Origin: Promethearchaeota archaeon
GTDB lineage: Archaea; Asgardarchaeota; Lokiarchaeia; Sigyniarchaeales; SOKP01
Assembly: GCA_016930515.1 (NCBI GenBank)
Contig: JAFGGO010000106.1
Coordinates: 1-50,434 of the forward strand
Direction: 5' to 3'
Length of the DNA: 50,434 nt
Shown here: positions 1-50,434 of the stretch, one piece after another
Numbering within the stretch: position 1 is the first letter of the stretch
How the letters are laid out: every line of letters begins with the position of its first letter
Made by a program: the position numbers and the translations under genes
Notes under the pieces: model-generated
Told to the model about the DNA's origin: nothing
Database searches by the model: none
Seen by the model: the letters and a program-made list of their open reading frames with translations, nothing else

Positions 1-118
1 ATAGATTATCTTCTAAAAAAAAAATTCCAGAATGATTCTTAAATGCACCTCAAACTTTTTTAACCAGATTATTTCTAAATTAAATAGAACAAAAAGTTAT
101 TTAGATTTTTTTTAAAAG

Positions 119-874
119 ATGATATCTAGAAATAAAAAATTCAAGTCTCGTATAAATTTTTTTTTTACATTAATCGTTCTAATATCATTTCTATTTGTTT
201 TACTATTTATCTGTCTTGGATATTATTTTTTTGTGCTTGAACCTCAATTAAAAACTCACATATTTTTTGCTGGAGTATCAGATATTGATAAAGAAAGGAT
301 AAAAACCTCTTTATTGGTTTTTATTACTTTCCTTGTTGCCTTAATCGCTATTTTTATCGCAATTACCTTAAGGGAATATAAAAATCACATCACGAGAAAA
401 ACAGTCCCAATCCACAGTAATCGATACCTAACAATCGATGATGTATTTGAAAACGAATACCGAAAAAAAATAATTAGCAAGATTATAGAACAACCAGGGA
501 TTCATAACAACGAGTTACTCAGGCAATGCAACATGCAAAACGGACAGTTAAAATGGCATTTAGATGTATTAGTGCAATATAACATCATCAAGCAAGTAAA
601 CATCGGTCAATATAATACTTTTTACCCTATTATTTCGTTATCTCAAGATTTAAAAATAGAAGAGTGCCTTCTTTCTAAATCTAAGACTACTTTAAGTATA
701 TTAGATATTATTAAACAAAAACCCGGAATTACTTCAAGTTCGGTTGCCCGACATTTAAAACTAGCTAGAAGTACGCTGAAATATCATGTTGATAAATTAA
801 TGAGAAAAGATTTAATTTCTTTGCATCGGAGTGGACGGAAAATAAAACTATATCCAAATCAACTTGAAAAATGA
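119..874 (+). CDS. Membrane-anchored transcriptional regulator with two winged-HTH (ArsR/MarR-like) domains
   Basis: Two N-terminal hydrophobic segments, then two HTH repeats (IIEQPGIHNNELLR...LKWHLDVL; IKQKPGITSSSVARHL...TLKYHVDKL). Confidence 0.75.
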   Translation: MISRNKKFKSRINFFFTLIVLISFLFVLLFICLGYYFFVLEPQLKTHIFFAGVSDIDKERIKTSLLVFITFLVALIAIFIAITLREYKNHITRKTVPIHSNRYLTIDDVFENEYRKKIISKIIEQPGIHNNELLRQCNMQNGQLKWHLDVLVQYNIIKQVNIGQYNTFYPIISLSQDLKIEECLLSKSKTTLSILDIIKQKPGITSSSVARHLKLARSTLKYHVDKLMRKDLISLHRSGRKIKLYPNQLEK

Positions 875-1207
875 CGAAGACATATTTCTTTTCGTCCCTA
901 ATTTACTTTTAAATTTCCTTTTTATATTCAATGCTAATAATATTGCTCAATTCTTCATTACTAAGGATTATTTTAACCATATTTTTTATTTTTCTACTTT
1001 TTAAAATATTAATTGTTGCTGTTGATTAATTTTTTCGTTAGGGTTGATTCTAATACCAAATTTATGTGAAAGTTATAACTTTTTAAAAAGTATAAATGAA
1101 AATTTTTTAAAAAAAATCTAATTTAACAAGTTGATTTTTCCTACAACCATGCCTTTCCAAGCATTGGAGAGAGAATTTATATAAATCAGAAATAAAACCG
1201 ACGAAAT

Positions 1208-1888
1208 TCATAAAATGAGATTATTTATCAAATCTTCAAGGATTAACAAGTAAAACGCCAAAAATATCAATAAGGCTCCGCTTATAATCCTCAATGAAGT
1301 CCTATATTTCAAGCGGAAATCGTTAAGTTTATCAGATTCCAAGCCCTATCTTAGCGCTACCAAGATTATGACTATAGGGACAACTAGTCCCGTTAAATAG
1401 CTTATTATAAACAGGATTAAAAGCGGGTCAATAAAAACATTATATAGAAGAGCGAGATAAACGCCTCCGAAACAAGGTATCTTGATCAAAACAAATATTA
1501 CGCCAACCAAGAAAGAATAAACAACAGAGTTTTTTTCGATGAAATTCCTCAACACGGATTTAACTTTCTCTGGCGTTCCAAAAATCACGCTTCTTTCTTT
1601 TTTACACTCAATTATTTGCCAAGCCCCAACGATTATCAACAATCCCGCAAAAATATACTTGAATAAATACAAGGTCACAAAAAAGCGAATGAAAAATAGA
1701 AATAAAATCGAAATAAAGATGTAAGCAACTATCAAACCCAAGATCAACCCCACCGAGATTTCAATGAATTTTCCTTTATCTTGAATTAGTATTAAAGAGG
1801 TTCCAAAAACGCTAAGCATTAATAAAATACACCAAGTGCTACCTATCAGCAATCCTTATAAAAAAGGTGTTAATAAATCAACAGCCAT
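1208..1888 (-). pseudogene. Cytochrome c biogenesis CcdA/DsbD-like membrane protein, interrupted by two in-frame stops
   Basis: ATG at 1888 reads MAVDLLTPFL*GLLIGSTWC... (TAA 1856-1858). The track ORF 1346..1852 has the IPCFGGVYLALL motif. The frame continues past TAG (1346-1348) as GLESDKLNDFRLKYRTSLRIISGALLIFLAFYLL... to TGA at 1208-1210. Confidence 0.7.
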
Positions 1889-2124
1889 CTTAAATGAATT
1901 CCTCTTATTGAGTGTGATTTGTATTTTAGTTACTGAATATAGTTAATTAGGTATTTTCTATTAGAAATAGATTTTGGAAGCTTGTAAAATATTTAACTTT
2001 TTAATTTCTCTCATTTCCAGTTAGTTTATTATCGAACATTTTTTTCTAAATAATTTTAAATATGAATTTTTAAATACAATTCTGTCTAAGTTAATTAAAA
2101 CAAAAAACACAAAGTGCATTAAAT

Positions 2125-2499
2125 ATGTCAAATGAAAGCGAAATGTTAGAAGAACTAAAAAAAATTCGAGAATTACTCACGCCCAAACTTGAGTCACAAA
2201 AAGAAAAACCAAAAAATCTCGCAAGGGAGTTTTTAGAATTTATTAAAAAATACAAAATACTCGGTCTTGCGACCGCTTTTATCCTCGGTCTGGCGATTAA
2301 CGCACTAATTCTATCGCTAGCTCAAGATATCATAACACCAATACTAGGGCTTCTAATCCCCGATTTTGAAAACATCAGCGATATAAAACTTGGTGTATTT
2401 GGTATTGGGAACTTCATTGCTGCAGCAATTAATTTTGTAATCATTGCGATTATAATATTTCTCATCGTGAAATACGCAGCAAAAATCGGAATCGAATAA
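2125..2499 (+). CDS. mscL: Large-conductance mechanosensitive channel MscL family
   Basis: EFLEFIKKYKILGLATAFILG...DIITPIL...GNFIAAAINFVIIAIIIF matches MscL TM1/TM2 signatures. Confidence 0.9.
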   Translation: MSNESEMLEELKKIRELLTPKLESQKEKPKNLAREFLEFIKKYKILGLATAFILGLAINALILSLAQDIITPILGLLIPDFENISDIKLGVFGIGNFIAAAINFVIIAIIIFLIVKYAAKIGIE

Positions 2500-2812
2500 A
2501 TCAACAAGAAAAAATAAAGTAATTACTACCTAATTCTTTCATTTTTTTAAATCTTGAACAATATTAATGATAGTATGAATGATGCAATTCGCAAATTTAA
2601 CTTAATTTTTTGAAGATAATTTCCTATAGAACTCTCAGAATGTGTCTGATCTAAATTATTCGAAAAGTAAGATTATATATCATAAGATTTATGTTTTAAT
2701 CGCTCCAGTTATTTCCGTGTTTATATAATGGGAATGAAAAAAAATGGGTATTTAATTAAAAAAATTATTCAATTTCGTTGCTTTTTGTAAATTCAACCCA
2801 CTAAATTTCTAT

Positions 2813-4291
2813 TCAAGGTAGTGCTAGCCTCCCGGGGTGCATTATCATATTTGGATCGAACATTTTTTTTATTTTTCTCAAGTATTTCCAGTACATCGCT
2901 GCTTGACTGTACATGAGTGGCGCATGGATGTATGGATCAGGACGATAGTTCAGCCATCCTTGTTTTAAGGAATATTCTGTTGTTTCCCTGTTAACCTCTT
3001 GAACCCTTTCTATATCTTCGTCTTTCGTCGAGTCAAAACATATGATTGGCATGCATAATGCCTGCCTGCAACGCTCAATGCTTGCTATCCACATGACGGG
3101 AGCAAATCCATGATTTTCTAACACAGAATTATACATTTCGGCAAAATGAGCGCATTCATTCCAAGGAGTATACCACGTAATGAATAAAAAGCCCGCTTCC
3201 CAAAGGCTGTAGGGTACGGCGATCTTATTGGGTTTTTTTAATCTACTTGCGATTTGTTTAGGGTGTAGTTCTTGAGGAATCATTTGATCAGGGTCGCGAC
3301 ATCTCGTCGATTTTCGATAATTCGAACAATATGTATTAATCGTGTCAACGCAATGATCTAATTCCTTTTGAGATTGAGCCCAAATCTCCCAATTCATCCA
3401 CCACTCTGAATATCCCTTATTTTTAAAAAATTCGAGATCGTGCGGTATTTTATCTTTAGGCCACCTACACATTACTATCCCGTAATTACCCCCTTGAACC
3501 ATGACTGTATTGTGAGCTACGCCAAATTCAAGCTTTCCGAGATCGAAGGTTACATCTTGCATATCGTACGGATTTCCCATACCCCAATTTACTAATGTTT
3601 TGAACTTGGGATGTGGATATATTTTCACGGCAATTTTAGTAATTACGCCCATCGTACCTTGACTACCCATAATTGTTGACCATATATCCGGTCCTAAACC
3701 GTATTTATAAAATGGTTTTGCAAAAGGCAAGGCCCAAGAACCCGTTCTTAAAATATCTCCGTTTGGAAACACTATCTCAGCGCACATAAAATTATCACCT
3801 TGTGGACCTACACTCGAAGTATACAGAGAAAAACCTCTATCGATTGCATCGCCCATAACTGTTGCAGCTGGTGGCGCTCCATCGGGAATAGGAGGAGCCC
3901 AATCAGGATGATGTTTGAGCATGAATGCCCAAATTTGACCGTTCGTAACTCCTGGTTCAACTACAACATATCGATTTTCTTCGTCTACTTCTATTATCCT
4001 GTTCATCCTACTTAGATCGATTAAAATCCCTGCAGGTTTTATAGTAGGGCAAGAAAAACCACCCGATAATCCCGCTGAAATGGGTGATACTGCTACTTTT
4101 TCCGAAGAGCAATATACTAGTATTTTCCGAATTTCCTCCATGTATTTTGGTCTAACAACGATATCTGGAATTTGACTTTCCAAACCCATGACAGATTTTG
4201 CAAGATAAGACGCTGTAATTGCTTTATTATTGGATGCATATTTTTTTCCTACAATACCTATCATTGCCTCTAAATCCTTATTATCTGGCAC
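2813..4291 (-). CDS. FAD-binding oxidoreductase (VAO/PCMH/GlcD family)
   Basis: PDIVVRP, ILIDLSRMNRIIEVD, VVEPGVT, GSQGTMGVITK and C-terminal KKMFDPNMIMHPG motifs. The start may lie 4 codons upstream (ATT). Confidence 0.9.
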   Translation of the reverse strand: MPDNKDLEAMIGIVGKKYASNNKAITASYLAKSVMGLESQIPDIVVRPKYMEEIRKILVYCSSEKVAVSPISAGLSGGFSCPTIKPAGILIDLSRMNRIIEVDEENRYVVVEPGVTNGQIWAFMLKHHPDWAPPIPDGAPPAATVMGDAIDRGFSLYTSSVGPQGDNFMCAEIVFPNGDILRTGSWALPFAKPFYKYGLGPDIWSTIMGSQGTMGVITKIAVKIYPHPKFKTLVNWGMGNPYDMQDVTFDLGKLEFGVAHNTVMVQGGNYGIVMCRWPKDKIPHDLEFFKNKGYSEWWMNWEIWAQSQKELDHCVDTINTYCSNYRKSTRCRDPDQMIPQELHPKQIASRLKKPNKIAVPYSLWEAGFLFITWYTPWNECAHFAEMYNSVLENHGFAPVMWIASIERCRQALCMPIICFDSTKDEDIERVQEVNRETTEYSLKQGWLNYRPDPYIHAPLMYSQAAMYWKYLRKIKKMFDPNMIMHPGRLALP

Positions 4292-4372
4292 TTTATACGA
4301 AATTTTGATACAACTCCATTATTTTCAATATTAATTTTATAGATTTGCTATGTGCATTGAGTGATTAAATCG

Positions 4373-4424
4373 TGTTAACAATATAAGGATTTCCATGCGC
4401 ATGTGAATGATCTTTATGTTAACA
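4373..4424. promoter_or_regulatory. Array of three palindromes (TGTTAACA / CATGCGCATG / ATGTTAACAT) in a divergent promoter region
   Basis: Palindrome centres at 4376.5, 4398.5 and 4420.5, exactly 22 bp apart. Confidence 0.5.
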
Positions 4425-4539
4425 TCTAAAAATATATTTATGTATAACACACTATTATAATGTGTAAACTACTTAAACCTGCAAAATATAGACATAATGC
4501 ATAGATTTTCAACAATTATTTATAAAAGTAACCTATAAC

Positions 4540-5217
4540 ATGACAGATAAAGCAGAAAGAGGAAAACCAAGGCTTCATACGACTATTTCCAAAGAAAAAG
4601 AAGATATTTTAAACAAATACGTTAATTTAATAGATACATACGGAAATGAAATTTATGGGAATAAATCTAGAGTTATTGAGAAAGCATTAGAATTATTATA
4701 CAATTACCACAATCCAGAAATTGAGGATTGCCAGACGATTTGGAATAGAACTAGAAACGAGCTTGGAATGGTATTACTGGGAAAGACTACTTTCCTTGCT
4801 CTTCTTTCTGGCGATTATAAGCAGGCATTTAAAGAAAATAACGTCTTGGAATTGATTGAGTGGTACAATGAGAAGCTAATTGATGATATTAGTCTTGAAG
4901 AATTATTAGAAGCAATTAAAGACTTGTGGGTGGTTTTAAATTTTTTTAATAAAATTCGATTACACAAAGGAAGTAAGGGAAATTATATCATGAGTTTCCA
5001 CCACGATTTTCAAAGCAAGGAATATGGCAAGTTCTGGGGAGGGTTTTTTAATATATTTTTACTTTTTCAAAAAGATTGTAACGTGGAATATTTTATTAGA
5101 GATTCCTTTGTACGTCTGGTTATAAATCCACCTGAAGCTGATTCAAAAAGAAGGACCGCTAAATATAATATAAAAAGAACTTTTGAAAAAACACATAATG
5201 TGGATAAAATGGATTAG
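4540..5217 (+). CDS. Hypothetical regulator: N-terminal ribbon-helix-helix-like segment plus C-terminal V4R-like domain (paralog 1)
   Basis: RLHTTISKEKEDIL...KSRVIEKALELL has a beta-alpha-alpha pattern. The C-terminal alpha/beta region contains HHDFQSKEYGKFWG. Confidence 0.5.
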   Translation: MTDKAERGKPRLHTTISKEKEDILNKYVNLIDTYGNEIYGNKSRVIEKALELLYNYHNPEIEDCQTIWNRTRNELGMVLLGKTTFLALLSGDYKQAFKENNVLELIEWYNEKLIDDISLEELLEAIKDLWVVLNFFNKIRLHKGSKGNYIMSFHHDFQSKEYGKFWGGFFNIFLLFQKDCNVEYFIRDSFVRLVINPPEADSKRRTAKYNIKRTFEKTHNVDKMD

Positions 5218-5268
5218 TCTGAATGATTATAAGAAATAAAAATGATTTATTTAAGACCAGGTTATTAA

Positions 5269-5922
5269 ATGAATAAAGACGAAGATAAAGGGAGACCGCG
5301 ACTTCATACAACCATTTCTATGGAAAAAGAAGTCATTTTAGACAAGCTTGTAAAATTACTTGATAAAAATGGAAATGAAATTTACGGTAATAAGTCAAAA
5401 GTAATTGAGAAAGCGTTAGAATTATTAGATAATTACCACAATCCCGTAAATGAAAAGTCTCAGAATATTTGGAATAGAGGGAGGAACGAACTGAAAATGG
5501 TGTTAATATCAAAGAAAAGCTTTCTAGGGCTCCTATTGGGTGGTTTTAAACAAGGTTTTAAAGAAAATAACGCCTTAGAAATTATTGAATGGTACAAACA
5601 GAAACGCGTGGACGATATGGATGTTATAGAGCTCTTGAGGGCAATAAAAGACATGTGGATTGCTTCAAATCTTTTTTATAGAATTGTAATTCATAAAAGA
5701 ACGGGTGGAAAATATATAATGGATTTTCATCACGAGTTTTATAGCAAAGAATTCGGTAGATTTTGGGGGGAGTATTTTAAAGAGTTTTTATCTCTTCATA
5801 AGTTTTGTAAAAGCGAATATATAGTCAGAAATTCGTCTTTGCGTCTTGAAATTAATCCAACTTATAAAAGTGAAGTATATAAATTAAAACCTTTTAAATT
5901 AAACAATTTTGATGGGAATTAA
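5269..5922 (+). CDS. Tandem paralog of 4540..5217
   Basis: Colinear similarity over the full length (RPRLHTTIS, GNEIYGNKS, FKENN.LE.IEWY, FHH.F.SKE.G.FWG). Confidence 0.6.
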   Translation: MNKDEDKGRPRLHTTISMEKEVILDKLVKLLDKNGNEIYGNKSKVIEKALELLDNYHNPVNEKSQNIWNRGRNELKMVLISKKSFLGLLLGGFKQGFKENNALEIIEWYKQKRVDDMDVIELLRAIKDMWIASNLFYRIVIHKRTGGKYIMDFHHEFYSKEFGRFWGEYFKEFLSLHKFCKSEYIVRNSSLRLEINPTYKSEVYKLKPFKLNNFDGN

Positions 5923-5994
5923 ATCGTATTAAAATTAGTTCTCATGCTATTAAATAGAATTTATATGAGTAAAGAATGAATTATAGTCGAGATT

Positions 5995-6040
5995 TACACT
6001 CGCCTGCCCCGATGACCGCCTTTACGCCTGCAGTGGTCAT
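5995..6040 (-). repeat. att-like direct repeat: displaced copy of the last ~15 codons of rps11
   Basis: 45/46 nt identical to 6939..6984; the single mismatch is 6018 vs 6962. Confidence 0.95.
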
Positions 6041-6082
6041 AAATGTTATTGTTTTTATTTTATCTCATTAAAGGGAAAAGCG

Positions 6083-6126
6083 ATGATAATACCAAATATA
6101 ATATATATTTTGGTGATAATTATCAT
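6083..6126. promoter_or_regulatory. Inverted-repeat operator upstream of the TA operon
   Basis: ACCAAA-N12-TTTGGT (6091-6114) encloses a TATA-like core. Palindrome TGATAATTATCA lies at 6114-6125. Confidence 0.5.
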
Positions 6127-6156
6127 AATAGGGAATAATATAAAATAGGATTTAAT

Positions 6157-6417
6157 ATGAATACTGAAATTCGAAAAGTAGATTCTCAAGGGAGGATCGT
6201 CCTTCCGCTCAATTGGAGAGAAAAAGAGCTAAAAAATGTGGACGAAGTAATAATAGTCGAAGAAGGAGGAATATTAAAAATTATTCCAAAAAAAAATTTT
6301 GAATTGGCAAAATTTTTTGATTCGATCCAATACGACAATGATCTCGTTGAAAAACTCGAAGATTGGTCGGAATTTGAACGCTTTATTTTAAATGAAAAAC
6401 AAAACGATACAAAATGA
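6157..6417 (+). CDS. AbrB/MazE/SpoVT-family antitoxin (VapB-like)
   Basis: RKVDSQGRIVLP...VIIVEEGGILKIIP motif; ATGA overlap with the downstream PIN gene. Confidence 0.85.
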   Translation: MNTEIRKVDSQGRIVLPLNWREKELKNVDEVIIVEEGGILKIIPKKNFELAKFFDSIQYDNDLVEKLEDWSEFERFILNEKQNDTK

Positions 6418-6864
6418 TTTATCTCGACGCCAATATCTTTATTTATGCCTTTTTCAAACCTAAAAAAGGAAAAGTTTTATCTGAAAAAATAAAATGGTGT
6501 AAGAATGAGGCAAAATCAATAATATCAAGTATAGACGCTGAAGAAAAACAGTATTGCATTTCTTTAATTCAATTATCGGAGGTTATTAACTTGTTAAAAA
6601 ACGCCATGAATTGGGATTCGTTACAAGAGTTCGTCATGGGCCTTATTTCAAATAACGCTATTGAGGTAATCTAAATAACCAAGTTAGAATACATTAATGC
6701 AGTTAGCAAGATGAAGGATTTGAAAATGGACGCTAACGATACATCAGCTTATCTCTTGATGAATAAAAAAAAACATAAAAGAGATTTATAATTTTGACAG
6801 GCATTTTGAGTTATTATCGGATAAAAAATGCCTTCCAGAAATACCCGAAAAATTTAAGAAATAA
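6414..6864 (+). pseudogene. PIN-domain (VapC-like) toxin, disrupted by a nonsense codon and a frameshift
   Basis: MIYLDANIFIYA...LSEV, then TAA 6672-6674. The frame continues ITKLEYINAV...MDANDTSAYLLM; removing one A from the A9 run (6765-6773) gives NIKEIYNFDRHF...KK* ending at 6864. Confidence 0.85.
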
Positions 6865-6937
6865 TAATTATCTGTCGTATTTTATAATAGTATATAATAA
6901 AAGAAGATTTGATGTAAATAATAAGTCATTGCAGGCT

Positions 6938-7339
6938 CTACACTCGCCTGCCCCGATGACCACCTTTACGCCTGCAGTGGTCATGACTCTTTGGAGTTGT
7001 CTCCTCGATTCTTCCCACGTTTAGCCCCGACCTCGCTAAAGCCCTGATGCAGGCCTGAGCGCCAGGACCTGGCGTTTGTGACTTGTTTCCGCCCGGTGCC
7101 CTTACTTTAATGTGTATTCCTGTGACTCCTTTATCCTTCAATTCGTTAGCGGTTCTAAATCCACATTGCATGGCAGCGTACGGATTTGATTGATCCCTAT
7201 CGGCCTTAACAACCATCCCGCCGCTACATTTCGCAAGCGTTTCTTGTCCGCTCAAATCGGTGGCAGTTACGATCGTGTTATTGTAGCTACTAAAAATGTG
7301 GACGATTGCCCAGTACTCTTTTCTATCTCTTTTACTCAT
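6938..7339 (-). CDS. rps11: 30S ribosomal protein uS11
   Basis: [33 protein letters not shown]. Confidence 0.98.
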
Positions 7340-7357
7340 GTTTTAAACCTCATTGCG

Positions 7358-7855
7358 TTATTTTTTGGCTCCCGCAAACGGACTTGCGCTCGCAAAGCTG
7401 ATAAAGTCTTCCTCTTCTCTTTTCACGAGATAAGAAGGGGAATTTACTCTTTTTTCTCCAACTTGAACGTGCTTGTGAACGATCATTTGTCTTGCCTCGT
7501 AAATCGATTTTGCCATGCCTTTTTCAAAAACCATGGTTTGCAACCTTCGTTTTAGTACTTCTTCGACCGTGAGCAATAGTATATCTTCGAACTCGGCTTC
7601 AGAGCCTAAAATGCCCAAGCGGTTCAATTTTCTAAGGAGTTCTTGCTGAACCTCCTTGGCTTGCTCGGGCGGAAGCGATCTCGACCTTCGAGCAATGTCT
7701 CTCCAGTTTCCCAGCATGGTACGCGATTTCCAGAACTCTCGCTTGTTTCTCAAGCCGTATTTTCCTAGAAATTCTAGCTCTTCAGCAAGTCTTTCCCTTT
7801 CGAAGGGTCGTTTGGGTTTCTTGAACTTTTTTTTTAGTCGTCTCGGGTCTCCCAT
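7358..7855 (-). CDS. rps4: 30S ribosomal protein uS4 (archaeal type)
   Basis: MGDPRR...YGLRNKRE...RRLQT...ARQMIVH.H...PSYLV. Confidence 0.98.
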   Translation of the reverse strand: MGDPRRLKKKFKKPKRPFERERLAEELEFLGKYGLRNKREFWKSRTMLGNWRDIARRSRSLPPEQAKEVQQELLRKLNRLGILGSEAEFEDILLLTVEEVLKRRLQTMVFEKGMAKSIYEARQMIVHKHVQVGEKRVNSPSYLVKREEEDFISFASASPFAGAKK

Positions 7856-8147
7856 TATACAATCACAATGCGCGTTTAAAGAAATAAGTTCTCAATTGTT
7901 CTTACTTCGTTAATTTGTACTTTAGTATAACGTAAGGACCATTATTAATTTTTTCATTTTCAACTTCTTTACTGGAAAATACCTTGAAACGATTGGATTA
8001 TATATTGATTTACAGGTCAAAATAACGATAGTGGAGGATACTATCAAATAATATTCGATCAACCATTTAATCTCGTACTGAAAGAATCTGATGTTTTTTT
8101 TAATAAATAGGCAAATCAAAAATAAGGTGGTGCGAGTAAATTTAGAA

Positions 8148-8633
8148 TTACTTTTGACCTCTTTTCTTCCGAACGACGCCAATAACAAGCCCGTGTCGAC
8201 CTGTGGATTTCGTTCGTTGACCCCTTACTTTCAATCGGAAGTGGTGCCTGACGCCCTTGTAGCTCTTGATGCGCTTCATTCGATCGATGTCTCGCTTTAC
8301 GGTAATGTCCAATTGGTTTCCTATAACGTGCTTGTCGCCTCCATCCCTGAGGTCGTTCTTTCGATTGACCATCCAATTTGGAACCCCGTATTTAATCGGG
8401 TCCAATATGATTTCTTCGATATTATTAAGGTCTTTTTCCCCCAACACTCCAATCCGGATGTTGGGATCCACATTTGCAACCATGACTACCGCTTGAGCAA
8501 ATCTCCGTCCCACGCCTCTAATTTGCGTTAAGGCGTGCTCCACTTTCGAGCTACCATCGACTTGCGATCGAAGCTTTCGGAAAAACACTTTTTCCCGATA
8601 ATTTTTTGGTCGTATTGCTGGTACCGAACTCAT
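8148..8633 (-). CDS. rps13: 30S ribosomal protein uS13
   Basis: ALTQIRGVGRRFA, PNWMVNR, SYKGVRH...VRGQRTKSTGR. Confidence 0.97.
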   Translation of the reverse strand: MSSVPAIRPKNYREKVFFRKLRSQVDGSSKVEHALTQIRGVGRRFAQAVVMVANVDPNIRIGVLGEKDLNNIEEIILDPIKYGVPNWMVNRKNDLRDGGDKHVIGNQLDITVKRDIDRMKRIKSYKGVRHHFRLKVRGQRTKSTGRHGLVIGVVRKKRGQK

Positions 8634-8742
8634 ATAAGATCAATTCTTTTATTAACTACTATGGTTAGTAAAAAGCAGAATTTAATATTAATTTTTTGGT
8701 TTCGATCTCTTAGAAGTAGGTTTTGAATTATTTAAGACAATT

Positions 8743-9183
8743 TTACTCCTTTTTTACGATTTGCATGCCCCTAACACCAGATTTTTTGCGATGTCTCCAG
8801 CCCTTAAAACTCTTCATTCGCTTCATCATATCGATATCGCATTTTGTGGTAATATCTAATTGGTTGCCTATATAGTGATCGTTCCATCCATTCTTAAAAT
8901 CATATTTTCTATTAAGCATCTCGACAGGAACGCCGTGCATTTCAGGATTCAAGGCTATCTCTTCGATTCGATCAAGATCGATTTGTTCAAGCGCCCCAAT
9001 TCGAATATTAGGATCTATTTTAGCAATCATAATTATCAGTTGAGCATATTTTTTGCCAATACCCCTGATTTGAGTTAAGGCGCGCTCTACTTTTGAGCTT
9101 CCGTCTACTTGAGATCGAAGCTTTCGGAAAAATACTTTTTCTCGGTAATTATCAGGTCTAATTGCTGGTATAGTATCATCCAT
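8743..9183 (-). CDS. rps13: Second, divergent uS13 paralog lacking the C-terminal tail
   Basis: N-terminal ~40 aa nearly identical to 8148..8633; colinear up to VRG, then ends MQIVKKE. Confidence 0.85.
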   Translation of the reverse strand: MDDTIPAIRPDNYREKVFFRKLRSQVDGSSKVERALTQIRGIGKKYAQLIIMIAKIDPNIRIGALEQIDLDRIEEIALNPEMHGVPVEMLNRKYDFKNGWNDHYIGNQLDITTKCDIDMMKRMKSFKGWRHRKKSGVRGMQIVKKE

Positions 9184-9369
9184 TTTCGAAACCTCTTGAT
9201 AATTATAATCACTAAGGATTAATATTGATATTCATTGTGAGTATTAAAGCTTAAATGATGACAAAATCCTAGACTTTACTGAATGAAAGTTAAAAAATTC
9301 AAATAGTATCGCATGTAATCTTATTATATCACAAGAAGATTAACCCAATAAAAAGGATTTTTTGAAAAC

Positions 9370-10656
9370 ATGCTTGACATCGAATTGTTCCGAACGAACC
9401 TTGAAAAAATAATAGGATCGGAAAAAAAAAGGTTTAAAGATCCAATAAACGCGGAAAAGACGCTGGAATACGATACAAAATGGAGAAATACCATAACGGA
9501 ATTACAAAAATTAAGGCAAAAAAGAAACGAAATAAACAATCAAATTAATAACTATAAGAAAAGCAAGGAAAATGCGAAAGCTGAAGAAGCAATAAAAACA
9601 TCCAAGGAATTAAAAGACCAGATTGAAGTTTTAGAAAGAAATGAGAAAGAATTCCTTGAAAAGAGAGATGATTTTCGCTACAAGGTAGGGAACATCATAC
9701 ACGAATCCGTACCGATCGCCGAGACCGAGGAAGGAAACAAGGTGGAAAGAACGGGGGGACAGCACCCAAAGTTCTCATTTACTCCTTTAAATCACGTTGA
9801 CCTCGTAGAAACGGGTTTTGCTGACACGAAAAAGGCCGCAGAGATCGCAGGTTCGAGGTTTTACTACCTTCGGGGCGATTTGGTCATGCTCAATCTTGCG
9901 CTCTTGAAATTTGCATTGGATATTTTAGAGAAGAAAGGATTCGTTCCCATGTGGACCCCATTTTTCGTAAAACACGAAGTAATCAAGGCAGCAGCCGAGT
10001 TAGCGGATTTTGAAGATACTCTCTATAAGATACAAGATGAAGATCTTTACATGATTGCAACTTCGGAACAAACGATTGCGGCGTTCCATTACAACGAAAT
10101 CTTGGATCCCGAATCGCTTCCATTCAAATACGCGGGTGTGTCGTCGTGCTTTAGGAGAGAGGCGGGTTCGCACGGTAAGGATACCTTGGGAATTTTTAGA
10201 ATTCACCAGTTCGAAAAGATCGAGCAATTCATCTTTTGCAAGCCAGAAGAATCGTGGCAATTTCACGAAGAACTCATTTCAAACGCCGAAGAGATATACA
10301 AGCAATTAGAGCTCCCCTATAGGATAGTTAACATTGCGTCCGGTGATCTTAACGACAACGCCGCAAAGAAATACGACCTTGAAGCGTGGTTTCCAGCCTC
10401 TAATACTTATCGAGAGCTCGTATCGTGTAGTAATTGCCTTGATTATCAGGCTCGAAAGCTCAAAATAAGGATGGGAAAGGTCGGGGGAGCAACGGAAAAA
10501 CAAACGGTTCACACGCTAAACTCGACGGCCATTGCTACGGAAAGGACGATTTGTTGCATTTTAGAAAATTACCAAAACGATGACCAGACCGTCAGGGTAC
10601 CAAAAGCGCTTCAAAAATATATGAACGGCAAAAAGATTATAAACCCCGTTAAATGA
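9370..10656 (+). CDS. serS: Serine--tRNA ligase
   Basis: N-terminal coiled coil; ATSEQ, CFRREAG, RIHQFEKIEQF, ELVSCSNC, HTLNSTAIATER. Confidence 0.98.
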   Translation: MLDIELFRTNLEKIIGSEKKRFKDPINAEKTLEYDTKWRNTITELQKLRQKRNEINNQINNYKKSKENAKAEEAIKTSKELKDQIEVLERNEKEFLEKRDDFRYKVGNIIHESVPIAETEEGNKVERTGGQHPKFSFTPLNHVDLVETGFADTKKAAEIAGSRFYYLRGDLVMLNLALLKFALDILEKKGFVPMWTPFFVKHEVIKAAAELADFEDTLYKIQDEDLYMIATSEQTIAAFHYNEILDPESLPFKYAGVSSCFRREAGSHGKDTLGIFRIHQFEKIEQFIFCKPEESWQFHEELISNAEEIYKQLELPYRIVNIASGDLNDNAAKKYDLEAWFPASNTYRELVSCSNCLDYQARKLKIRMGKVGGATEKQTVHTLNSTAIATERTICCILENYQNDDQTVRVPKALQKYMNGKKIINPVK

Positions 10657-10689
10657 TCAAATATATTAAAAGAAGACAAGACCAAGAGG

Positions 10690-11931
10690 ATGAATATGGG
10701 AGAAGTATTATTGGAGGAATTTGAAGAATATTACAACAATAAAATCGATTTAAAATATTCTAAGATTAAAAAAGCTGTAAAAAAGCTCATGATCGATATT
10801 GAAACGAACTTGGTCGAAATTAAAAATAGCGTCGACCGTTTTCAAGAGGCTGCTGGGGATATCGGAGAAAAGGCCACGCGATCTCTGAATTTCTTCACGG
10901 ATAGGATTAACAAGCAGCTCGACGAGATAGAAATTCCCGATGATAATCAAATTACTCATGAAAACCTCACAAAATTATCAAACGAGGTAAAAAAACTATT
11001 CACGGTAATCAACGAGATCGCGCGAAAAGCACTCCCAAAGTTTCACAAGGAAGTTCAACCTCAGATAAAAGAGCTTAATTACTTAACTCGCAAGCTCCAA
11101 AAGCGACTTGCAATATTCAACCAATTTTTGAAGAAAAAATACGGGGACTTGAAAAGCGCAGAAGAGCTCGTAAAAAAAAAACTTCCAAAGTTTTTCACGC
11201 TTAAGGATAACATTGAAAATGTAAAAATGGATTTAACCAATTTTGAAAACGAATTCGAAGAGCGTAAAAACACTCAATCAGAGTTAACTGCTGAACTCAT
11301 GAAACTTGAAAAAAGCGATTTATTTAAAGAACTTGAAAAATTAAGAGACGAATTATTCAAACACAAGATTAAAGTTAACGACGAGCTTGGATTTAAAAAA
11401 GCTCTTAAGAAACTGAAAGTTGAACTGGAGAAAAATTCTTCACTCGTCCCTGGACTCGATATTAACTACCTGAAGGAGTTTCTAAAAAATCCCATTCAAA
11501 CTTTATCGAACGATACTTCAAACATGCAAAATTTTTCGGAACTCATGGTAAAACTGCGACACGCATTGGAAGAGAACAAGCTTAACTTAAAAGCCGATAA
11601 AAAGGAAAAAACCATCGAACACATCAACAAGATATTTGATGAAAAACAACTTTACAAGGACATAGATAAGATCAAGGATTTAAAATCTAAAATCGCAGAA
11701 ATGGAGAAAAAAATTAGCGAAGCGGGTATTTCAAGCAAGTTAGAAGAAGTTAAAAATCAGATTTCTATTAATACCGTAAAACTCGAACACCTTGAAAACG
11801 ACCTTGAGAAAAAAAACAGCGATTTCACGAGATATCTCAATGTTTTAAAAAAAGAAAGAGAAGACTTCCATGATTTACTGAGTCAAGAAATAGGCGAAGA
11901 TGTAAGGATAAAAATAGAATTTACATTTTAA
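10690..11931 (+). CDS. Hypothetical long coiled-coil protein
   Basis: 413-aa ORF rich in E/K/L heptads; no catalytic motif recognised. Confidence 0.7.
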   Translation: MNMGEVLLEEFEEYYNNKIDLKYSKIKKAVKKLMIDIETNLVEIKNSVDRFQEAAGDIGEKATRSLNFFTDRINKQLDEIEIPDDNQITHENLTKLSNEVKKLFTVINEIARKALPKFHKEVQPQIKELNYLTRKLQKRLAIFNQFLKKKYGDLKSAEELVKKKLPKFFTLKDNIENVKMDLTNFENEFEERKNTQSELTAELMKLEKSDLFKELEKLRDELFKHKIKVNDELGFKKALKKLKVELEKNSSLVPGLDINYLKEFLKNPIQTLSNDTSNMQNFSELMVKLRHALEENKLNLKADKKEKTIEHINKIFDEKQLYKDIDKIKDLKSKIAEMEKKISEAGISSKLEEVKNQISINTVKLEHLENDLEKKNSDFTRYLNVLKKEREDFHDLLSQEIGEDVRIKIEFTF

Positions 11932-12662
11932 TCGTACTTTTTAGTGACTTGGAATTTTCGATTATTGCTTCCATTTATTTTTTGTAAGGACGAATTAAGG
12001 TTATTTTTTAGAAATAAGTAAGTCTTTTTCTCTTTCAAATTAAACATTTTTAGATATTCATATGCCATCAACAGGTCAGATTCAATATCGACATCAAAAC
12101 TAGCTCTGAAAGAATCGTAAATCGCCACGTCTTCAATTCCTTTTTTTTTTGCTTCAGTTAACAAGGACTTCAAGGAAGTCGTATTAGGAGAACAAAAAGT
12201 AGGTTCTATAATATTCGGAGGGACCCTACCCAAGACAGAGATTCCCATGGATTGAATTGCAGGGCACACGACCATCCTGTTTTTATTCATTAACTTTAGT
12301 ATATCGTAGAAATTTCTCTTTGAGATTAAAACTAAATCAAGGAAGGCAATGAGAGTGGCGCGTGCGTCTAATTCAGTTATCGCGATTTGGTTCATGGTTT
12401 TGATAATTTCGTCGAAGGATCTTTGGTGATTTTTCTTATCTTCTTTAAACCCTACACACCCAAAATTTTCAGCAAGATCAAGTGTTTCTTGATCCTGACC
12501 AAAGACAACAATTTCTTTAAATTTATTTACTTCAGTAAGCGTAATAAGCATGTCTTCTAACATTGCAAGCGTTAGATTTATTAAATTTTCACGAGATAAG
12601 CAATTTTCTAACCGAGATTTCGATCTCGAGAGTGGTGCCACGGGTATTAATACGATCGTCAT
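11928..12662 (-). CDS. cofC: CofC/FbiD-like guanylyltransferase (F420 biosynthesis)
   Basis: LIPVAPLSRSKSRL...LAMLEDML...DL.LI...FDVDIESDL. Confidence 0.75.
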   Translation of the reverse strand: MTIVLIPVAPLSRSKSRLENCLSRENLINLTLAMLEDMLITLTEVNKFKEIVVFGQDQETLDLAENFGCVGFKEDKKNHQRSFDEIIKTMNQIAITELDARATLIAFLDLVLISKRNFYDILKLMNKNRMVVCPAIQSMGISVLGRVPPNIIEPTFCSPNTTSLKSLLTEAKKKGIEDVAIYDSFRASFDVDIESDLLMAYEYLKMFNLKEKKTYLFLKNNLNSSLQKINGSNNRKFQVTKKYD

Positions 12663-12768
12663 TTTTAGAAAATCACTTAAGAAAACAAAGAGAATGCAAA
12701 ATTGTTAATCTGTATTAATGTGTTTAATATTTGAAGGTTTTTATCAATTGCTTTAAAAAAGAGAAAAA

Positions 12769-13326
12769 CTATTTCATGTTGTTTATGATTTTTATGGCTA
12801 ATCGTCTAAAAGCCTCATCAACATTCTTGTTTAATTTTGCCGATGTTTCAAAGTATTCAACACCAATACTCTCGACTTTCTTTTTAATCACATCGTCATC
12901 AATGACTTTAGGAAGGTCGGATTTGTTTCCAACTATGAGGAAGGGAACGTCACCACTCAATTCTTTTAGTTTAGAAATCCAAAAATCTAGACTTTCGAAA
13001 GATTTCTTTGAATCGAGATTGAATACAACAAGGGCTCCAACTGCTTGGAAAAAGTAGTATTCGTTTGCAAATAACTTATCTTTTTGTCCTCCAAGATCCC
13101 ATAAATATAACTTTAAGCCCTTACCTTTTATAGATTCTTTAAGATCTTGATCCTCTAGCTCGATTTCGTCAATCATGCTATTGAGATCTATTTCTTTAAT
13201 CAAAAAATTAGCCCCAATCGTTTGAATGTATTCTTCTTCAAATTGATTGTCAACATAACGAGCGAGGAGACTTGTTTTACCCGCTCCTGCCGAGCCGCAT
13301 AAAATTACCTTACCTCGAAAGCTCAT
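12769..13326 (-). CDS. Rab-like small GTPase
   Basis: G1 GSAGAGKT, G2 TIG, G3 WDLGGQ, G4 NKSD, G5 ETSAK. Confidence 0.95.
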   Translation of the reverse strand: MSFRGKVILCGSAGAGKTSLLARYVDNQFEEEYIQTIGANFLIKEIDLNSMIDEIELEDQDLKESIKGKGLKLYLWDLGGQKDKLFANEYYFFQAVGALVVFNLDSKKSFESLDFWISKLKELSGDVPFLIVGNKSDLPKVIDDDVIKKKVESIGVEYFETSAKLNKNVDEAFRRLAIKIINNMK

Positions 13327-13411
13327 GGTTTCAATTCACCAATTTTTGTCGCTTAATATATAAAAATTATATTTGCTTTAATTATTTTTTTTAATTACCT
13401 TAATTTATTAT

Positions 13412-14260
13412 TCAAGTTTCATTTGAGGATTTTTTTACCGTTTTAGTCGTGAGAGCTATTAGCTTGCATTGGGAATTTATAAAATGTCTAAACAAGTGCT
13501 CGTATCCAATGACTTGTTTGTCCTTTCCGTGTTCAAGCCATAACCCCGATGTGTATTCTGGTGCCTCTATAATTTGGTCTAAAGTTGTTAACAAAAAGTC
13601 GTTATCAGCGATTAACAATCCAAAAGGGATGACCGAAGCTCCTTCTATTGAATGAATTATAATATTTATTTTTAATAATTTCTTGATTTCTTCTTTTAAT
13701 ACATCGTGATACTTCAACGCAATGACTATCTGGATGTTTTCGTTCGAGAATTTTTTGTTCCACAATTCCTTAAATATCCAATCGGAACTACCTTTCGATA
13801 ATTCTTCCATTAATAGATCTGGAGTAACAACAAAAAAAATTCGTTTTTCAGCATCACTTATTAATTCCTTTATTTTTTTTCTTATTTTCTCTCTTGAGCT
13901 AATCGCCCAAACTCTAGGTTCCGATTCTTCATCATCAATTTTTAAATCAGAAATCATTTTTTCTAAGTCCATCGTATCGGATATTTTGCGTTTATAGTCT
14001 TCTCGGATTGATTTGAATATCCTTTCGACTGGTATAACTTGGTAATTTGCTCCTCTCTTAACGGGCTCTTTTTGGATGAATCCTTTTTCTATTAGTCGGT
14101 TTAAGGAATCATATACTCGAGCACGATCCACGCCAGAGTTACGAGCAATATCTGCGGGGCTTAATATTTTATACTTACATAAAGTTAGCAAAACTTTCGA
14201 GTCGTTTTTAGTAAAACCCAATTCTTGAAGAGAGTCTTCTATTTCTGATTCGGTCATCAT
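13412..14260 (-). CDS. TrmB-family transcriptional regulator
   Basis: LQELGFT...SPADIARNSGVDRARVYDSLNRLIEKGFI wHTH, followed by an effector domain. Confidence 0.9.
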   Translation of the reverse strand: MMTESEIEDSLQELGFTKNDSKVLLTLCKYKILSPADIARNSGVDRARVYDSLNRLIEKGFIQKEPVKRGANYQVIPVERIFKSIREDYKRKISDTMDLEKMISDLKIDDEESEPRVWAISSREKIRKKIKELISDAEKRIFFVVTPDLLMEELSKGSSDWIFKELWNKKFSNENIQIVIALKYHDVLKEEIKKLLKINIIIHSIEGASVIPFGLLIADNDFLLTTLDQIIEAPEYTSGLWLEHGKDKQVIGYEHLFRHFINSQCKLIALTTKTVKKSSNET

Positions 14261-14659
14261 GCTAATATTTTCGTAAAATTATTTCTGTTAAAAATGAACT
14301 AATATGCTAATCTTAAAAATCCTATTTAATTTTTTATTTTCTAAAATAAAATTAATATTTTTGTTCAAGGGTGTTATTAGCATCTTTTGTAGATTTAATA
14401 GCAATAGAAGCTTTTGGTGTGGTTTCTAACTGATGATTAGAATTCGTTCTCAACCTTAACGATATAACCAAGATTATGATCAAGGTATCAATTTATCAAG
14501 GGATTTCTGACTCAAAATTTTTATTTATTTATTAATAAAACTAAAGGGAACAATTGAAAAAACTAGCGTTCAAGGGAAATAAAAATTATCGCGAAAAATT
14601 TTGTCGGTACGATAAAATTATCGAATTCATTTTCACTCAACCAAAAAGCTATCATGAAA

Positions 14660-14698
14660 ATTCCGAAACGGGTCATTCCGAAACATAATATTTATATA
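14660..14698 (+). promoter_or_regulatory. Histone promoter: direct repeat ATTCCGAAAC x2 followed by a TATA box
   Basis: Repeats at 14660-14669 and 14675-14684; TTTATATA at 14691-14698. Confidence 0.5.
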
Positions 14699-14775
14699 AT
14701 AGAATGGTTAAGTAATAATTAACAACTAATATTAAATTACAAAAAATTTTTAAAAAATTAGTGGAGGAAATTATT

Positions 14776-15054
14776 ATGGCTAAAAAACCAGCAGCAAAAC
14801 CAAAACCAGCGGCAAAAAAGAAACCAGCAGCACCTAAGGCTAAGAAAGCTGATGCAGGATATATAGCAAAAGCACCTATCCGAAGATTAATGAAGAAAGA
14901 GGGCGCTGATTTGGTAGCAGCCGAAGCATTAGACAAATTGATTGCGTTCTTAGAAACTTCTGCATCCAACGCAACAAAAGAAGCAATCAAAATCTGCAAG
15001 GCTGACAAGAGAAAAAGAGTCACCGCTCAAGACATTCGAGCAGCTACGAGATAA
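14776..15054 (+). CDS. Archaeal histone with Lys/Ala/Pro-rich N-terminal tail
   Basis: Histone fold IAKAPIRRLMK...RKRVTAQDI. ATG 14776 is preceded by GGAGG; a poly-T run follows the stop. Confidence 0.92.
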   Translation: MAKKPAAKPKPAAKKKPAAPKAKKADAGYIAKAPIRRLMKKEGADLVAAEALDKLIAFLETSASNATKEAIKICKADKRKRVTAQDIRAATR

Positions 15055-15111
15055 GTGCTCATTGTCATACAAGTTAAGTTTTTTTTTCTTATTTTTTCAT
15101 TTTATAATTTT

Positions 15112-15633
15112 CTACTTCATTTTAGCAAAAAAATCATTGTTCAAGTATTTTTGAATATTGCTACTAATTTTTGTTTTTACATCTTCTAAACCTTCAACCA
15201 CTACTCTCGTTTTACCCACGATATCAATGAATCCAAGCTCACTACCATATCGAGGGACGATATGAAAATGAATGTGTTCGATACTTCCGCCCGCTTGACG
15301 ACCTTGGTTCATTCCGATGTTATAACCTTTAGGTTCGTACAGATCGTCAATCATTAACTGCAAACCTTGTATCATCCTTGAAATATGAATTAATTCCTCT
15401 CTTGTAAGGTCAATGTATCTTAGCACATGTCGTACAGGTACGACCATAATGTGAGCGGGATTATAAGGATAAAGATTTAAGAGTACAAAAGCTATATTAT
15501 CTTGATAAACTTTCAAGGAAACGACCCTATCATCGTCGTCCCGGACAGAGCATAAGATACACTCTACCTTCGGCCTGTTTTTACCTTGAGCATATTCAAG
15601 TTTTCCAAGCGCTCTTAACCAATTTTCAAACAT
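15112..15633 (-). CDS. HIT-family nucleotide hydrolase
   Basis: CILC, LNLYPYNPAH, GYNIGMNQG..AG.SI.HIHFHIVPR. Confidence 0.93.
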   Translation of the reverse strand: MFENWLRALGKLEYAQGKNRPKVECILCSVRDDDDRVVSLKVYQDNIAFVLLNLYPYNPAHIMVVPVRHVLRYIDLTREELIHISRMIQGLQLMIDDLYEPKGYNIGMNQGRQAGGSIEHIHFHIVPRYGSELGFIDIVGKTRVVVEGLEDVKTKISSNIQKYLNNDFFAKMK

Positions 15634-15650
15634 GATTTTCTATGATCCAC

Positions 15651-16199
15651 TTAGCTATAAAGTGAAAAATCCGTACTAGGTTCAAAATTTTTTGGTTCAT
15701 AAAAATCGTTTAATTCCATTTTTTCCGAACAATACTCACTTAACAAGATATCTCCATACATTGCACAATTAAACACGCGTCGAATACTTTTATATAACGA
15801 ATTCTTTGAAATAATACCATCATTTTTCAAGAATATCTGGTCCACGATCTCGTATCTTGCGTTTGGCATGTCAATTCGAAAAAATACATCTTTTTGAACG
15901 AAATGTTTTTTTAATTCTAAGAAAAACTGCTTTTCTTCGTCCAAAGATCCCAATAACTTAGCCTGCTCGGAATTAATCTGAGTTCCAATCGATATCATTA
16001 CACAATCCTTCTTTTTGGGTTGAAATACATGCATCATGTGACCTTTTTCAATTCCAGGAGGGAAGGAAAACATGAAACCAAATTCTAGTTTTTCGTTAGA
16101 AATTTCGTTTCTAAGAATTTCCTCCTCATCAAGATATGTTCGGATAAACATTTCAATCGGATTCTTATTTTTCAACATTTTAATCGTTAATATAAACAA
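15651..16199 (-). CDS. Conserved archaeal protein (DUF2299-like)
   Basis: YLDEE, F.F.FPP, HVFQPK pattern; the true start may be a downstream Met. Confidence 0.55.
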   Translation of the reverse strand: MFILTIKMLKNKNPIEMFIRTYLDEEEILRNEISNEKLEFGFMFSFPPGIEKGHMMHVFQPKKKDCVMISIGTQINSEQAKLLGSLDEEKQFFLELKKHFVQKDVFFRIDMPNARYEIVDQIFLKNDGIISKNSLYKSIRRVFNCAMYGDILLSEYCSEKMELNDFYEPKNFEPSTDFSLYS

Positions 16200-16254
16200 T
16201 ATTTGAAATTACTTTATGATTTAGATCACACATTATATTAACTAGACCATAGAA

Positions 16255-16620
16255 TTAATACTTGCCCCGAGGTCTTACTTGAGGCTCAACACCTGCATCT
16301 TGCAGTTTTTTTGTGTTTTCTTCGAGTTCTTCTCTTGAGGAACAGAAAATAACCTTTAAATTAGCAACATCAACAAAAAGCGTTCCCACGATACCTAATC
16401 CCATGAGCTTGTTGTCCTTTCCTATAAATGTGTTATCAATACCCATCTTTATGGCTTGATTTCCGTCGTCTAATTCTACTAATTGGGGTTGACACGCAGT
16501 ATAACCAGGACCTATATGCTGGAGCAAGTAATTCATCAAGGCGTAGTCTAATTCATCGTTTATTTCTCCTTTTTGTTGGAGAATCTTTATAACTTTGGGT
16601 ACAGTGGTGTTAAGAGACAT
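16255..16620 (-). CDS. Hypothetical protein
   Basis: 121-aa ORF within a co-directional gene run. Confidence 0.65.
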   Translation of the reverse strand: MSLNTTVPKVIKILQQKGEINDELDYALMNYLLQHIGPGYTACQPQLVELDDGNQAIKMGIDNTFIGKDNKLMGLGIVGTLFVDVANLKVIFCSSREELEENTKKLQDAGVEPQVRPRGKY

Positions 16621-16657
16621 TTTAATTCTTTTCCTTTTTCCACATTTTTATAAAAAA

Positions 16658-16915
16658 TCATTTCCAGTTCTCAATGGTTACCTTATCGACGCTATGTAAT
16701 GCGCAATTATTCGCTTCTAATGTTTTCGTGATTTCCTCGATTGAAATGTTACCAGAACCTGCAATAATTATGGTAATGGATGTGGTCTTTTGATCGATTT
16801 CTTCAACCTTGATTTCAACGGCCTTAACCCCCGTAAGCGCTTCTAAAGTTCTCGCTAATTGGTCTATACTGGGTTGGTGTGGTTTTAGCACATCAAGAGT
16901 ATATTCAATTTTCAT
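16658..16915 (-). CDS. DUF211-family protein
   Basis: LDVLKPHQP...LHSVDKV signature; likely start MKIEY at 16915. Confidence 0.85.
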   Translation of the reverse strand: MKIEYTLDVLKPHQPSIDQLARTLEALTGVKAVEIKVEEIDQKTTSITIIIAGSGNISIEEITKTLEANNCALHSVDKVTIENWK

Positions 16916-16988
16916 TTTAATCTTATATTGTGCGGTAAAGTGATTTTTTTGATATATCATTAATAGTCATTAAAATATTAAAACATTG

Positions 16989-17681
16989 TTAATACCAAAG
17001 AAGATTTTCGATGGTCTTTATGAGCTCGTTCGGGATCTCGTCCTCATCTATAACGATTTCAGCAATTTCAAGAGTTACTCTACTTGCCAATCGAGAATTA
17101 ATACCTATAGAATGCGCTCCAATATTTAGAGCTCCTTCTATATCTCTACGGTGATCTCCTATCACCACAACTTGGTTAGGTAAAACTTTTAGATTTTCAC
17201 ATATGAAAGTTAAATGATCGGGATGCGGCTTCGGGTTCTTTATGGTATCTCTACCGGCTATCAGGTCGAAGTATTGTAATAAATTAACCTTTTCGAGAGA
17301 TAATTGGGCATTTATACTGTGATTATAGGTGTAAATAGCCTGCTTAAGACCCTTTTTTTTATTAAATTCAAGAACTTCTTGAATACCATTAATTGCTGAT
17401 GCGTTTAGAGCAGCCTCTCTTTCAATGCTCACAACAATATCCTCAATTTCGGCAACAATTTCCTCAATTTTTGATTTTTTAAATCCATTCGATTTAAAAA
17501 TTTTTCTTGCGCTTTTTACCGTGTCGATGATGTTATTATCTAGTGAAAGTAATTTCTTGGCGATTCCGTTTTGTTCTAATATTTCAAAAGCCTTTTGTCG
17601 CGCTTTTATAAAATCGATTTTAAAATGGATGATGGTCCCATCCAAGTCCCAAGCAACGGCCTTTATGATGTTTTTTTCCAA
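16989..17681 (-). CDS. HAD-family hydrolase (phosphoglycolate phosphatase-like)
   Basis: DLDGT, KPHPD, IGDH..DI. Confidence 0.9.
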   Translation of the reverse strand: MEKNIIKAVAWDLDGTIIHFKIDFIKARQKAFEILEQNGIAKKLLSLDNNIIDTVKSARKIFKSNGFKKSKIEEIVAEIEDIVVSIEREAALNASAINGIQEVLEFNKKKGLKQAIYTYNHSINAQLSLEKVNLLQYFDLIAGRDTIKNPKPHPDHLTFICENLKVLPNQVVVIGDHRRDIEGALNIGAHSIGINSRLASRVTLEIAEIVIDEDEIPNELIKTIENLLWY

Positions 17682-18257
17682 TTAAAACACCAAGTCAGTG
17701 TATATTGGTCCTTGTGGGGTTAATTCGGACTTCTTAAGCGCCATTTTGCTCATTGTAATAACTCCAAATTCGGTTTCCTTGTATTCTTCAAGCAAGTTTT
17801 TAAAAGCATTTAGATTCTTATAGTCGATCTTATCCTTTTTAAGCCTTGCTATGGTAAGATGTGGTTTAAAAGATGCTCTTGTGTCCTTTGGTGTCTTTAG
17901 TTCATTGTATAGAGCATCTTCAAGATTTTTTTTAATATCTTGAAGAAATTTAACATCTCCCAAAAGTTTAACCCATATAACGGAGTATTTATTAAATTGT
18001 CCAATTCCCTTGAGATGGAATTGAACGGATTTCTTATTGAAAACTTTCTCGTTTACTCTCTCAACGACTTGATATATCAATGGAGCTTCAGATTCAGCAA
18101 CATTCCCTAAAAATTTGACCGTTAAATGAAGATTTTTAGGTTCGACTACTTTTAATTTTTTTTGGTTTTTTTTCAAGCGATCGGTAACGCTAGAAATGAG
18201 TTCGAGAGAATTTTCGTTGTTTAATTCAATTGCGATAAAAGTCCTTATCATTATCAT
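17682..18257 (-). CDS. thpR: RNA 2',3'-cyclic phosphodiesterase (2H family, ThpR/LigT)
   Basis: RTFIAI, HLTVKFLG, FKPHLTIAR, SELTPQGPIY. Confidence 0.93.
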   Translation of the reverse strand: MIMIRTFIAIELNNENSLELISSVTDRLKKNQKKLKVVEPKNLHLTVKFLGNVAESEAPLIYQVVERVNEKVFNKKSVQFHLKGIGQFNKYSVIWVKLLGDVKFLQDIKKNLEDALYNELKTPKDTRASFKPHLTIARLKKDKIDYKNLNAFKNLLEEYKETEFGVITMSKMALKKSELTPQGPIYTDLVF

Positions 18258-18413
18258 GTATTTTTTAATTTGATTAAAACTATCTAAAAAATAAACATTA
18301 AGCTTGAGTAAAATAAGATAGTATTTTTTAAAGCATTTTTCTTGTATGGATTTTAAATCCAGATTTATCGATAGACGAAATTTTGTTGAATCGCTTTATA
18401 TATAATTATCGAA

Positions 18414-18959
18414 TTAATCCCAAGAGAATTGATACGAGGTAGCTTCGGCACCTTCCCAGGATTTTTTCAAGATAATGTAAGAAACCTTCTTGCTCGTACA
18501 TAACTCCAAATATCTCTTGGTCCACCCTAACGCAATGTAATAGAAATACTCAAAATCAGGTTCAAAATTAGCGTAGGTTATAATAACGCTATTATCCGAT
18601 AAAAATTCCGATTTTACGTCACCGAAATTAAAAACTAACCTGTGAAAACGGGCGTATTTATCAACGGCTTTTACAATATCGCCATCGACTATAGATCCTC
18701 TATAAATAGAAGTCAGGATAGCTTCACCGTGCTCTTGTCCCCATTTAATTAAAACCTTGGGGTCGCTTTTTCCCTCTATCTTACTCACATGCGTTGCAAT
18801 TTCTTTATACACTTCAAATGGATACCACACCGAATCGAAAATTCTTTCCTTCAATAGTTTTTGTCCCGACACTGTCAATATTTCTTGATAAATTCCCGAC
18901 TTGTTTGCTCGAGCAGGCCTTATAAAGCTTTTCATCATGGAACCTTTTACTTGTTTCAA
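18414..18959 (-). CDS. Hypothetical protein, DUF2378/H-NOX/V4R-like (paralog 1)
   Basis: VKGS, WYPFE, WG...G, GW...LEL and F.W C-terminal pattern. Confidence 0.5.
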   Translation of the reverse strand: MKQVKGSMMKSFIRPARANKSGIYQEILTVSGQKLLKERIFDSVWYPFEVYKEIATHVSKIEGKSDPKVLIKWGQEHGEAILTSIYRGSIVDGDIVKAVDKYARFHRLVFNFGDVKSEFLSDNSVIITYANFEPDFEYFYYIALGWTKRYLELCTSKKVSYIILKKSWEGAEATSYQFSWD

Positions 18960-19156
18960 ATCTTCGAATACTCCTATTATTTATTCAAAATAATATGAAA
19001 TTTTTTTAAATTCTAACAAGAAAATGAAAATCTAATTATTTATACTTAGATCTAATATTAAATAAATCGTGTTAGTATCCATAACAATTTCAAAAATAAA
19101 CTATTTTTCCTGAATTTTAATATCTTTCAATAAAATCGAAATATAGTTTTAAAACA

Positions 19157-19717
19157 TTACCAGGTAAATTGGAACGAGGTGGCATCGGCACCTTCCCATG
19201 ATTTTTTTACTATCTGGTAGTTAATTTTCTTTCCCATACATAATTCAAGATATTTTAACAACCATCCCAACGCAATGTAATGAAAATATTCCCAATCGGG
19301 ATCGAAATCGGCATAAGTTACAATAACATCGTTGTCTCCAATGATTTCATATTTTATTGCCCCAAAAGAAAACACTAGCTTGTGAAATCGAGCGTACTTG
19401 TTTAAAGCGTCTTTAATGCTTCCTTCCACGATCGCACCTTTATAAATCGAGGTCATGATGATTTCGCCAAATTTTTTGCCCCATTCAATGATGATTTTTG
19501 GATTATTTTTTGCCTCGATTTTACATAATGCGTTAAATATATCCTTGTAGGCAGCGTAAGGATACCAAACGGAATCAAAGATCCTTTCCTTCAATATGTT
19601 ATTCGCGGTTTCGGTAAGAATTTCTTGATATATTCCCGTTTTATTTGCCTTTAATGGTTTTATGGTTATTTTAAGCAAGCTACCCTTAATACGCCTTTCA
19701 GTTAATCCCGCTTTCAT
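19157..19717 (-). CDS. Tandem paralog of 18414..18959
   Basis: Shared LKERIFDSVWYP, TSIY.G.IV.G, KYARFH.LVF.FG, KKSWEGA. Confidence 0.6.
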   Translation of the reverse strand: MKAGLTERRIKGSLLKITIKPLKANKTGIYQEILTETANNILKERIFDSVWYPYAAYKDIFNALCKIEAKNNPKIIIEWGKKFGEIIMTSIYKGAIVEGSIKDALNKYARFHKLVFSFGAIKYEIIGDNDVIVTYADFDPDWEYFHYIALGWLLKYLELCMGKKINYQIVKKSWEGADATSFQFTW

Positions 19718-19985
19718 TTTATTACCATTTTACAAAATATATAATATTATCAAAAAAAAGGTATAAATATGAAAATATAAATCTATTTATAATTTAAGGC
19801 AGAGCGTGATAAGATCTTATACAATAAACAATTTTAGTCTAGAATAATCCAATAGTTTAATTTTTAATAATAGCATGAAAATTCTGATTTTCCTCCCTTT
19901 CAATAACTATTTTTTGTTTTATCAATTAGAAATATCTATATATTGAAATGTTGTTTTTGAAAATAAAAAATCTCTTTGATTTAAA

Positions 19986-20801
19986 ATGACTCGACCACTC
20001 TGGTTCGTAAACCTCCTTAAAAAAACCTTTCCTAATGTAAAGCTTATCGCTAGACTCACTAATTTTCCAATTTTGGGAAAGATCATCGACGAACTTCTTT
20101 TCAAGGGGGATGATATCCTCTACTTGCCTTGCGATAAAGTCATTCAAGTGAACAAGAAGATGTCACAACCAGGAGAATTTGTATTACCTTCTCAACTACT
20201 TGAACATTTCGTCAAAAAAGCACACTATCACTGGATCATGGATTTTTGCATCTGCCGCTCAAGCATGGGCTGCAATAATTATCCACAAGAGTTAGGATGC
20301 TTGTTTCTCGGAAAGGCAACTATAGGAATTAACTCTCAATTAGGAAGAATGGTTTCGAAAGAAGAAGCTTTACAACACCTTCAGAAATGCAAGGAGGCGG
20401 GATTAGTACACATGATAGGCAAGAACAGGCTCGATAAACAGTGGTTAGGCGTGAGTCCCGGTGATCAGCTCATGAGTATTTGTAATTGCTGTCCGTGTTG
20501 TTGTTTATGGCGAGTCTCCTCGATAATCCATCCGAAAATCGGTAAGAAAATAAAGAAAATGCCTGGTGTGGAAGTATCAGTGGACGAACGTTGCGTTGGA
20601 TGCGGTATTTGTACTCAAGGGATTTGTTTCGTGAACGCAATCCGTTTGGTGAAGGGAAGGGCCGTAATTGGCGATGAATGCAAGGGATTTGGTCGATGCG
20701 TGAGTGCTTGTCCTCAAGGTGCCATTGAATTAACCTTAAACGACCCTAATTATGTGAAAAAATCTATAAAAAGAATGGAAAGGATCGTGGATGTCGAATG
20801 A
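19986..20801 (+). CDS. Fe-S protein with C-terminal ferredoxin domain
   Basis: CICR...C...C, ICNCCPCCC, CVGCGIC...C, CKGFGRCVSACP. Confidence 0.85.
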   Translation: MTRPLWFVNLLKKTFPNVKLIARLTNFPILGKIIDELLFKGDDILYLPCDKVIQVNKKMSQPGEFVLPSQLLEHFVKKAHYHWIMDFCICRSSMGCNNYPQELGCLFLGKATIGINSQLGRMVSKEEALQHLQKCKEAGLVHMIGKNRLDKQWLGVSPGDQLMSICNCCPCCCLWRVSSIIHPKIGKKIKKMPGVEVSVDERCVGCGICTQGICFVNAIRLVKGRAVIGDECKGFGRCVSACPQGAIELTLNDPNYVKKSIKRMERIVDVE

Positions 20802-20805
20802 GGTT

Positions 20806-22248
20806 CTATTTTTCCCAAAAAAGGTTACTTTTCTTCAAGTTATTCACGCGACTGCGCAATTTTAGCGCGGAAGCAGCTTGAACGACTTCTTTTATGCTGT
20901 GAAACACGGGAATGTTCGCAATTTCGAGCGATTCAATGATTAACGAGTATTTAGGAACGTAAGGTATAAAACAGATCACGGGTTTTTTTTTAGCCGTGAT
21001 GATGTTAGCAAGGCGTCTACCTATCTGAAACGAGATGTTAGGAGGATAAGGCAACAACAAGAGCAAAATGCATTCGATCCTTTGAATGTCGGAAAGCACC
21101 CTGACTTGGTTCTCTATATCAGTATCCAGAACTGATCCTGTAAGATCGATGGGATTGTTAAAAGACGCAATTTCTTGCGCAATAGGATTCATGTTTTCTT
21201 TTAAAAGGTCTTTTTCTTCTTCGGTAAATTCAACTGCATTAAGTCCGTACTTTCCTATCAAGTCGGCACATATAACGCCGTGACCTCCAGATACAGACAA
21301 GATTGCCACATTTCCGTAAACAATGGTGTTGTTTCCGAACGGTTTCTTACGCTGCGAAAGAACATCATAAACTTTCAAATAGGTCAAGAGTTCGCTTTCC
21401 GATTTAGCTTGTATGACGAAATGTTGTTTCAAAGCGGCCGAAAGTATTTTTAAATTTCCGGCAAGCGATGCAGTATGAGATTGCGTTGCGATCCTTCCCT
21501 GCTTGGTCACGCCACCAAAGAATGTAATGACGGTGTCTTCCGCCTTTTTAGCGAGCTTGAGGAACTCGCGAGCTCTCTTATCCTTGAAACCCTCCAAGTA
21601 GAACGCAATATTAGATGTCTCGTCGTCGACCGTGCCAAAATATTCCAGCAACATGGTCTCGTCAACGACGGCCCGGTTACCAATAGAGACCGCAGTGGAT
21701 ACTCCGATGTTCCTTTCCTTAAACTTGACGAAGAATTGATCCACTAACACGCCTCCAGATTGGCTAATCAAGGCCACCGAACCCTTGGGAGGGCGCGTGA
21801 TTCGCTCGGTTGGCAAGAATATCGTATCCATTATAGGGGGTGAGTATATCCCTACACAATTGGGACCAATGACCGCAATATCGTTGTCAAAAGCTATTTT
21901 TTGAAGCTGGTCTTGTCTTTTTATTCCTTCGCCTCCAATTTCTGCAAAACCACCACCAATGATGATGCTCGATGGAATGCCAAGATCTGCGCATTGCTTG
22001 ATGTAATTAATCGTGTCATCAGCACCTACTGCGATGACTAAAACATCAGGGATTTCGGGCAATTCGTCCAATCGAGAATACAATTGAACACCCTCCAATT
22101 CACCACCCTCTGGATGAATTCCGTATACTTTAACTTGGAGCTCAAATTCGTTTTTCAACAAGATAATCCTTCCAGGACTGAGGGGATTTTTTTTGCTGAT
22201 ACCCACCACACCCATCGATTTTGGTTTGAATAATTTCTGTAAATCCAC
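20806..22248 (-). CDS. acdA: Acyl-CoA synthetase (ADP-forming), alpha subunit
   Basis: LFKPKS, GGFAE, IGPNCVG, ISQSGG, SHTASLAG (phospho-His), NNPIDLTG. Confidence 0.88.
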   Translation of the reverse strand: MDLQKLFKPKSMGVVGISKKNPLSPGRIILLKNEFELQVKVYGIHPEGGELEGVQLYSRLDELPEIPDVLVIAVGADDTINYIKQCADLGIPSSIIIGGGFAEIGGEGIKRQDQLQKIAFDNDIAVIGPNCVGIYSPPIMDTIFLPTERITRPPKGSVALISQSGGVLVDQFFVKFKERNIGVSTAVSIGNRAVVDETMLLEYFGTVDDETSNIAFYLEGFKDKRAREFLKLAKKAEDTVITFFGGVTKQGRIATQSHTASLAGNLKILSAALKQHFVIQAKSESELLTYLKVYDVLSQRKKPFGNNTIVYGNVAILSVSGGHGVICADLIGKYGLNAVEFTEEEKDLLKENMNPIAQEIASFNNPIDLTGSVLDTDIENQVRVLSDIQRIECILLLLLPYPPNISFQIGRRLANIITAKKKPVICFIPYVPKYSLIIESLEIANIPVFHSIKEVVQAASALKLRSRVNNLKKSNLFWEK

Positions 22249-22387
22249 TCTTCTACTTCACATCACGAGTTATATTTATTTTAAATAGCTTTCTTAATCA
22301 GTTTGAAATTAACTTATTTCATAAGTAAGATGGCTCGTTATTAAAATTAATTCATTTTGTATAAAAAAAAATAGTATTAGTGAAAAC

Positions 22388-22846
22388 TCACTTGAATTTA
22401 ACTCCACAACAATCGCATAACTCGTCTAATTTATCGATGTAGTTAAGCATCGAGCGGAACCATTTTTCCAACAAGCTCTTGAGTTGTTTTTTAATTAAAT
22501 CCACATCTCGTGCGTTATAAACATAAACGTAACCTTTCTTCTTACTGGCGATCAATTTCTTTTTTTCTGCGAAGTCTTTCATCGAAAGCAAGTCCCGCTT
22601 AATAATGTTCAAATTCGAAAGCGATTGAAGCGCTCGTTGAATGGAACTTCTATCTAATTCGAGTTTTTCAGTGAGTTCAATTGTGCTTGCATCTTCGTTA
22701 TTGATAATATAGGCAAGTACCTTGGATTCCGTTTGGTTCAAGCCCATAATGCATTTAAACAAGCGAGAACTTGAGAATGTTTCCTTTCTTTCTAAGGCTT
22801 CGTCAATGTCCTTGAAGTCGCTTGCAAACTTATCAAGAATTTCCAT
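22388..22846 (-). CDS. Small wHTH transcriptional regulator (TrmB/MarR-like) with C-terminal Cys cluster
   Basis: KCIMGLNQTE...LELDRSSIQRAL...GYVYVY; ends CDCCG. Confidence 0.8.
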   Translation of the reverse strand: MEILDKFASDFKDIDEALERKETFSSSRLFKCIMGLNQTESKVLAYIINNEDASTIELTEKLELDRSSIQRALQSLSNLNIIKRDLLSMKDFAEKKKLIASKKKGYVYVYNARDVDLIKKQLKSLLEKWFRSMLNYIDKLDELCDCCGVKFK

Positions 22847-22886
22847 GTTTTCTCACTTTTTTATAAAATAATAGTTAAAAAATAAA

Positions 22887-23303
22887 TTATTTAGACGATT
22901 TGATAATTTCAAGTTTTTGCCTTAACATGTCTTCGCTGAGAGCACCTACCGCTTGAGTTATAACGGAACCATTCCTGACAAAAAGCGTGGTTGGCACGCC
23001 AGTTATTTGGTATCGCCTGGCTATCGCCACATTTTCGTCCACATCAACTTTTGCGAATATAAAATCTTTCGAATAATCCGCCGCTACTTTTTCAAATATT
23101 GGACCATAAAATCGGCATGGACCACACCAGACGGCAGTGAAATCAATCAATATTGTCTTGTTAGGATTGTCTTTCAATAATTTGGTATATTCATCTTCCG
23201 TGTGCAACTTCACAATACCCGTAGGGGCTTTTTTGGTGGATTTAAATAGACTTTCTGCCTTTTTCATCCGTAATGCTTCCAATTCTGGGTCAATTTCTTC
23301 CAT
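22887..23303 (-). CDS. trxA: Thioredoxin
   Basis: DFTAVWCGPC, KVDVDEN, GVPT. Confidence 0.95.
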   Translation of the reverse strand: MEEIDPELEALRMKKAESLFKSTKKAPTGIVKLHTEDEYTKLLKDNPNKTILIDFTAVWCGPCRFYGPIFEKVAADYSKDFIFAKVDVDENVAIARRYQITGVPTTLFVRNGSVITQAVGALSEDMLRQKLEIIKSSK

Positions 23304-23635
23304 TTTTAATCACTCCATATAATTTTTAGTCGTGTGAAAATATTTCATAACTTAATTATATGAAGTTTACTTCCCTATAAAAAGGTGATTATTATGCGAA
23401 AAAAATCACTACTTATTCTAAGAAAATTGTTGATGTCAAATTTTGGTCCTTATTAATTTACATATTCATAAGGGCTCTAATTATATAACCAAAATCAGGA
23501 ATCTTTCACAGGTAAGATATCTTTAACAAAATTTTTAGAAGATGTCCTCGATTAAAATATGGCAAAGAAAGACAATGATAATTAAGTAAACCATAAAAAA
23601 ACGATAAGATAAGACTCTAATATTAGAATTAAAAC

Positions 23636-23680
23636 ACAGGAGGAAAATTTTATTTTATCTCCTGTTTTTTATTTTTTTTT
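23636..23680 (+). terminator. Hairpin followed by a long T-run in a 515-bp intergenic region
   Basis: ACAGGAG(23636-42)...CTCCTGT(23659-65) followed by TTTTTATTTTTTTTT. Confidence 0.35.
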
Positions 23681-23818
23681 GGTGGGTAGACTTCGAACCT
23701 TTATTGAGTTAACACCTTAAAATTGCAAGGATTAAAAAAGGTAAAAAAGAAATAAATTTTCGAGGATGATTATTTCGACAATCGGGCCATTTTATGTTGT
23801 GCTGGAGGGAATTTGGGC

Positions 23819-24793
23819 TCAGAAATCGTATCCACAGCGCTTGCAAACTCTTTTCTTCGCATACATGGGAATATGCCCGACATAACTTAGCACTTTTGAC
23901 TTGTCCTCTTCCACTCGTATGTCTTGTCCTACAGCACCGCACATTGGACATGTAATTCGTTCTTCTGCGAAAAACCCTCCAGATCCAATTTCGGGAGGAC
24001 GCATTTCGCTCAGTTCTGATTCGAGATCTTCCATGGTTTTTGCTTGCTCGTCAAGAAGAGCCTCTTTTTCGGAGAGTGTATTATTAAGCTCAACGATTTG
24101 ATTGTTTAAATCTACAATCTGATCGTTTAACAAAGACTTTTCTTCTTGTTCTCTATTTATTTGATCGTTCAAGCTAGCGATTTTGGATTCGAGATCCTGA
24201 ATCGTTGCAGTTTTATCCCCTATTTCACTTTCGAATCCTGCTATTTGGGAATTTTTTTCGCCAATTTGACCATCCTTTGATTGAATATCGGATTTTAGCG
24301 AGTTAATTTCTTCTTCCTTTGTCTTTATAGAGTCTTCGAGTTCATTGATTTTCGCGTTAAGTCCTTCCACGGTTTGATTCGCTTTCTCGATTTCTCCTTC
24401 TTTTGTTTTAACTGTTTCTTCAAGTTCTCCAATCTTGGAATTGGCAGCGGCTATATCGGACTTCAAACTCGCAATTTCGGTGTTTAAAGACTCAATTTCC
24501 ATGTTTTTTTCGCCCTCTTTTGCGGCGGCGTTTGAGGATGTTTCTTCTAATTTCTTTTTAGTTTGCTCGTGCCCCGATTTCTCGTTTTCGAGAGATTTCT
24601 TGGTTCCCTCGAGTTCTTTAGTAGTTGATGCAAGTGTGTCTTCCGTTTCAACCAATTTTTTTTTTAAATCGGACAGTTGCTTTTCTAAATCGTTAACTTT
24701 TGCTCGCAAGTCGAGTAGAAATTTTCCTTCCACGGATATTTTCTTTTCAGGCTTATCTTCTGCTTTTGACCAATCAATTGACATGCTTGTCAC
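23819..24793 (-). CDS. Long coiled-coil protein with C-terminal zinc ribbon
   Basis: About 250 aa of heptad repeats, then CPMCG...CKRCG. Confidence 0.85.
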   Translation of the reverse strand: MTSMSIDWSKAEDKPEKKISVEGKFLLDLRAKVNDLEKQLSDLKKKLVETEDTLASTTKELEGTKKSLENEKSGHEQTKKKLEETSSNAAAKEGEKNMEIESLNTEIASLKSDIAAANSKIGELEETVKTKEGEIEKANQTVEGLNAKINELEDSIKTKEEEINSLKSDIQSKDGQIGEKNSQIAGFESEIGDKTATIQDLESKIASLNDQINREQEEKSLLNDQIVDLNNQIVELNNTLSEKEALLDEQAKTMEDLESELSEMRPPEIGSGGFFAEERITCPMCGAVGQDIRVEEDKSKVLSYVGHIPMYAKKRVCKRCGYDF

Positions 24794-24983
24794 CTAAAAG
24801 TGAGTAATTTCTCAATGTTATGATAATAAGAAATGAATGTTTTTTTTATTTTGTTATTTATATGATATATTATAACATGTTCTTTTATATTTATGCAATA
24901 AATAAAACCTCGCAAAACGCAGTCACGCATGGTTATAAAGCCGTTCCCTGCTAAAAATAAATAATTGGGGTTCGTGAAACGAA

Positions 24984-25838
24984 ATGCAATCGATTGATAA
25001 AACAGAGCAACCAGAATTCCTTTCTACTTCAGGAGCGTATAAAATACCCTTTACTTTTGTGGTTCTTTTGCAACTCCTGTTCGGTGGATTAGTATTAATA
25101 GCAATTAATTTGTGGTTTTTCAATCATATTTACATATTATTAACGGGAAATGCTTTTTATTCGTTCGAACGCACCGCTTATTGGTGGGAATGGTTATTGT
25201 TTCCTTTAAATGTGTACGGGAATTTCTATTTATTCTCATTTTCAATCATTGCGTTTTCAGCCTTAATAAACACGGTTTTAAACAAATTATCCCCCCCCCA
25301 GGAAGGTGTCTTTGAAAGAGGAAGCAAGGATTGGAAATACGCGCATAGAAGATTTTGGACCGCTTATTTTCCAATCTGGTTAGTAAGAGCGCTTCCATTA
25401 CCTTGGTTGGATATCGCCGCGTATAAATTCTTTGGAGTACGCATTGGGAGAGCGGTGGTAGCCTACGAGGGCTATATCGATCCTCTATTTGTAGAAATTG
25501 GCGATCAGACCATGACTTCGCTTCACATTTGTATTTTTTCTCACCTTATTTATCACGACAAGATGATCATTAAAAAAGTTAAAGTAGGTGAGAATTGCAT
25601 TGTAGGACCCCATTCAATCTTGTTCCCGGGAACTATAATGAAAGATAACGCCATTATTGGAGCAAATAGTTATACAAAGATTGATCAAGTATTGGAAGGG
25701 AATCTCATCCACATAGGAAAACCAGCTACCACCCAACTTAGCATTCAATCGAGTGAAAGCACCAGAAAGAAATTAGTTGGAACTCGATCAAAATTATCCT
25801 CCCTTGGAAACAATAAAGACGACAAAAAAGAGGTTTAA
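24984..25838 (+). CDS. Membrane protein with left-handed beta-helix (acyltransferase-like) domain
   Basis: Two TM segments, P.EG.F, KFFGVRIG, VEIGD, VGENCIVG..SILFPGT. Confidence 0.8.
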   Translation: MQSIDKTEQPEFLSTSGAYKIPFTFVVLLQLLFGGLVLIAINLWFFNHIYILLTGNAFYSFERTAYWWEWLLFPLNVYGNFYLFSFSIIAFSALINTVLNKLSPPQEGVFERGSKDWKYAHRRFWTAYFPIWLVRALPLPWLDIAAYKFFGVRIGRAVVAYEGYIDPLFVEIGDQTMTSLHICIFSHLIYHDKMIIKKVKVGENCIVGPHSILFPGTIMKDNAIIGANSYTKIDQVLEGNLIHIGKPATTQLSIQSSESTRKKLVGTRSKLSSLGNNKDDKKEV

Positions 25839-25842
25839 AGAA

Positions 25843-26592
25843 ATGTTTCAGCCCGCAAGCTTGAAAGGCGAGTCTCCCGTTCCCATTGACGAAAGAATTA
25901 GAAAAAAATACATTTTTCTTTATTTCATTATCATCATCTTAAGTTTCATACCTTGTAGCCTGTTTGAATACATCTATTTTCTCTTTTTATTTAGCGAACA
26001 ATTAATTTGGTTATTTTTTTTATTGTTTCCTTTTAATATCGTCGTCCTTATTTATGCGCTTCAGTTCAGCGCTACACTCGTGTCAGCACTCTTTCTTATC
26101 GTTATTAATACAATTTTCCGACCGAAAGAAGGCGTATTTCATCGAGATCCTAAGGATAAGAATTATCTATTTTGGAACTTGAGAAATCTCGTGAAAAAAT
26201 GGCCACTTTATGTCATGGCATCAAATCCTTTTCCTTGGTTAAAGCATCGCGCAACTCTAAGATTTTTTGGGGTTAAAATTGGTAAACATTGCATGTGTGA
26301 CAATTGCTGGATATCGTCAGAATTTGTTTCGATAGGCAAGAATTGTATCATAGGAGTTAGCAGTGTCATAGTTAGTTTTGGCGTGGAAGCAGAAACTTTT
26401 TTACTGAAGAAAATAATAATTGAAGATAATGTTGCTTTAGGTGCAAAATCCGTAATATTACCGGGAACAACCATAAAGCACGACGCCAAGCTTTCAGCCT
26501 ATTCTAGCACGGACTACGAGGATGTTTTGGAAGAAAACTTGGTATACAATGGAACACCCGCAAGTATAAAAGAAGAAGATAAAATAAATTGA
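25843..26592 (+). CDS. Second membrane LbH acyltransferase-like paralog
   Basis: Same layout: TMs, PKEGVF, RFFGVKIG, IGKNCIIG, ILPGT, G.PA. Likely start is ATG 25843 after GAGG. Confidence 0.8.
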   Translation: MFQPASLKGESPVPIDERIRKKYIFLYFIIIILSFIPCSLFEYIYFLFLFSEQLIWLFFLLFPFNIVVLIYALQFSATLVSALFLIVINTIFRPKEGVFHRDPKDKNYLFWNLRNLVKKWPLYVMASNPFPWLKHRATLRFFGVKIGKHCMCDNCWISSEFVSIGKNCIIGVSSVIVSFGVEAETFLLKKIIIEDNVALGAKSVILPGTTIKHDAKLSAYSSTDYEDVLEENLVYNGTPASIKEEDKIN

Positions 26593-28175
26593 TTGATACA
26601 TCAGTAAAAATAGATAAAAAGATCGAAAAATCGAAAAGATTTGTAATTGTATCCGATACCCATATCACGCCATCTGGCACAGAGTTTAACGAAAAAGTAT
26701 TCAATAAAGGAATTCAAAGGATTAACGCCATAAAAGACGTAACCCTTTACTTACATTTAGGAGATGTCACGCAATCAGGAACCTTACTCGATTACGATTT
26801 CGCCTATGAACAAAGTCAAAAGTTTAAACCAGCGAGTGTTGCCCCTATAGAGTATTTAATAGGAAATCACGACGCATTAAACGTGGGATACCTGTTATTC
26901 GAGGAAATATTTGGAAAAAGGCATTTTGAGTACGAAGATTCTCAGATATATGTGATAGGCATTGACAGCACTAAGCCAGATTTGGGAGGTGGCATCATTC
27001 ACCACGCAACCATTGAAGCCGTAAAAAAAAGGCTTGCACAACCCGAAAGGCAAGATAAACTCAAGATCGTATGTTTTCATCACCAACTCATCCCAATACC
27101 AAAGACCGGTAAGGAGCGGTCAGCTATAGACGATTCAGGTAACATGCTCAAGATGTTGCTTGATCAAAAAGCAGATTTGATTTTAAACGGTCATCGCCAC
27201 ATTTCTAACCTATATACATTGAGTAGCTGCGATAAAGACATGTATGTCTTTAATGCAGGTACCTTTTGTTGCAATAAAACCAGATATCGCGAGTTATTCA
27301 CCTACTCTGTAATTGATATTTTAGACAACAAGCTCAATTTTAAAATCATTCCCGTATTAGAACCCGAGTTTAAAAAGGAAATTCATAGAAAAATCTACTA
27401 TTACAAGCCAAGAGAAGTTGATAAAAACGAAAAACCCTATTGTAAATTCGTTCAAATGTCGCATTCATTGATTTCTGAAAACGAGGAGGATAAGAAAACT
27501 AATCTAGACATTGCTATTGAAAAAATAAACGAAATTGAAGGCTTAGATTTAGTTGTACATTGTGGTAACTTGACTAATAATAGTTACGATACCGAATTTA
27601 AGATTGCTAGAGATAAATTAAACGCTTTAAATCATCCCTACTTAGTAGTACCAGGATTTACGGATTCAAAGCCACCTGCATGGTCTTTATGGGACAAGTA
27701 TTTCGGCCCCTTGAATCCTCTGTTCGAAAACGAAAAGATTTATTTCCAAGGATTTGACTCCACGACTCCCGATTCTAACATTGGATTCATTGGAAGAAAA
27801 AAATTATCGCGCTTTTTGAACTGCGTCTTAAACTTGAGTCACCAAAAGATTTTTGGGGCTTGTTGCTTTCACAACCTGATTCCGACTCCTTTAAGCGTGT
27901 GGAGGACCGAATTAATGGATTCTGGAGATGCCTTGTCCCAGTTTTCTCGATCTCAGATATCCCTCGTTTTTAACAGTACGCCAAGCATTTCCTTTAACGT
28001 AAAGATAGAAAACACCATTTTTTCTAACGGGGGAAGCCTTGATGGAGGCCGATTTGAACCTTCGTTCTTAGAAATTTCAATATATAACGACGGTCTCACT
28101 GTAATATCTGAAAATTCGTTGCGATCTGACAAGAAAAAAACCATCGGAAAGTATACAATTGAAATATTAAAGTGA
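26589..28175 (+). CDS. Tandem metallophosphoesterase (calcineurin-like), second domain degenerate
   Basis: Domain 1: SDTH, GDVT, GNHD, HH, GHRH. Domain 2: SHSL, GNLT, GFTD, FHN. Confidence 0.85.
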   Translation: MIDTSVKIDKKIEKSKRFVIVSDTHITPSGTEFNEKVFNKGIQRINAIKDVTLYLHLGDVTQSGTLLDYDFAYEQSQKFKPASVAPIEYLIGNHDALNVGYLLFEEIFGKRHFEYEDSQIYVIGIDSTKPDLGGGIIHHATIEAVKKRLAQPERQDKLKIVCFHHQLIPIPKTGKERSAIDDSGNMLKMLLDQKADLILNGHRHISNLYTLSSCDKDMYVFNAGTFCCNKTRYRELFTYSVIDILDNKLNFKIIPVLEPEFKKEIHRKIYYYKPREVDKNEKPYCKFVQMSHSLISENEEDKKTNLDIAIEKINEIEGLDLVVHCGNLTNNSYDTEFKIARDKLNALNHPYLVVPGFTDSKPPAWSLWDKYFGPLNPLFENEKIYFQGFDSTTPDSNIGFIGRKKLSRFLNCVLNLSHQKIFGACCFHNLIPTPLSVWRTELMDSGDALSQFSRSQISLVFNSTPSISFNVKIENTIFSNGGSLDGGRFEPSFLEISIYNDGLTVISENSLRSDKKKTIGKYTIEILK

Positions 28176-28233
28176 ACTTTTTTTTCAAGCTAGCCTTATG
28201 AATAATAAAAAGTAACATTCTCGAATTGATCTA

Positions 28234-29457
28234 ATGAAGAACGCTATATTTCTTCCCGACTACAACATGATTCTCATCAGATACAACGAAATTTGGTTAA
28301 AATCAAGTAAAGTAAAGATGAGAATGTTAAATACTCTCATGAAAAACATCAAGAACATGCTCACGCATGCGAAAATCCCGTTTCATAAATATCAACTAAG
28401 TAAAGATACATCTAGGATCTTTTTTTTTTTCAAGAATCAGGACATTCCTAAAGCCGTTACTGTTTTAAAAAAAGTAGTGGGCATTTACTCCTTCAGTCCT
28501 GCATTAAGAACCTCGAGTTCCATGAAAAACATCTCAGAAAAATCCGTCCACGTTGCTCGTCAAATTATTAATAAAGGTGACAATTTTGCCTTAAACATCA
28601 AGCGTTCTGGAAATCACGATTATAGCTCGAAAGATGTTGCGATGGAAGTTGGAAAAGACATAGTAGAAAATTTTAAGTCTTCGGGATTTGATCTCAGAGT
28701 TAACCTCTCGAATCCAGACAAGACTATTTTCGTTGAAATTAGGGAAGATTTTTCATACGTGTTTACGGACGTGTTTAAAAGCGATTGGGGGGGACTTCCT
28801 ATTGAGACTAGTAAAAAGATTGCGGTCATGGATGTTGGAAGGCCAGGGGACTTGCTAGCGGGATTCTTGCTTTTAAGAAGAGGCTCGACCATTTTTCCTA
28901 TTTTATTTGACATGATGGAGGAAGACGCTGATTTCTATAAATGGAAAACTAATTGGTCCGTAGTTAATAATTTCACGCCTTTCTCCACTTTATCTCTGTG
29001 GAGAGTTAAGTTTAAAAAAGCCTTGAAATTTATAAAAGATTGCGTTGCGGAAAGAAATGTGTGCGGTGCTTGTAGGATGCTCCGATTTGCCACGATAGCT
29101 AGTGTCCTTAATATGGAGGAAGAAAAGAGTCTGAACGATGTGAGGGCTTTAACGGATGGTTTTGACCTAAATAAATCCCCACCTTGTCCTGATCAAATAG
29201 ATTTATTATCTCTTTCGCTTAGTCCATTTTTTTCTGAACGACCGATTTTTACCCCTAACATAGGTTTGGACGAGGAAACCATCAAAACTTACATTTTAAA
29301 AATCAATAAAAACATGCATGAGTTGGATTATTGCCCTTTAAAACCCCAAAATCAAGAATTTAACCCCGATGCTCTTGAAGAATTTCGGATATCTTCTGAT
29401 TTTAATAGTTGCGTTCAAGAATTGATGAGGAATGTTGAGAAGATATTTATAAAATGA
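28234..29457 (+). CDS. thiI: THUMP-domain ThiI-like tRNA sulfurtransferase with atypical PP-loop
   Basis: ILIRYNEIWLKS, THUMP domain, VNLSNPD, GGLP, CGAC. Confidence 0.7.
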   Translation: MKNAIFLPDYNMILIRYNEIWLKSSKVKMRMLNTLMKNIKNMLTHAKIPFHKYQLSKDTSRIFFFFKNQDIPKAVTVLKKVVGIYSFSPALRTSSSMKNISEKSVHVARQIINKGDNFALNIKRSGNHDYSSKDVAMEVGKDIVENFKSSGFDLRVNLSNPDKTIFVEIREDFSYVFTDVFKSDWGGLPIETSKKIAVMDVGRPGDLLAGFLLLRRGSTIFPILFDMMEEDADFYKWKTNWSVVNNFTPFSTLSLWRVKFKKALKFIKDCVAERNVCGACRMLRFATIASVLNMEEEKSLNDVRALTDGFDLNKSPPCPDQIDLLSLSLSPFFSERPIFTPNIGLDEETIKTYILKINKNMHELDYCPLKPQNQEFNPDALEEFRISSDFNSCVQELMRNVEKIFIK

Positions 29458-29482
29458 TAAAAGCTCTTAACATAGGATCTTT

Positions 29483-29764
29483 ATGGTAAAAATAGAATTA
29501 AACTTGCTCAACATTTTCCAGCTCAAGGTTGGGAAAAGAGCAATAATTTACGAGGGAGACACCGTACAAGACGTGATCAGTAAATTTTTGAATCAATACG
29601 GAGAACATCTCGACGCCCAGATATTGAGCAATGATAAAAAAAGGCTTGGCAAACAAATGGTAATAATCCTTAACGGGCGTAATATAGACCACCTTCAAGG
29701 ATACGATACTAGATTAAAAGTGGGGGATATGCTCTACATTTCTGCACAATTAGCTGGGGGATAG
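29483..29764 (+). CDS. Ubiquitin-like beta-grasp protein (SAMP/MoaD/Urm1 family)
   Basis: ILNGRNI..L.G.DT.LK.GD and C-terminal LAGG. Confidence 0.9.
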   Translation: MVKIELNLLNIFQLKVGKRAIIYEGDTVQDVISKFLNQYGEHLDAQILSNDKKRLGKQMVIILNGRNIDHLQGYDTRLKVGDMLYISAQLAGG

Positions 29765-29878
29765 CGATCTCTCGATCTTAATTCTAACTTGGATTGCATG
29801 AAATAATTTATAAATGTCCAATATTATAATATTTTTAATAATTTCATATTAGTTTGTAATATTATGGAATGAAACATC

Positions 29879-30814
29879 ATGACGAGTAAAATCATATTTC
29901 TTGGATTAGACAACGCCGGTAAAACAAGCATTATCACCGCTATTTCAAAACGTTTTGGATTCGAAGAGGAAGTCATGAATTTAATCCCCACGAGAAGGAT
30001 CGATAGGGACACATTTTCTTTCTTGGGCTTGGAATTCTTGCGTTTTGACATGGGCGGGCAAGAACAATACAGGGACGATTACTTGAAAAATCCTTCCAAG
30101 TATTTCACGGGAACGGATTTGATATTTTACGTCATTGACGCCCAAGATTACGACAGGTACATAGAATCTATTGATTATCTTGACCAAGTTTTGCTTTTCT
30201 TCAAAGAAGCCCAAGAAAACCCTCCAGTCGCAATTTTATTTCATAAGTTCGACCCCCAACTCACGAACGAAAAAGAGATCAACCAAAAGATCCTCACTCT
30301 CAAGCAAGCACTCACCAAATATTCCCGAGAATTTGATATCTTTTTCTTTGAAACGAGTATTTACGATATCAAAACCATCATGGACAGTTTCTCTAGCGGT
30401 TTATCGCTTTTGTTCGATAAAATGGAGATGGTCTCGCACCTTTTTTCAGAAATCAGCAAGAATTACAACGCTCTTTTGATTTCGCTCTTTGATTCAAAGG
30501 GAATAACGATTGGCGAGTATTATAGGCCCCATCTACATTTAAACGAGAAATTGAAGATATACGATCTTTACATCGAAGCACAACGGAGAATTATCGAAGA
30601 AAACCGGGACATGTACGAGTTTTCCGACAAATTCGACAATGGAAACCGTTTTTCAGGCGTCGTTGAGGCCTTAACCTTTGGAAACATGCATTTTTACTTG
30701 CTCTTCATCATCGAGGAGGACGAATCAGATCTAGGAAAAACCATTACCATACTTGATAAGATCGAAGCAGCCAAGCCTCAAATGGAGAATATAATTCTGC
30801 AAATTATTCAATAG
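29879..30814 (+). CDS. Rag/Arf-like small GTPase with C-terminal roadblock-like domain
   Basis: GLDNAGKT, DMGGQ, HKFD, ETSIYD; C-terminal ALLISLFDSKGITIGEY. Confidence 0.85.
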   Translation: MTSKIIFLGLDNAGKTSIITAISKRFGFEEEVMNLIPTRRIDRDTFSFLGLEFLRFDMGGQEQYRDDYLKNPSKYFTGTDLIFYVIDAQDYDRYIESIDYLDQVLLFFKEAQENPPVAILFHKFDPQLTNEKEINQKILTLKQALTKYSREFDIFFFETSIYDIKTIMDSFSSGLSLLFDKMEMVSHLFSEISKNYNALLISLFDSKGITIGEYYRPHLHLNEKLKIYDLYIEAQRRIIEENRDMYEFSDKFDNGNRFSGVVEALTFGNMHFYLLFIIEEDESDLGKTITILDKIEAAKPQMENIILQIIQ

Positions 30815-30923
30815 TATATGCAATTATCCTTCCTTTTTTCATTGTATCAACTATTCTCTTTTCATTTTATAATAATCAAGAGATTTTAATGCCTTAACTG
30901 TGCGAAATTATTTATTAAACAAG

Positions 30924-31027
30924 CGCAGATGGAGGGATTTGAACCCCCGCGCGCTTACGCGCACCAGCTTGCTCGAATAACAGAAAGAGTTCTCGAGGCT
31001 GGCGTCTTACCACTAGGCTACATCTGC
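30924..31027 (-). tRNA. tRNA-Ser(CGA) with 22-nt intron at canonical position 37/38
   Basis: Acceptor GCAGATG/CATCTGC plus G73; anticodon stem CCAGC/GCTGG with loop CT-CGA-G^A; long variable arm; GTTCAAATC T-loop; intron 30970..30991; CCA not encoded. Confidence 0.92.
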
Positions 31028-31147
31028 AAAAAATAGAAATAATAATTCCTTGTTAAGTTAAATTTAGCATGAAAAATTTAAATTGTTTTCTTTTCGTGAT
31101 TATACTTTCGAAAAGTGGTTTCCCTTTATTTCGTTTGAAGGAAACGC

Positions 31148-31447
31148 TTAAGTTGGCACATATATTTTGATTTTCAGCGAGGGATCCAATAATTTAATCG
31201 ATCCTTCGTCTAAATATTGTTTTAACAACAAGTTTATCGCAGACACTCGAATTTCGTACTTGAGTGCGATATCCGTGGCGAGAATCGCTTTCTTTTTCAA
31301 GATAAACTCTTTTATGTCTTTTTCAAGCGATTTTGGAATGAACGCGTCCCGTTCGACGATGTCAATCTTTTTCGCCCTTCCGTACTTCTTCTTCAGATTA
31401 ACAGATGCCTTCCTGACTAATAATTTCTCTTCCTTTTCGGACAACAC
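31148..31447 (-). CDS. rps25e: Ribosomal protein eS25-like
   Basis: Basic N-terminus plus winged helix (ILATDIALKYEIRVSAINLLLKQYLDEGSIKLL...KIYVP). Confidence 0.7.
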   Translation of the reverse strand: MLSEKEEKLLVRKASVNLKKKYGRAKKIDIVERDAFIPKSLEKDIKEFILKKKAILATDIALKYEIRVSAINLLLKQYLDEGSIKLLDPSLKIKIYVPT

Positions 31448-31602
31448 TAACCACGACTTTCGAGCGTTTTTTTTTGAAAACTAATAAGGTTTGAATTTAT
31501 AAATAAACGAAATTTAATAAAATTTGTGGTTTGAAGAAGAAGGAACCTTCAAATTTCGGAATTCTATATTTTAATATTAAATCTATATGTGGTTAATAAG
31601 AA

Positions 31603-32238
31603 GTGGACGACGATTATCTTTTTAATGTGAAAAAAAAGCGCCCTGAAGATTCGTACGAGCATGTTTCCGATTATTTCAAGGGAGAAACACTTACGCAATA
31701 TGCTAACTCAAAAAGCGTCATGCGAACGCAAGAAAAAATTACAATTAGGGCCCTTGAACTTCTAGATTTGAAGCAGAAGCGCGCATTCATTCTAGATGCT
31801 GGTTGTGGTCCTGGTTTTGTGGGCATGTATCTTAAAGAAATAGGATTCAATGTTGTAGCAATTGACCTCTTATCGGATTTTTTGACTTATTATAACATTA
31901 GCGAGCTTAATCCCGTCCAAGCCGACATGTGTTTTCCTCCTTTTAGAGAAGCCAGCTTCGATGCTATAATTTCAATTTCAGCGCTACAGTGGATTTTTAG
32001 TGATCTATCCAATCCAAATACGCAGCATTCCATGAAATATTTAATATCTGCTTTTTATAGAATTCTTAAACCAAATTCTAAAATCGTTTTTCAATTTTAT
32101 CCCAAAAGTAATAATTTTTTAGACGAACTTGGTCGTATTATTAAACAGGAATCGAGTTTCAATGGTACTTATGTGATTGATAATCCTGAAAATCCTAAAA
32201 AGCGTAAAATCTATCTTTTTTTAGAAAAAACCGAATAA
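31603..32238 (+). CDS. Class I SAM methyltransferase, Bud23/WBSCR22-like
   Basis: RPE, Q..IT.RALELL, ILDAGCG, PFR..SFDAIISISALQW, QFYP, F.G..VID.PE..K..K.YL all match the Bud23 motif order. Confidence 0.82.
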   Translation: MDDDYLFNVKKKRPEDSYEHVSDYFKGETLTQYANSKSVMRTQEKITIRALELLDLKQKRAFILDAGCGPGFVGMYLKEIGFNVVAIDLLSDFLTYYNISELNPVQADMCFPPFREASFDAIISISALQWIFSDLSNPNTQHSMKYLISAFYRILKPNSKIVFQFYPKSNNFLDELGRIIKQESSFNGTYVIDNPENPKKRKIYLFLEKTE

Positions 32239-32396
32239 AAATTCCATATTTATCAATTTTTTAGATTATATTGGGAATCTATCGTTATTACATAAGTTAT
32301 GTTCAAAAGTTTTATATATTGATTGCAACATTATAAAATAAATGTTTTTTAAAAACAATCTAAAAAAAAAACAATCTAAACCTAAAATGTGATACC

Positions 32397-35300
32397 ATGA
32401 AATATAAAAATATGAAATTAAATTCAACGATTCTAATTGGTTTAATCCTTATTAGTTCATTGCTTTCGATTTCCATGCCTACAAATTTTAATAATAAAGA
32501 AAATGAAATAAAAGACGAAGATCAATTCATTGAAGATATTTTAAACACAAACGCCATTGGAGAAGATCCGTGGTGGAATAGTTCTTTTCAATGGAGAAAA
32601 TGCTTATCAATAACTAATCCAGGAACATATAACTTAATAGATAATTGGGTATATTTAACAATCGATCTTTCGGATTCAGATTATGTTGGAAGAATCCAAT
32701 CCAATGGAATGGACTTGAGAATTGTAGAAAATGGAGTAGTTAGAGATTATTGGGTAGAAGTGAACCACCCTTCGAGTGGAATGTTAACCATTTGGTTTGA
32801 AGCGAATTCTACTGCGGGAGAAACAGATTACGACACGTACATGTATTTCGGAAACAATACGATTACGTCCAGAGGCTCAACTCATGTCTCTGAAAATCCA
32901 GGAGGTCTCATGTGGTTGAAGTTTGACGAAAGCTCCGGGACGACCGCTTCTGATTATATGGGAAATTATGATGCCACTCTCGTAGGTTCTCCCGTATTTG
33001 TCACGGACGCCGCTCAAGGGAGTCACTCGTTAGATTTTGATGGAACGGGCGATTACGGATACATTAGCAAGAGTTATAACGCCGCAAACGCCGTTCCCGA
33101 AATGACGGCTTGCGTCTGGTTTAAGACTTCATTTACTGCCCCCCCATCTAGCACTACTTACGATAGTAGCAATTGGGCCTTCCTCGATTTTGATAGATCA
33201 GAATATTGGAATTTTTACATTCGGGGAGACAATGGGAAAATAAGTTATTCAACGACATCAACATCCGGAGGGACGGACGATTTTGATAGCAACACGGATT
33301 CTTTAAACGACGGTGCTTGGCATTTTGCCTGCGTGGTCTACGACGGTAGTGATAAAATAATATATATCGGCGGCAACGAGGACGCTCGATTGCCGGCCAG
33401 TTCCGCACACAACGGCTATGGTCTCGGTACGGGAACTCTAAGGTATGGAATCATAGGAGACGGTTCTGAGGCAGATGCCTATCCACCAACGGCGACAAGC
33501 GAACGGAACGATATTTATTACGACGGTCAAATGGACGACCTGCGCTATTGGGAACGAGCACTTTCGCCAGGAGAAATTGATTGGTTAGCCAATTATTACG
33601 ACATGTCAATCACACCTTTATCCTTAACTGAAAAATCCGCCACCGTTACTGTTGTCGTGAAAGATATTGACGGCAGGCGAGTTCCTGGAGCAGAAGTTCA
33701 GCTCTGGAACGGTTCAGAAGTCGTGAACGTCTCCGGATTTACCTCGTTAACGACTGATTCGAACGGAGAAGTCGAATTCTCGGGTGTTTCCTTTGGATCT
33801 TATAACATGACAGTAAATTACACGATCTCGTACGACTCAACGGTTTGGGAAGAAATCGTTTACGATAGTAGGACGATAACGGGAGGAGAATTCAGCTTTG
33901 TGGGATTAATCGTAACTGAAACAATACACGCTAATTTATGGACGATCGATTTTGATATCAACGACTTGGACGGCGATCCCTTGTACTTGGGATACATTGT
34001 CGTTAATTCAAGCGATGTAGTAATGGCAAACCTCACGCTCAACTCGGCGGGAACGGCGCAATTCCGTTGGTTGTACAATTCGGAGGGATATAACTACAGC
34101 ATATATTACTTCAATCGGGACATTGCGATCCAGCCGAGCACTGGAACCTTGATAAAGTGGGGAACTGCAACTTATGGTACGATATCTGAAATTTATGATG
34201 TTATATCAAATGCAGTATCTCCGTATCCAGAAACTTATGTAGTTGATAAGACAAATTTCGTACCAGGATCTAGTTTAGGAGTTTCTGGAGCTCAGAAAGC
34301 CGTAGAGATCCACCTAAATTGCGAAAATATGAACGATAACATCACAAGAATATCAACAGCATATTACCAACCTTCTGTAAACCCAAAAGATATTATTGAT
34401 GAATTTCCTGAGGCTACTTCTGCTTCAATCGAATATCTTCCATTAGACGATGGAGTTTCTGTTTATGGTTTTCAATTCATAGTTTCTGGAGAAAATTTAA
34501 CTACTTGCACGGGGACCATCACGCTCAATATAACATACACACACATGGAACAAGTTACCGTAAACCTCACGAAACTTACAATTACGGTCATTGATAATGT
34601 ATATTGGGATGCCATTCCTGGCATGGACATTCGCGTGGAAATTAACGGCACCACGGATGTAGTGGTCGACAAAGGTTTATCTTACGGATTGGAAACCGAT
34701 TCAGACGGCGTTGCTCGGGGTAAGATAAACGCAAACACGGTGTTCTGGTACAAGCAAGGTATTTATAATATATCAGTATGGCCAATACCCTCTTTGATGT
34801 ATCAAGTACTTGTCAACGACACATCAGATCCCAGCCAGATACCCCCTGGAGATCCACAATTAAACGGATATGAATTTAATCTAACATCAGCTTCGTGGAT
34901 AATTCTAGAAGCGAAAATTGATTCTGCCAATGATCAAACCCTATTCGAAGACTATACGGTTTATCGAGAATCCAACCCAGATGTGGAAATATCAAATGTT
35001 ACTTGGGGAGAAAACTTCACGGTATTTGCCAATTTGACTTATACCAACGATGGGGGCAACTCGTGGAATCCTGATGATAATGTTAACACGATAATTTATT
35101 GCACGGTAAAAAGCACGCTTGCTGGAAATCCAGTGTTATTCGTTAGAATAATGTCGTTTGATGGAGATGGTGGGTATAGTATAGAGTTTAATTCGAGTAT
35201 TTTATCTGCAGGAACATCGAGTAAATCGTATATCTTTGAACTAACAGGTAAAAAAGTGAATTATCGAAGACCCGATCCCGTTTCGTTTAGTTTAACCATC

Positions 35301-36671
35301 CTCACGCTCTCCACGGGATTAACATTGCACGAATACGACCCTAGCGACTCCACGCCCGACGAATTGCCAAAAAAACCAACGAATCAGAAATATTACACCT
35401 CGGTCTATTACGGGAGAACGCTAAACATTACCATGAGGTATTTTGACTCGAGTTCCAGTTCAACTTTAACTCCAGACACATATACATATTATTGGGAAGA
35501 CGATTCGGGAATTATGTCCGGTTCACTCGTTCAAGACCATGCTCATTCAGGGTATTGGGTTCTCTCTTTTGATAGCTCTCTATCAAGTATATCTAAAGAA
35601 TATTCTGTTCGAGTAACCATTGGACTCCAAAATCATACCAGAAAAACTAATTACGAGTTTTTCATTACGGTAAATCAAAAACACACGACACTTAACGGTT
35701 CTGCCACTCCAATCTACACTTTAAGAGAAGATGTTTGGGTAAGAGACGATAAAATAATTTACTTTGAATACAACGATTCTGACGACGATCAAAGGCTTGG
35801 ATCGTTAAACACGAATACTGTATATTGGTACAAGCAAGGCGAAAATGGTACCGACACGGTATTTCCTTCAACCGTCTTGGTTGAAACGACAGACAAATTA
35901 CACGCGCTCGATTTAAGCACGGGAGATCTATCGGTTGGGGTGTACATAATTCAGATAACGATCAGCAAGAATCAATACGAATACAAGTCTATCGCCCTGA
36001 CATTATACATTAACAAAAGACCAATTCATACGGGTTACGAAGATATCTTCAAAACGATAGATCAAGGAGCATCCTTTAGGATAACATTAAATTTAACAGA
36101 TACATCAAATAATTCCGTTCCAATTACAAATGCAATGATATACATTACAGGGTCCTTTGGGAATTTGAGCTTCACGGAAACCCAAACGCCCGGTATATAT
36201 TACCTTGACTTTCCAACATCGAGATACGACACTTTCTTCCAACCCATAACCATTAGGGGTACGATATACATGGAAAAAGAACTTCACGAAACTACAGAGA
36301 TTAGCGTTGTATTGACAATCGAAATGCCTAAAGTTGGTGGCATTCCTACATTCTATCTCATCATGATAATAGGGGCCGTGGTTGCGGTTGCAGGAAGCTT
36401 GGGAGCTTATAGATGGGTTCAATTATCGAGAATTCCAAAATTTGTCAAGAAAAACAAGGTGCTCCGAAAGACTATCAATAACAAGGGAACGATCTCGGAA
36501 TCTGACATGTATCCTCCGAAAGAGCAAGCGATAGCGAAACTCTTGGGAAACCGATGGGACAAAATTGGCATCTCTCTTGAAGATGTGCTGGGAGTTGGAC
36601 GGCAGAAAGGCAAGAAATTGCTCAATAAAGCGGAGGATTCCACTACAGACAAGGATGGAGGTGAGTCGTAA
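32397..36671 (+). CDS. Large cell-surface protein: signal peptide, DUF2341-like, LamG/ConA-like lectin, Ig-like repeats, C-terminal TM and ~80-aa cytoplasmic tail
   Basis: WWNSSFQWRK, DLRIV, YMYFGN, W.KFDESSGT.A.D, SLDFDG..DY, DGAWHF, G.MDDLRYW.RALS; many N-x-S/T sequons; TM FYLIMIIGAVVAVAGSLGAY. Confidence 0.85.
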   Translation: MKYKNMKLNSTILIGLILISSLLSISMPTNFNNKENEIKDEDQFIEDILNTNAIGEDPWWNSSFQWRKCLSITNPGTYNLIDNWVYLTIDLSDSDYVGRIQSNGMDLRIVENGVVRDYWVEVNHPSSGMLTIWFEANSTAGETDYDTYMYFGNNTITSRGSTHVSENPGGLMWLKFDESSGTTASDYMGNYDATLVGSPVFVTDAAQGSHSLDFDGTGDYGYISKSYNAANAVPEMTACVWFKTSFTAPPSSTTYDSSNWAFLDFDRSEYWNFYIRGDNGKISYSTTSTSGGTDDFDSNTDSLNDGAWHFACVVYDGSDKIIYIGGNEDARLPASSAHNGYGLGTGTLRYGIIGDGSEADAYPPTATSERNDIYYDGQMDDLRYWERALSPGEIDWLANYYDMSITPLSLTEKSATVTVVVKDIDGRRVPGAEVQLWNGSEVVNVSGFTSLTTDSNGEVEFSGVSFGSYNMTVNYTISYDSTVWEEIVYDSRTITGGEFSFVGLIVTETIHANLWTIDFDINDLDGDPLYLGYIVVNSSDVVMANLTLNSAGTAQFRWLYNSEGYNYSIYYFNRDIAIQPSTGTLIKWGTATYGTISEIYDVISNAVSPYPETYVVDKTNFVPGSSLGVSGAQKAVEIHLNCENMNDNITRISTAYYQPSVNPKDIIDEFPEATSASIEYLPLDDGVSVYGFQFIVSGENLTTCTGTITLNITYTHMEQVTVNLTKLTITVIDNVYWDAIPGMDIRVEINGTTDVVVDKGLSYGLETDSDGVARGKINANTVFWYKQGIYNISVWPIPSLMYQVLVNDTSDPSQIPPGDPQLNGYEFNLTSASWIILEAKIDSANDQTLFEDYTVYRESNPDVEISNVTWGENFTVFANLTYTNDGGNSWNPDDNVNTIIYCTVKSTLAGNPVLFVRIMSFDGDGGYSIEFNSSILSAGTSSKSYIFELTGKKVNYRRPDPVSFSLTILTLSTGLTLHEYDPSDSTPDELPKKPTNQKYYTSVYYGRTLNITMRYFDSSSSSTLTPDTYTYYWEDDSGIMSGSLVQDHAHSGYWVLSFDSSLSSISKEYSVRVTIGLQNHTRKTNYEFFITVNQKHTTLNGSATPIYTLREDVWVRDDKIIYFEYNDSDDDQRLGSLNTNTVYWYKQGENGTDTVFPSTVLVETTDKLHALDLSTGDLSVGVYIIQITISKNQYEYKSIALTLYINKRPIHTGYEDIFKTIDQGASFRITLNLTDTSNNSVPITNAMIYITGSFGNLSFTETQTPGIYYLDFPTSRYDTFFQPITIRGTIYMEKELHETTEISVVLTIEMPKVGGIPTFYLIMIIGAVVAVAGSLGAYRWVQLSRIPKFVKKNKVLRKTINNKGTISESDMYPPKEQAIAKLLGNRWDKIGISLEDVLGVGRQKGKKLLNKAEDSTTDKDGGES

Positions 36672-37813
36672 TGCCAGTGGGACTAGTTGTAATGAAATGG
36701 GACGAACGGGTTGGAACCGAAATCACCGCGAAATATCCAGACGAGATTAATGTCACGGATAAAACGCTCATGCAAGTATACAGCACGCACGAATATAGCG
36801 GCGAGTCGGGCATGATCAGCCTTATGGTAGGATCCTTGAACATCGCATCCTATTACACGGGACCAGATAAGGGATATTATATCCTCCTGCTTCTAAACCT
36901 GGACGACGACCCGGACGCTTACGAAGGCGGACTTGCAGACGCCTCGAGAGTCATCCTTCAATACATTGACAACGACACGATCGAGGACCAAATAGCGAAC
37001 CTGTTCCGCCGCATATCGGTGTATCCCACGCTGAACAACGAGCAACAGCTCGCCATCACCTACCAAGACGAAATCAAGCGCATGATCGTCAATCGTCTCA
37101 GGGAAGAAGGCGTGGTCACCAAATCTGAACTGATGGTCTGGTTAAAAGACAAGTACAAGGCGGGATTCGTCGATTTGGACGCAATCTTGATCGAACTCAT
37201 CAAGCGAGAGATAATAAAAGAGGCTTCGGTAAAAGGCATGCCTTCCGAATTAATCTTTCTCACGAACGATGTGGTAACCATCAGAACGCCACCTCTAAGC
37301 TTGATAGAAGCTCCTGCCGAGAAAGGATTACCAACTGCGCTTGCGGACGATTACATGACAGAAGTGAAAAAGTTCTTTCAATCGTATCGTCCGTCCGAAG
37401 AAGATAGCTTGAAGATGATCGAAATCTTGAACGACCCGCAAGTATACGAGACCATGAGATTGCTCAGGACCGCGATCGTCACGAAAAGTGATCTCGAAAA
37501 ACTCAAGAAGAAAGGAGTGGACGACGTGGACGATGTCCTCAAAAAACTTTGGGACGCGAAAACGATCCAAGTATTTCGGGACGACAAGAACAACGAGTAT
37601 TACGCCCTGTTAAGCGATTTCTACCTCAACCTCATCTTTCCGAAGTATATGTTCAGCGTTATAAAGAAGGACTACGAGCAAAAATCGAAGTCCAACCAAG
37701 TTCTCGTGGAGTACCTTAAAGTGCTCGAAGACGCCTACCTCACTAAGAAAGCGGGTAAGAAGAAAGCAGTGAAAAGGAAATTACCAACCATTCGATTGAA
37801 GCTAAAGAAATAA
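36671..37813 (+). CDS. Longin/uDENN-like N-terminal domain plus two winged-helix-like repeats
   Basis: GLVVMKWDERVGTEITAKYP resembles the uDENN/longin start; two wHTH-like repeats (VVTKSEL.../IVTKSDL...); TAATG overlap with the upstream gene. Confidence 0.6.
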   Translation: MPVGLVVMKWDERVGTEITAKYPDEINVTDKTLMQVYSTHEYSGESGMISLMVGSLNIASYYTGPDKGYYILLLLNLDDDPDAYEGGLADASRVILQYIDNDTIEDQIANLFRRISVYPTLNNEQQLAITYQDEIKRMIVNRLREEGVVTKSELMVWLKDKYKAGFVDLDAILIELIKREIIKEASVKGMPSELIFLTNDVVTIRTPPLSLIEAPAEKGLPTALADDYMTEVKKFFQSYRPSEEDSLKMIEILNDPQVYETMRLLRTAIVTKSDLEKLKKKGVDDVDDVLKKLWDAKTIQVFRDDKNNEYYALLSDFYLNLIFPKYMFSVIKKDYEQKSKSNQVLVEYLKVLEDAYLTKKAGKKKAVKRKLPTIRLKLKK

Positions 37814-37876
37814 TATTCATTTTTTTAAATTTTTTTATACCTTTTTTTTAATATTTTAAAGTCATATTCCAGTAGT

Positions 37877-38824
37877 TTAAAAAAAAATTCGATTATTTGT
37901 TGTTTTAACTAAGAAGGGATATTTTTCGGGATCTATATCTTGTGCCACTTGATTTCCTTGCAAATCTAAACATTTGAGATTCGTTAAAGATTTTAAATGT
38001 TCTATTTCATTAGAATCTGATATAGAATTATTGGATAAGTTGATATTCTTAAGGGAGGGGATCAGATTAATGAGGTCAAGGTTTGAAATATGATTGTTCG
38101 ATAAATCGAGATATTCAAGGGAACGAAATGCAAGTATTTCCGAAATTTCGGATAAATCTTGAATGTTATTTCTAAATTCCGCCTTCCATCCCCTTACTTC
38201 GAACTCAATATCTGATAAATCTAGTTCGAGGAGGCGAGCATTTTTTAATTCGTAGTGAACGCTGAAAAAGCGTTTTTTAAGAGAATCCAACGCCTTGTAA
38301 TTTAAAAATATATCAGCTAGTTCTCCAGTGGTAAAATTCTCAATTCTTTGCGATCTCATCATCGATTTTAATTGATTCTTGAATAAATTACGAGAGGTGG
38401 TGCTTTTTCCTTTAAATAGCTTGATTTTAAGGATTTTTTTTATTTCTTGAACTAAAAGTTTTTTAGCAATCTCTTCTCCAATCAATTGCATGATATCGAC
38501 GATTAATATTAAGCAAGGAATGTTATTTTCGTGCTCTAATGCCCACTTAATTAGAGGAAGAGATTTCTGAACGAAACATTCTTTCATGATTTTCAACACG
38601 CATTCTCGAAGTTTATGGTTGTTTTCTGACACATAAGTATTTTCAAGGAATTTAAAAGAAATATTACCTCGATTTCCAATTTTTTTCAAGAATTGAAGGC
38701 TTTCAAGCCTAATCGCGTCGTTTTCTCCTTGTTCAACCAAGGAAACGAGCAAATTAACTGCCGAAGCGGGTGTAATATTATTATTGCTAAAGTCACTATA
38801 TATTGTTCCAGGGGAATATACCAT
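37877..38824 (-). CDS. HEAT-like repeat + leucine-rich repeat protein
   Basis: N-terminal helical repeats; LEYLDLSNNHI, LKNINLSNNSI, LKCLDLQGN. Confidence 0.85.
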   Translation of the reverse strand: MVYSPGTIYSDFSNNNITPASAVNLLVSLVEQGENDAIRLESLQFLKKIGNRGNISFKFLENTYVSENNHKLRECVLKIMKECFVQKSLPLIKWALEHENNIPCLILIVDIMQLIGEEIAKKLLVQEIKKILKIKLFKGKSTTSRNLFKNQLKSMMRSQRIENFTTGELADIFLNYKALDSLKKRFFSVHYELKNARLLELDLSDIEFEVRGWKAEFRNNIQDLSEISEILAFRSLEYLDLSNNHISNLDLINLIPSLKNINLSNNSISDSNEIEHLKSLTNLKCLDLQGNQVAQDIDPEKYPFLVKTTNNRIFF

Positions 38825-38879
38825 TAATAAATAAATAACGCACTTATCTGATATTTTTATCGTTTATAAAATAAATAAA

Positions 38880-39830
38880 CTAAAGAAATTGATATTGAGT
38901 AATTACCTCGATATCTCCAAAGACGCCATCTTCCAAAATATTTACTATTTCGTTACCACTCAGGTTTAAAGATCTTAATCCCTTGATTCTTGTTAAATAA
39001 TTAACGCTATCAATATGTTCTATTTTATTGTTAGCTAAATTGAGTTTAATCAATTTTGGAAGGCATTCCAAACCCTTAAGATCAGTTAATCGGTTATTTG
39101 ATAAATTCAGGGATTTTAATTGTTTCAGGTTAGACAATCCCGTAATATCTGAAATACTTTCAACAAAGTTGGGGTCTTGATGCATCCAAAGGTTCATATT
39201 CCACCCAATTTCCGAAAGATCCAATTCCGTGACAAGAGCGTTTTCCAATTCGTATCGAACAATCGAAAATTTGTTAATTAGTGCTTCAATCGTCATGTAA
39301 TTTATGAGGATTTCTGATAGCGCTTTAGAAGTTATGTTATTAGAATTGTATTCACGAACTACTTTTTTTATGGCTTTTTGATAACCTAGAAACTGATTTT
39401 GTAATTCAGTATCAGTATATATTTTTTCGCTTGATAGCGCTAAAGCGTTAATAATCGCCTTTTTTGCACTGTCATGGTTTATCTCGGACATTAATAGAAT
39501 TAGGTTAATTAATAAATCGTAATCTGTTTCATTGGAGAGCGCCCAATTGATTAAATTAACCGCTTGAAAGGAAAAAATCGATTTTAAAGCGTTTGCAGAA
39601 GCAATTCTCACATTTATATTACTATCGGAGAGCATTAAATTCTCAAGAGTAAAAAAAGCTTTTTTATCGTCTCTCAATGCTATTTTTTCCATGATTTTAA
39701 CGCATTTTACTCTAATTTCTTGAACGAGACTATTTTCTATCAAAGATTCAAGCAAGTTAAGAACTGTATTTCTGTCTAGTCGTCCATCTTGATATTCGCG
39801 ATATAAAGAGTCGGGATCGAAATTTGTCAT
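38880..39830 (-). CDS. HEAT-like repeat + LRR protein (tandem paralog)
   Basis: LENLMLSDSNINVRIASA; LKSLNLSNNRL, LIKLNLANNKI, LRSLNLSGN. Confidence 0.85.
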   Translation of the reverse strand: MTNFDPDSLYREYQDGRLDRNTVLNLLESLIENSLVQEIRVKCVKIMEKIALRDDKKAFFTLENLMLSDSNINVRIASANALKSIFSFQAVNLINWALSNETDYDLLINLILLMSEINHDSAKKAIINALALSSEKIYTDTELQNQFLGYQKAIKKVVREYNSNNITSKALSEILINYMTIEALINKFSIVRYELENALVTELDLSEIGWNMNLWMHQDPNFVESISDITGLSNLKQLKSLNLSNNRLTDLKGLECLPKLIKLNLANNKIEHIDSVNYLTRIKGLRSLNLSGNEIVNILEDGVFGDIEVITQYQFL

Positions 39831-39864
39831 TACTTTTATTTTATGTTAGCATTGCTTAAAAATA

Positions 39865-39981
39865 TCACAAATTGGCGAAAGGAAAGGCTTTCTTCGCAAT
39901 ACTTCGAAGTTCATTGTATTCCTCGTGTTCCAATACATAATCTTTCGAAAATAATTCCTTGATCTCTTCGTCATCAAAAAT
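39865..39981 (-). CDS. Possible 38-aa small protein (IFDDEEIKELFSKDYVLEHEEYNELRSIAKKAFPFANL), ATT start
   Basis: Protein-like open frame below the track cut-off, with GGGAG just upstream; no canonical start in frame. Confidence 0.3.
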   Translation of the reverse strand: MFDDEEIKELFSKDYVLEHEEYNELRSIAKKAFPFANL

Positions 39982-40069
39982 GTTTCTCCCTTATAATTTA
40001 ATGATTTAGTATATTTAGATCTTTAATATAAATATGTTTGGTAGAAAAGTGGAATTATTCTAAAATAAT

Positions 40070-41212
40070 TTAAAAAAATTCTCTAGATTCCTTGAACTTT
40101 TTAGCCATTGTCGTCTTGAGTTGGTTAAAGGGTTTTAAATTACCCGAGAACGGATGTTTGATAGCACTTTTAAGTAAAGGCTCCAATTGAGCTTCCATCT
40201 TTTCTAACTTGCCCAAGTTTCCTTCTGAAAGTAAGGAGGCATAATAGTCGTTTTGTAGTTTTTTAAAGGTAAGAAATCGATAGTTTTGAAAACCAAGCTT
40301 TACGGCAATCCACCTAGGGGTTGCACCAGTATTTCCTAAGGTGTTAGCTGCAATTGCTTCGATCTTTGCCGTGAGCATGGATTCCTTCATTTCTTGGATC
40401 TCTTCGGGACTATCGAAATTCCCAGGAAACTCAACATGAAGCTCGTCTCCAAATAATAACGAAATAACACCAATAGAACGGGAAGATAATCCAAAGTAAT
40501 GTACTTTAAGCTTATTTTCGACATAAGGTATCTCTTGATCAGAGAACACATCTTGGATCTTGGTATATTCTCTAAGAATAAATTTCAAGATGCTATTGAA
40601 TTTTAGAGTTATTTGGTGTTTCTCGTATTTGGTAAGATCATCGATTTTTTTATCTCTAACAAGGTCCATGAAATATTTGTGCATTTGTTCTAAAATCCAA
40701 GAAGCTTTCTTGTCAGGAAAAATACCATATACGAGAAATATTATATCATTCTTAACAAGGAATAAGATCTTTTCAGTTTCATGAGTCTTTTCTGATATTA
40801 ATGTCATTTTATCAAGCTCGCCCCCTAAAATGCTGGTTGCGATAAAATCTAGGTTGTTTGTGAGCTCTAAAAAATAGATATATTTGTCGCTATTGTGATA
40901 TAATTGCGTGCGGTTTACAGAAGTAATCCCAAGGAGCTTGATGTATTCGTTTTTTGATAATGCAATAAAATCGGACTCGATGCTGATGTCTTCCTCACGT
41001 TGTTTAACGCGAACCTTTCCTTGTAGTTTTTCTGCAACAGTAGAATTAGTCCCTACTTTTTGAGATAAATCCAAGTATTCTTGCTTTTGTTCGTAAAGAT
41101 CAGACAAGTAATTATTGCATCTTGGACATCTTTTATTTTTCGGAAACGGTCTTACGACATTGTATCCACAAGATTTACATGGTATTGAATCTTTCTGAAA
41201 AAAACTTGAAAT
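40070..41212 (-). CDS. Zinc-ribbon + tandem longin/roadblock-like protein
   Basis: The track ORF (to 41107) extends 35 codons in frame, including CKSC...CPRC. The body has longin/roadblock-like strand-helix patterns. Confidence 0.55.
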   Translation of the reverse strand: MSSFFQKDSIPCKSCGYNVVRPFPKNKRCPRCNNYLSDLYEQKQEYLDLSQKVGTNSTVAEKLQGKVRVKQREEDISIESDFIALSKNEYIKLLGITSVNRTQLYHNSDKYIYFLELTNNLDFIATSILGGELDKMTLISEKTHETEKILFLVKNDIIFLVYGIFPDKKASWILEQMHKYFMDLVRDKKIDDLTKYEKHQITLKFNSILKFILREYTKIQDVFSDQEIPYVENKLKVHYFGLSSRSIGVISLLFGDELHVEFPGNFDSPEEIQEMKESMLTAKIEAIAANTLGNTGATPRWIAVKLGFQNYRFLTFKKLQNDYYASLLSEGNLGKLEKMEAQLEPLLKSAIKHPFSGNLKPFNQLKTTMAKKFKESREFF

Positions 41213-41286
41213 GGTGACTCATCTTGCCTTAGAAATTAATATATAAGAAATATAGGTTTAAAAGTTTTAAATATTTATATTCTGCG

Positions 41287-42384
41287 TTATAAATATTCCG
41301 CCGCTATCTCCTTAAAAGCTTCGAGGAACTTGTCGTTTTCGTATTTAGTTCCGATGGAAACTCTTAAGTAATTATAGAGTCCCGTCTTGCTGAAATGTCG
41401 AACTAGTATTTTTTTCTTTTCCTTTAGATCCCATAAGAACTTTAAAGTTATGGACTTGTCTTCAAATTTTACTAAAACAAAATTAGCATCTGAAGGTAAT
41501 ACGCTCACACCATTGTAAGAGTTCAATACATCTGTTAACCTCTTTCTTTCCGATACGATAAGCTTGTTTTGCTCCATTAACTTTTTTCTGTGTTTGATAC
41601 AAGATATCGCCGCAACTTGGGCGATCATATTCGCATTATAAGGTAATTTCACGTTATTCATTAGTTTAATGATATCTTTATCAGCTAAAGCGTATCCAAA
41701 GCGTAAAGACGCTAAAGAAAATGTCTTGGAAAAAGTACGCGCCACGATTAGATTGTCTGCCTGTTTTAACAAGGGTAAACTCGTCTTTTCAGAAAAATCG
41801 GCGTATGTTTCGTCTACAACAACGATACCGGGAAAATTCTTACAGATTTTTAATATAGAATCGTTATCAAAAGATTTCCCGTTAGGATTATTCGGTGAAT
41901 TAATGAACATTACCTTTCCTTTTGCGTTAAATGCGGGTTCTGGGAGGGAGAAATCCTCGTTCAGCTTGATTTCATTGATTTTTGCCCCGTATAAGGATGC
42001 AAGCACGCTATACATGCCGTAAGAAGGGTAGAAAAATACAACTTCGTCACCAGGGTCAACGAATACTTTAAAAATCGTATCCAAGACTTCGTCGCAACCA
42101 TTTCCTACGAAAACAGTATTTCTATCTGTCAAGGTATCTTTTTCGATTAATAATGCTGATACGATTAACTTTCTTACTTCAAACGCAGTTGGGTCAGGAT
42201 ATTTTCTTAACCTATCGTTAATGGCGTTTTTAATGTCCCCAAGAATTTCTGGAAGAGGAGGAAAGGCGTTTTCATTAGTATTTAGTTTAATCCATCCATC
42301 TCCAGTAGGTTGTTCGCCAGGTTCGTAAGGAGAATATTTTTTTAATGGTTCTCTTATTAAATTGTTTAAATCCATTTTACGCAC
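41287..42384 (-). CDS. hisC: Histidinol-phosphate aminotransferase
   Basis: KLNTNEN, YPD, GNGCDE, PNNP, DETY, RTFSK..SLASLRFGY. Confidence 0.97.
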   Translation of the reverse strand: MRKMDLNNLIREPLKKYSPYEPGEQPTGDGWIKLNTNENAFPPLPEILGDIKNAINDRLRKYPDPTAFEVRKLIVSALLIEKDTLTDRNTVFVGNGCDEVLDTIFKVFVDPGDEVVFFYPSYGMYSVLASLYGAKINEIKLNEDFSLPEPAFNAKGKVMFINSPNNPNGKSFDNDSILKICKNFPGIVVVDETYADFSEKTSLPLLKQADNLIVARTFSKTFSLASLRFGYALADKDIIKLMNNVKLPYNANMIAQVAAISCIKHRKKLMEQNKLIVSERKRLTDVLNSYNGVSVLPSDANFVLVKFEDKSITLKFLWDLKEKKKILVRHFSKTGLYNYLRVSIGTKYENDKFLEAFKEIAAEYL

Positions 42385-42435
42385 TCATTTTTATAACTAA
42401 TAATAATAAGTTATATTAGATTCTAATTTAAGTTT

Positions 42436-43758
42436 TCACTTCGAATCTACCGAATTATCATCCTTGAGTCGCTCTTCAATAGATTCTTTGTGGCCAATCA
42501 ACCCTTCAAATTGAGCAAGTATTGTTGCAGAGGTACTCAGTTGCTTTAAACCTTCCTTATTGCACTCTAAAACATCAATTATTTTTAAAAACTCGAGGGT
42601 ATTTAATCCCGAATACTTTTTAGCGTTTCCGCCTGTAGGTAGCACGTGATTCGTCCCCGCAGAATAATCTCCTAACGGTACTGGTGAAAATGGACCTAAA
42701 AAAATCGCTCCCGCATTGATAATTTTCTCAAGTAAAGAGCGTGGCTTTTGCGTCATTATCTGCAAGTGTTCGGGAGCAATTATGTTGCTAATTCGCACGC
42801 AATCGTCTAAATCCAATGCTTTTATCAATAAAGAATTATTTTCCAATGCAGATTCAATTATTTGCTTTCTATTAGAGCGTTGGACAAGTGGTAAAATATT
42901 TTGATTTATGGTTTCAAGGAGCTCAGAAGAAGGCGAAACGACGATACCAATATTATCAGGATCGTGTTCTACTTGAGAAATAAGGTCCAACATCACATAA
43001 TTGATGTTTGTGGTTTTATCTGCAATGATCAAGATTTCTGATGGTCCTGCGGGCGTGTCAATGGCAACAACATTTGAAACGAGTTGCTTACAGGCGTTAA
43101 CCCACTTATTTCCAGGACCGACGATCTTTTGAACGGAAGGTATGGTTTCGGTTCCATAGGCCATTGCTGCGATAGCTTGAGCGCCCCCCACCTTGTAGAT
43201 CTTTTTTATTCCGAACTCGTTAGCGGCAACGAGAATGGCGGGGGAAATATTACCATTTGGTTGAGGTGGAGAGCAAAGAATGATATCTTTTACTCCTGCT
43301 ACTAGTGCGGGACTTGCTGTCATTAATACCGTGCTTGGATATATAGCTCTCCCACCTGGGACATAAATTCCTACAGATTCAATAGGGCGATAGATCTGTC
43401 CTGCATTAATTCCATTATCAATAACGATAGACCAATCATCTCTTTTTTGGGCTTGATGGAAAGTAAAAAGATTATTTTTTGCTACTCGAATAGCTTCTAT
43501 TAAAGATTGATCAACTAGATCGTATGCCCTGGAAATTTCATCGTTCCTAACAAGTATCTCCGTAGAATTTAATTTTACTTTATCAAATTTCATTGTATAC
43601 GATACAATAGCACGATCTCCTTCTTGTTTAACGCGGGTAATTATTTCTTCTACATCAGATCTTATTTCCTCTATCTGTAGAGTCGTGCGCGGGATGTAAT
43701 TGGAAATTGTTTGTTCTGAAATATCTTCAGAAGATACTATTTTTAAGAAATTCTCCAC
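42436..43758 (-). CDS. hisD: Histidinol dehydrogenase
   Basis: YVPGG, GGAQAIAA, GPGN, AGPSE, APEHL, GDYSAGTNHVLPT. Confidence 0.98.
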   Translation of the reverse strand: MENFLKIVSSEDISEQTISNYIPRTTLQIEEIRSDVEEIITRVKQEGDRAIVSYTMKFDKVKLNSTEILVRNDEISRAYDLVDQSLIEAIRVAKNNLFTFHQAQKRDDWSIVIDNGINAGQIYRPIESVGIYVPGGRAIYPSTVLMTASPALVAGVKDIILCSPPQPNGNISPAILVAANEFGIKKIYKVGGAQAIAAMAYGTETIPSVQKIVGPGNKWVNACKQLVSNVVAIDTPAGPSEILIIADKTTNINYVMLDLISQVEHDPDNIGIVVSPSSELLETINQNILPLVQRSNRKQIIESALENNSLLIKALDLDDCVRISNIIAPEHLQIMTQKPRSLLEKIINAGAIFLGPFSPVPLGDYSAGTNHVLPTGGNAKKYSGLNTLEFLKIIDVLECNKEGLKQLSTSATILAQFEGLIGHKESIEERLKDDNSVDSK

Positions 43759-43769
43759 CTCCAGAGCGT

Positions 43770-44759
43770 TTATATTTGTTCTAAAGGTAATATTTGTCGG
43801 GGTTCGTGTACTACTAATCCTTGAGCGTATTTCCGCAATAGAGGTATGAGACTAAGAAAATCCACCTTTTTAATGACTGTGTTTATTGCACACCATCCAT
43901 TGGAATCATCTCCAGCAAGTTTTGAGATCGTTGGTCGTTTTAATGCGGGCAGACTTGTCAAGATCTTGTCTAAATTTTCTTGCCTGACATTGAGAAAAAT
44001 GTGTAGCTTTTTTGATGCTTCTATCACACCCATTAAAAGTACTTTTAAATCCTTAATTTTTTCTCGCTTCCATTCGTCTTTTAAGGCGTTTTTATTTGCT
44101 ATGAGCACGGCCGTTGAGGTATCAATGATGTCCACAATCTTGAGATTATTTGCTTTTAGTGTTGATCCTGTTGATGTATTATCTATGATGACATCTACTT
44201 CTTCAGGTGGTTTTGCTTCGGTGGCACCAAACGATAAAAAGATTTTTACCTTCTCGTTTTCGCCCCAAGATTTCCACGGAGTGATAACTCGAGGTGGTTT
44301 ATTTCCATATAGCTTCTTGTATGTTTGGTTATTTTGAATGTAATTAAGAGAAAGAGTAAGATATTCTGTAGAAAATCTCAAGACTTTCTTATCTTCGGAA
44401 AACTTTTTTAAAACATCGTCGAGAGAGTTTGCATAATCCCAGGTGTTTGGGACGCAAAATACGATTTTTACACCACCAATTTCCAAATCTAAAATTACTT
44501 CAACATCTGCGTTTGTTTCTTTAACCCAATCTATTCCCGAGATCCCCAAATCAAATTCATCTTCACCCATGAGGTAATTTGGAATTTCTTGCGGTCTTAA
44601 TAATTTGATATAAATCTCTGGATCTCCAATAGTGGGTTTATAATCTCGACTTGATGAGAAGTTAAGTTTAAGTCCTGCTTGCTTGAAAAAATCGGATACT
44701 ACATCTTGCAAACTTCCTTTTGGAATGGTCAATTTTAAAAGTTTGTTATTTATTGACAT
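43770..44759 (-). CDS. hisG: ATP phosphoribosyltransferase (long form)
   Basis: PKGSL, RPQEIP, DLGISGIDW, GATE, TGSTLKANNL, C-terminal PTIS domain. Confidence 0.96.
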   Translation of the reverse strand: MSINNKLLKLTIPKGSLQDVVSDFFKQAGLKLNFSSSRDYKPTIGDPEIYIKLLRPQEIPNYLMGEDEFDLGISGIDWVKETNADVEVILDLEIGGVKIVFCVPNTWDYANSLDDVLKKFSEDKKVLRFSTEYLTLSLNYIQNNQTYKKLYGNKPPRVITPWKSWGENEKVKIFLSFGATEAKPPEEVDVIIDNTSTGSTLKANNLKIVDIIDTSTAVLIANKNALKDEWKREKIKDLKVLLMGVIEASKKLHIFLNVRQENLDKILTSLPALKRPTISKLAGDDSNGWCAINTVIKKVDFLSLIPLLRKYAQGLVVHEPRQILPLEQI

Positions 44760-44961
44760 TCGATATCGTTTAGTATCTATTTTTTTTAAAATTAATATGC
44801 AATATCTTACAAAGATTTTGAAATTTTTGATTTTTCTTGAAAATCCAAATACACGCCAACGCTGGTGTAAAACACTAATTTTTAAAAAGCTTTAATCTAC
44901 TAATAATATATATCAAATAAATTAGAACATATGAAGATTAATTTTTAATGGAGAAAATATC

Positions 44962-45786
44962 ATGCCACTGGCTTTAATGTTTCATGTAAAAGATGGAGGC
45001 GTTTCTGAGCCCGTAAAATGGAATAAAGACAACCTACAAGATGATCGATCCATCATCATTCTTGACGAGGGTTCATCTTCACTGTATTTGTGGCACGGAT
45101 CGAAACAAAGCCTTGTTCAACGTCGAACAGCCCTTAGACAAGCCCAATCCTTGAAGGGTCATGGATATACAATTGGAAAAAGCATTATCGGAAGAGATAC
45201 CAAGCAAATTATAGAAATCGACCAGAGAAAAATTGGAAGAGAACCTGAAACAACGAAAAATCACGACCAGCTTCAAGAAATTTTAAATAAAAAATTCAAG
45301 CAGGTTGACGAACTTGTAATCACCTTTCAATTAGAAGACACGAGTCCAACGATTTCAAAACCAAAAGTTAAAGCGCAAATTCAAACCATGAAAGCCGAGA
45401 GCACTTCAAAACAAACCTCGACGAAGCTTTCCAAACCAGTCGTTCAAGCAAAAGCAAAAGTTTCCGCCCCTTCATCACAGAGCACACCTAGAATGGCGAG
45501 CGAATATCAAGAACCTGTTAAACCCGCCTCGGCACAGCAAGAAAGAACGCTAGATCAAGCCAAGATTGGGATGCTCATAGCAAGTATATTACAAAAATAC
45601 GAGGACATATGGATTTCCAAAAAATCCGATGGAAGTTATAGCGTAGAGATGATGGACGGGCCAATATGTAGCTTTTCGATTTCAGGCGGTACAATTAATT
45701 TTTTGAGGAATAGTTTTAATGGAATATCGACAAATATAAAGAGCGAAATTCAGAAAAACTACGAAGATATGGCGAAATTATTGTAA
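44962..45786 (+). CDS. Gelsolin-homology domain protein with low-complexity linker and C-terminal domain
   Basis: L.DDRSIIILDE....LYLWHGS...VQRRTA...A..L pattern of gelsolin repeats; S/T/K/P-rich linker. Confidence 0.65.
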   Translation: MPLALMFHVKDGGVSEPVKWNKDNLQDDRSIIILDEGSSSLYLWHGSKQSLVQRRTALRQAQSLKGHGYTIGKSIIGRDTKQIIEIDQRKIGREPETTKNHDQLQEILNKKFKQVDELVITFQLEDTSPTISKPKVKAQIQTMKAESTSKQTSTKLSKPVVQAKAKVSAPSSQSTPRMASEYQEPVKPASAQQERTLDQAKIGMLIASILQKYEDIWISKKSDGSYSVEMMDGPICSFSISGGTINFLRNSFNGISTNIKSEIQKNYEDMAKLL

Positions 45787-45945
45787 TTTTTTCTTCTTTT
45801 ATTTACTATTATTTTTAATCAAGTTAGCACTCAATATTATTCTTATAATCATAATTTTAATATGATACTCCTACTTTATTTTATTCATAATTTTCTGCAT
45901 AACAATTCTGTACAAGATAAGTAAAGATTAACTCAGGTGATATAG

Positions 45946-46485
45946 ATGCTTAACGCGGATGCAACATATAAAATAGCGATTTTCGGTGAAGGAGGCGTGG
46001 GTAAAACCACTCTAACTCAACGATATTTAACCGGTATTTTCAAATTGGACACTCAACTAACTATGGGTGCTGAAATTTTTATAAAATACTTGGACATCGA
46101 AGGTAAGAGAATAGTTTTACAGATCTGGGATTTTGGTGGCGAAGAGAGGTTTCGATTTTTATTACCTACTTACGCACACGGTTCAAACGGCGGAATATTC
46201 ATGTTTGATACTTCGCGATATTCGACTTTAACGAAGTTAGAAGGTTGGCTCGAGGTATTCCGGGAAGGATTAGGGGAACAAGGCAAAAAAATACCCGTGC
46301 TTCTCGTCGGTGGAAAAGTCGACCTGAGTCAAGATCAGCAGGTTTTTAGAGAAGACGCAATGAATCTGGTAAAATCTCATGAAATGTACGACTATCTCGA
46401 ATGCTCTGCTAAAACAGGACATAATGTATCTTTGATTTTTGAGTCGCTCGTTCGAAGAATCATGGAAAGAGTAGGTTTTCTCTAA
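45946..46485 (+). CDS. Rab-like small GTPase (atypical G3/G4)
   Basis: GEGGVGKT, T.G, WDFGGEERFR, GGKVD, ECSAK. Confidence 0.93.
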   Translation: MLNADATYKIAIFGEGGVGKTTLTQRYLTGIFKLDTQLTMGAEIFIKYLDIEGKRIVLQIWDFGGEERFRFLLPTYAHGSNGGIFMFDTSRYSTLTKLEGWLEVFREGLGEQGKKIPVLLVGGKVDLSQDQQVFREDAMNLVKSHEMYDYLECSAKTGHNVSLIFESLVRRIMERVGFL

Positions 46486-46521
46486 CCGTTCATTAATAAG
46501 TTAAAACTCAAGGAGAACATC

Positions 46522-48270
46522 ATGAAGTTCTTGGAAATTGCACGCCTTTTTTCAGATTTGGAAAACACATCGAAAAGGCTCGAGATGACAGAAATTCTGT
46601 CAAATTTTTTCCAAAACATAAAAGACGGAGGAGATTTCTCCGATTTAAATAAAGTAATGTACCTACTTCAAGGACAATTGACTCCAAACATGAAACAATT
46701 TCCAAAAATGGGAATAGCAGAAAAAATGATAATAGACGCCCTATCTATTCATTCGGGAGTGAGCAAATCTAAAATTGTCGAAATAAAAAATAAAAAAGGA
46801 GATGTGGGGCTCGCGGCAGAATTCATACTTGCCAGAAAAAAAAAGCAAAAATCACTTATTGATTTTGAATCGAAAGGCCAACAACAAGGTTCTCTGGATA
46901 TATCTGAAGTGTATTCAGAGTTCGAAAAAATTGCATTAACCCACGGTCCAAAATCAAGCGATATAAAGCTTGGAATTCTAAGAGGATTAATGAATGATCC
47001 ATTGGAAACAAAGTATTTAATTAGGATTATAATGTCTACATTAAGAGTCGGTGCATCTACCCAAACCATTATTGACGGATTAGCTCTGGGTTTCACTGGT
47101 TCAAAACAGAATAGAGACATTATTGAAAGGGCGTATAACCTCCATCCTGACTTGGGCGATATTGCAAGGATTTTAGCGGAAAGGGGTATTAACGAGATTA
47201 AGAATATCCAAATAGAATATGGGACGCCTATTAGGAATATGCTTGCATCAAGAGTACCATACACGGAGATTCCAGTGAAATTAGGAATACCATTTATCGC
47301 AGAATACAAGTTGGATGGAGAAAGGCTACAGATACATAAAATGGGAGAGAGAATAATGCTTTTTTCTCGACAGCTATTAGAGATTTCAGATCAATACCCC
47401 GATGTTTGTGAAATGATCAAACAAAATATTATAGCTAAAAATGTCATTCTTGAGGGAGAGGTTGTTGCAATGGATGCATTTTACGAACAAATGCTGCCTT
47501 TTCAAGTACTCAGCAAGAGACGGCGCAAGTACGATGTGGAAAACATTTCAAAAGAAATACCCGTGTGTGTGTTCTTGTTTGATTTATTAAAATTCGAAAG
47601 CGAATCTTATATTGATAAACCCTTGCCATCTCGGAGGAAAAAACTCGAAGAAATAACGAAAGAAAGGGAAGAGTTAAAGCTAGTTAATTCTGTTCAAGTT
47701 AAAGATGTTGAGGAATTGGTGTCTTTTTTCAACGAGGCCCGTAAAAAGGGAAACGAAGGAGTAATGACGAAATCTATCAAGGCAGATTCGGTATATCAAC
47801 CAGGGAACCGCGGGTTCTTGTGGATAAAATTAAAAGGCCTTGAAGGAGGCAAATTGCTTGATTCAGTCGATTTAGTAATAATTGGTGGATTTTACGGGGA
47901 GGGAAAACGTACAGGTGTTTTTGGTACCTATTTAGGCGCCGTGTATAACCCAGAGAAAGACGATTTCGAAGCATTTTCACGAGTTGGTGCAGGATTCTCC
48001 GATGACATGCTAAAATTATTATCGAGTGAAACAAAAAAGTTAAAATTAGAAAAAAAGCATAAAAAAGTCAATTGCGACGATAAACCAGATGTTTGGTTCA
48101 GTCCAGAGATAGTAATTGAAATCATTGGCGATGAAATAACATTAAGCAATAAATTCTCTTCCTTAGGATATTCAATGCGATTTCCTGTCTTTCAACGGCT
48201 CAGACAGGATAAAGGGCCAACAGATATAACTACCATTGATGAGATTGAAAATTTATACCAAAACCAATAA
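46522..48270 (+). CDS. lig: ATP-dependent DNA ligase
   Basis: EYKLDGER, LEGE, FDLL, EGVMTK, WIKLK, DLVIIG, RFPVF.R.R.DK. Confidence 0.98.
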   Translation: MKFLEIARLFSDLENTSKRLEMTEILSNFFQNIKDGGDFSDLNKVMYLLQGQLTPNMKQFPKMGIAEKMIIDALSIHSGVSKSKIVEIKNKKGDVGLAAEFILARKKKQKSLIDFESKGQQQGSLDISEVYSEFEKIALTHGPKSSDIKLGILRGLMNDPLETKYLIRIIMSTLRVGASTQTIIDGLALGFTGSKQNRDIIERAYNLHPDLGDIARILAERGINEIKNIQIEYGTPIRNMLASRVPYTEIPVKLGIPFIAEYKLDGERLQIHKMGERIMLFSRQLLEISDQYPDVCEMIKQNIIAKNVILEGEVVAMDAFYEQMLPFQVLSKRRRKYDVENISKEIPVCVFLFDLLKFESESYIDKPLPSRRKKLEEITKEREELKLVNSVQVKDVEELVSFFNEARKKGNEGVMTKSIKADSVYQPGNRGFLWIKLKGLEGGKLLDSVDLVIIGGFYGEGKRTGVFGTYLGAVYNPEKDDFEAFSRVGAGFSDDMLKLLSSETKKLKLEKKHKKVNCDDKPDVWFSPEIVIEIIGDEITLSNKFSSLGYSMRFPVFQRLRQDKGPTDITTIDEIENLYQNQ

Positions 48271-48288
48271 GAGTGTTTCTAAAATAGT

Positions 48289-49278
48289 TCAAATTTTGTC
48301 GTAAAATATTTTAAGGTCTTTATTTTCGTGCTTATTGTATTGAGTGGATTTAGGAACTGCACTTAAATGCAACTCCTTTAGAGAAGGAAGCTTATAAACA
48401 TTTTTAGACACAAAAGATAGCGGATTACCTTTTAAATTAAGATATTGTAGGGAATGTAATTGGATAATTACATCTGGAACTTTAGTTATGATGTTATATT
48501 CTAAAAAAAGACATTCAAGCCATTCAAGGGAAAATAAAGATTTTCTAAGAGCATTTATAGAATTATGAGAAAGATCCAAACATTTCAAGGATTTTAACTG
48601 ATTAATCCATGGAGGAATTGCCATAATTTGATTATATTTTAAGATTAATTTATTTAAGGAGGTTAGATTTTTTATAGGTTCAGGAACAGCAGTCAATTCT
48701 TTAAACGTAAAGTCCAATTCCACGATCAAGTTGTTTTGGATCTTGTATTTCAAACGCCAAAAAGACCTTTTTAATAAAGATAATGTGTAAGAATTTATCA
48801 ATATCTCTTTTAATTCAACAACACTCAAGGAATTAAGATATTCAGAACGAATTATTAACTCTGTTTCTTTAATTCTATGAATATCAGCAATTAGAAGGGG
48901 TTTATTTGACAGTTCATTTGATAAGCTACGAATTTGTACTAAAAGTGTTTTATATAGAATATTTAAACATTTATTCGAAGTTTCGTTGATAAAAGCCCAT
49001 TGAACGATTTTGGTTGACACCTCAAGAAATTTTTGACCTAAAATTTCAATTGTTATTATTCTAACATCTTCACTATTATCAGATATCAAGTGATTTTCCA
49101 GAAGATTAAGGAAACATTGATCATGTACTCCGATATTGTTCAAAAATTTAAATGCTTCCACTCTATCTTTTTCTTTATCGCTTTCCTCAATTATAGAAGA
49201 GAGTTGTTCGTAAGCAGAATGTTGATCGATCTTTTTATCAAGAAAATTATCATAAATTCTATGCGGAGTTAGAACCAT
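48289..49278 (-). CDS. HEAT-like repeat + LRR protein
   Basis: LENHLISDNSEDVR; LxxLxLxxNxI repeats. Confidence 0.85.
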   Translation of the reverse strand: MVLTPHRIYDNFLDKKIDQHSAYEQLSSIIEESDKEKDRVEAFKFLNNIGVHDQCFLNLLENHLISDNSEDVRIITIEILGQKFLEVSTKIVQWAFINETSNKCLNILYKTLLVQIRSLSNELSNKPLLIADIHRIKETELIIRSEYLNSLSVVELKEILINSYTLSLLKRSFWRLKYKIQNNLIVELDFTFKELTAVPEPIKNLTSLNKLILKYNQIMAIPPWINQLKSLKCLDLSHNSINALRKSLFSLEWLECLFLEYNIITKVPDVIIQLHSLQYLNLKGNPLSFVSKNVYKLPSLKELHLSAVPKSTQYNKHENKDLKIFYDKI

Positions 49279-49283
49279 CGCAT

Positions 49284-50434
49284 CTAACCAATTTGTTTAG
49301 TTTTATCGATTGCTAAAATATTTAATGATGATGTTGAATCGTGTTTAATGCCTTTAATATTAATTTCCATTTTATGTAAATCAACTTCATTCTTTAAAGA
49401 TTCTGATAATTTAATAATGTTATTTCCCCAAAGGTTTATTTCTTTAAGTGATTCTAGCGAACCAATCCATTTTGGAAGCGAAGTTAATGCATTCCAGCTT
49501 AAATTCAGGATTTCTAATGACTTTAAATTTCTTAAACAATCCGATATGGTTGAAATATTGTTATTTCTTAAATCCAATTTTCTTAGTGATGTCAATTTCC
49601 CTATTATTAACGGTATGCTATTTAAATTAGTATCGTGAAGGTCAAGTTCTTCAAGAGAATGAAGCGAACCAAACCACCTGGGCAAGATATTTAAGGATTT
49701 ATTTCGCCCTAAGCTTAATTTTTTCAGGTTATTCAAATTGCACATTGTATTGGGTAATAACTCCAAATTATTCGAGCCTAATTCAAGATTTTTTAAAGAA
49801 GATAATTCTCCGATCGAATTGGGAAGTTCAGTTATTTGATTTCCATATAGATCCAGCTTTTCGATAGATTTTAGAGCACCCAAAGACTCAGGAAGACGCT
49901 TTAATTTATTAGATCTTAAATCGAGGATTTTCAAAGATCTTAAGTCTCCTAAAGAATCAGGAATTATTTTTATATTATTATAGCGTAAATATAATTCTTC
50001 AAGCGATTTCAACGACATTAACGATTCAGGAAGTTGAGTCAATTTATTATAGCTAAAATCTAATTTTATTAAAGAACTTAAGCTTCCGATAGTTGGAGGG
50101 AGGTTCAATAACCTATTTATTCGTAAATTTAAGTTTTCCAGAAAATCAAGCCTACCAATAAATCGAGGTAATGTTTTCTGCGTATTTAAATGTTTCAAAT
50201 TGCTCCCAGAAGACAATAAACTAAGTTCAGACACCATTCCATTTTTAAGCGTCATGTTAACGCTTCCACATTGTTCTTCAAAATAGTCCACAATCCTGAA
50301 ATTTACTAGTAATTTTGCCAAGAATTTACCATTAATTTTCAAATTTTTCGTTCTTTCCAACTCATTTACAAAATATTGGCATTTTTTGTTTTTGATGTTA
50401 TGCAATTCTTCCATTAATATATAATTTGAACGAT
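49284..50434 (-). CDS. LRR protein with about 11 regular 23-aa repeats, 5' end probably beyond the window
   Basis: LPxxIGxLxxLxxLxLxxNxL repeats; the frame is open from the track Met (50414) to the window edge. Confidence 0.88.
   Translation of the reverse strand, partial: RSNYILMEELHNIKNKKCQYFVNELERTKNLKINGKFLAKLLVNFRIVDYFEEQCGSVNMTLKNGMVSELSLLSSGSNLKHLNTQKTLPRFIGRLDFLENLNLRINRLLNLPPTIGSLSSLIKLDFSYNKLTQLPESLMSLKSLEELYLRYNNIKIIPDSLGDLRSLKILDLRSNKLKRLPESLGALKSIEKLDLYGNQITELPNSIGELSSLKNLELGSNNLELLPNTMCNLNNLKKLSLGRNKSLNILPRWFGSLHSLEELDLHDTNLNSIPLIIGKLTSLRKLDLRNNNISTISDCLRNLKSLEILNLSWNALTSLPKWIGSLESLKEINLWGNNIIKLSESLKNEVDLHKMEINIKGIKHDSTSSLNILAIDKTKQIG

Follow-up and report, generated by a model that had tools for sequence, protein, structure and literature searches.

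How does a toxin-antitoxin (TA) gene pair come to be flanked on both sides by the tail of a ribosomal protein gene, with no integrase beside it? The question is raised by a contig from a Promethearchaeota archaeon of the Lokiarchaeia (GenBank JAFGGO010000106.1), of which a stretch of 50,434 nucleotides, hereafter called the window, was analyzed. A sequence-only reading of the window had proposed an element family that targets the 3' end of rps11 and restores its reading frame, with the present insert either reduced to its addiction module or mobilized in trans.

The repeated end of rps11 and the DNA that it brackets

The rps11 gene (uS11) occupies 6938..7339 on the minus strand, is intact at 133 amino acids (PF00411, E = 3e-38), and is present as a single copy in the genome. 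A 46-nt sequence at its 3' end (6939..6984, minus strand, in frame, with a TAG stop codon at 6938-6940) recurs at 5995-6040 with 45 of 46 nucleotides identical and a sharp loss of identity on both sides. The distal copy belongs to an orphan rps11 3' stub (5994..6040, minus strand) that consists of 14 codons and a TAA stop. The sole mismatch (6018 versus 6962) falls at the third position of a glycine codon and is silent, as is the difference between the two stop codons; the nearest relative, genome G003, has the same state as the gene copy at both of these variable sites. The whole 4.0-Mb genome holds these two copies of the repeat and no others. The sequence-only reading had described the duplication, its abrupt ends and its two silent differences correctly, and its claim that an integrase-free insert had left rps11 whole was also borne out.

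The 898 nt that separate the repeat copies contain an abrB gene and a vapC pseudogene and no mobility gene. Next to the stub lies an AT-rich (19% GC) putative promoter/operator region of the TA pair (6041..6156, plus strand). A similar motif occurs upstream of homologous TA pairs, and a scan for promoters and terminators gave results at chance level. The AbrB/MazE-type antitoxin gene (6157..6417, plus strand; 86 amino acids; PF04014, E = 8e-7) is intact, and its product is about 74% identical to many Promethearchaeota homologues. The VapC (PIN) toxin pseudogene (6414..6864, plus strand) matches PF01850 with E = 0.002 over its first 86 amino acids; it is interrupted by an in-frame TAA (6672-6674) and, within an A9 run at 6765-6773, by a frameshift. 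Most PIN homologues elsewhere align over about 147-149 amino acids without a stop. With its toxin gene disrupted twice, the addiction module is dead. Both genes named in the earlier reading are present between the copies, but that reading had missed the lesions in the PIN gene, and its view of the insert as an addiction module does not hold for a module inactivated in this way.

Beyond the stub lie two tandem paralogous genes (4540..5922, plus strand) that are 60% identical and have PF27313 on record. They would be the former downstream neighbours of rps11 in the recipient of the insert, and in those relatives of the same genus that were checked neither was found behind rps11. Two further members of this paralogue family occur elsewhere in the genome.

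Other duplicated sequences were also observed in this genome. A second uS13 gene (8743-9183) lies upstream of the main copy, is 64% identical to it, and is without the C-terminal tail. This gene may represent either an older 5' stub of mirror-image type or a paralogue in the course of diverging; no second full uS13 copy was found in 163 loci of relatives. Another gene-end duplication (C7:310-398 and 1482-1570; 89 nt, 89% identical, 1172 nt apart) overlaps the 3' end of a gene encoding 261 amino acids.

The reality of the structure was assessed with Logan contigs of the probable source run, which come from another assembler on the same sample, not from an independent sample, and which cover 1269-6141, 6133-6816 and 6807-11339 at 100% identity. 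This second assembly breaks twice inside the insert and overlaps there by only 9-10 nt, as might be seen if the structure were an assembly artefact or a strain chimera. Each repeat copy is nevertheless spanned together with its unique flanks by contigs of 100% identity, so the repeats are not a collapse artefact, and the same structure was found in other genomes. An artefact or chimera is therefore extremely improbable, and assembly artefact was rejected on the strength of the spanning contigs. Both vapC lesions are also present in the Logan sequence. No circle joint was listed among the matches to the Logan contigs, which are contigs and not reads. Two metatranscriptomes yielded no sequence matching the window, a result that carries no weight as evidence.

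Stubs and repeats downstream of rps11 in relatives

The DNA 3' of rps11 is a turnover hot spot at which most inserts are without an rps11 stub. It is highly variable in three genera (g1, g2 and g11), and the unrelated cargo that separates rps11 from its usual downstream gene varies from none to over 17 kb. The order of the ribosomal genes themselves also varies: rps13-rps4 is inverted downstream of rps11 in some lineages, and small genes lie between rps4 and rps11 in others (order variants at L117:3186-4191, L192, L250 and L256-L259). In the loci read, rpoD does not follow rps11.

The earlier reading had suggested searching relatives for second copies of the rps11 3' end with other cargo, and its proposal survives on this point insofar as such copies exist. 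Pattern and covariance-model searches of 150-161 genomes gave one further strong double, in genome G102 of a different genus; the covariance-model search of 150 genomes gave strong second copies in G000 and G102 only. The G102 block comprises 56 nt plus 7 nt past the stop and starts at -55 relative to the rps11 stop. Its cargo consists of an ATP-grasp ligase, an alanine racemase and a DUF5698 gene, and includes no integrase. Profile search located further stubs in metagenome loci L097 and L117, where a 216-nt stub is accompanied by about 560 nt of cargo without a clear gene, and in L166, where a 45-nt piece from within rps11 occurs without the 3' end. Because it is internal to the gene, the L166 stub cannot be an att site. 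The duplications at rps11 measure 46, about 63 and 216 nt, and the cargo between the copies is unrelated in each case.

The positions at which these repeats start, counted in nucleotides from the rps11 stop, are -215, -139, -55, -46, +12, +17, +21, +56, +57, +60, +64, +102 and +127. Stubs of rps11 proper are found in three other Lokiarchaeia lineages (-55, -139 and -215) besides the window (-46). Several of the repeats that start from +12 to +127 past the stop lie within remnants of a Zn-ribbon gene that is often found 3' of rps11. Direct repeats were present at 10 of 127 non-redundant rps11 loci, the window being left out, compared with none at 225 ends of genes that are conserved in the neighbourhood (p = 3e-5) and with 10 of 250 random own-genome positions, where they are mostly older paralogue pairs and against which the excess at rps11 is non-significant (p = 0.14); owing to kinship among the loci, these p-values overstate the significance. 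Neither an exact empty site nor a donor was found; the genomes of the same genus have one rps11 end, other downstream genes and short contigs.

One explanation of these structures is that a tyrosine recombinase recognized an attB within the 3' end of rps11 and inserted an element there, and that the window holds a decayed or trans-mobilized, CIME-like remnant. Streptococcus is known to have integrase-free CIMEs at the 3' ends of genes for ribosomal proteins (PMC7563491), and the block in G102, which likewise continues to the stop and 7 nt beyond it, is similar. We nonetheless consider this explanation doubtful. The starts of the stubs proper at -46, -55, -139 and -215 suggest that independent insertions have no fixed att core in common, and with starts scattered from -215 to +127 and one stub internal to the gene, an rps11-targeting element family with a fixed att site finds no backing here. 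The earlier reading had suggested looking for tyrosine recombinases near copies of the rps11 end. A search that combined a 9-sequence profile, motif scans and Pfam on fragmented genomes found neither a tyrosine nor a serine recombinase at 237 rps11 loci, which cover 1.3 Mb of downstream DNA in total (53 of them with at least 10 kb). None of the listed PF00589 matches that were checked in 135 genomes lies near rps11 (54 weaker ones aside). In the window's own genome the tyrosine recombinases are represented by one match, a XerA-like protein of 309 amino acids whose size is conserved across the family, and there are two resolvase-family matches, of which the intact one is an IS607-type TnpA; the large serine recombinase domain PF07508 was not found in it. 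Orphan rps11 ends gave no pattern match in viral contigs, and none was seen among 120 listed exact-pattern metagenome matches except for two cases at contig edges.

Tyrosine-integrase att sites are often symmetric sequences that run to the end of a gene, and the repeat in the window has a feature of this kind. An 8-bp inverted repeat with a 13-nt spacer (6956..6984), formed by His-Asp-His ... Gly-Gly-His codons, is matched at 8 of 8 positions in the gene copy and at 7 of 8 in the stub. The start of the stub coincides exactly with its edge, as the earlier reading had observed, so that the block of identity begins at a symmetric sequence and extends to the stop. The last 400 nt of the window's rps11 contain no other 8-bp inverted repeat of this type, the background for such a repeat is about 0.4% of rps11 positions, and the G102 allele has 7 of the 8 positions, with a stub that begins 9 nt upstream. 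All of this would suit insertion by a tyrosine recombinase. Against it, the perfect inverted repeat is present in 2 of 125 rps11 alleles, with 1.5% expected under codon reshuffling, and the hairpin of the gene copy is no more stable than shuffles (z from -0.7 to -1.5). By these comparisons the inverted repeat arises from the codons, and a symmetric recombinase-binding site, present in the window's allele, is not conserved in rps11. The coincidence of the stub start with the inverted-repeat edge is a post hoc observation, and a hairpin may have set the breakpoint.

Hairpins of another kind were observed in rps11 genes of relatives. Of 182 distinct rps11 genes from Lokiarchaeia, about 16 have hairpin insertions of 29-31 nt that bring in stops or frameshifts; the insertions occupy about five positions in the gene and resemble tRNA-type introns. 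They were recorded at loci L057, L180, L088, L096, L097, L100, L109, L114 and L140, and at the further loci L145, L150, L151, L175, L194, L196, L201 and L214. One insertion site (G025 and G122) falls in the spacer between the two arms of the inverted repeat described for the window.

Origin of the two copies

The differences between gene and stub bear on whether the copies arose in place or from two sources. Over four lineages, 35 silent and 4 replacement codon differences were counted, whereas a random codon change is silent in 28% of cases; the silent bias has P = 3e-4 even if half of the changes arose in the working copy. The ratio of 35 to 4 thus indicates that the copies come from two working alleles and not from decay after duplication in place. 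The window alone contributes 2 silent differences and no replacement, a weak result with a chance probability of about 0.08, and since it has just these two differences the two-allele argument rests on the relatives. A two-allele origin is compatible both with a site-specific element, for which silent differences are predicted too, and with homology-anchored uptake.

Duplication in place could have occurred as a long target-site duplication made by a transposase acting in trans, or as a tandem duplication followed by deletion. The window's copies differ at two sites only and G003 agrees at both with the gene copy, as would be expected if the stub had mutated later. The silent bias over the four lineages is unlike the decay of a dead copy, however, and no terminal inverted repeats were seen by eye at the ends of the insert, nor does a second copy of the insert exist in its own genome. 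We regard such an origin as very unlikely.

The AbrB-VapC family provides a further line of evidence. It was found in 26 of 161 genomes with a patchy distribution in Lokiarchaeia, and the other four genomes of the window's genus have no match to it; it was seen next to rps11 in the window only. Of about 18 distinct AbrB-VapC loci besides the window's, 4 are bracketed by direct repeats (93-298 nt, 78-92% identical), compared with 5 of 300 and 2 of 300 in controls. These repeats are mutually unrelated: at three loci the repeat duplicates a portion of an adjacent gene or of its promoter, and at the remaining one it lies outside every called gene. The presence of such scars at unrelated loci implies that the scar reflects the mode of arrival of the cassette and not rps11. 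Together with an inverted repeat that is not conserved among alleles, the scars at unrelated genes also speak against the rps11-targeting element family that had been proposed.

The structure is probably an ordinary scar of homology-anchored recombination at a gene-swapping hot spot, and not the attachment site of a new element. We infer the following geometry for the exchange. The donor would have been a close relative that already had abrB-vapC behind rps11, and its DNA, whatever its presumed route of entry, would have undergone a homologous crossover within the conserved rps13-rps4-rps11 block, by which an intact rps11 end and the TA pair were supplied. The far, non-homologous end of the donor DNA would then have joined the recipient illegitimately 46 nt before the old rps11 stop, placing the illegitimate joint at 6040/6041. 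The old rps11 end would thereby have been displaced downstream as a stub, giving the order intact rps11, cargo, old end, in which the proximal copy would represent the donor allele and the stub the old end of the recipient gene. Where the joint fell past the stop, the flank alone would be duplicated, as in the relatives. For the enzymes, host homologous recombination and one illegitimate joint would suffice, and an element-encoded recombinase would be unnecessary. While still active, the TA pair may have stabilized the insert by guarding it against loop-out between the repeats, with decay of the toxin since; protection from loop-out could also be the reason for the enrichment of TA pairs between such repeats.

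A three-gene module was observed directly 3' of rps11 at L035:3528-6361 (G015), and likewise in no fewer than 13 further genomes that belong to genera g2 and g11. It encodes a Zn-ribbon protein, a protein of 530 amino acids with an HNH-like motif, and a winged-helix protein. In G015 the module is followed by defence-type cargo, for example type I restriction-modification, PIN and ASCH genes, as judged from their translations. The structural model of the 530-amino-acid protein has a pLDDT of 91, and the protein had no Pfam match, no Atlas match and no Foldseek match at an E value of 0.001 or better. The module has no match in the window's genome.

The same homology-anchored outcome might be driven by a dedicated cut, made at the hairpin or by the HNH-like protein of the module beside rps11 in g2 and g11. 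A Zn-ribbon gene lies directly 3' of rps11 in at least 16 genomes, and close homologues of the 530-amino-acid neighbour adjoin rps11 in 14. Residues 334-455 of that protein weakly resemble HNH domains (Cap5: Z 5.7, rmsd 3.0, 92 residues aligned; Cas9 HNH: Foldseek probability 0.44), a match that nevertheless lies inside the range of chance fold similarity. Furuta et al. 2010 (PMC2853133) proposed that long target duplications result from double-strand breaks. A dedicated cut appears quite unlikely given that the window's own genome has no match to the Zn-ribbon or 530-amino-acid gene and that the AbrB-VapC family leaves the same scar at unrelated loci. A programmed landing site at the 3' end of rps11 is likewise unlikely; there the hairpin, or the HNH-like module of the related genera, would direct breaks or a recombinase, and cargo such as defence islands, TA pairs and enzymes would accumulate behind an essential ribosomal gene with no integrase. 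The events would be of greater importance if the hairpin or the HNH-like neighbour does direct them.

Comparison with known systems

The literature searched contained no description of such a pattern in Asgard archaea, and nothing relevant on Asgard att sites in ribosomal genes or on archaeal vapBC flanked by repeats. As a TA pair, the cargo is like VapBC type II systems with an AbrB-type antitoxin in that the AbrB/MazE gene overlaps the downstream PIN gene, and it differs from them in the stop and frameshift of its toxin gene. Among integrative elements, those of Streptococcus are near to the structure: there CIMEs, IMEs and ICEs occupy rpsI, rpmG and rplL (PMC7563491). The CIMEs resemble the window in that direct repeats at the end of a gene for a ribosomal protein, on its 3' side, enclose cargo that includes no integrase, whereas their fixed att sites are held in common with integrase-bearing relatives at the same gene, neither of which was found here.

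A likeness is also seen to insertion with long target duplication, described for restriction-modification genes (Furuta et al. 2010, PMC2853133). Two Haemophilus cases in that study have 46-bp repeats with 44 of 46 positions identical that overlap the 3' end of a gene, and no archaeal case survived its screen. Shared features are a small selfish complex, a unique direct repeat of more than 30 bp (46 nt here), an insert of less than 20 kb (898 nt here) with no other mobility gene, and variable repeat lengths (here 46, about 63 and 216 nt at rps11, and 93-298 nt elsewhere). The present case differs in that the cargo is VapBC instead of restriction-modification genes, the host is an archaeon, the target is a ribosomal protein gene, and a genome with the exact empty site was not found.

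Sequential displacement by homology-facilitated illegitimate recombination has been described for Vibrio cholerae T6SS arrays and for Rhs/CDI orphan ends (Kirchberger et al. 2017, PMC5361080). There, too, homologous exchange takes place at a conserved anchor while the far end is attached illegitimately, and old 3' ends move downstream; the copies come from different strains and not from duplication. Scattered joints, seen here from -215 to +127, would be expected of such recombination. The anchor in the window differs in being a housekeeping ribosomal operon, and the cargo is unrelated to it. The locus is best read as an Asgard example of a known, integrase-free kind of gene gain whose pattern has already been published for bacteria. 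On this reading, conserved ribosomal genes are places where Lokiarchaeia strains swap DNA, and a TA pair of small size can travel by that route.

Follow-up and report, generated by a model that had tools for sequence, protein, structure and literature searches.

A lineage-restricted uS13 paralogue without the C-terminal tail, apparently kept by purifying selection in an Asgard archaeon

A Promethearchaeota genome (GCA_016930515.1) carries a second, shorter gene for the ribosomal protein uS13 directly upstream of the canonical one, and the protein that it encodes lacks the C-terminal tail. Comparison of the whole 50,434-nt stretch analysed here (contig JAFGGO010000106.1, hereafter the window) with related genomes indicates that this short copy is a real, lineage-restricted and selected uS13 paralogue, and that it is dispensable. 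As to its role, the reading that we prefer, and to which we give a little less than an even chance, is that the short protein may occupy the uS13 site as a low-abundance alternative to the canonical one, giving subunits that would lack the contact between uS13 and tRNA. The features of the locus are listed in Table 1.

Table 1. Features of the uS13 locus in the window
Feature	Coordinates	Strand	Description
Short uS13 paralogue	8743..9183	minus	441-nt ORF, 146 aa + stop
Canonical uS13	8148..8633	minus	ORF, 161 aa + stop; full C-terminal tail
uS4	7358..7855	minus	ORF; Pfam S4 at same position in L023 (GCA_048941705.1) and L024 (GCA_016839425.1)
uS11, last of cluster	6938..7339	minus	ORF; PF00411 at same position in L023 and L024
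serS (seryl-tRNA synthetase), divergent	9370..10656	plus	ORF; PF02403 + PF00587 at same position in L023 and L024
Intergenic block between uS13 copies	8634..8742	minus	A/T-rich, TATA-like (AAAAAATTAATATTAAAT)
Divergent intergenic region serS/short uS13	9184..9369	minus	A/T-rich TATA-like elements
Segment missing from GCA_016839425.1	8757..9208	minus	452 nt; global alignment

The uS13 locus, its history and its distribution

The earlier note on this DNA had described two adjacent uS13 genes, and this is borne out: both ORFs are intact, lie on the minus strand and match PF00416. The gene order on that strand is short uS13, canonical uS13, uS4 and uS11, with 109 nt between the uS13 copies. The two proteins are 64% identical over 139 amino acids (BLASTP, E=9e-66), and no uS13 match beyond these two was found in the 4.0-Mb genome. 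Against PF00416 (cut-off 31 bits), the canonical protein scores 132 bits and the short one 86.3 bits, with residues 23-140 of the latter aligned to model positions 4-120 of 128; it is a member of the Pfam family. The short protein scores below the cut-offs of both NCBIfam equivalogs (103.9 vs 175.55 for TIGR03629, uS13_arch; 111.4 vs 159 for NF003140). The canonical protein, which shares 80-93% identity with its counterparts in relatives, passes NF003140 (176.4, cut-off 159) and with a score of 165 is itself below the TIGR03629 cut-off of 175.55. By position, the short gene adjoins the uS13-uS4-uS11 cluster on its upstream side, both in the window and in L023. We conclude that the short protein belongs to the uS13 domain family and should not be annotated as "the" 30S protein uS13, given that it fails the equivalog thresholds and that the signature motif is gone. 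Its orthologue P0002 is publicly annotated as 30S protein uS13.

P0002 (153 aa) is the best non-self match to the short protein in a search of 5.8 billion proteins, and it comes from a 663-kb contig of GCA_048941705.1. The same contig also encodes a canonical 161-aa uS13, and the gene order is identical, with serS divergent from short uS13, which is followed by canonical uS13, uS4 and uS11. Since that assembly is independent, the arrangement is neither an assembly artefact nor private to the window's genome. An error of assembly or binning, in which two strains or a contaminant were collapsed into a tandem, might be suspected in a 190-contig MAG with 5.3% estimated contamination. Yet the two copies lie this close together on one 50-kb contig with normal flanks, their divergence is far beyond strain variation, and the tandem recurs in the second assembly, all of which make the chance of such an error practically negligible.

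We built a maximum likelihood tree (LG+C20) from 29 uS13 sequences. The two short copies form a clade with support of 100/98, which is nested (98/97) in a clade otherwise containing only the canonical uS13 of the window genome, GCA_016839425.1 and GCA_048941705.1. Four species of the same genus (G001, G002, G004 and G005), whose loci were inspected, have a single uS13 that branches outside the larger of these two clades. According to our tree, the duplication is recent, having occurred after the split from the single-copy species of the genus. It took place in an ancestor shared by the window genome, GCA_016839425.1 and GCA_048941705.1, where a tandem copy arose at the head of the uS13-uS4-uS11 cluster, and the whole C-terminal extension, with the RGQRTKSTGR motif and the basic tail, was lost before those lineages split. 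The two short copies inherited their truncated architecture from their common ancestor. The stem of the short clade (0.47) and its tips (0.39 and 0.55) are long compared with the canonical tips (0.04-0.10), which indicates a burst of change after the duplication and amino acid evolution that has since been 4-5 times faster than that of the canonical protein.

The closest relative of the window genome by canonical uS13 (93%), uS4, uS11 and serS is GCA_016839425.1, which has no short uS13; the serS neighbour is kept in all three genomes. The spacer between serS and uS13 in this relative, 276 nt long, is collinear with window positions 9369-9209 joined directly to 8756-8634. Of the missing segment, 25 nt are leader and 427 nt belong to the short gene (441 nt), whose last codons and stop remain in GCA_016839425.1. 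The absence in this genome is secondary and is due to a clean deletion. As the gene was deleted in the closest relative, it is dispensable, and any role that it plays is non-essential.

The earlier note had also drawn attention to a block that is identical in the two proteins and is encoded by different codons, and this observation holds: NYREKVFFRKLRSQVDGSSKVE is the same in both, and 9 of its 22 codons differ, all of them synonymously. Recent gene conversion was considered as the cause of this identical N-terminal block and rejected, third-position identity between the copies (0.54) being no higher than between genomes. With no sign of recent conversion, the block reflects constraint at the protein level.

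Among the nearest species representatives, each of the 40 with a match has one uS13 only, the four inspected species of the genus included. In a survey of 100 Asgard genomes at least 95% complete (match threshold E<=1e-12), two uS13 matches were found only in the window genome (G000), G226 and G231. The second match of G231 is a contig-end fragment, so among these near-complete genomes only G000 and G226 carry a second intact uS13. Searches of the 5.8 billion proteins with a single sequence and with a two-sequence profile returned no short-type member other than P0002, and two motif-pair DNA patterns, both validated by their matches to the window and L023, gave 0 matches in JGI metagenome contigs and GTDB species genomes. 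The short uS13 is known from two genomes only. The rarity of such copies agrees with the statement in the earlier note that core ribosomal proteins are rarely duplicated in archaea, as does a published survey of 87 archaeal genomes, which counted 26 ribosomal protein paralogues among 5,412 proteins, most of them S10 of haloarchaea (Yutin 2012, PMC3353972); a word search of the main text of that paper found no mention of S13.

Many Asgard genomes yield extra matches to PF00416. In the five genomes checked, these are ORFs of 220-277 aa that score about 22 bits, and they were rejected as uS13 copies. Such weak matches (L030-L034, e.g., G005:C60:13852-13992) are sub-threshold and cover model positions ~16-77, and because of them naive counts of uS13 copies can be inflated. 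No co-duplication of the partners uS19 and uL5 was found: both are single-copy in the window genome, and there is thus no co-duplicated "alternative head". The longest ORF for uS19 (L039 1252-1809, plus strand, G000:C27) has a run of about 45 residues, almost all Asp or Glu, before the conserved core, which is either a real N-terminal extension or an over-long ORF call.

A second type of uS13 paralogue occurs in related Loki-type genomes (L035 3133-3750, minus strand, G226:C47; L036 2824-3465, minus strand, G230:C120; P0176 and P0177). It consists of the uS13 core up to VRGQRT or variants of it (VRGRRT, VRGRS), followed by a conserved C-terminal alpha/beta domain of ~80 aa that matched no Pfam family and has only two database relatives. 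The second type resembles the short uS13 in the archaeal family, in the retained uS13 core and in the replacement of the native tail. Unlike the short uS13, it lacks the N-terminal AIRPKNFREKVFF segment, is located near pyrB and eL42 and does not form a tandem with the canonical gene. A normal uS13-uS4-uS11 cluster is present in G226 as well (L038), and in G230 the second-type gene is the only uS13 match found. The second type arose independently and at a different locus, so this archaeal family has put the uS13 body to new use at least twice.

The spacer between canonical uS13 and uS4 measures 292 nt in the window vs ~560 nt in the relatives. There it holds an ORF of ~95 aa, very basic and hydrophobic at the C terminus (L024 6634-6921, plus strand, and the homologous L023 ~7200-7480), which has no Pfam match and is absent from the corresponding gap in the window (7856-8147).

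Selection, codon usage and upstream regions

Between the two short orthologues, dN is 0.26-0.27 and dS is 1.4-1.7, and dN/dS is 0.19 by NG86 and 0.16 by ML and YN00. LWL85 gives a higher dN/dS for every gene, with 0.37 for the short pair. In the same genomes and with the same estimators, LWL85 excepted, dN/dS is 0.03-0.06 for canonical uS13, 0.06-0.07 for uS4 and 0.005-0.02 for uS11. The uncorrected pN/pS of the short pair is 0.35, with a bootstrap 95% interval of 0.26-0.48 and a maximum of 0.58 in 5000 replicates. When neutral evolution was simulated at 0.35-1.0 substitutions per site, no more than 0.5% of runs per lineage kept a 146-codon ORF open; the simulation left out indels, so this estimate of survival is conservative. 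Taken from these sequence comparisons, the short uS13 is evidently under purifying selection and is intact in two genomes. Selection had been suspected in the earlier note, and it is supported by the low dN/dS, and by the ORF and truncated architecture kept in a second genome at which synonymous divergence is saturated. The decaying duplicate with dN/dS near 1, which the earlier note had set against its own reading, is rejected. The short gene shows neither frame disruption nor a dN/dS near 1, as a pseudogene would, and the description that suits it best is that of a paralogue that has diverged while purifying selection maintained it.

A slowly decaying duplicate without function, in which the constraint observed is a remnant, would nonetheless explain a number of our observations: amino acid evolution 4-5 times faster than in the canonical protein, a dN/dS raised 3-5 times, the loss of ribosomal protein codon bias and of the signature motif, the complete deletion of the gene in a sister lineage, and the replacement in the window's copy of two arginines kept in the orthologue. 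We regard slow decay as very unlikely. The dN/dS of 0.16-0.19 is well below 1, and not one of the 5000 pN/pS bootstraps exceeds 0.58; the ORF is intact in two lineages that are at least 1.4 apart in dS, an outcome that the neutral simulation seldom produced; and the same truncated end, together with several derived residues, is conserved in both orthologues.

The GC3 of the short gene is 0.35, which is the 52nd percentile of the 1,836 long ORFs of the genome and is like that of ordinary neighbouring genes. Canonical uS13 has a GC3 of 0.50 (97th percentile), uS4 of 0.46 and uS11 of 0.49, and these genes and serS all fall between 0.46 and 0.50, in the 92nd-97th percentiles. The difference between short and canonical genes goes in the same direction in GCA_048941705.1. 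With codon usage as a proxy, expression of the short uS13 is probably low or conditional.

Window positions 8756-8634 comprise the block between the uS13 genes and 14 nt from the end of the short gene; over these 123 nt, the identity to GCA_016839425.1 is 87%. The block is largely conserved in GCA_048941705.1 too, though synonymous sites are saturated. Its A/T-rich part of ~80 nt (8634-8715, minus strand), which contains AGATCGAAACCAAAAAATTAATATTAAATTCTGC, is far better conserved across the three genomes than synonymous sites; this part is probably a promoter and leader, and it could also be a regulatory element. From the conserved stretch upstream of canonical uS13 we infer that this gene very probably has its own promoter and leader, with the short gene as a separate or additional transcription unit. 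Upstream of the short gene, a GAGG located 9-12 nt before the ATG is a putative Shine-Dalgarno sequence, and the divergent intergenic region shared with serS is a putative promoter. An Rfam scan of positions 6500-9800 (E<=1) found no RNA family.

Elements kept and lost in the short protein

The short protein ends in VRGMQIVKKE in place of the canonical tail, just as the earlier note had read it; the canonical protein ends in VRGQRTKSTGRHGLVIGVVRKKRGQK. After VRG, the short protein continues with MQIVKKE and a stop and the canonical protein with QRTKSTGRHGLVIGVVRKKRGQK, which means that the last 23 canonical residues (QRTKSTGRHG...RKKRGQK) are replaced by MQIVKKE. The N-terminal globular domain and the basic helix are kept, and the RGQRTKSTGR motif and the basic tail are gone. 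Both short orthologues have deletions at the columns of this motif, RGQRT(K/R)(S/T)TGR, which are conserved to 90% or more among 40 canonical uS13 sequences from Asgard archaea; P0002 finishes in K-x-E. Downstream of the short gene, nothing is left that encodes the tail. A hidden exon or mRNA intron that would restore the tail was considered and rejected, as no downstream frame encodes the motif and the DNA there forms the conserved leader of canonical uS13.

In the 40 canonical Asgard sequences, 96 alignment columns are at least 90% conserved. Both short copies leave 53 of these columns unchanged, mostly in the N-terminal half, and 27 are changed in both, ten of them being the deleted T.STGRHGLV.G columns; a further 16 are changed in one short copy only. 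Other near-invariant residues changed in both are W88, E67/K68, L96, V129, K136 and Q140. The two arginines replaced in the window's copy and kept in its orthologue are at the C in TKCDID and at R119M. Residues specific to the paralogue and common to both orthologues include LEQ.D, NPEM.GVP, GWNDH and MKSFKG, and the conserved Trp is lost. The short proteins are basic (pI 9.7 and 10.2), although their net charge (+9/+12) is roughly half that of the canonical ones (+20/+22). The short protein matches RPS18e of PDB 4bts with E=1e-24. In its AlphaFold2 model, the N-domain (residues 10-85) is confident, and the helix and C terminus have pLDDT <60, so the model supports no structural argument about the C terminus.

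In archaeal ribosomes, the C-tail of uS13 enters the major groove of the anticodon stem of the initiator tRNA at the P site (PMC7005279), in agreement with the earlier note, which had placed the tail towards the P-site tRNA. The protein also participates in bridge B1b/c (PMC7005279), which is formed by uS13 and uL5, and uS19 tightly contacts uS13 (PMC10380927). Mapped onto these contacts, the short paralogue appears to retain the surface-exposed, bridge-forming body and to lack the whole segment that threads through the head rRNA to the P site.

Possible roles and comparison with known systems

The best-kept residues of the short protein are in the N-domain, which makes B1b/c with uL5 and the uS19 contact, and in the basic helix up to MKSFKG..H. 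From this we infer docking: the short protein would still bind at the uS13 position on the head of the small subunit, as a sub-stoichiometric competitor of canonical uS13. A minority of subunits would then have no uS13 tail touching the anticodon stem of the P-site (initiator) tRNA. The lost segment is the one that threads into the head rRNA, so stable binding of the short protein may be impossible. The changes at near-invariant residues and the halved net charge also speak against this reading, as do the single-copy state of uL5 and uS19 and the confinement of the gene to two genomes. Moreover, the clean deletion in the closest relative and the genome-average codon usage weaken the idea of an important ribosome variant and suggest a dispensable, low-abundance protein.

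A stronger version would be an archaeal form of "specialised ribosomes", in which tail-less uS13 replaces the canonical protein on a fraction of 30S heads under some condition; we judge this unlikely. If it were true, the contact of the tail with the anticodon stem would be removed and signalling through B1b/c altered, and the selection of start sites or tRNAs would change. It would be a natural, selected isoform switch of a ribosomal protein in an Asgard archaeon. Asgard archaea are the prokaryotic group closest to eukaryotes, in which switching between ribosomal protein paralogues is common.

It is somewhat unlikely, in our estimate, that the short protein works off the ribosome, as an RNA-binding protein in which the domain and helix are re-used, for example to regulate the uS13-uS4-uS11 cluster or some other RNA. 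The protein has lost the rRNA-threading tail and key canonical residues, yet it is basic and under purifying selection, and it has conserved residues of its own (GWNDH, LEQ, NPEM) that are absent from canonical uS13. The codon usage is that of an ordinary gene and not of a ribosomal protein gene, the short gene lies directly upstream of the strongly conserved canonical leader, and the independent paralogue with a foreign C-terminal domain in related genomes indicates that the uS13 domain has been re-used before. Against this, Rfam detects no RNA element in the scanned region, the leader is equally conserved in the genome without the paralogue and hence independently of it, and conservation is highest on the surface that uS13 uses in the ribosome.

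A factor acting outside translating ribosomes is another alternative: the short protein might bind transiently to the pre-30S head as an assembly placeholder, or to uL5 of the 50S through the B1b/c surface as an anti-association factor, and be replaced by, or compete with, canonical uS13. A bridge-forming N-domain kept without the anchoring tail would give reversible binding, and both the low expression suggested by codon usage and the dispensability of the gene fit such a factor. The reasoning is purely architectural, though, and we found no such uS13-derived factor in the literature searched; we consider this role distinctly unlikely. Our preference stays with the low-abundance occupant of the uS13 site.

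Compared with canonical archaeal and eukaryotic uS13 (S13P/RPS18), the short protein shares the fold family, the N-terminal domain and helix, and the gene cluster; it differs in being a second copy that lacks the motif and tail, evolves faster and has no ribosomal protein codon bias. The alternative ribosomal protein paralogues of bacteria (e.g., the Zn-ribbon C+/C- pairs of L31, L33, L36, S14 and S18; Makarova 2001; Yutin 2012, PMC3353972) are likewise diverged, selected second copies in which a structural element of the primary form is missing, and by analogy a condition-dependent replacement in the ribosome may be a further likeness. In the bacterial pairs, however, the element lost is the Zn-binding cysteines, and incorporation has been shown. 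The short uS13 is archaeal and has lost a tail that contacts rRNA and tRNA.

In Escherichia coli, ribosomes tolerate the loss of the last part of the S13 tail: the passage of PMC2709574 that cites Hoang et al. 2004 reports that S13 delta 113-117 has no appreciable effect on P-site tRNA dissociation. Those truncations, as described there, are engineered, remove 5 residues and affect the only copy, whereas the short uS13 is a natural second copy lacking ~23 residues, including the motif. Pairs of the yeast RPS18A/B type likewise place two uS13 genes within a genome and raise the idea of ribosomes specific to one paralogue. Unlike the window's pair, which is 64% identical with one member truncated, such eukaryotic copies are nearly identical, full-length and both highly expressed.

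The significance of the short uS13 is moderate, as the gene comes from two uncultured genomes only and was lost in a third. The locus represents a natural experiment on what a uS13 body does without its tRNA-contacting tail, one that selection appears to have kept for a long time. Should the short protein enter ribosomes, the lineage nearest to eukaryotes would provide a rare archaeal example of ribosomes that differ in composition.

Follow-up and report, generated by a model that had tools for sequence, protein, structure and literature searches.

Does an archaeon encode the enzyme that, in eukaryotes, methylates the P-site guanine of the small ribosomal subunit, and if so, what would it do there? 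The question is raised by a Lokiarchaeial locus in which a gene for a Bud23-like methyltransferase stands head-to-head with a gene for the ribosomal protein eS25. The eukaryotic Bud23-Trm112 heterodimer makes m7G1575 on late 40S precursors and cannot bind mature subunits, and the essential role of Bud23 is independent of this catalysis: together with the helicase Dhr1 it acts in the removal of U3 snoRNA from the pre-40S particle (PMC5372719, PMC10068337). Two specialist reviews devoted to Trm112 and its network state that archaea have no protein significantly similar to Bud23 (PMC5372719, PMC6144793). Bud23 is listed in a survey of 727 archaea for 301 eukaryotic factors of ribosome biogenesis, which does not discuss an archaeal counterpart and reports no factor exclusive to Asgard archaea (PMC8481954). 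Among the papers that we searched, none names Bud23 together with Asgard archaea.

The window, by which we mean the whole stretch of 50,434 nucleotides that was analysed, is AT-rich (GC about 35%) and lies on contig C159 of a 4.0-Mb metagenome-assembled genome of a Loki-type Asgard archaeon (190 contigs, 94% complete), whose close relatives are labelled Promethearchaeota/Lokiarchaeota. The methyltransferase gene (211 aa) occupies positions 31603–32238 on the forward strand and the eS25 gene (99 aa) positions 31148–31447 on the reverse strand, both as open reading frames with a GTG start. They diverge from an intergenic spacer of 155 bp (31448–31602), which presumably holds the promoters of both genes and carries in its middle an AT-rich, near-palindromic core, TTTAATAAAATTT (31513–31525), a candidate shared element of the TATA/BRE type. 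The reading frames and the head-to-head spacer lie exactly where the original prediction had placed them. An in-frame TAA at 31597–31599, two codons before the GTG start of the methyltransferase, means that the N-terminus bearing the RPE motif cannot reach further upstream.

The methyltransferase is a member of the Bud23 family

The case for Bud23 was made originally from a series of motifs, together with the lack of the eukaryotic C-terminal extension, and both parts of it hold. All of the motifs are present in the same order and align to their yeast Bud23 equivalents in a HMMER alignment: RPE at residues 13–15, QEKITIRALELLDL at 43–56, ILDAGCG at 63–69, PFREASFDAIISISALQW at 113–130, QFYP at 164–167 and FNGTYVIDNPENPKKRKIYL at 186–205. 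The core of a class I SAM-dependent enzyme is there as well, with motif I (ILDAGCGPG, 63–71) and D88 as the acidic residue after β2. The protein stops three residues past the methyltransferase domain, at residue 211, and Pfam finds no match to the Bud23 C-terminal domain WBS_methylT (PF12589) within these 211 residues. In this it is unlike eukaryotic Bud23, where a basic extension of about 70–100 residues follows and serves in nuclear and nucleolar targeting; the characteristic ...KYTGRKR tail is in none of the short archaeal forms examined. The host differs too, being a prokaryote that has no nucleolus and in which the gene is paired with that of eS25.

Searched against the PDB with phmmer, the protein matches yeast Bud23 best (E 2.4e-28, residues 24–208) and human BUD23 at E 4e-20, the best methyltransferase outside Bud23 appearing at E 9e-07; the likeness to Bud23 is thus far beyond chance. 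The AlphaFold model, built with 48 homologues as input, has a mean pLDDT of 95.1 and shares with the known Bud23/WBSCR22 structures (PDB 4qtt, 4qtu, 6g4w, 7wtt) the class I fold, the N-terminal helical cap and the C-terminal strand. In Foldseek the first eight ranks are taken by yeast and human Bud23 chains only (E 2.5e-18 to 3.6e-15; TM 0.74–0.91 on the target, rmsd 1.7–2.8 Å, 30–38% identity), against E 1.7e-10 or weaker and 14–19% identity for generic methyltransferases. To see which residues are particular to the family, 22 eukaryotic Bud23 representatives were aligned with three archaeal groups. Eukaryotic Bud23 is at least 85% conserved in 65 columns of this alignment, and at 40 of them the query has the identical residue, sharing R13-P14-E15, Y33, Q43, R49, S124, S126, Q129-W130, Q164, Y166-P167, D193 and P195, and ISISALQW and the D-x-P...K-x-K pattern are also kept; since this list derives from an alignment, its pocket residues are assigned by conservation and not from a crystal structure.

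An exhaustive, profile-free family search returned 1099 representatives with an E-value of 1e-3 or better, of which 257 reach 1e-10. They are of two kinds: eukaryotic Bud23 proteins of 250–340 residues, which begin with MSRPE and end in a ...DSKYTGRKR tail, and many short forms of 190–230 residues. In a careful maximum-likelihood tree of 59 rows, eukaryotic Bud23 and all the short archaeal forms stand apart from generic methyltransferases (97/91), so the protein does not group with generic Methyltransf_11 enzymes, the placement that would have spoken against the original assignment. The same separation appears in scores against a family profile, which was calibrated before genomes were counted. 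The ceiling for generic methyltransferases, taken from genomes that were reached via their own generic methyltransferase matches, is 69 bits (E 7e-19), with coverage of profile positions of about 20–160, while the scores of members exceed 160 bits and extend over positions 5–205; among the Asgard genomes sampled, matches of the weakest class end near 1e-26 and those of members, spanning the whole profile, begin near 1e-40.

That the protein could nevertheless be an ordinary Methyltransf_11 enzyme acting on a small molecule or a protein, with a superficial likeness to Bud23, is barely tenable: the databases do name generic families only (Methyltransf_11 in Pfam at 49 bits; in NCBIfam BioC at 45 bits, where its cut-off is 185, and every other match far under its own cut-off) and NCBI labels the relatives 'class I SAM-dependent methyltransferase', but Pfam and NCBIfam contain no Bud23-specific model of the methyltransferase domain, which explains those names, and 21 orders of magnitude separate Bud23 from the next PDB match, the likeness covers N- and C-terminal elements beyond the Rossmann core, and both the profile scores and the tree keep the generic enzymes apart. 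By sequence, fold, family-specific residues and phylogeny the methyltransferase is a member of the Bud23 family. With this gene and its relatives, which number in the hundreds at 57–75% identity, the statement of the reviews that archaea have no Bud23 no longer holds.

Relationship to eukaryotic Bud23 and distribution among archaea

Within the family the tree resolves four lineages, namely the eukaryotes (100/98), type A (98/96), which unites the Lokiarchaeial clade of the query with a DPANN clade, type B (99/98) and a fourth clade (91/87). Their branching order is a polytomy, with archaeal monophyly at 64/58. AU tests reject neither a grouping of eukaryotes with type A (p 0.52) nor one with type B (p 0.25) and do not discriminate between them, which leaves the tree without power to say which archaeal branch is nearest to eukaryotes. 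The residues are more telling. Type B is like the query in superfamily, length and fold class, but it carries Q129N, W130F and Q164E and has lost RPE, and because of these changes type A is, on residues, the better functional counterpart of the eukaryotic enzyme. The protein had been proposed as an archaeal ortholog pointing to a eukaryote-type maturation step; its membership of the Bud23 family stands, but strict one-to-one orthology goes beyond what the polytomy and the AU tests support.

Counted at the break in profile scores described above, about 150 of 400 genomes sampled from the phylum of the query have a member of the family. They are concentrated in its own taxonomic family (124 of 134 genomes) and the neighbouring family f3 (13 of 14), with further members in three other families of the same order or class (7 of 8) and in two that belong to other classes (3 of 4 genomes in one and, in the other, the single member found); all the other families in the 400-genome sample yielded none. 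Beyond the Asgard archaea, 11 of 151 genomes sampled from a Micrarchaeota-type phylum and 7 of 201 from a Nanoarchaeota/Woesearchaeota-type phylum have a member, and none was found in the 301 Thermoproteota and 201 Thermoplasmatota genomes sampled. The family is thus not specific to Asgard archaea and is patchy in two DPANN phyla. As regards the eukaryote-type step, then, the family is real, but the gene is no simple Asgard-to-eukaryote signature, with members in DPANN and with most of the sampled Asgard families outside the Lokiarchaeia lacking it.

In the genome of the query, which is 94% complete, type A is the only Bud23-family copy found, and type B was not found there. A second profile match in this genome (C111:62636–63271) was considered as type B and rejected, being an unrelated methyltransferase nearest to a Bathyarchaeum protein. 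Type B, of which L009 and L010 are examples, is present in the genus of the query (genome G155), and in family f3 its gene follows immediately downstream of the type A gene, the tandem being seen in G130–G133 and G143.

A patchy spread of this kind invites the explanation that the archaeal genes were acquired from eukaryotes and are silent on eukaryogenesis. It would account for a distribution that covers one Asgard class, a few other families and small fractions of two DPANN phyla, with none found among the Thermoproteota and Thermoplasmatota sampled, and the tree leaves the root within the family open. Against it, the eukaryotes form one tight clade outside all the archaeal clades, diversity runs deeper among the archaea than among the eukaryotes, with several starred clades, no archaeal member examined has the eukaryotic C-terminal tail, and in the family of the query nearly every genome has the gene, with its synteny kept. 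Transfer from a eukaryote to an archaeon is in our view quite improbable.

A two-domain Trm112 as putative partner

Bud23 requires attention to its partner, Trm112, and a Trm112 protein is indeed encoded in the genome, as one open reading frame of 213 residues on contig C27 (G000:C27; L001:1480–2121). A genome-wide Pfam search for Trm112 at the default threshold gave no match, because the match is split by an insert of 130 residues; at a relaxed threshold two half-matches appeared, both on this reading frame. Taken whole, the protein scores 26.8 bits against Trm112p (PF03966, COG2835; cut-off 22), residues 8–171 corresponding to model positions 4–39. It has the pattern CPxD...CxxC, with the central insert of about 130 residues splitting the Zn-knuckle, and 24 homologues all keep C11, P12, D14, C157 and C160. 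These residues fit the archaeal Trm112 signature, which includes C-x-x-C (PMC5372719). Homologues of about 207 residues are common in Asgard assemblies, where NCBI names them 'Trm112 family protein'. The model of the protein (pLDDT 87) finds as its best fold matches exclusively eukaryotic two-domain Trm112/TRMT112 structures, although weakly (E 3e-3 to 0.3). Judged by its sequence, the protein is a two-domain Trm112 whose Zn-knuckle is interrupted by the central domain.

A complex prediction for the methyltransferase and this Trm112 scored 0.88, compared with 0.01 for the best of three controls; since Bud23-Trm112 is already solved (4qtt), this pass may reflect memory and speaks for likeness rather than giving proof. 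Of 80 solved complexes 58 attained that mark, as did 2 of 110 mismatched pairs. Three runs share at least 98% of contacts, with a partner pLDDT of at least 90. The predicted interface joins residues 103–116 of the methyltransferase to residues 8–13 and 168–175 of Trm112 and corresponds to the known β3/β4 zipper, so that the model seats Trm112 on the same β3 strand as in Bud23. The prediction supports binding of Trm112 by the methyltransferase through such a β-zipper. Since Trm112 serves several methyltransferases as their hub, its presence is not specific to Bud23. Haloferax volcanii has Trm112-dependent methyltransferases, Hvo_0019 among them (6f5z; PMC6144793), which are likewise archaeal class I enzymes with the same β-zipper, but enzymes of the Hvo_0019 type are unlike the query in being a generic fold match (Foldseek E 2.5e-09, 14% identity) without the Bud23-specific motifs.

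Conserved pairing with eS25 and the spacer core

The assignment of the neighbouring gene, described at first as eS25-like, is the weaker call of the two but a consistent one. Its product stays just under the cut-off of Pfam Ribosomal_S25 (PF03297; 27.5 bits, E 3.9e-6, cut-off 28.8) while covering positions 15–99 of 101, and scores 17 bits against 83 in NCBIfam. The six best matches in the PDB are all eS25 (E 0.004–0.26), and this 99-aa reading frame is the sole credible eS25 in the genome.

The divergent pair recurs in 10 loci, seven from the family of the query and three from family f3. In these loci the eS25 orthologues, at 38–72% identity, keep the same divergent position, and the identity of the methyltransferases to the query falls as low as 42–56%. 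No such pairing appeared in the remaining Asgard families or the DPANN loci that were examined. In two Lokiarchaeial families, then, the pairing with eS25 is conserved and not accidental.

The spacer between the two genes has a conserved feature of its own. In an alignment of eight orthologous spacers the mean column identity is 57%, with one invariant central block: TTTAATAAAATTT is invariant or nearly so in all eight, among genera whose methyltransferases are only 52–56% identical. It lies 66 bp from the start of eS25 and 78 bp from that of the methyltransferase. In the window it occurs exactly once, and allowing one mismatch gives 6 matches where 2.5 would be expected, so that it is no motif of the window at large. 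We take TTTAATAAAATTT to be a candidate promoter element shared by both genes.

Target site and proposed mechanism

To our knowledge, archaea have neither U3 snoRNA nor the helicase Dhr1, the two components with which the non-catalytic function of Bud23 is concerned. By analogy with the eukaryotic system, the archaeal enzyme probably has the catalytic role alone, that is, N7 methylation of the P-site guanine in the head of the late pre-30S particle by a Trm112-stabilised methyltransferase. In the mechanism that we propose, the two-domain Trm112 of the same genome would stabilise the methyltransferase through the β-zipper, and the heterodimer would dock onto the head of a late pre-30S particle. 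There the conserved P-site guanine, the second G of GGAAUCCCUAGUAAUCG, would be flipped out; this is yeast G1575, which we place at E. coli G1338, also by a count that starts at the universal 1392 primer site. A methyl group would then pass from SAM to N7 of this guanine, giving m7G, and the heterodimer would depart before the P site can take tRNA. Divergent transcription with eS25, itself a protein of the head, would probably start from the shared conserved promoter region, and a promoter shared in this way would couple the supply of methyltransferase to small-subunit production.

No 16S rRNA gene was found in the assembly of the query (190 contigs, 94% complete). Two gene-bearing relatives (G143 and G135) have the target motif GGAAUCCCUAGUAAUCG in their 16S rRNA, but the target G is universal, and the presence of the motif does not discriminate. 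In the archaeal 16S rRNAs that have been analysed no m7G was seen at this position (PMC5372719, PMC6144793); the species concerned lack the gene, so the absence of the mark there does not bear on its presence in organisms that have it.

The main alternative accepts a true Bud23-family enzyme and gives it another substrate or position, such as a different guanine of rRNA, a tRNA or another base, with recruitment to G1575 taking place only in the eukaryotic lineage. The depth of the family lends itself to such an explanation, as it is split into at least three or four deep archaeal clades joined in a polytomy; the altered residues of the type B paralogue indicate that specificity can shift, and the DPANN members occur in very small genomes with a different ribosome make-up. 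For the query, though, several observations point the other way. Its clade keeps RPE, Q43, R49, Q129, W130, Q164 and Y166, all of them invariant in eukaryotic Bud23 and outside the SAM site, its fold is nearly identical to that of Bud23, with the rmsd given above, and its gene is linked to that of a protein of the small-subunit head. On balance we consider a different substrate rather unlikely, although it is by some distance the most serious of the alternatives.

Methylation of the P-site guanine, our preferred function, predicts a specific and easily mapped rRNA mark, m7G, in organisms that are now culturable. A minimal Bud23, working without the tail, the nucleolus and the processome, could also help to tell what the enzyme does by catalysis from what it does in assembly.

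What the present locus adds to the wider family is a sole type A copy, the pairing with eS25 together with an invariant spacer core, a two-domain Trm112, and a complex prediction that passes but is prone to memory. It is possible to join all of this into one reading, which we offer tentatively: marking of the P site by Bud23-Trm112 would have arisen in archaea before eukaryotes, the eukaryotes would have inherited the Lokiarchaeial type A enzyme, the ribosomes of Asgard archaea and of some DPANN would carry m7G, and the Lokiarchaeia would co-regulate the methyltransferase with eS25 via the shared near-palindromic element. The origin of one more 'eukaryotic' factor of small-subunit maturation would thereby shift back into archaea, and, were this joint reading true, rRNA methylation would be coupled to assembly of the head in Lokiarchaeia.

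Upstream of the pair lie a MoaD/SAMP-like gene and a gene for a Gtr1/RagA-like GTPase, and downstream a gene for a surface protein of 1424 residues. An intron-containing tRNA gene follows eS25 on the same strand, recognised by an Rfam match and missed by ARAGORN. As to the naming of the methyltransferase itself, one annotation pipeline already calls some of the relatives '18S rRNA (guanine1575-N7)-methyltransferase', which is the KEGG name (K19306).

Trm112 with a split Zn-knuckle

The Trm112 family protein of this genome, the proposed partner of the Bud23-family methyltransferase, is encoded on the forward strand at G000:C27:76506-77147 (L001:1480-2121) and is 210–213 aa long. Its Zn-knuckle is interrupted by a mostly helical central domain of ~130 aa, whereas this domain is smaller in solved eukaryotic Trm112 chains, which comprise 111–136 residues in all. 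The split-knuckle form (~207 aa) is common among Asgard assemblies, and the protein encoded on G000:C27 was missed by the whole-genome Pfam search at the default threshold.

Gene neighbourhood and the type A/type B tandem

Synteny with Loki_b31 extends beyond the eS25/Bud23-like pair, covering window positions 29483-30814 and 32397-36671 (compared loci L006 and L105), with the order SAMP/MoaD-like gene, Gtr1/RagA-like GTPase, eS25, Bud23-like gene and giant surface protein. The GTPase is 57–74% identical among the syntenic loci and the surface protein ~42–43% over its N-terminal 400 residues. Genome G149 is syntenic with the same neighbourhood except for the SAMP gene.

Genomes of a neighbouring Lokiarchaeial family carry eS25, a divergently oriented type A Bud23-like gene (the type found in the window) and then, in tandem, type B, a paralogue with Q129N, W130F and Q164E and without RPE. 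This order is found at L096 (G143:C1), L097 (G135:C1) and L098 (G138:C1), and also in G130, G131, G132 and G133. Type B was not found in the genome studied here, which is 94% complete, and is present in G155, a genome of the same genus.

Other Bud23-like proteins

Five short Bud23-like proteins (P0138, P0145, P0163, P0168 and P0185) form a fourth clade (branch support 91/87); they differ at the N-terminus (MPD..G..P..Y) and lack RPE. Two relatives are longer: in P0123 (412 aa), two matches to the window's methyltransferase suggest that a pair of Bud23-like domains has been fused in tandem, and P0135 (382 aa) has an unrelated C-terminal extension of ~175 aa. A second small methyltransferase of the same genome (G000:C111:62636-63271, forward strand) contains SFTSLQN, resembling ISISALQW; it is not a Bud23-family member, and its closest relative is a Bathyarchaeum methyltransferase (E 1e-13).

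tRNA gene beside eS25

A tRNA gene (window 30924-31027, reverse strand; Rfam, 47 bits), for which ARAGORN made no call, follows immediately downstream of eS25 and shares its strand. It has a long variable arm and a ~22-nt insert after anticodon loop position 37/38. The anticodon is read as CGA, so the gene probably encodes tRNA-Ser(CGA) and contains a canonical intron.

Follow-up and report, generated by a model that had tools for sequence, protein, structure and literature searches.

NPRL2 and NPRL3 (Npr2 and Npr3 in yeast) are the longin subunits of GATOR1/SEACIT, which acts as a GAP for RagA/Gtr1. Longin subunits of the AP and COPI complexes work together with an Arf GTPase and the tail of a cargo protein, and the SRX longin of SR-alpha with SR-beta is a related case. 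Asgard genomes carry dozens of longin and roadblock proteins alongside their small GTPases. In NPRL2 and NPRL3 the longin domain comes first, with at least two winged helix-turn-helix domains behind it (Levine et al., PMC3747258). PMC12290439 places a catalytic arginine finger in the NPRL2 longin beside a GP motif, and gives W33-D34 and G38-P39 of C9orf72 as essential or conserved. Families termed ‘NPRL2-like longin’ are listed for Asgard archaea by Liu et al. (10.1101/2020.10.19.343400), and both of these sources describe Asgard longins in terms of two-component-domain fusions, DENN operons and motif conservation. Gene order in Asgard genomes rarely brings a GTPase and a regulator together (Tran et al., PMC10933270). 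Here we describe a two-gene locus in the window, by which we mean the whole 50,434-nt stretch of DNA analysed, that we consider, with fair but far from complete confidence, to encode a receptor-adaptor unit whose GAP-type longin domain forms a platform for a small GTPase.

A giant surface protein coupled to a small adaptor gene

The features of the locus are collected in Table 1. The earlier note had described the stop codon of the giant gene as overlapping the start of the adaptor gene, and both this overlap and the ORF coordinates proved exact. The Shine-Dalgarno site of the adaptor gene, GGAGGTGA, stands 6 nt before its ATG, and it is this embedded site that accounts for the Gly-Gly conserved at the C-terminus of the giant proteins. 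The -1 overlap found here recurs in 54 of 87 related copies with a large upstream ORF. No terminator lies between the two genes, the T-tracts coming only after the adaptor gene, and direct reading of the upstream intergenic region shows a TATA-like ttttatatat at approximately 32311-32320. The adaptor DNA had also been noticed as richer in GC and C-ending codons than its neighbours, in the manner of ribosomal genes. In fact, its GC3 (0.613) and C-ending codon fraction (0.342) are the highest of the 49 ORFs in the window (medians 0.357 and 0.184, respectively), and its GC3 exceeds even that of the ribosomal protein genes present there (0.46-0.50).

Table 1. Features of the giant-adaptor locus (positions in the window)
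Feature	Positions	Strand	Basis
AT-rich intergenic stretch, presumably with the promoter of both genes	32239..32396	+	Direct reading; function inferred
Giant single-pass surface protein gene, 1424 aa (P0001)	32397..36671	+	ORF, translation
Ectodomain modules: DUF2341 (residues 104-182), LamG-like jelly roll (216-394), Ig/prealbumin-like (413-477)	32706..33827	+	Pfam
C-terminal transmembrane helix, residues ~1316-1341	36342..36419	+	Hydropathy scan
Basic cytoplasmic tail, residues 1342-1424, conserved	36420..36668	+	Tail alignments
Shine-Dalgarno site of the adaptor gene, inside the last codons of the giant gene	36657..36664	+	Direct reading
TAATG stop/start overlap, translational coupling	36669..36673	+	TAA 36669-36671, ATG 36671-36673
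Cytoplasmic adaptor gene, 380 aa (P0002)	36671..37813	+	ORF
Longin domain, residues 1-120, with W10-D11...G15...P23	36671..37030	+	VIA-align structural match
Winged helix 1, residues 121-207	37031..37291	+	Structural match to SrnR
Winged helix 2 (residues 222-322) and C-terminal helices (323-380), predicted tail docking site	37334..37810	+	AF2 model secondary structure
Oligo-T tracts T7, T7, T8, 3' of the adaptor stop, likely archaeal terminator of the pair	37820..37849	+	Direct reading; function inferred

The giant protein begins with a hydrophobic signal or anchor (a transmembrane segment at approximately residues 8-27 in the hydropathy scan), and its ectodomain matches Laminin_G_3 (E 3e-12), DUF2341 (E 5e-5) and CarboxypepD_reg/Big_1 (E 2e-5 to 5e-5). 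The C-terminal transmembrane helix is kept in position across 72 aligned homologues and is followed by a tail of 83 aa (84-91 aa in most related loci; net charge +7, pI 9.8) with the consensus RIPxFVKK...ISES.LYPxKE...W..(I/L)G(I/L)SLEDxLG. The ectodomain carries 30 N-x-S/T sequons, versus 17.3 +/- 3.4 in shuffled sequences, and the tail has none. Pfam and hydropathy thereby bear out the initial description of a lectin/Ig-like protein with one C-terminal membrane helix and a basic tail, and its sequence features point to a type I single-pass surface receptor or adhesin, with the topology deduced from those same features. Only 6 proteins came up when homologues of the tail were sought by word matching, and the tails used for alignment were therefore taken from related loci. 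Over 50 orthologous pairs the median identity is 28% for the ectodomain, 49% for the tail and 74% for the adaptor.

The pairing itself is widely conserved. The adaptor gene follows a giant homologue in 83 of 92 assessable copies from 76 related loci, and for 76 of the copies so counted the gap measures between -1 and +3 nt; these loci were gathered with one adaptor alignment (A1), the diverse alignment (A2) being without a conserved stretch of 7-10 columns. Tandem paralogous pairs are present in many relatives, and in a complete 4.36-Mb genome from the same order both adaptor copies follow giants (2598 and 2361 aa) with the same tail. The adjacency recurs in distant Asgard lineages: of 9 loci from other families, represented by five genomes, 5 still have a giant single-pass protein next to the adaptor, which is 19-34% identical there. 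Several genomes encode the ectodomain, membrane helix, tail and longin/winged-helix module as a single polypeptide, such as P0122 (2090 aa) and P0128 (2548 aa), in which this tail again stands ahead of the longin module, and one genome (G210) carries this fused form as tandem arrays of open frames of approximately 2660 aa. Some adaptor paralogues have other partners, namely a multipass membrane protein (contig C36) and SIR2-TPR fusions. Chance adjacency of giant and adaptor was considered, and is ruled out by the conserved pairing and the fusions.

Other neighbours of the pair, the LRR genes at 37877 and 38880 and a 345-aa gene at 40070, are linked to it among close relatives only, which may be mere synteny and is given no weight here.

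Fold of the adaptor and its relation to NPRL2 and NPRL3

The adaptor is 73-89% identical to hundreds of Asgard proteins of approximately 367 aa, and nothing meaningful was found when its sequence was compared with Pfam, NCBIfam and the sequences of the PDB. An AF2 model built from an alignment of 69 sequences (pLDDT 94.9, pTM 0.88), which replaced one from 24 close homologues (pLDDT 67), comprises a longin domain, two winged helices and C-terminal helices, in agreement with the longin-like start and the two winged-helix-like repeats proposed earlier from the sequence; the W-D-x-x-x-G...P pattern pointed out at that time is likewise present. The longin part has the beta-beta-alpha-beta-beta-beta-alpha-alpha fold of the superfamily over approximately 120 aa (E4-11, E15-22, H30-43, E47-53, E56-62, E69-75, H81-99, H104-120; pLDDT >90). 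Dozens of solved longins match it with Z scores of 9-12 and an rmsd of approximately 3 Å over 105-121 aa. Among solved structures the best VIA-align match is NPRL2 (8fw5_B; Z 11.9, rmsd 2.8 Å over 119 aa), together with the Lokiarchaeal longin 8yqg (Z 11.2-12.2) and many further longins at Z of approximately 10.

NPRL3 and NPRL2 lead the Foldseek matches of the 380-aa adaptor (300-450 aligned columns, E 4e-4 to 3e-3), the eukaryotic clusters closest to it in the ESM Atlas are NPRL2, and the longin-winged helix-winged helix order of these proteins (PMC3747258) is that of the adaptor. These are the properties that would be expected if the adaptor were a true NPRL2/NPRL3 orthologue forming a GATOR1-like nutrient-sensing GAP complex, with its substrate in the RagA-like (Gtr1/RagA-type) GTPase encoded at 29879-30814, which is the nearest GTPase gene (three genes off and 1.6 kb upstream of the pair); the ‘NPRL2-like longin’ Asgard families listed in 10.1101/2020.10.19.343400 lend themselves to the same account. 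Nevertheless we consider orthology very improbable. Global TM-scores against NPRL2 and NPRL3 are only 0.2-0.4, Pfam NPR2 (PF06218) and NPR3 are absent from the adaptor's matches at E <= 1, and neither is among the 25 most-matched Pfam families of the 69 adaptor family members. Among residues 1-125, none of the arginines is shared by 80% or more of these 69 (R13 in 39, R93 in 25 and R114 in 30), and the GP motif is half kept, with G15 in 65 of 69 and P16 in 8 of 69, the residue here being Thr; W10 occurs in 63 and D11 in 56. Because a family-wide longin arginine is lacking and the GP proline is rare, a GATOR1-like arginine-finger GAP mechanism is unsupported. Furthermore, the setting beside, and sometimes fused to, a giant surface protein has no counterpart in GATOR1, and the RagA-like gene is linked to the pair among close relatives only, possibly through mere synteny, and none of the distant lineages examined showed it next to the adaptor. 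The earlier designation as NPRL2/GATOR1-like is therefore apt for the longin/two-winged-helix architecture, and does not extend to orthology.

Predicted docking of the receptor tail, and neighbouring GTPases

In the predicted complex of tail and adaptor, the tail docks against winged helix 2 together with the C-terminal helices; ipSAE was 0.82, 0.82 and 0.80, versus 0.00 for the best control (partner pLDDT 73), with at least 86% of contacts agreeing between runs. Of 80 solved complexes, 58 attain the mark set for the complex tool, as do 2 of 110 mismatched pairs, a calibration that is rough here as our own alignments were used. Predicted contacts involve tail residues 6-57 and adaptor residues 200-213, 229-241 and 318-360; these include the near-invariant P207, F236, Y239, P324 and L352, and the near-invariant R205 lies between predicted contacts 204 and 206. 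Conservation is somewhat higher at the interface (0.49) than in the rest of residues 121-365 (0.42), and the basic tail is complementary in charge to the acidic adaptor core (pI 5.0; winged helix 1 net -1, winged helix 2 net -4). The model thus predicts that the receptor tail binds winged helix 2 and the C-terminal helices and leaves the longin domain free. Together with the conserved coupling and the fusions, this interface backs the receptor/adaptor relation that the earlier note had proposed.

In NPRL2/3 and in ESCRT-II, winged helices serve as protein-binding modules. The ligand of the NPRL2/3 winged helices is left open in PMC3747258. We also weighed a membrane-tethered transcription regulator of the ToxR/CadC kind, whose winged helices would bind DNA under control of the ectodomain, either directly or via release of a soluble subunit. 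The winged helices do match ArsR/MarR-type regulators (Z 9.3-9.8), winged helix 1 in particular resembling ArsR/SmtB-type repressors (SrnR, 7p6f, Z 9.7-9.8, rmsd 2.4 Å over 73-74 aa; also CzrA, CadC and MecI), and some family members give weak Pfam matches to HTH_20, HTH_24, TrmB and TFIIE_alpha. Yet the domains are net acidic, hydrophobic or acidic residues prevail in the helices at the recognition position (LDAILIELIK, VDDVLKKLWD), the complex prediction has the receptor tail occupying winged helix 2, and in the fused form the module is held at the membrane beside giant ectodomains in arrays. On charge and on the modelled occupancy of winged helix 2 a DNA-binding role is unlikely, and the tethered regulator as a whole is in our estimation highly improbable.

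Among the neighbouring genes one GTPase family stands out. Its members, homologous proteins of approximately 285 aa, combine a longin-like N-terminus with an Arf/Roc GTPase domain. In 4 of the 9 distant loci such a protein is encoded next to the adaptor, and a fifth has a 516-aa Arf-type GTPase approximately 800 nt downstream. The same longin-like/Arf-like family occurs in 19 of the 76 close loci, in 17 of these between tandem pairs, and in the genome studied here contig C40 starts with the end of a paralogous adaptor gene followed by a longin-like/Arf-like GTPase gene. The small-GTPase link suspected in general terms from the window gains from these adjacencies in distant lineages and beside the C40 paralogue, and the longin-like/Arf-like family is, on gene neighbourhood, the best candidate partner. 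The results lend no support to a role of the three GTPases singled out in the earlier note (29879, 12769 and 45946), nor to the glycan or cell-contact sensing it suggested. Its N-terminus is called longin-like on a sequence pattern and one Atlas match only, since hhalign of the GTPase alignment against the adaptor alignment gave no similarity to the adaptor longin (probability 0.5%) and an ESM Atlas feature search with this N-terminus gave no usable match.

In the window, no gene of this family, nor any other GTPase gene, adjoins the pair, as would suit a structural anchor or sorting adaptor that regulates no GTPase and either ties the tails to a scaffold (cytoskeletal, coat-like or membrane-shaping) or escorts and positions the giants, in the way that cargo tails are bound by the longin subunits of AP and COPI. 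The longins of AP sigma, COPI zeta and SNAREs match the adaptor at Z of approximately 10, against 11.9 for NPRL2, only about 1-2 Z apart; the tail-adaptor interface is predicted with confidence; and the extreme conservation and top GC3 of the adaptor fit an abundant structural component. Such an anchor leaves unexplained the recurrent adjacency to one GTPase family in distant lineages, and WD...G is a signature reported for GAP-type longins, which the longins of adaptins and TRAPP are stated to lack (PMC12290439). We regard it as unlikely, though deserving of serious consideration, and it overlaps the GTPase-platform reading because eukaryotic coat adaptors also use Arf GTPases.

Proposed mechanism and comparison with known systems

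Under the favoured reading of a longin platform presented to a small GTPase, the first product would be a type I, heavily N-glycosylated giant whose fast-diversifying LamG/Ig-like ectodomain serves as adhesin or receptor. The acidic adaptor would be made in step with it through the embedded Shine-Dalgarno site and the TAATG overlap, and its winged helix 2 and C-terminal helices would clamp the conserved basic juxtamembrane tail. The longin domain, of the GAP-type class with a WD...G signature like C9orf72, NPRL2 and FLCN, would then be held free just below the membrane, most likely as a platform on which a small GTPase docks or is regulated, the best candidate being the longin-like/Arf-like family. 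We infer that the adaptor may act as GAP, GEF or scaffold, that the ectodomain would meet an extracellular ligand, and that the unit could serve either sensing (inward) or the placing and anchoring of giants (outward).

The adaptor family supplies a pairing of the GTPase-regulator type, tied also to the cell surface, and combines a conserved two-gene unit or fusion, a predicted interface, a free longin and a GTPase that recurs as a neighbour. Among cultured Lokiarchaea, ‘Ca. L. ossiferum’ is without an ordered S-layer and shows ‘complex surface proteins’ (PMC9834061), and the giant glycoproteins would be natural candidates for these surface densities. More tentatively, and with rather less than even confidence, one may envisage a phylum-wide Asgard module of three parts (a hypervariable giant glycoprotein whose conserved tail engages a GAP-type longin/winged-helix adaptor, and a dedicated longin-Arf-like GTPase) as a prokaryotic forerunner of the logic of tail, longin platform and Arf/Rag GTPase seen in coat adaptors, GATOR1, FLCN and CSW, which could organise an S-layer-less coat and cell-cell contacts. 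If true, this would show how eukaryote-type GTPase platforms were used at a membrane before endomembranes existed.

The adaptor family probably lies within or next to the catalogued Asgard NPRL2-like asCOGs and GP-motif longins (10.1101/2020.10.19.343400; PMC12290439), with which it shares a phylum-wide and multi-paralogous distribution. We found no mention of the coupling or fusion to LamG giants, the conserved tail or the linked longin-like/Arf-like GTPase in what we read of these two sources, and our literature search found no paper describing the receptor-adaptor pairing, an absence that is not proof that none exists.

With NPRL2 and NPRL3 the adaptor shares the domain order and a conserved glycine in the beta1-beta2 loop; it differs in having no sequence-family match or family-wide arginine finger, in the Thr that replaces the GP proline, and in being soluble or fused behind the membrane helix of a giant as a predicted tail binder. 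The spacing of W10-D11-x3-G15 is identical to that of W33-D34...G38 in C9orf72, a comparison of sequence patterns only (PMC12290439). Like C9orf72, NPRL3 and FNIP, the adaptor has no obligatory arginine, and it matches the longins of FNIP2 (6ulg_N, Z 10.6; 6nzd_I, Z 11.0; 8dhb_I, Z 10.8) and those of the FLCN type (FLCN 6nzd_H, Z 9.5; Lst4, Z 10.1-10.3). In contrast to C9orf72, which joins SMCR8 in the CSW complex, and to FLCN-FNIP, both of them longin-domain GAP complexes of the DENN-related class, its C-terminal half consists of two winged helices and not of a DENN module. Finally, the adaptor longin also resembles those of AP sigma, COPI zeta and SRX (Z 9-10.9), and by analogy a cytoplasmic longin factor would act jointly with an Arf-like GTPase and a membrane protein's cytoplasmic tail, as in cargo adaptors, with the difference that the tail is here predicted to sit on the winged-helix and helical part, and not on the longin.

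The proposed receptor-adaptor gene pair

The giant 1424-aa single-pass surface protein (P0001, the putative receptor) and its 380-aa longin/winged-helix partner (P0002, the putative adaptor) are encoded by a translationally coupled bicistronic unit, in which the stop codon of the first gene overlaps the start codon of the second and is preceded by a canonical Shine-Dalgarno site; both open reading frames and the overlap lie exactly where the earlier note had placed them. Direct reading of the sequence showed no oligo-T tracts between the two genes. The remark that the adaptor DNA is richer in GC- and C-ending codons than its neighbours also held, as its GC3 of 0.613 and C-ending codon fraction of 0.342 are the highest of the 49 window ORFs and exceed those of the ribosomal protein genes. 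Because the genome is AT-rich, this codon usage suggests that the adaptor gene is highly expressed, and slow evolution of the adaptor would also fit high expression. The RagA/Gtr1-like GTPase gene of the window has the second-highest C-ending fraction (0.309; GC3 0.492), like the adaptor and ribosomal protein genes.

The N-terminus of P0001 is hydrophobic. Pfam recognises DUF2341, Laminin_G_3 and an Ig/prealbumin-like domain in the protein, which further contains a long β-type region rich in Thr, Ser, Asp and Asn, and a single C-terminal TM helix (approximately residues 1316-1341), after which comes a basic cytoplasmic tail of 83 aa (net charge +7, pI 9.8). The ectodomain contains 30 N-x-S/T sequons versus 17.3 ± 3.4 in composition-preserving shuffles, and the tail contains none, a distribution that would fit an extracellular, glycosylated ectodomain. 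Across loci the tail is nearly constant in length (84-91 aa), with the consensus RIPxFVKK..K.I..K..ISESLLYPxKEE.I.K.LG..W..LGLSLEDILG, and the C-terminal Gly-Gly is kept in the giants because the Shine-Dalgarno site is embedded there.

Positions of the features discussed in the text
Feature	Sequence	Position	Strand	Remark
RagA/Gtr1-like GTPase gene	window	29879-30814	+	Gtr1_RagA, E 4e-24
P0001 gene	window	32397-36671	+	ORF, 1424 aa
Shine-Dalgarno GGAGGTGA	window	36657-36664	+	canonical; within final codons of P0001 gene
Stop/start overlap	window	TAA 36669-36671, ATG 36671-36673	+	one base common to both codons
P0002 gene	window	36671-37813	+	ORF, 380 aa
Three oligo-T tracts	window	37820-37849		3' of P0002 gene
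Two tandem LRR protein genes	window	37877-38824 and 38880-39830	-	~315 aa; converge on the pair
Adaptor paralogue locus	C36	13577-16396	-	behind 568-aa multipass protein
Adaptor paralogue locus	C178	29315-32331	+	behind 624-aa single-pass protein
Adaptor-gene end and GTPase gene	C40	1-1652		contig opens with adaptor-gene end
Giant and adaptor genes	C138	1-5043		contig terminates within adaptor gene
140-161-aa protein	L101	7620-8042	-	no Pfam match; distant Asgard lineage
140-161-aa protein	L104	7305-7790	-	no Pfam match; distant Asgard lineage
140-161-aa protein	L108	7610-8032	+	no Pfam match; distant Asgard lineage

Fold of the adaptor and its relation to NPRL2

P0002 had no match in Pfam, NCBIfam or PDB sequences, and is 73-89% identical to hundreds of proteins of ~367 aa from Asgard MAGs. 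AlphaFold2 gave a poor model with 24 close homologues (pLDDT 67), and one of pLDDT 94.9 and pTM 0.88 with 69 family sequences extending to 22% identity. In the latter a longin domain (residues 1-120, β-β-α-β-β-β-α-α) is followed by winged helix 1 (wH1, 121-207), winged helix 2 (wH2, 222-322) and C-terminal helices. An exhaustive structural search with the longin placed NPRL2 at the top (8fw5_B, Z 11.9, rmsd 2.8 Å over 119 aa), followed by the Lokiarchaeal longin 8yqg (Z 11.2-12.2) and, at Z ~10, by VAMP7, Npr3 (8adl_S)/NPRL3, DENND1, FNIP2, Lst4, AP sigma, COPI zeta, Mon1-Ccz1, SRX and TRAPP, while wH1 resembles ArsR-type winged helices (Z 9.8). NPRL3 and NPRL2 also lead the Foldseek matches to P0002, with alignments of 300-450 columns and E-values of 4e-4 to 3e-3 at a TM of only 0.2, so that the domain order is common to these proteins and the overall arrangement is not. 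The closest ESM Atlas clusters beyond the family are Inturned (TM 0.42) and NPRL2 (TM 0.38-0.39).

The earlier note had called the adaptor NPRL2/GATOR1-like, and the architectural half of that call was right, since the modelled layout, on which AlphaFold2 and the fold searches agree, matches the longin plus at least two wHTH repeats described for NPRL2/NPRL3 by Levine et al. (PMC3747258). Membership in that family was not supported: Pfam NPR2 and NPR3 were absent from the matches of P0002 at E ≤ 1 and from the 25 families matched most often by the 69 family members, and no longin-domain arginine is kept throughout the family (R13 is found in 39 of the 69). The “GP motif” described for GAP-type longins (PMC12290439) is half present, with G15 in 65/69 and P16 in 8/69 sequences, and Thr at position 16 in P0002. 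On the Pfam, arginine and GP-motif evidence we do not accept P0002 as NPRL2, and that it is a true GATOR1 orthologue engaged in nutrient sensing appears very improbable, even with the architecture in common. By sequence signature, the P0002 longin would be closer to the GAP-type class (C9orf72, NPRL, FLCN) than to SNARE, adaptin or TRAPP longins, because its W10-D11-x3-G15 spacing is identical to that of W33-D34 ... G38 in C9orf72, which carries W33-D34 ... G38-P39 according to the same paper (PMC12290439).

Conservation of the pairing and predicted docking of the receptor tail

Conservation of the gene pair, a check suggested in the earlier note, was borne out in both close and distant relatives. 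In 76 loci taken from one-genome-per-species contigs, 83 of 101 adaptor copies lie after a same-strand giant homologue. The gap is -1 nt for 54 of them and between 0 and +3 nt for another 22. Contig ends account for nine copies; most of the remaining exceptions are artefacts of start-codon choice, and four are a second adaptor copy behind a methyltransferase gene. The order methyltransferase-adaptor-giant-adaptor, with adaptor genes on both sides of one giant, is seen in the close relatives L019, L022, L041 and L061 (e.g. L019:4352-5455). Each of the two adaptor copies in a complete genome (4.36 Mb) from the same order lies behind a giant (2598 and 2361 aa) with the same tail. In five genomes from other families of the phylum, whose adaptors are 19-34% identical, a giant single-pass protein adjoins the adaptor in 5 of 9 loci, the gene order being reversed in some. 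Of 301 sampled genomes of the phylum, 217 had a match, with several copies each within the window's own family. The database entries of two contigs with this Asgard-type gene (L007 and L066) bear the names of bacterial MAGs (Nanopelagicaceae, Hyphomicrobiales), most likely through binning contamination.

Single-polypeptide forms also exist: P0122 (2090 aa) and P0128 (2548 aa) run from ectodomain through TM helix and a tail recognisably like that of P0001 into the longin/winged-helix module, and one genome (G210) has five tandem open frames of ~2660 aa of this fused type. The occurrence of the pair in split as well as fused form argues strongly for joint action of both products at the membrane. 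Over 50 orthologous pairs, the ectodomain has a median identity to the window of 28.5% (with often just part of it alignable), the tail one of 49% and the adaptor one of 74%; in locus L005 the adaptor is 89% identical and the ectodomain alignable over ~460 columns at 25%. By these comparisons the outer part diversifies or is swapped, with the inner part frozen.

The adaptor family is not limited to LamG giants, since two paralogues in the genome of the window (contigs C36 and C178) follow different membrane partners. P0164 (1020 aa) and P0169 (1046 aa) have the longin/winged-helix module fused C-terminally to a SIR2_2 domain and TPR repeats, a partner unlike the surface proteins and one that recalls NAD-consuming effector architectures. 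The 140-161-aa proteins of loci L101, L104 and L108, two of which are 33% identical, are encoded between the adaptor and giant genes or before the adaptor.

The earlier note had also proposed modelling the tail with its partner. With alignments of 15 tail and 69 adaptor sequences an interface was predicted at ipSAE 0.82, 0.82 and 0.80, the best of three controls reaching 0.00, with a partner pLDDT of 73 and at least 86% of contacts agreeing between runs; the tool's score mark was attained by 58/80 solved complexes and 2/110 mismatched pairs, counts that apply roughly here as custom alignments were used. Tail residues 6-57 would contact adaptor residues 200-213, 229-241 and 318-360, so the tail is predicted to dock on wH2 and the C-terminal helices, leaving the longin without contact. 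The near-invariant P207, F236, Y239, P324 and L352 are listed interface residues, R205, likewise near-invariant, falls between contacts 204 and 206, and conservation at the predicted interface is slightly above that of the remainder of the adaptor's C-terminal half. Charge is complementary, the tail being basic and the adaptor core acidic (pI 5.0; longin net charge -11). Winged helices might alternatively denote a membrane-tethered transcription regulator, but the charge of the adaptor and the predicted occupancy of wH2 by the tail both disfavour this reading, which we hold to be highly unlikely.

GTPase neighbours and a proposed longin platform

The proposed link to small GTPases held in part. 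The gene adjoining the adaptor in 4 of 9 distant loci encodes a protein of ~285 aa with an N-terminal domain of ~125 aa and an Arf/Roc-type GTPase domain (~126-257), and in a fifth a 516-aa protein with such a domain (52-189) is encoded ~800 nt downstream of the adaptor. Identities of 34-63% link the four ~285-aa GTPases with one another and with a 344-aa homologue in a close relative (L003), over the full length except in one, where the similarity covers the GTPase domain only. Of the 76 close loci, 19 contain a member of this longin-like/Arf-like family, whose gene in 17 cases separates two tandem receptor-adaptor pairs. Its N-terminal domain has a β-β-α-β-β-β-α-like sequence pattern, and an Atlas cluster of such GTPases aligned to the adaptor model at TM 0.33 over 149 residues; profile comparison of the GTPase family with the adaptor found no similarity. 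As Tran et al. reported that small GTPase genes of ‘Ca. P. syntrophicum’ are generally outside roadblock/longin operons (PMC10933270), the recurrent adjacency is informative.

No longin-like/Arf-like GTPase gene adjoins the window's own pair. Members of this GTPase family are encoded elsewhere in the genome at C40:255-1652, C71:10001-11626 and C98:13465-14370, and Rab-like proteins in the window at 12769-13326 and 45946-46485; these and the RagA-like protein are candidate partners. For the RagA-like GTPase, one of three GTPases that the earlier note had named, the gene neighbourhood lends no support: with the two LRR genes (homologues in 63 of 76 related loci, all close relatives) and a downstream 345-aa gene, it is syntenic among close relatives only, and we do not count it as support. 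Elsewhere in the same genome, contig C40 opens with an adaptor-gene end (64% identical to P0002 residues 334-358), followed 174 nt on by a 465-aa longin-like/Arf-like GTPase, and the adaptor gene in which contig C138 terminates comes after a giant of 1393 aa. It is probable that C40 and C138 together make up one receptor-adaptor-GTPase locus.

The best-supported reading is that P0001 and P0002 form a receptor-adaptor unit presenting a longin platform to a small GTPase. A giant glycoprotein would form the variable outer part, wH2 and the C-terminal helices would grip the conserved tail, and the free, acidic GAP-type longin would lie beneath the membrane and offer a platform to a GTPase, most likely of the neighbouring longin-like/Arf-like family. 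The adaptor might act as a GAP, GEF or scaffold, and the unit could sense contact or place and anchor the surface protein. That the adaptor serves purely for anchoring or sorting, a role the tail docking might equally provide, is in our view unlikely given the recurrent GTPase genes.

‘NPRL2-like longin’ families and GP-motif longins are already known from Asgard archaea (10.1101/2020.10.19.343400; PMC12290439), and ‘Ca. L. ossiferum’ is enriched in such longin families (PMC9834061). Our non-exhaustive literature search found no description of such longins being coupled with, or fused to, giant surface proteins of the LamG type, of the conserved tail or of the linked GTPase. The system would belong with longin-domain GTPase platforms, here wired to a single-pass surface protein.
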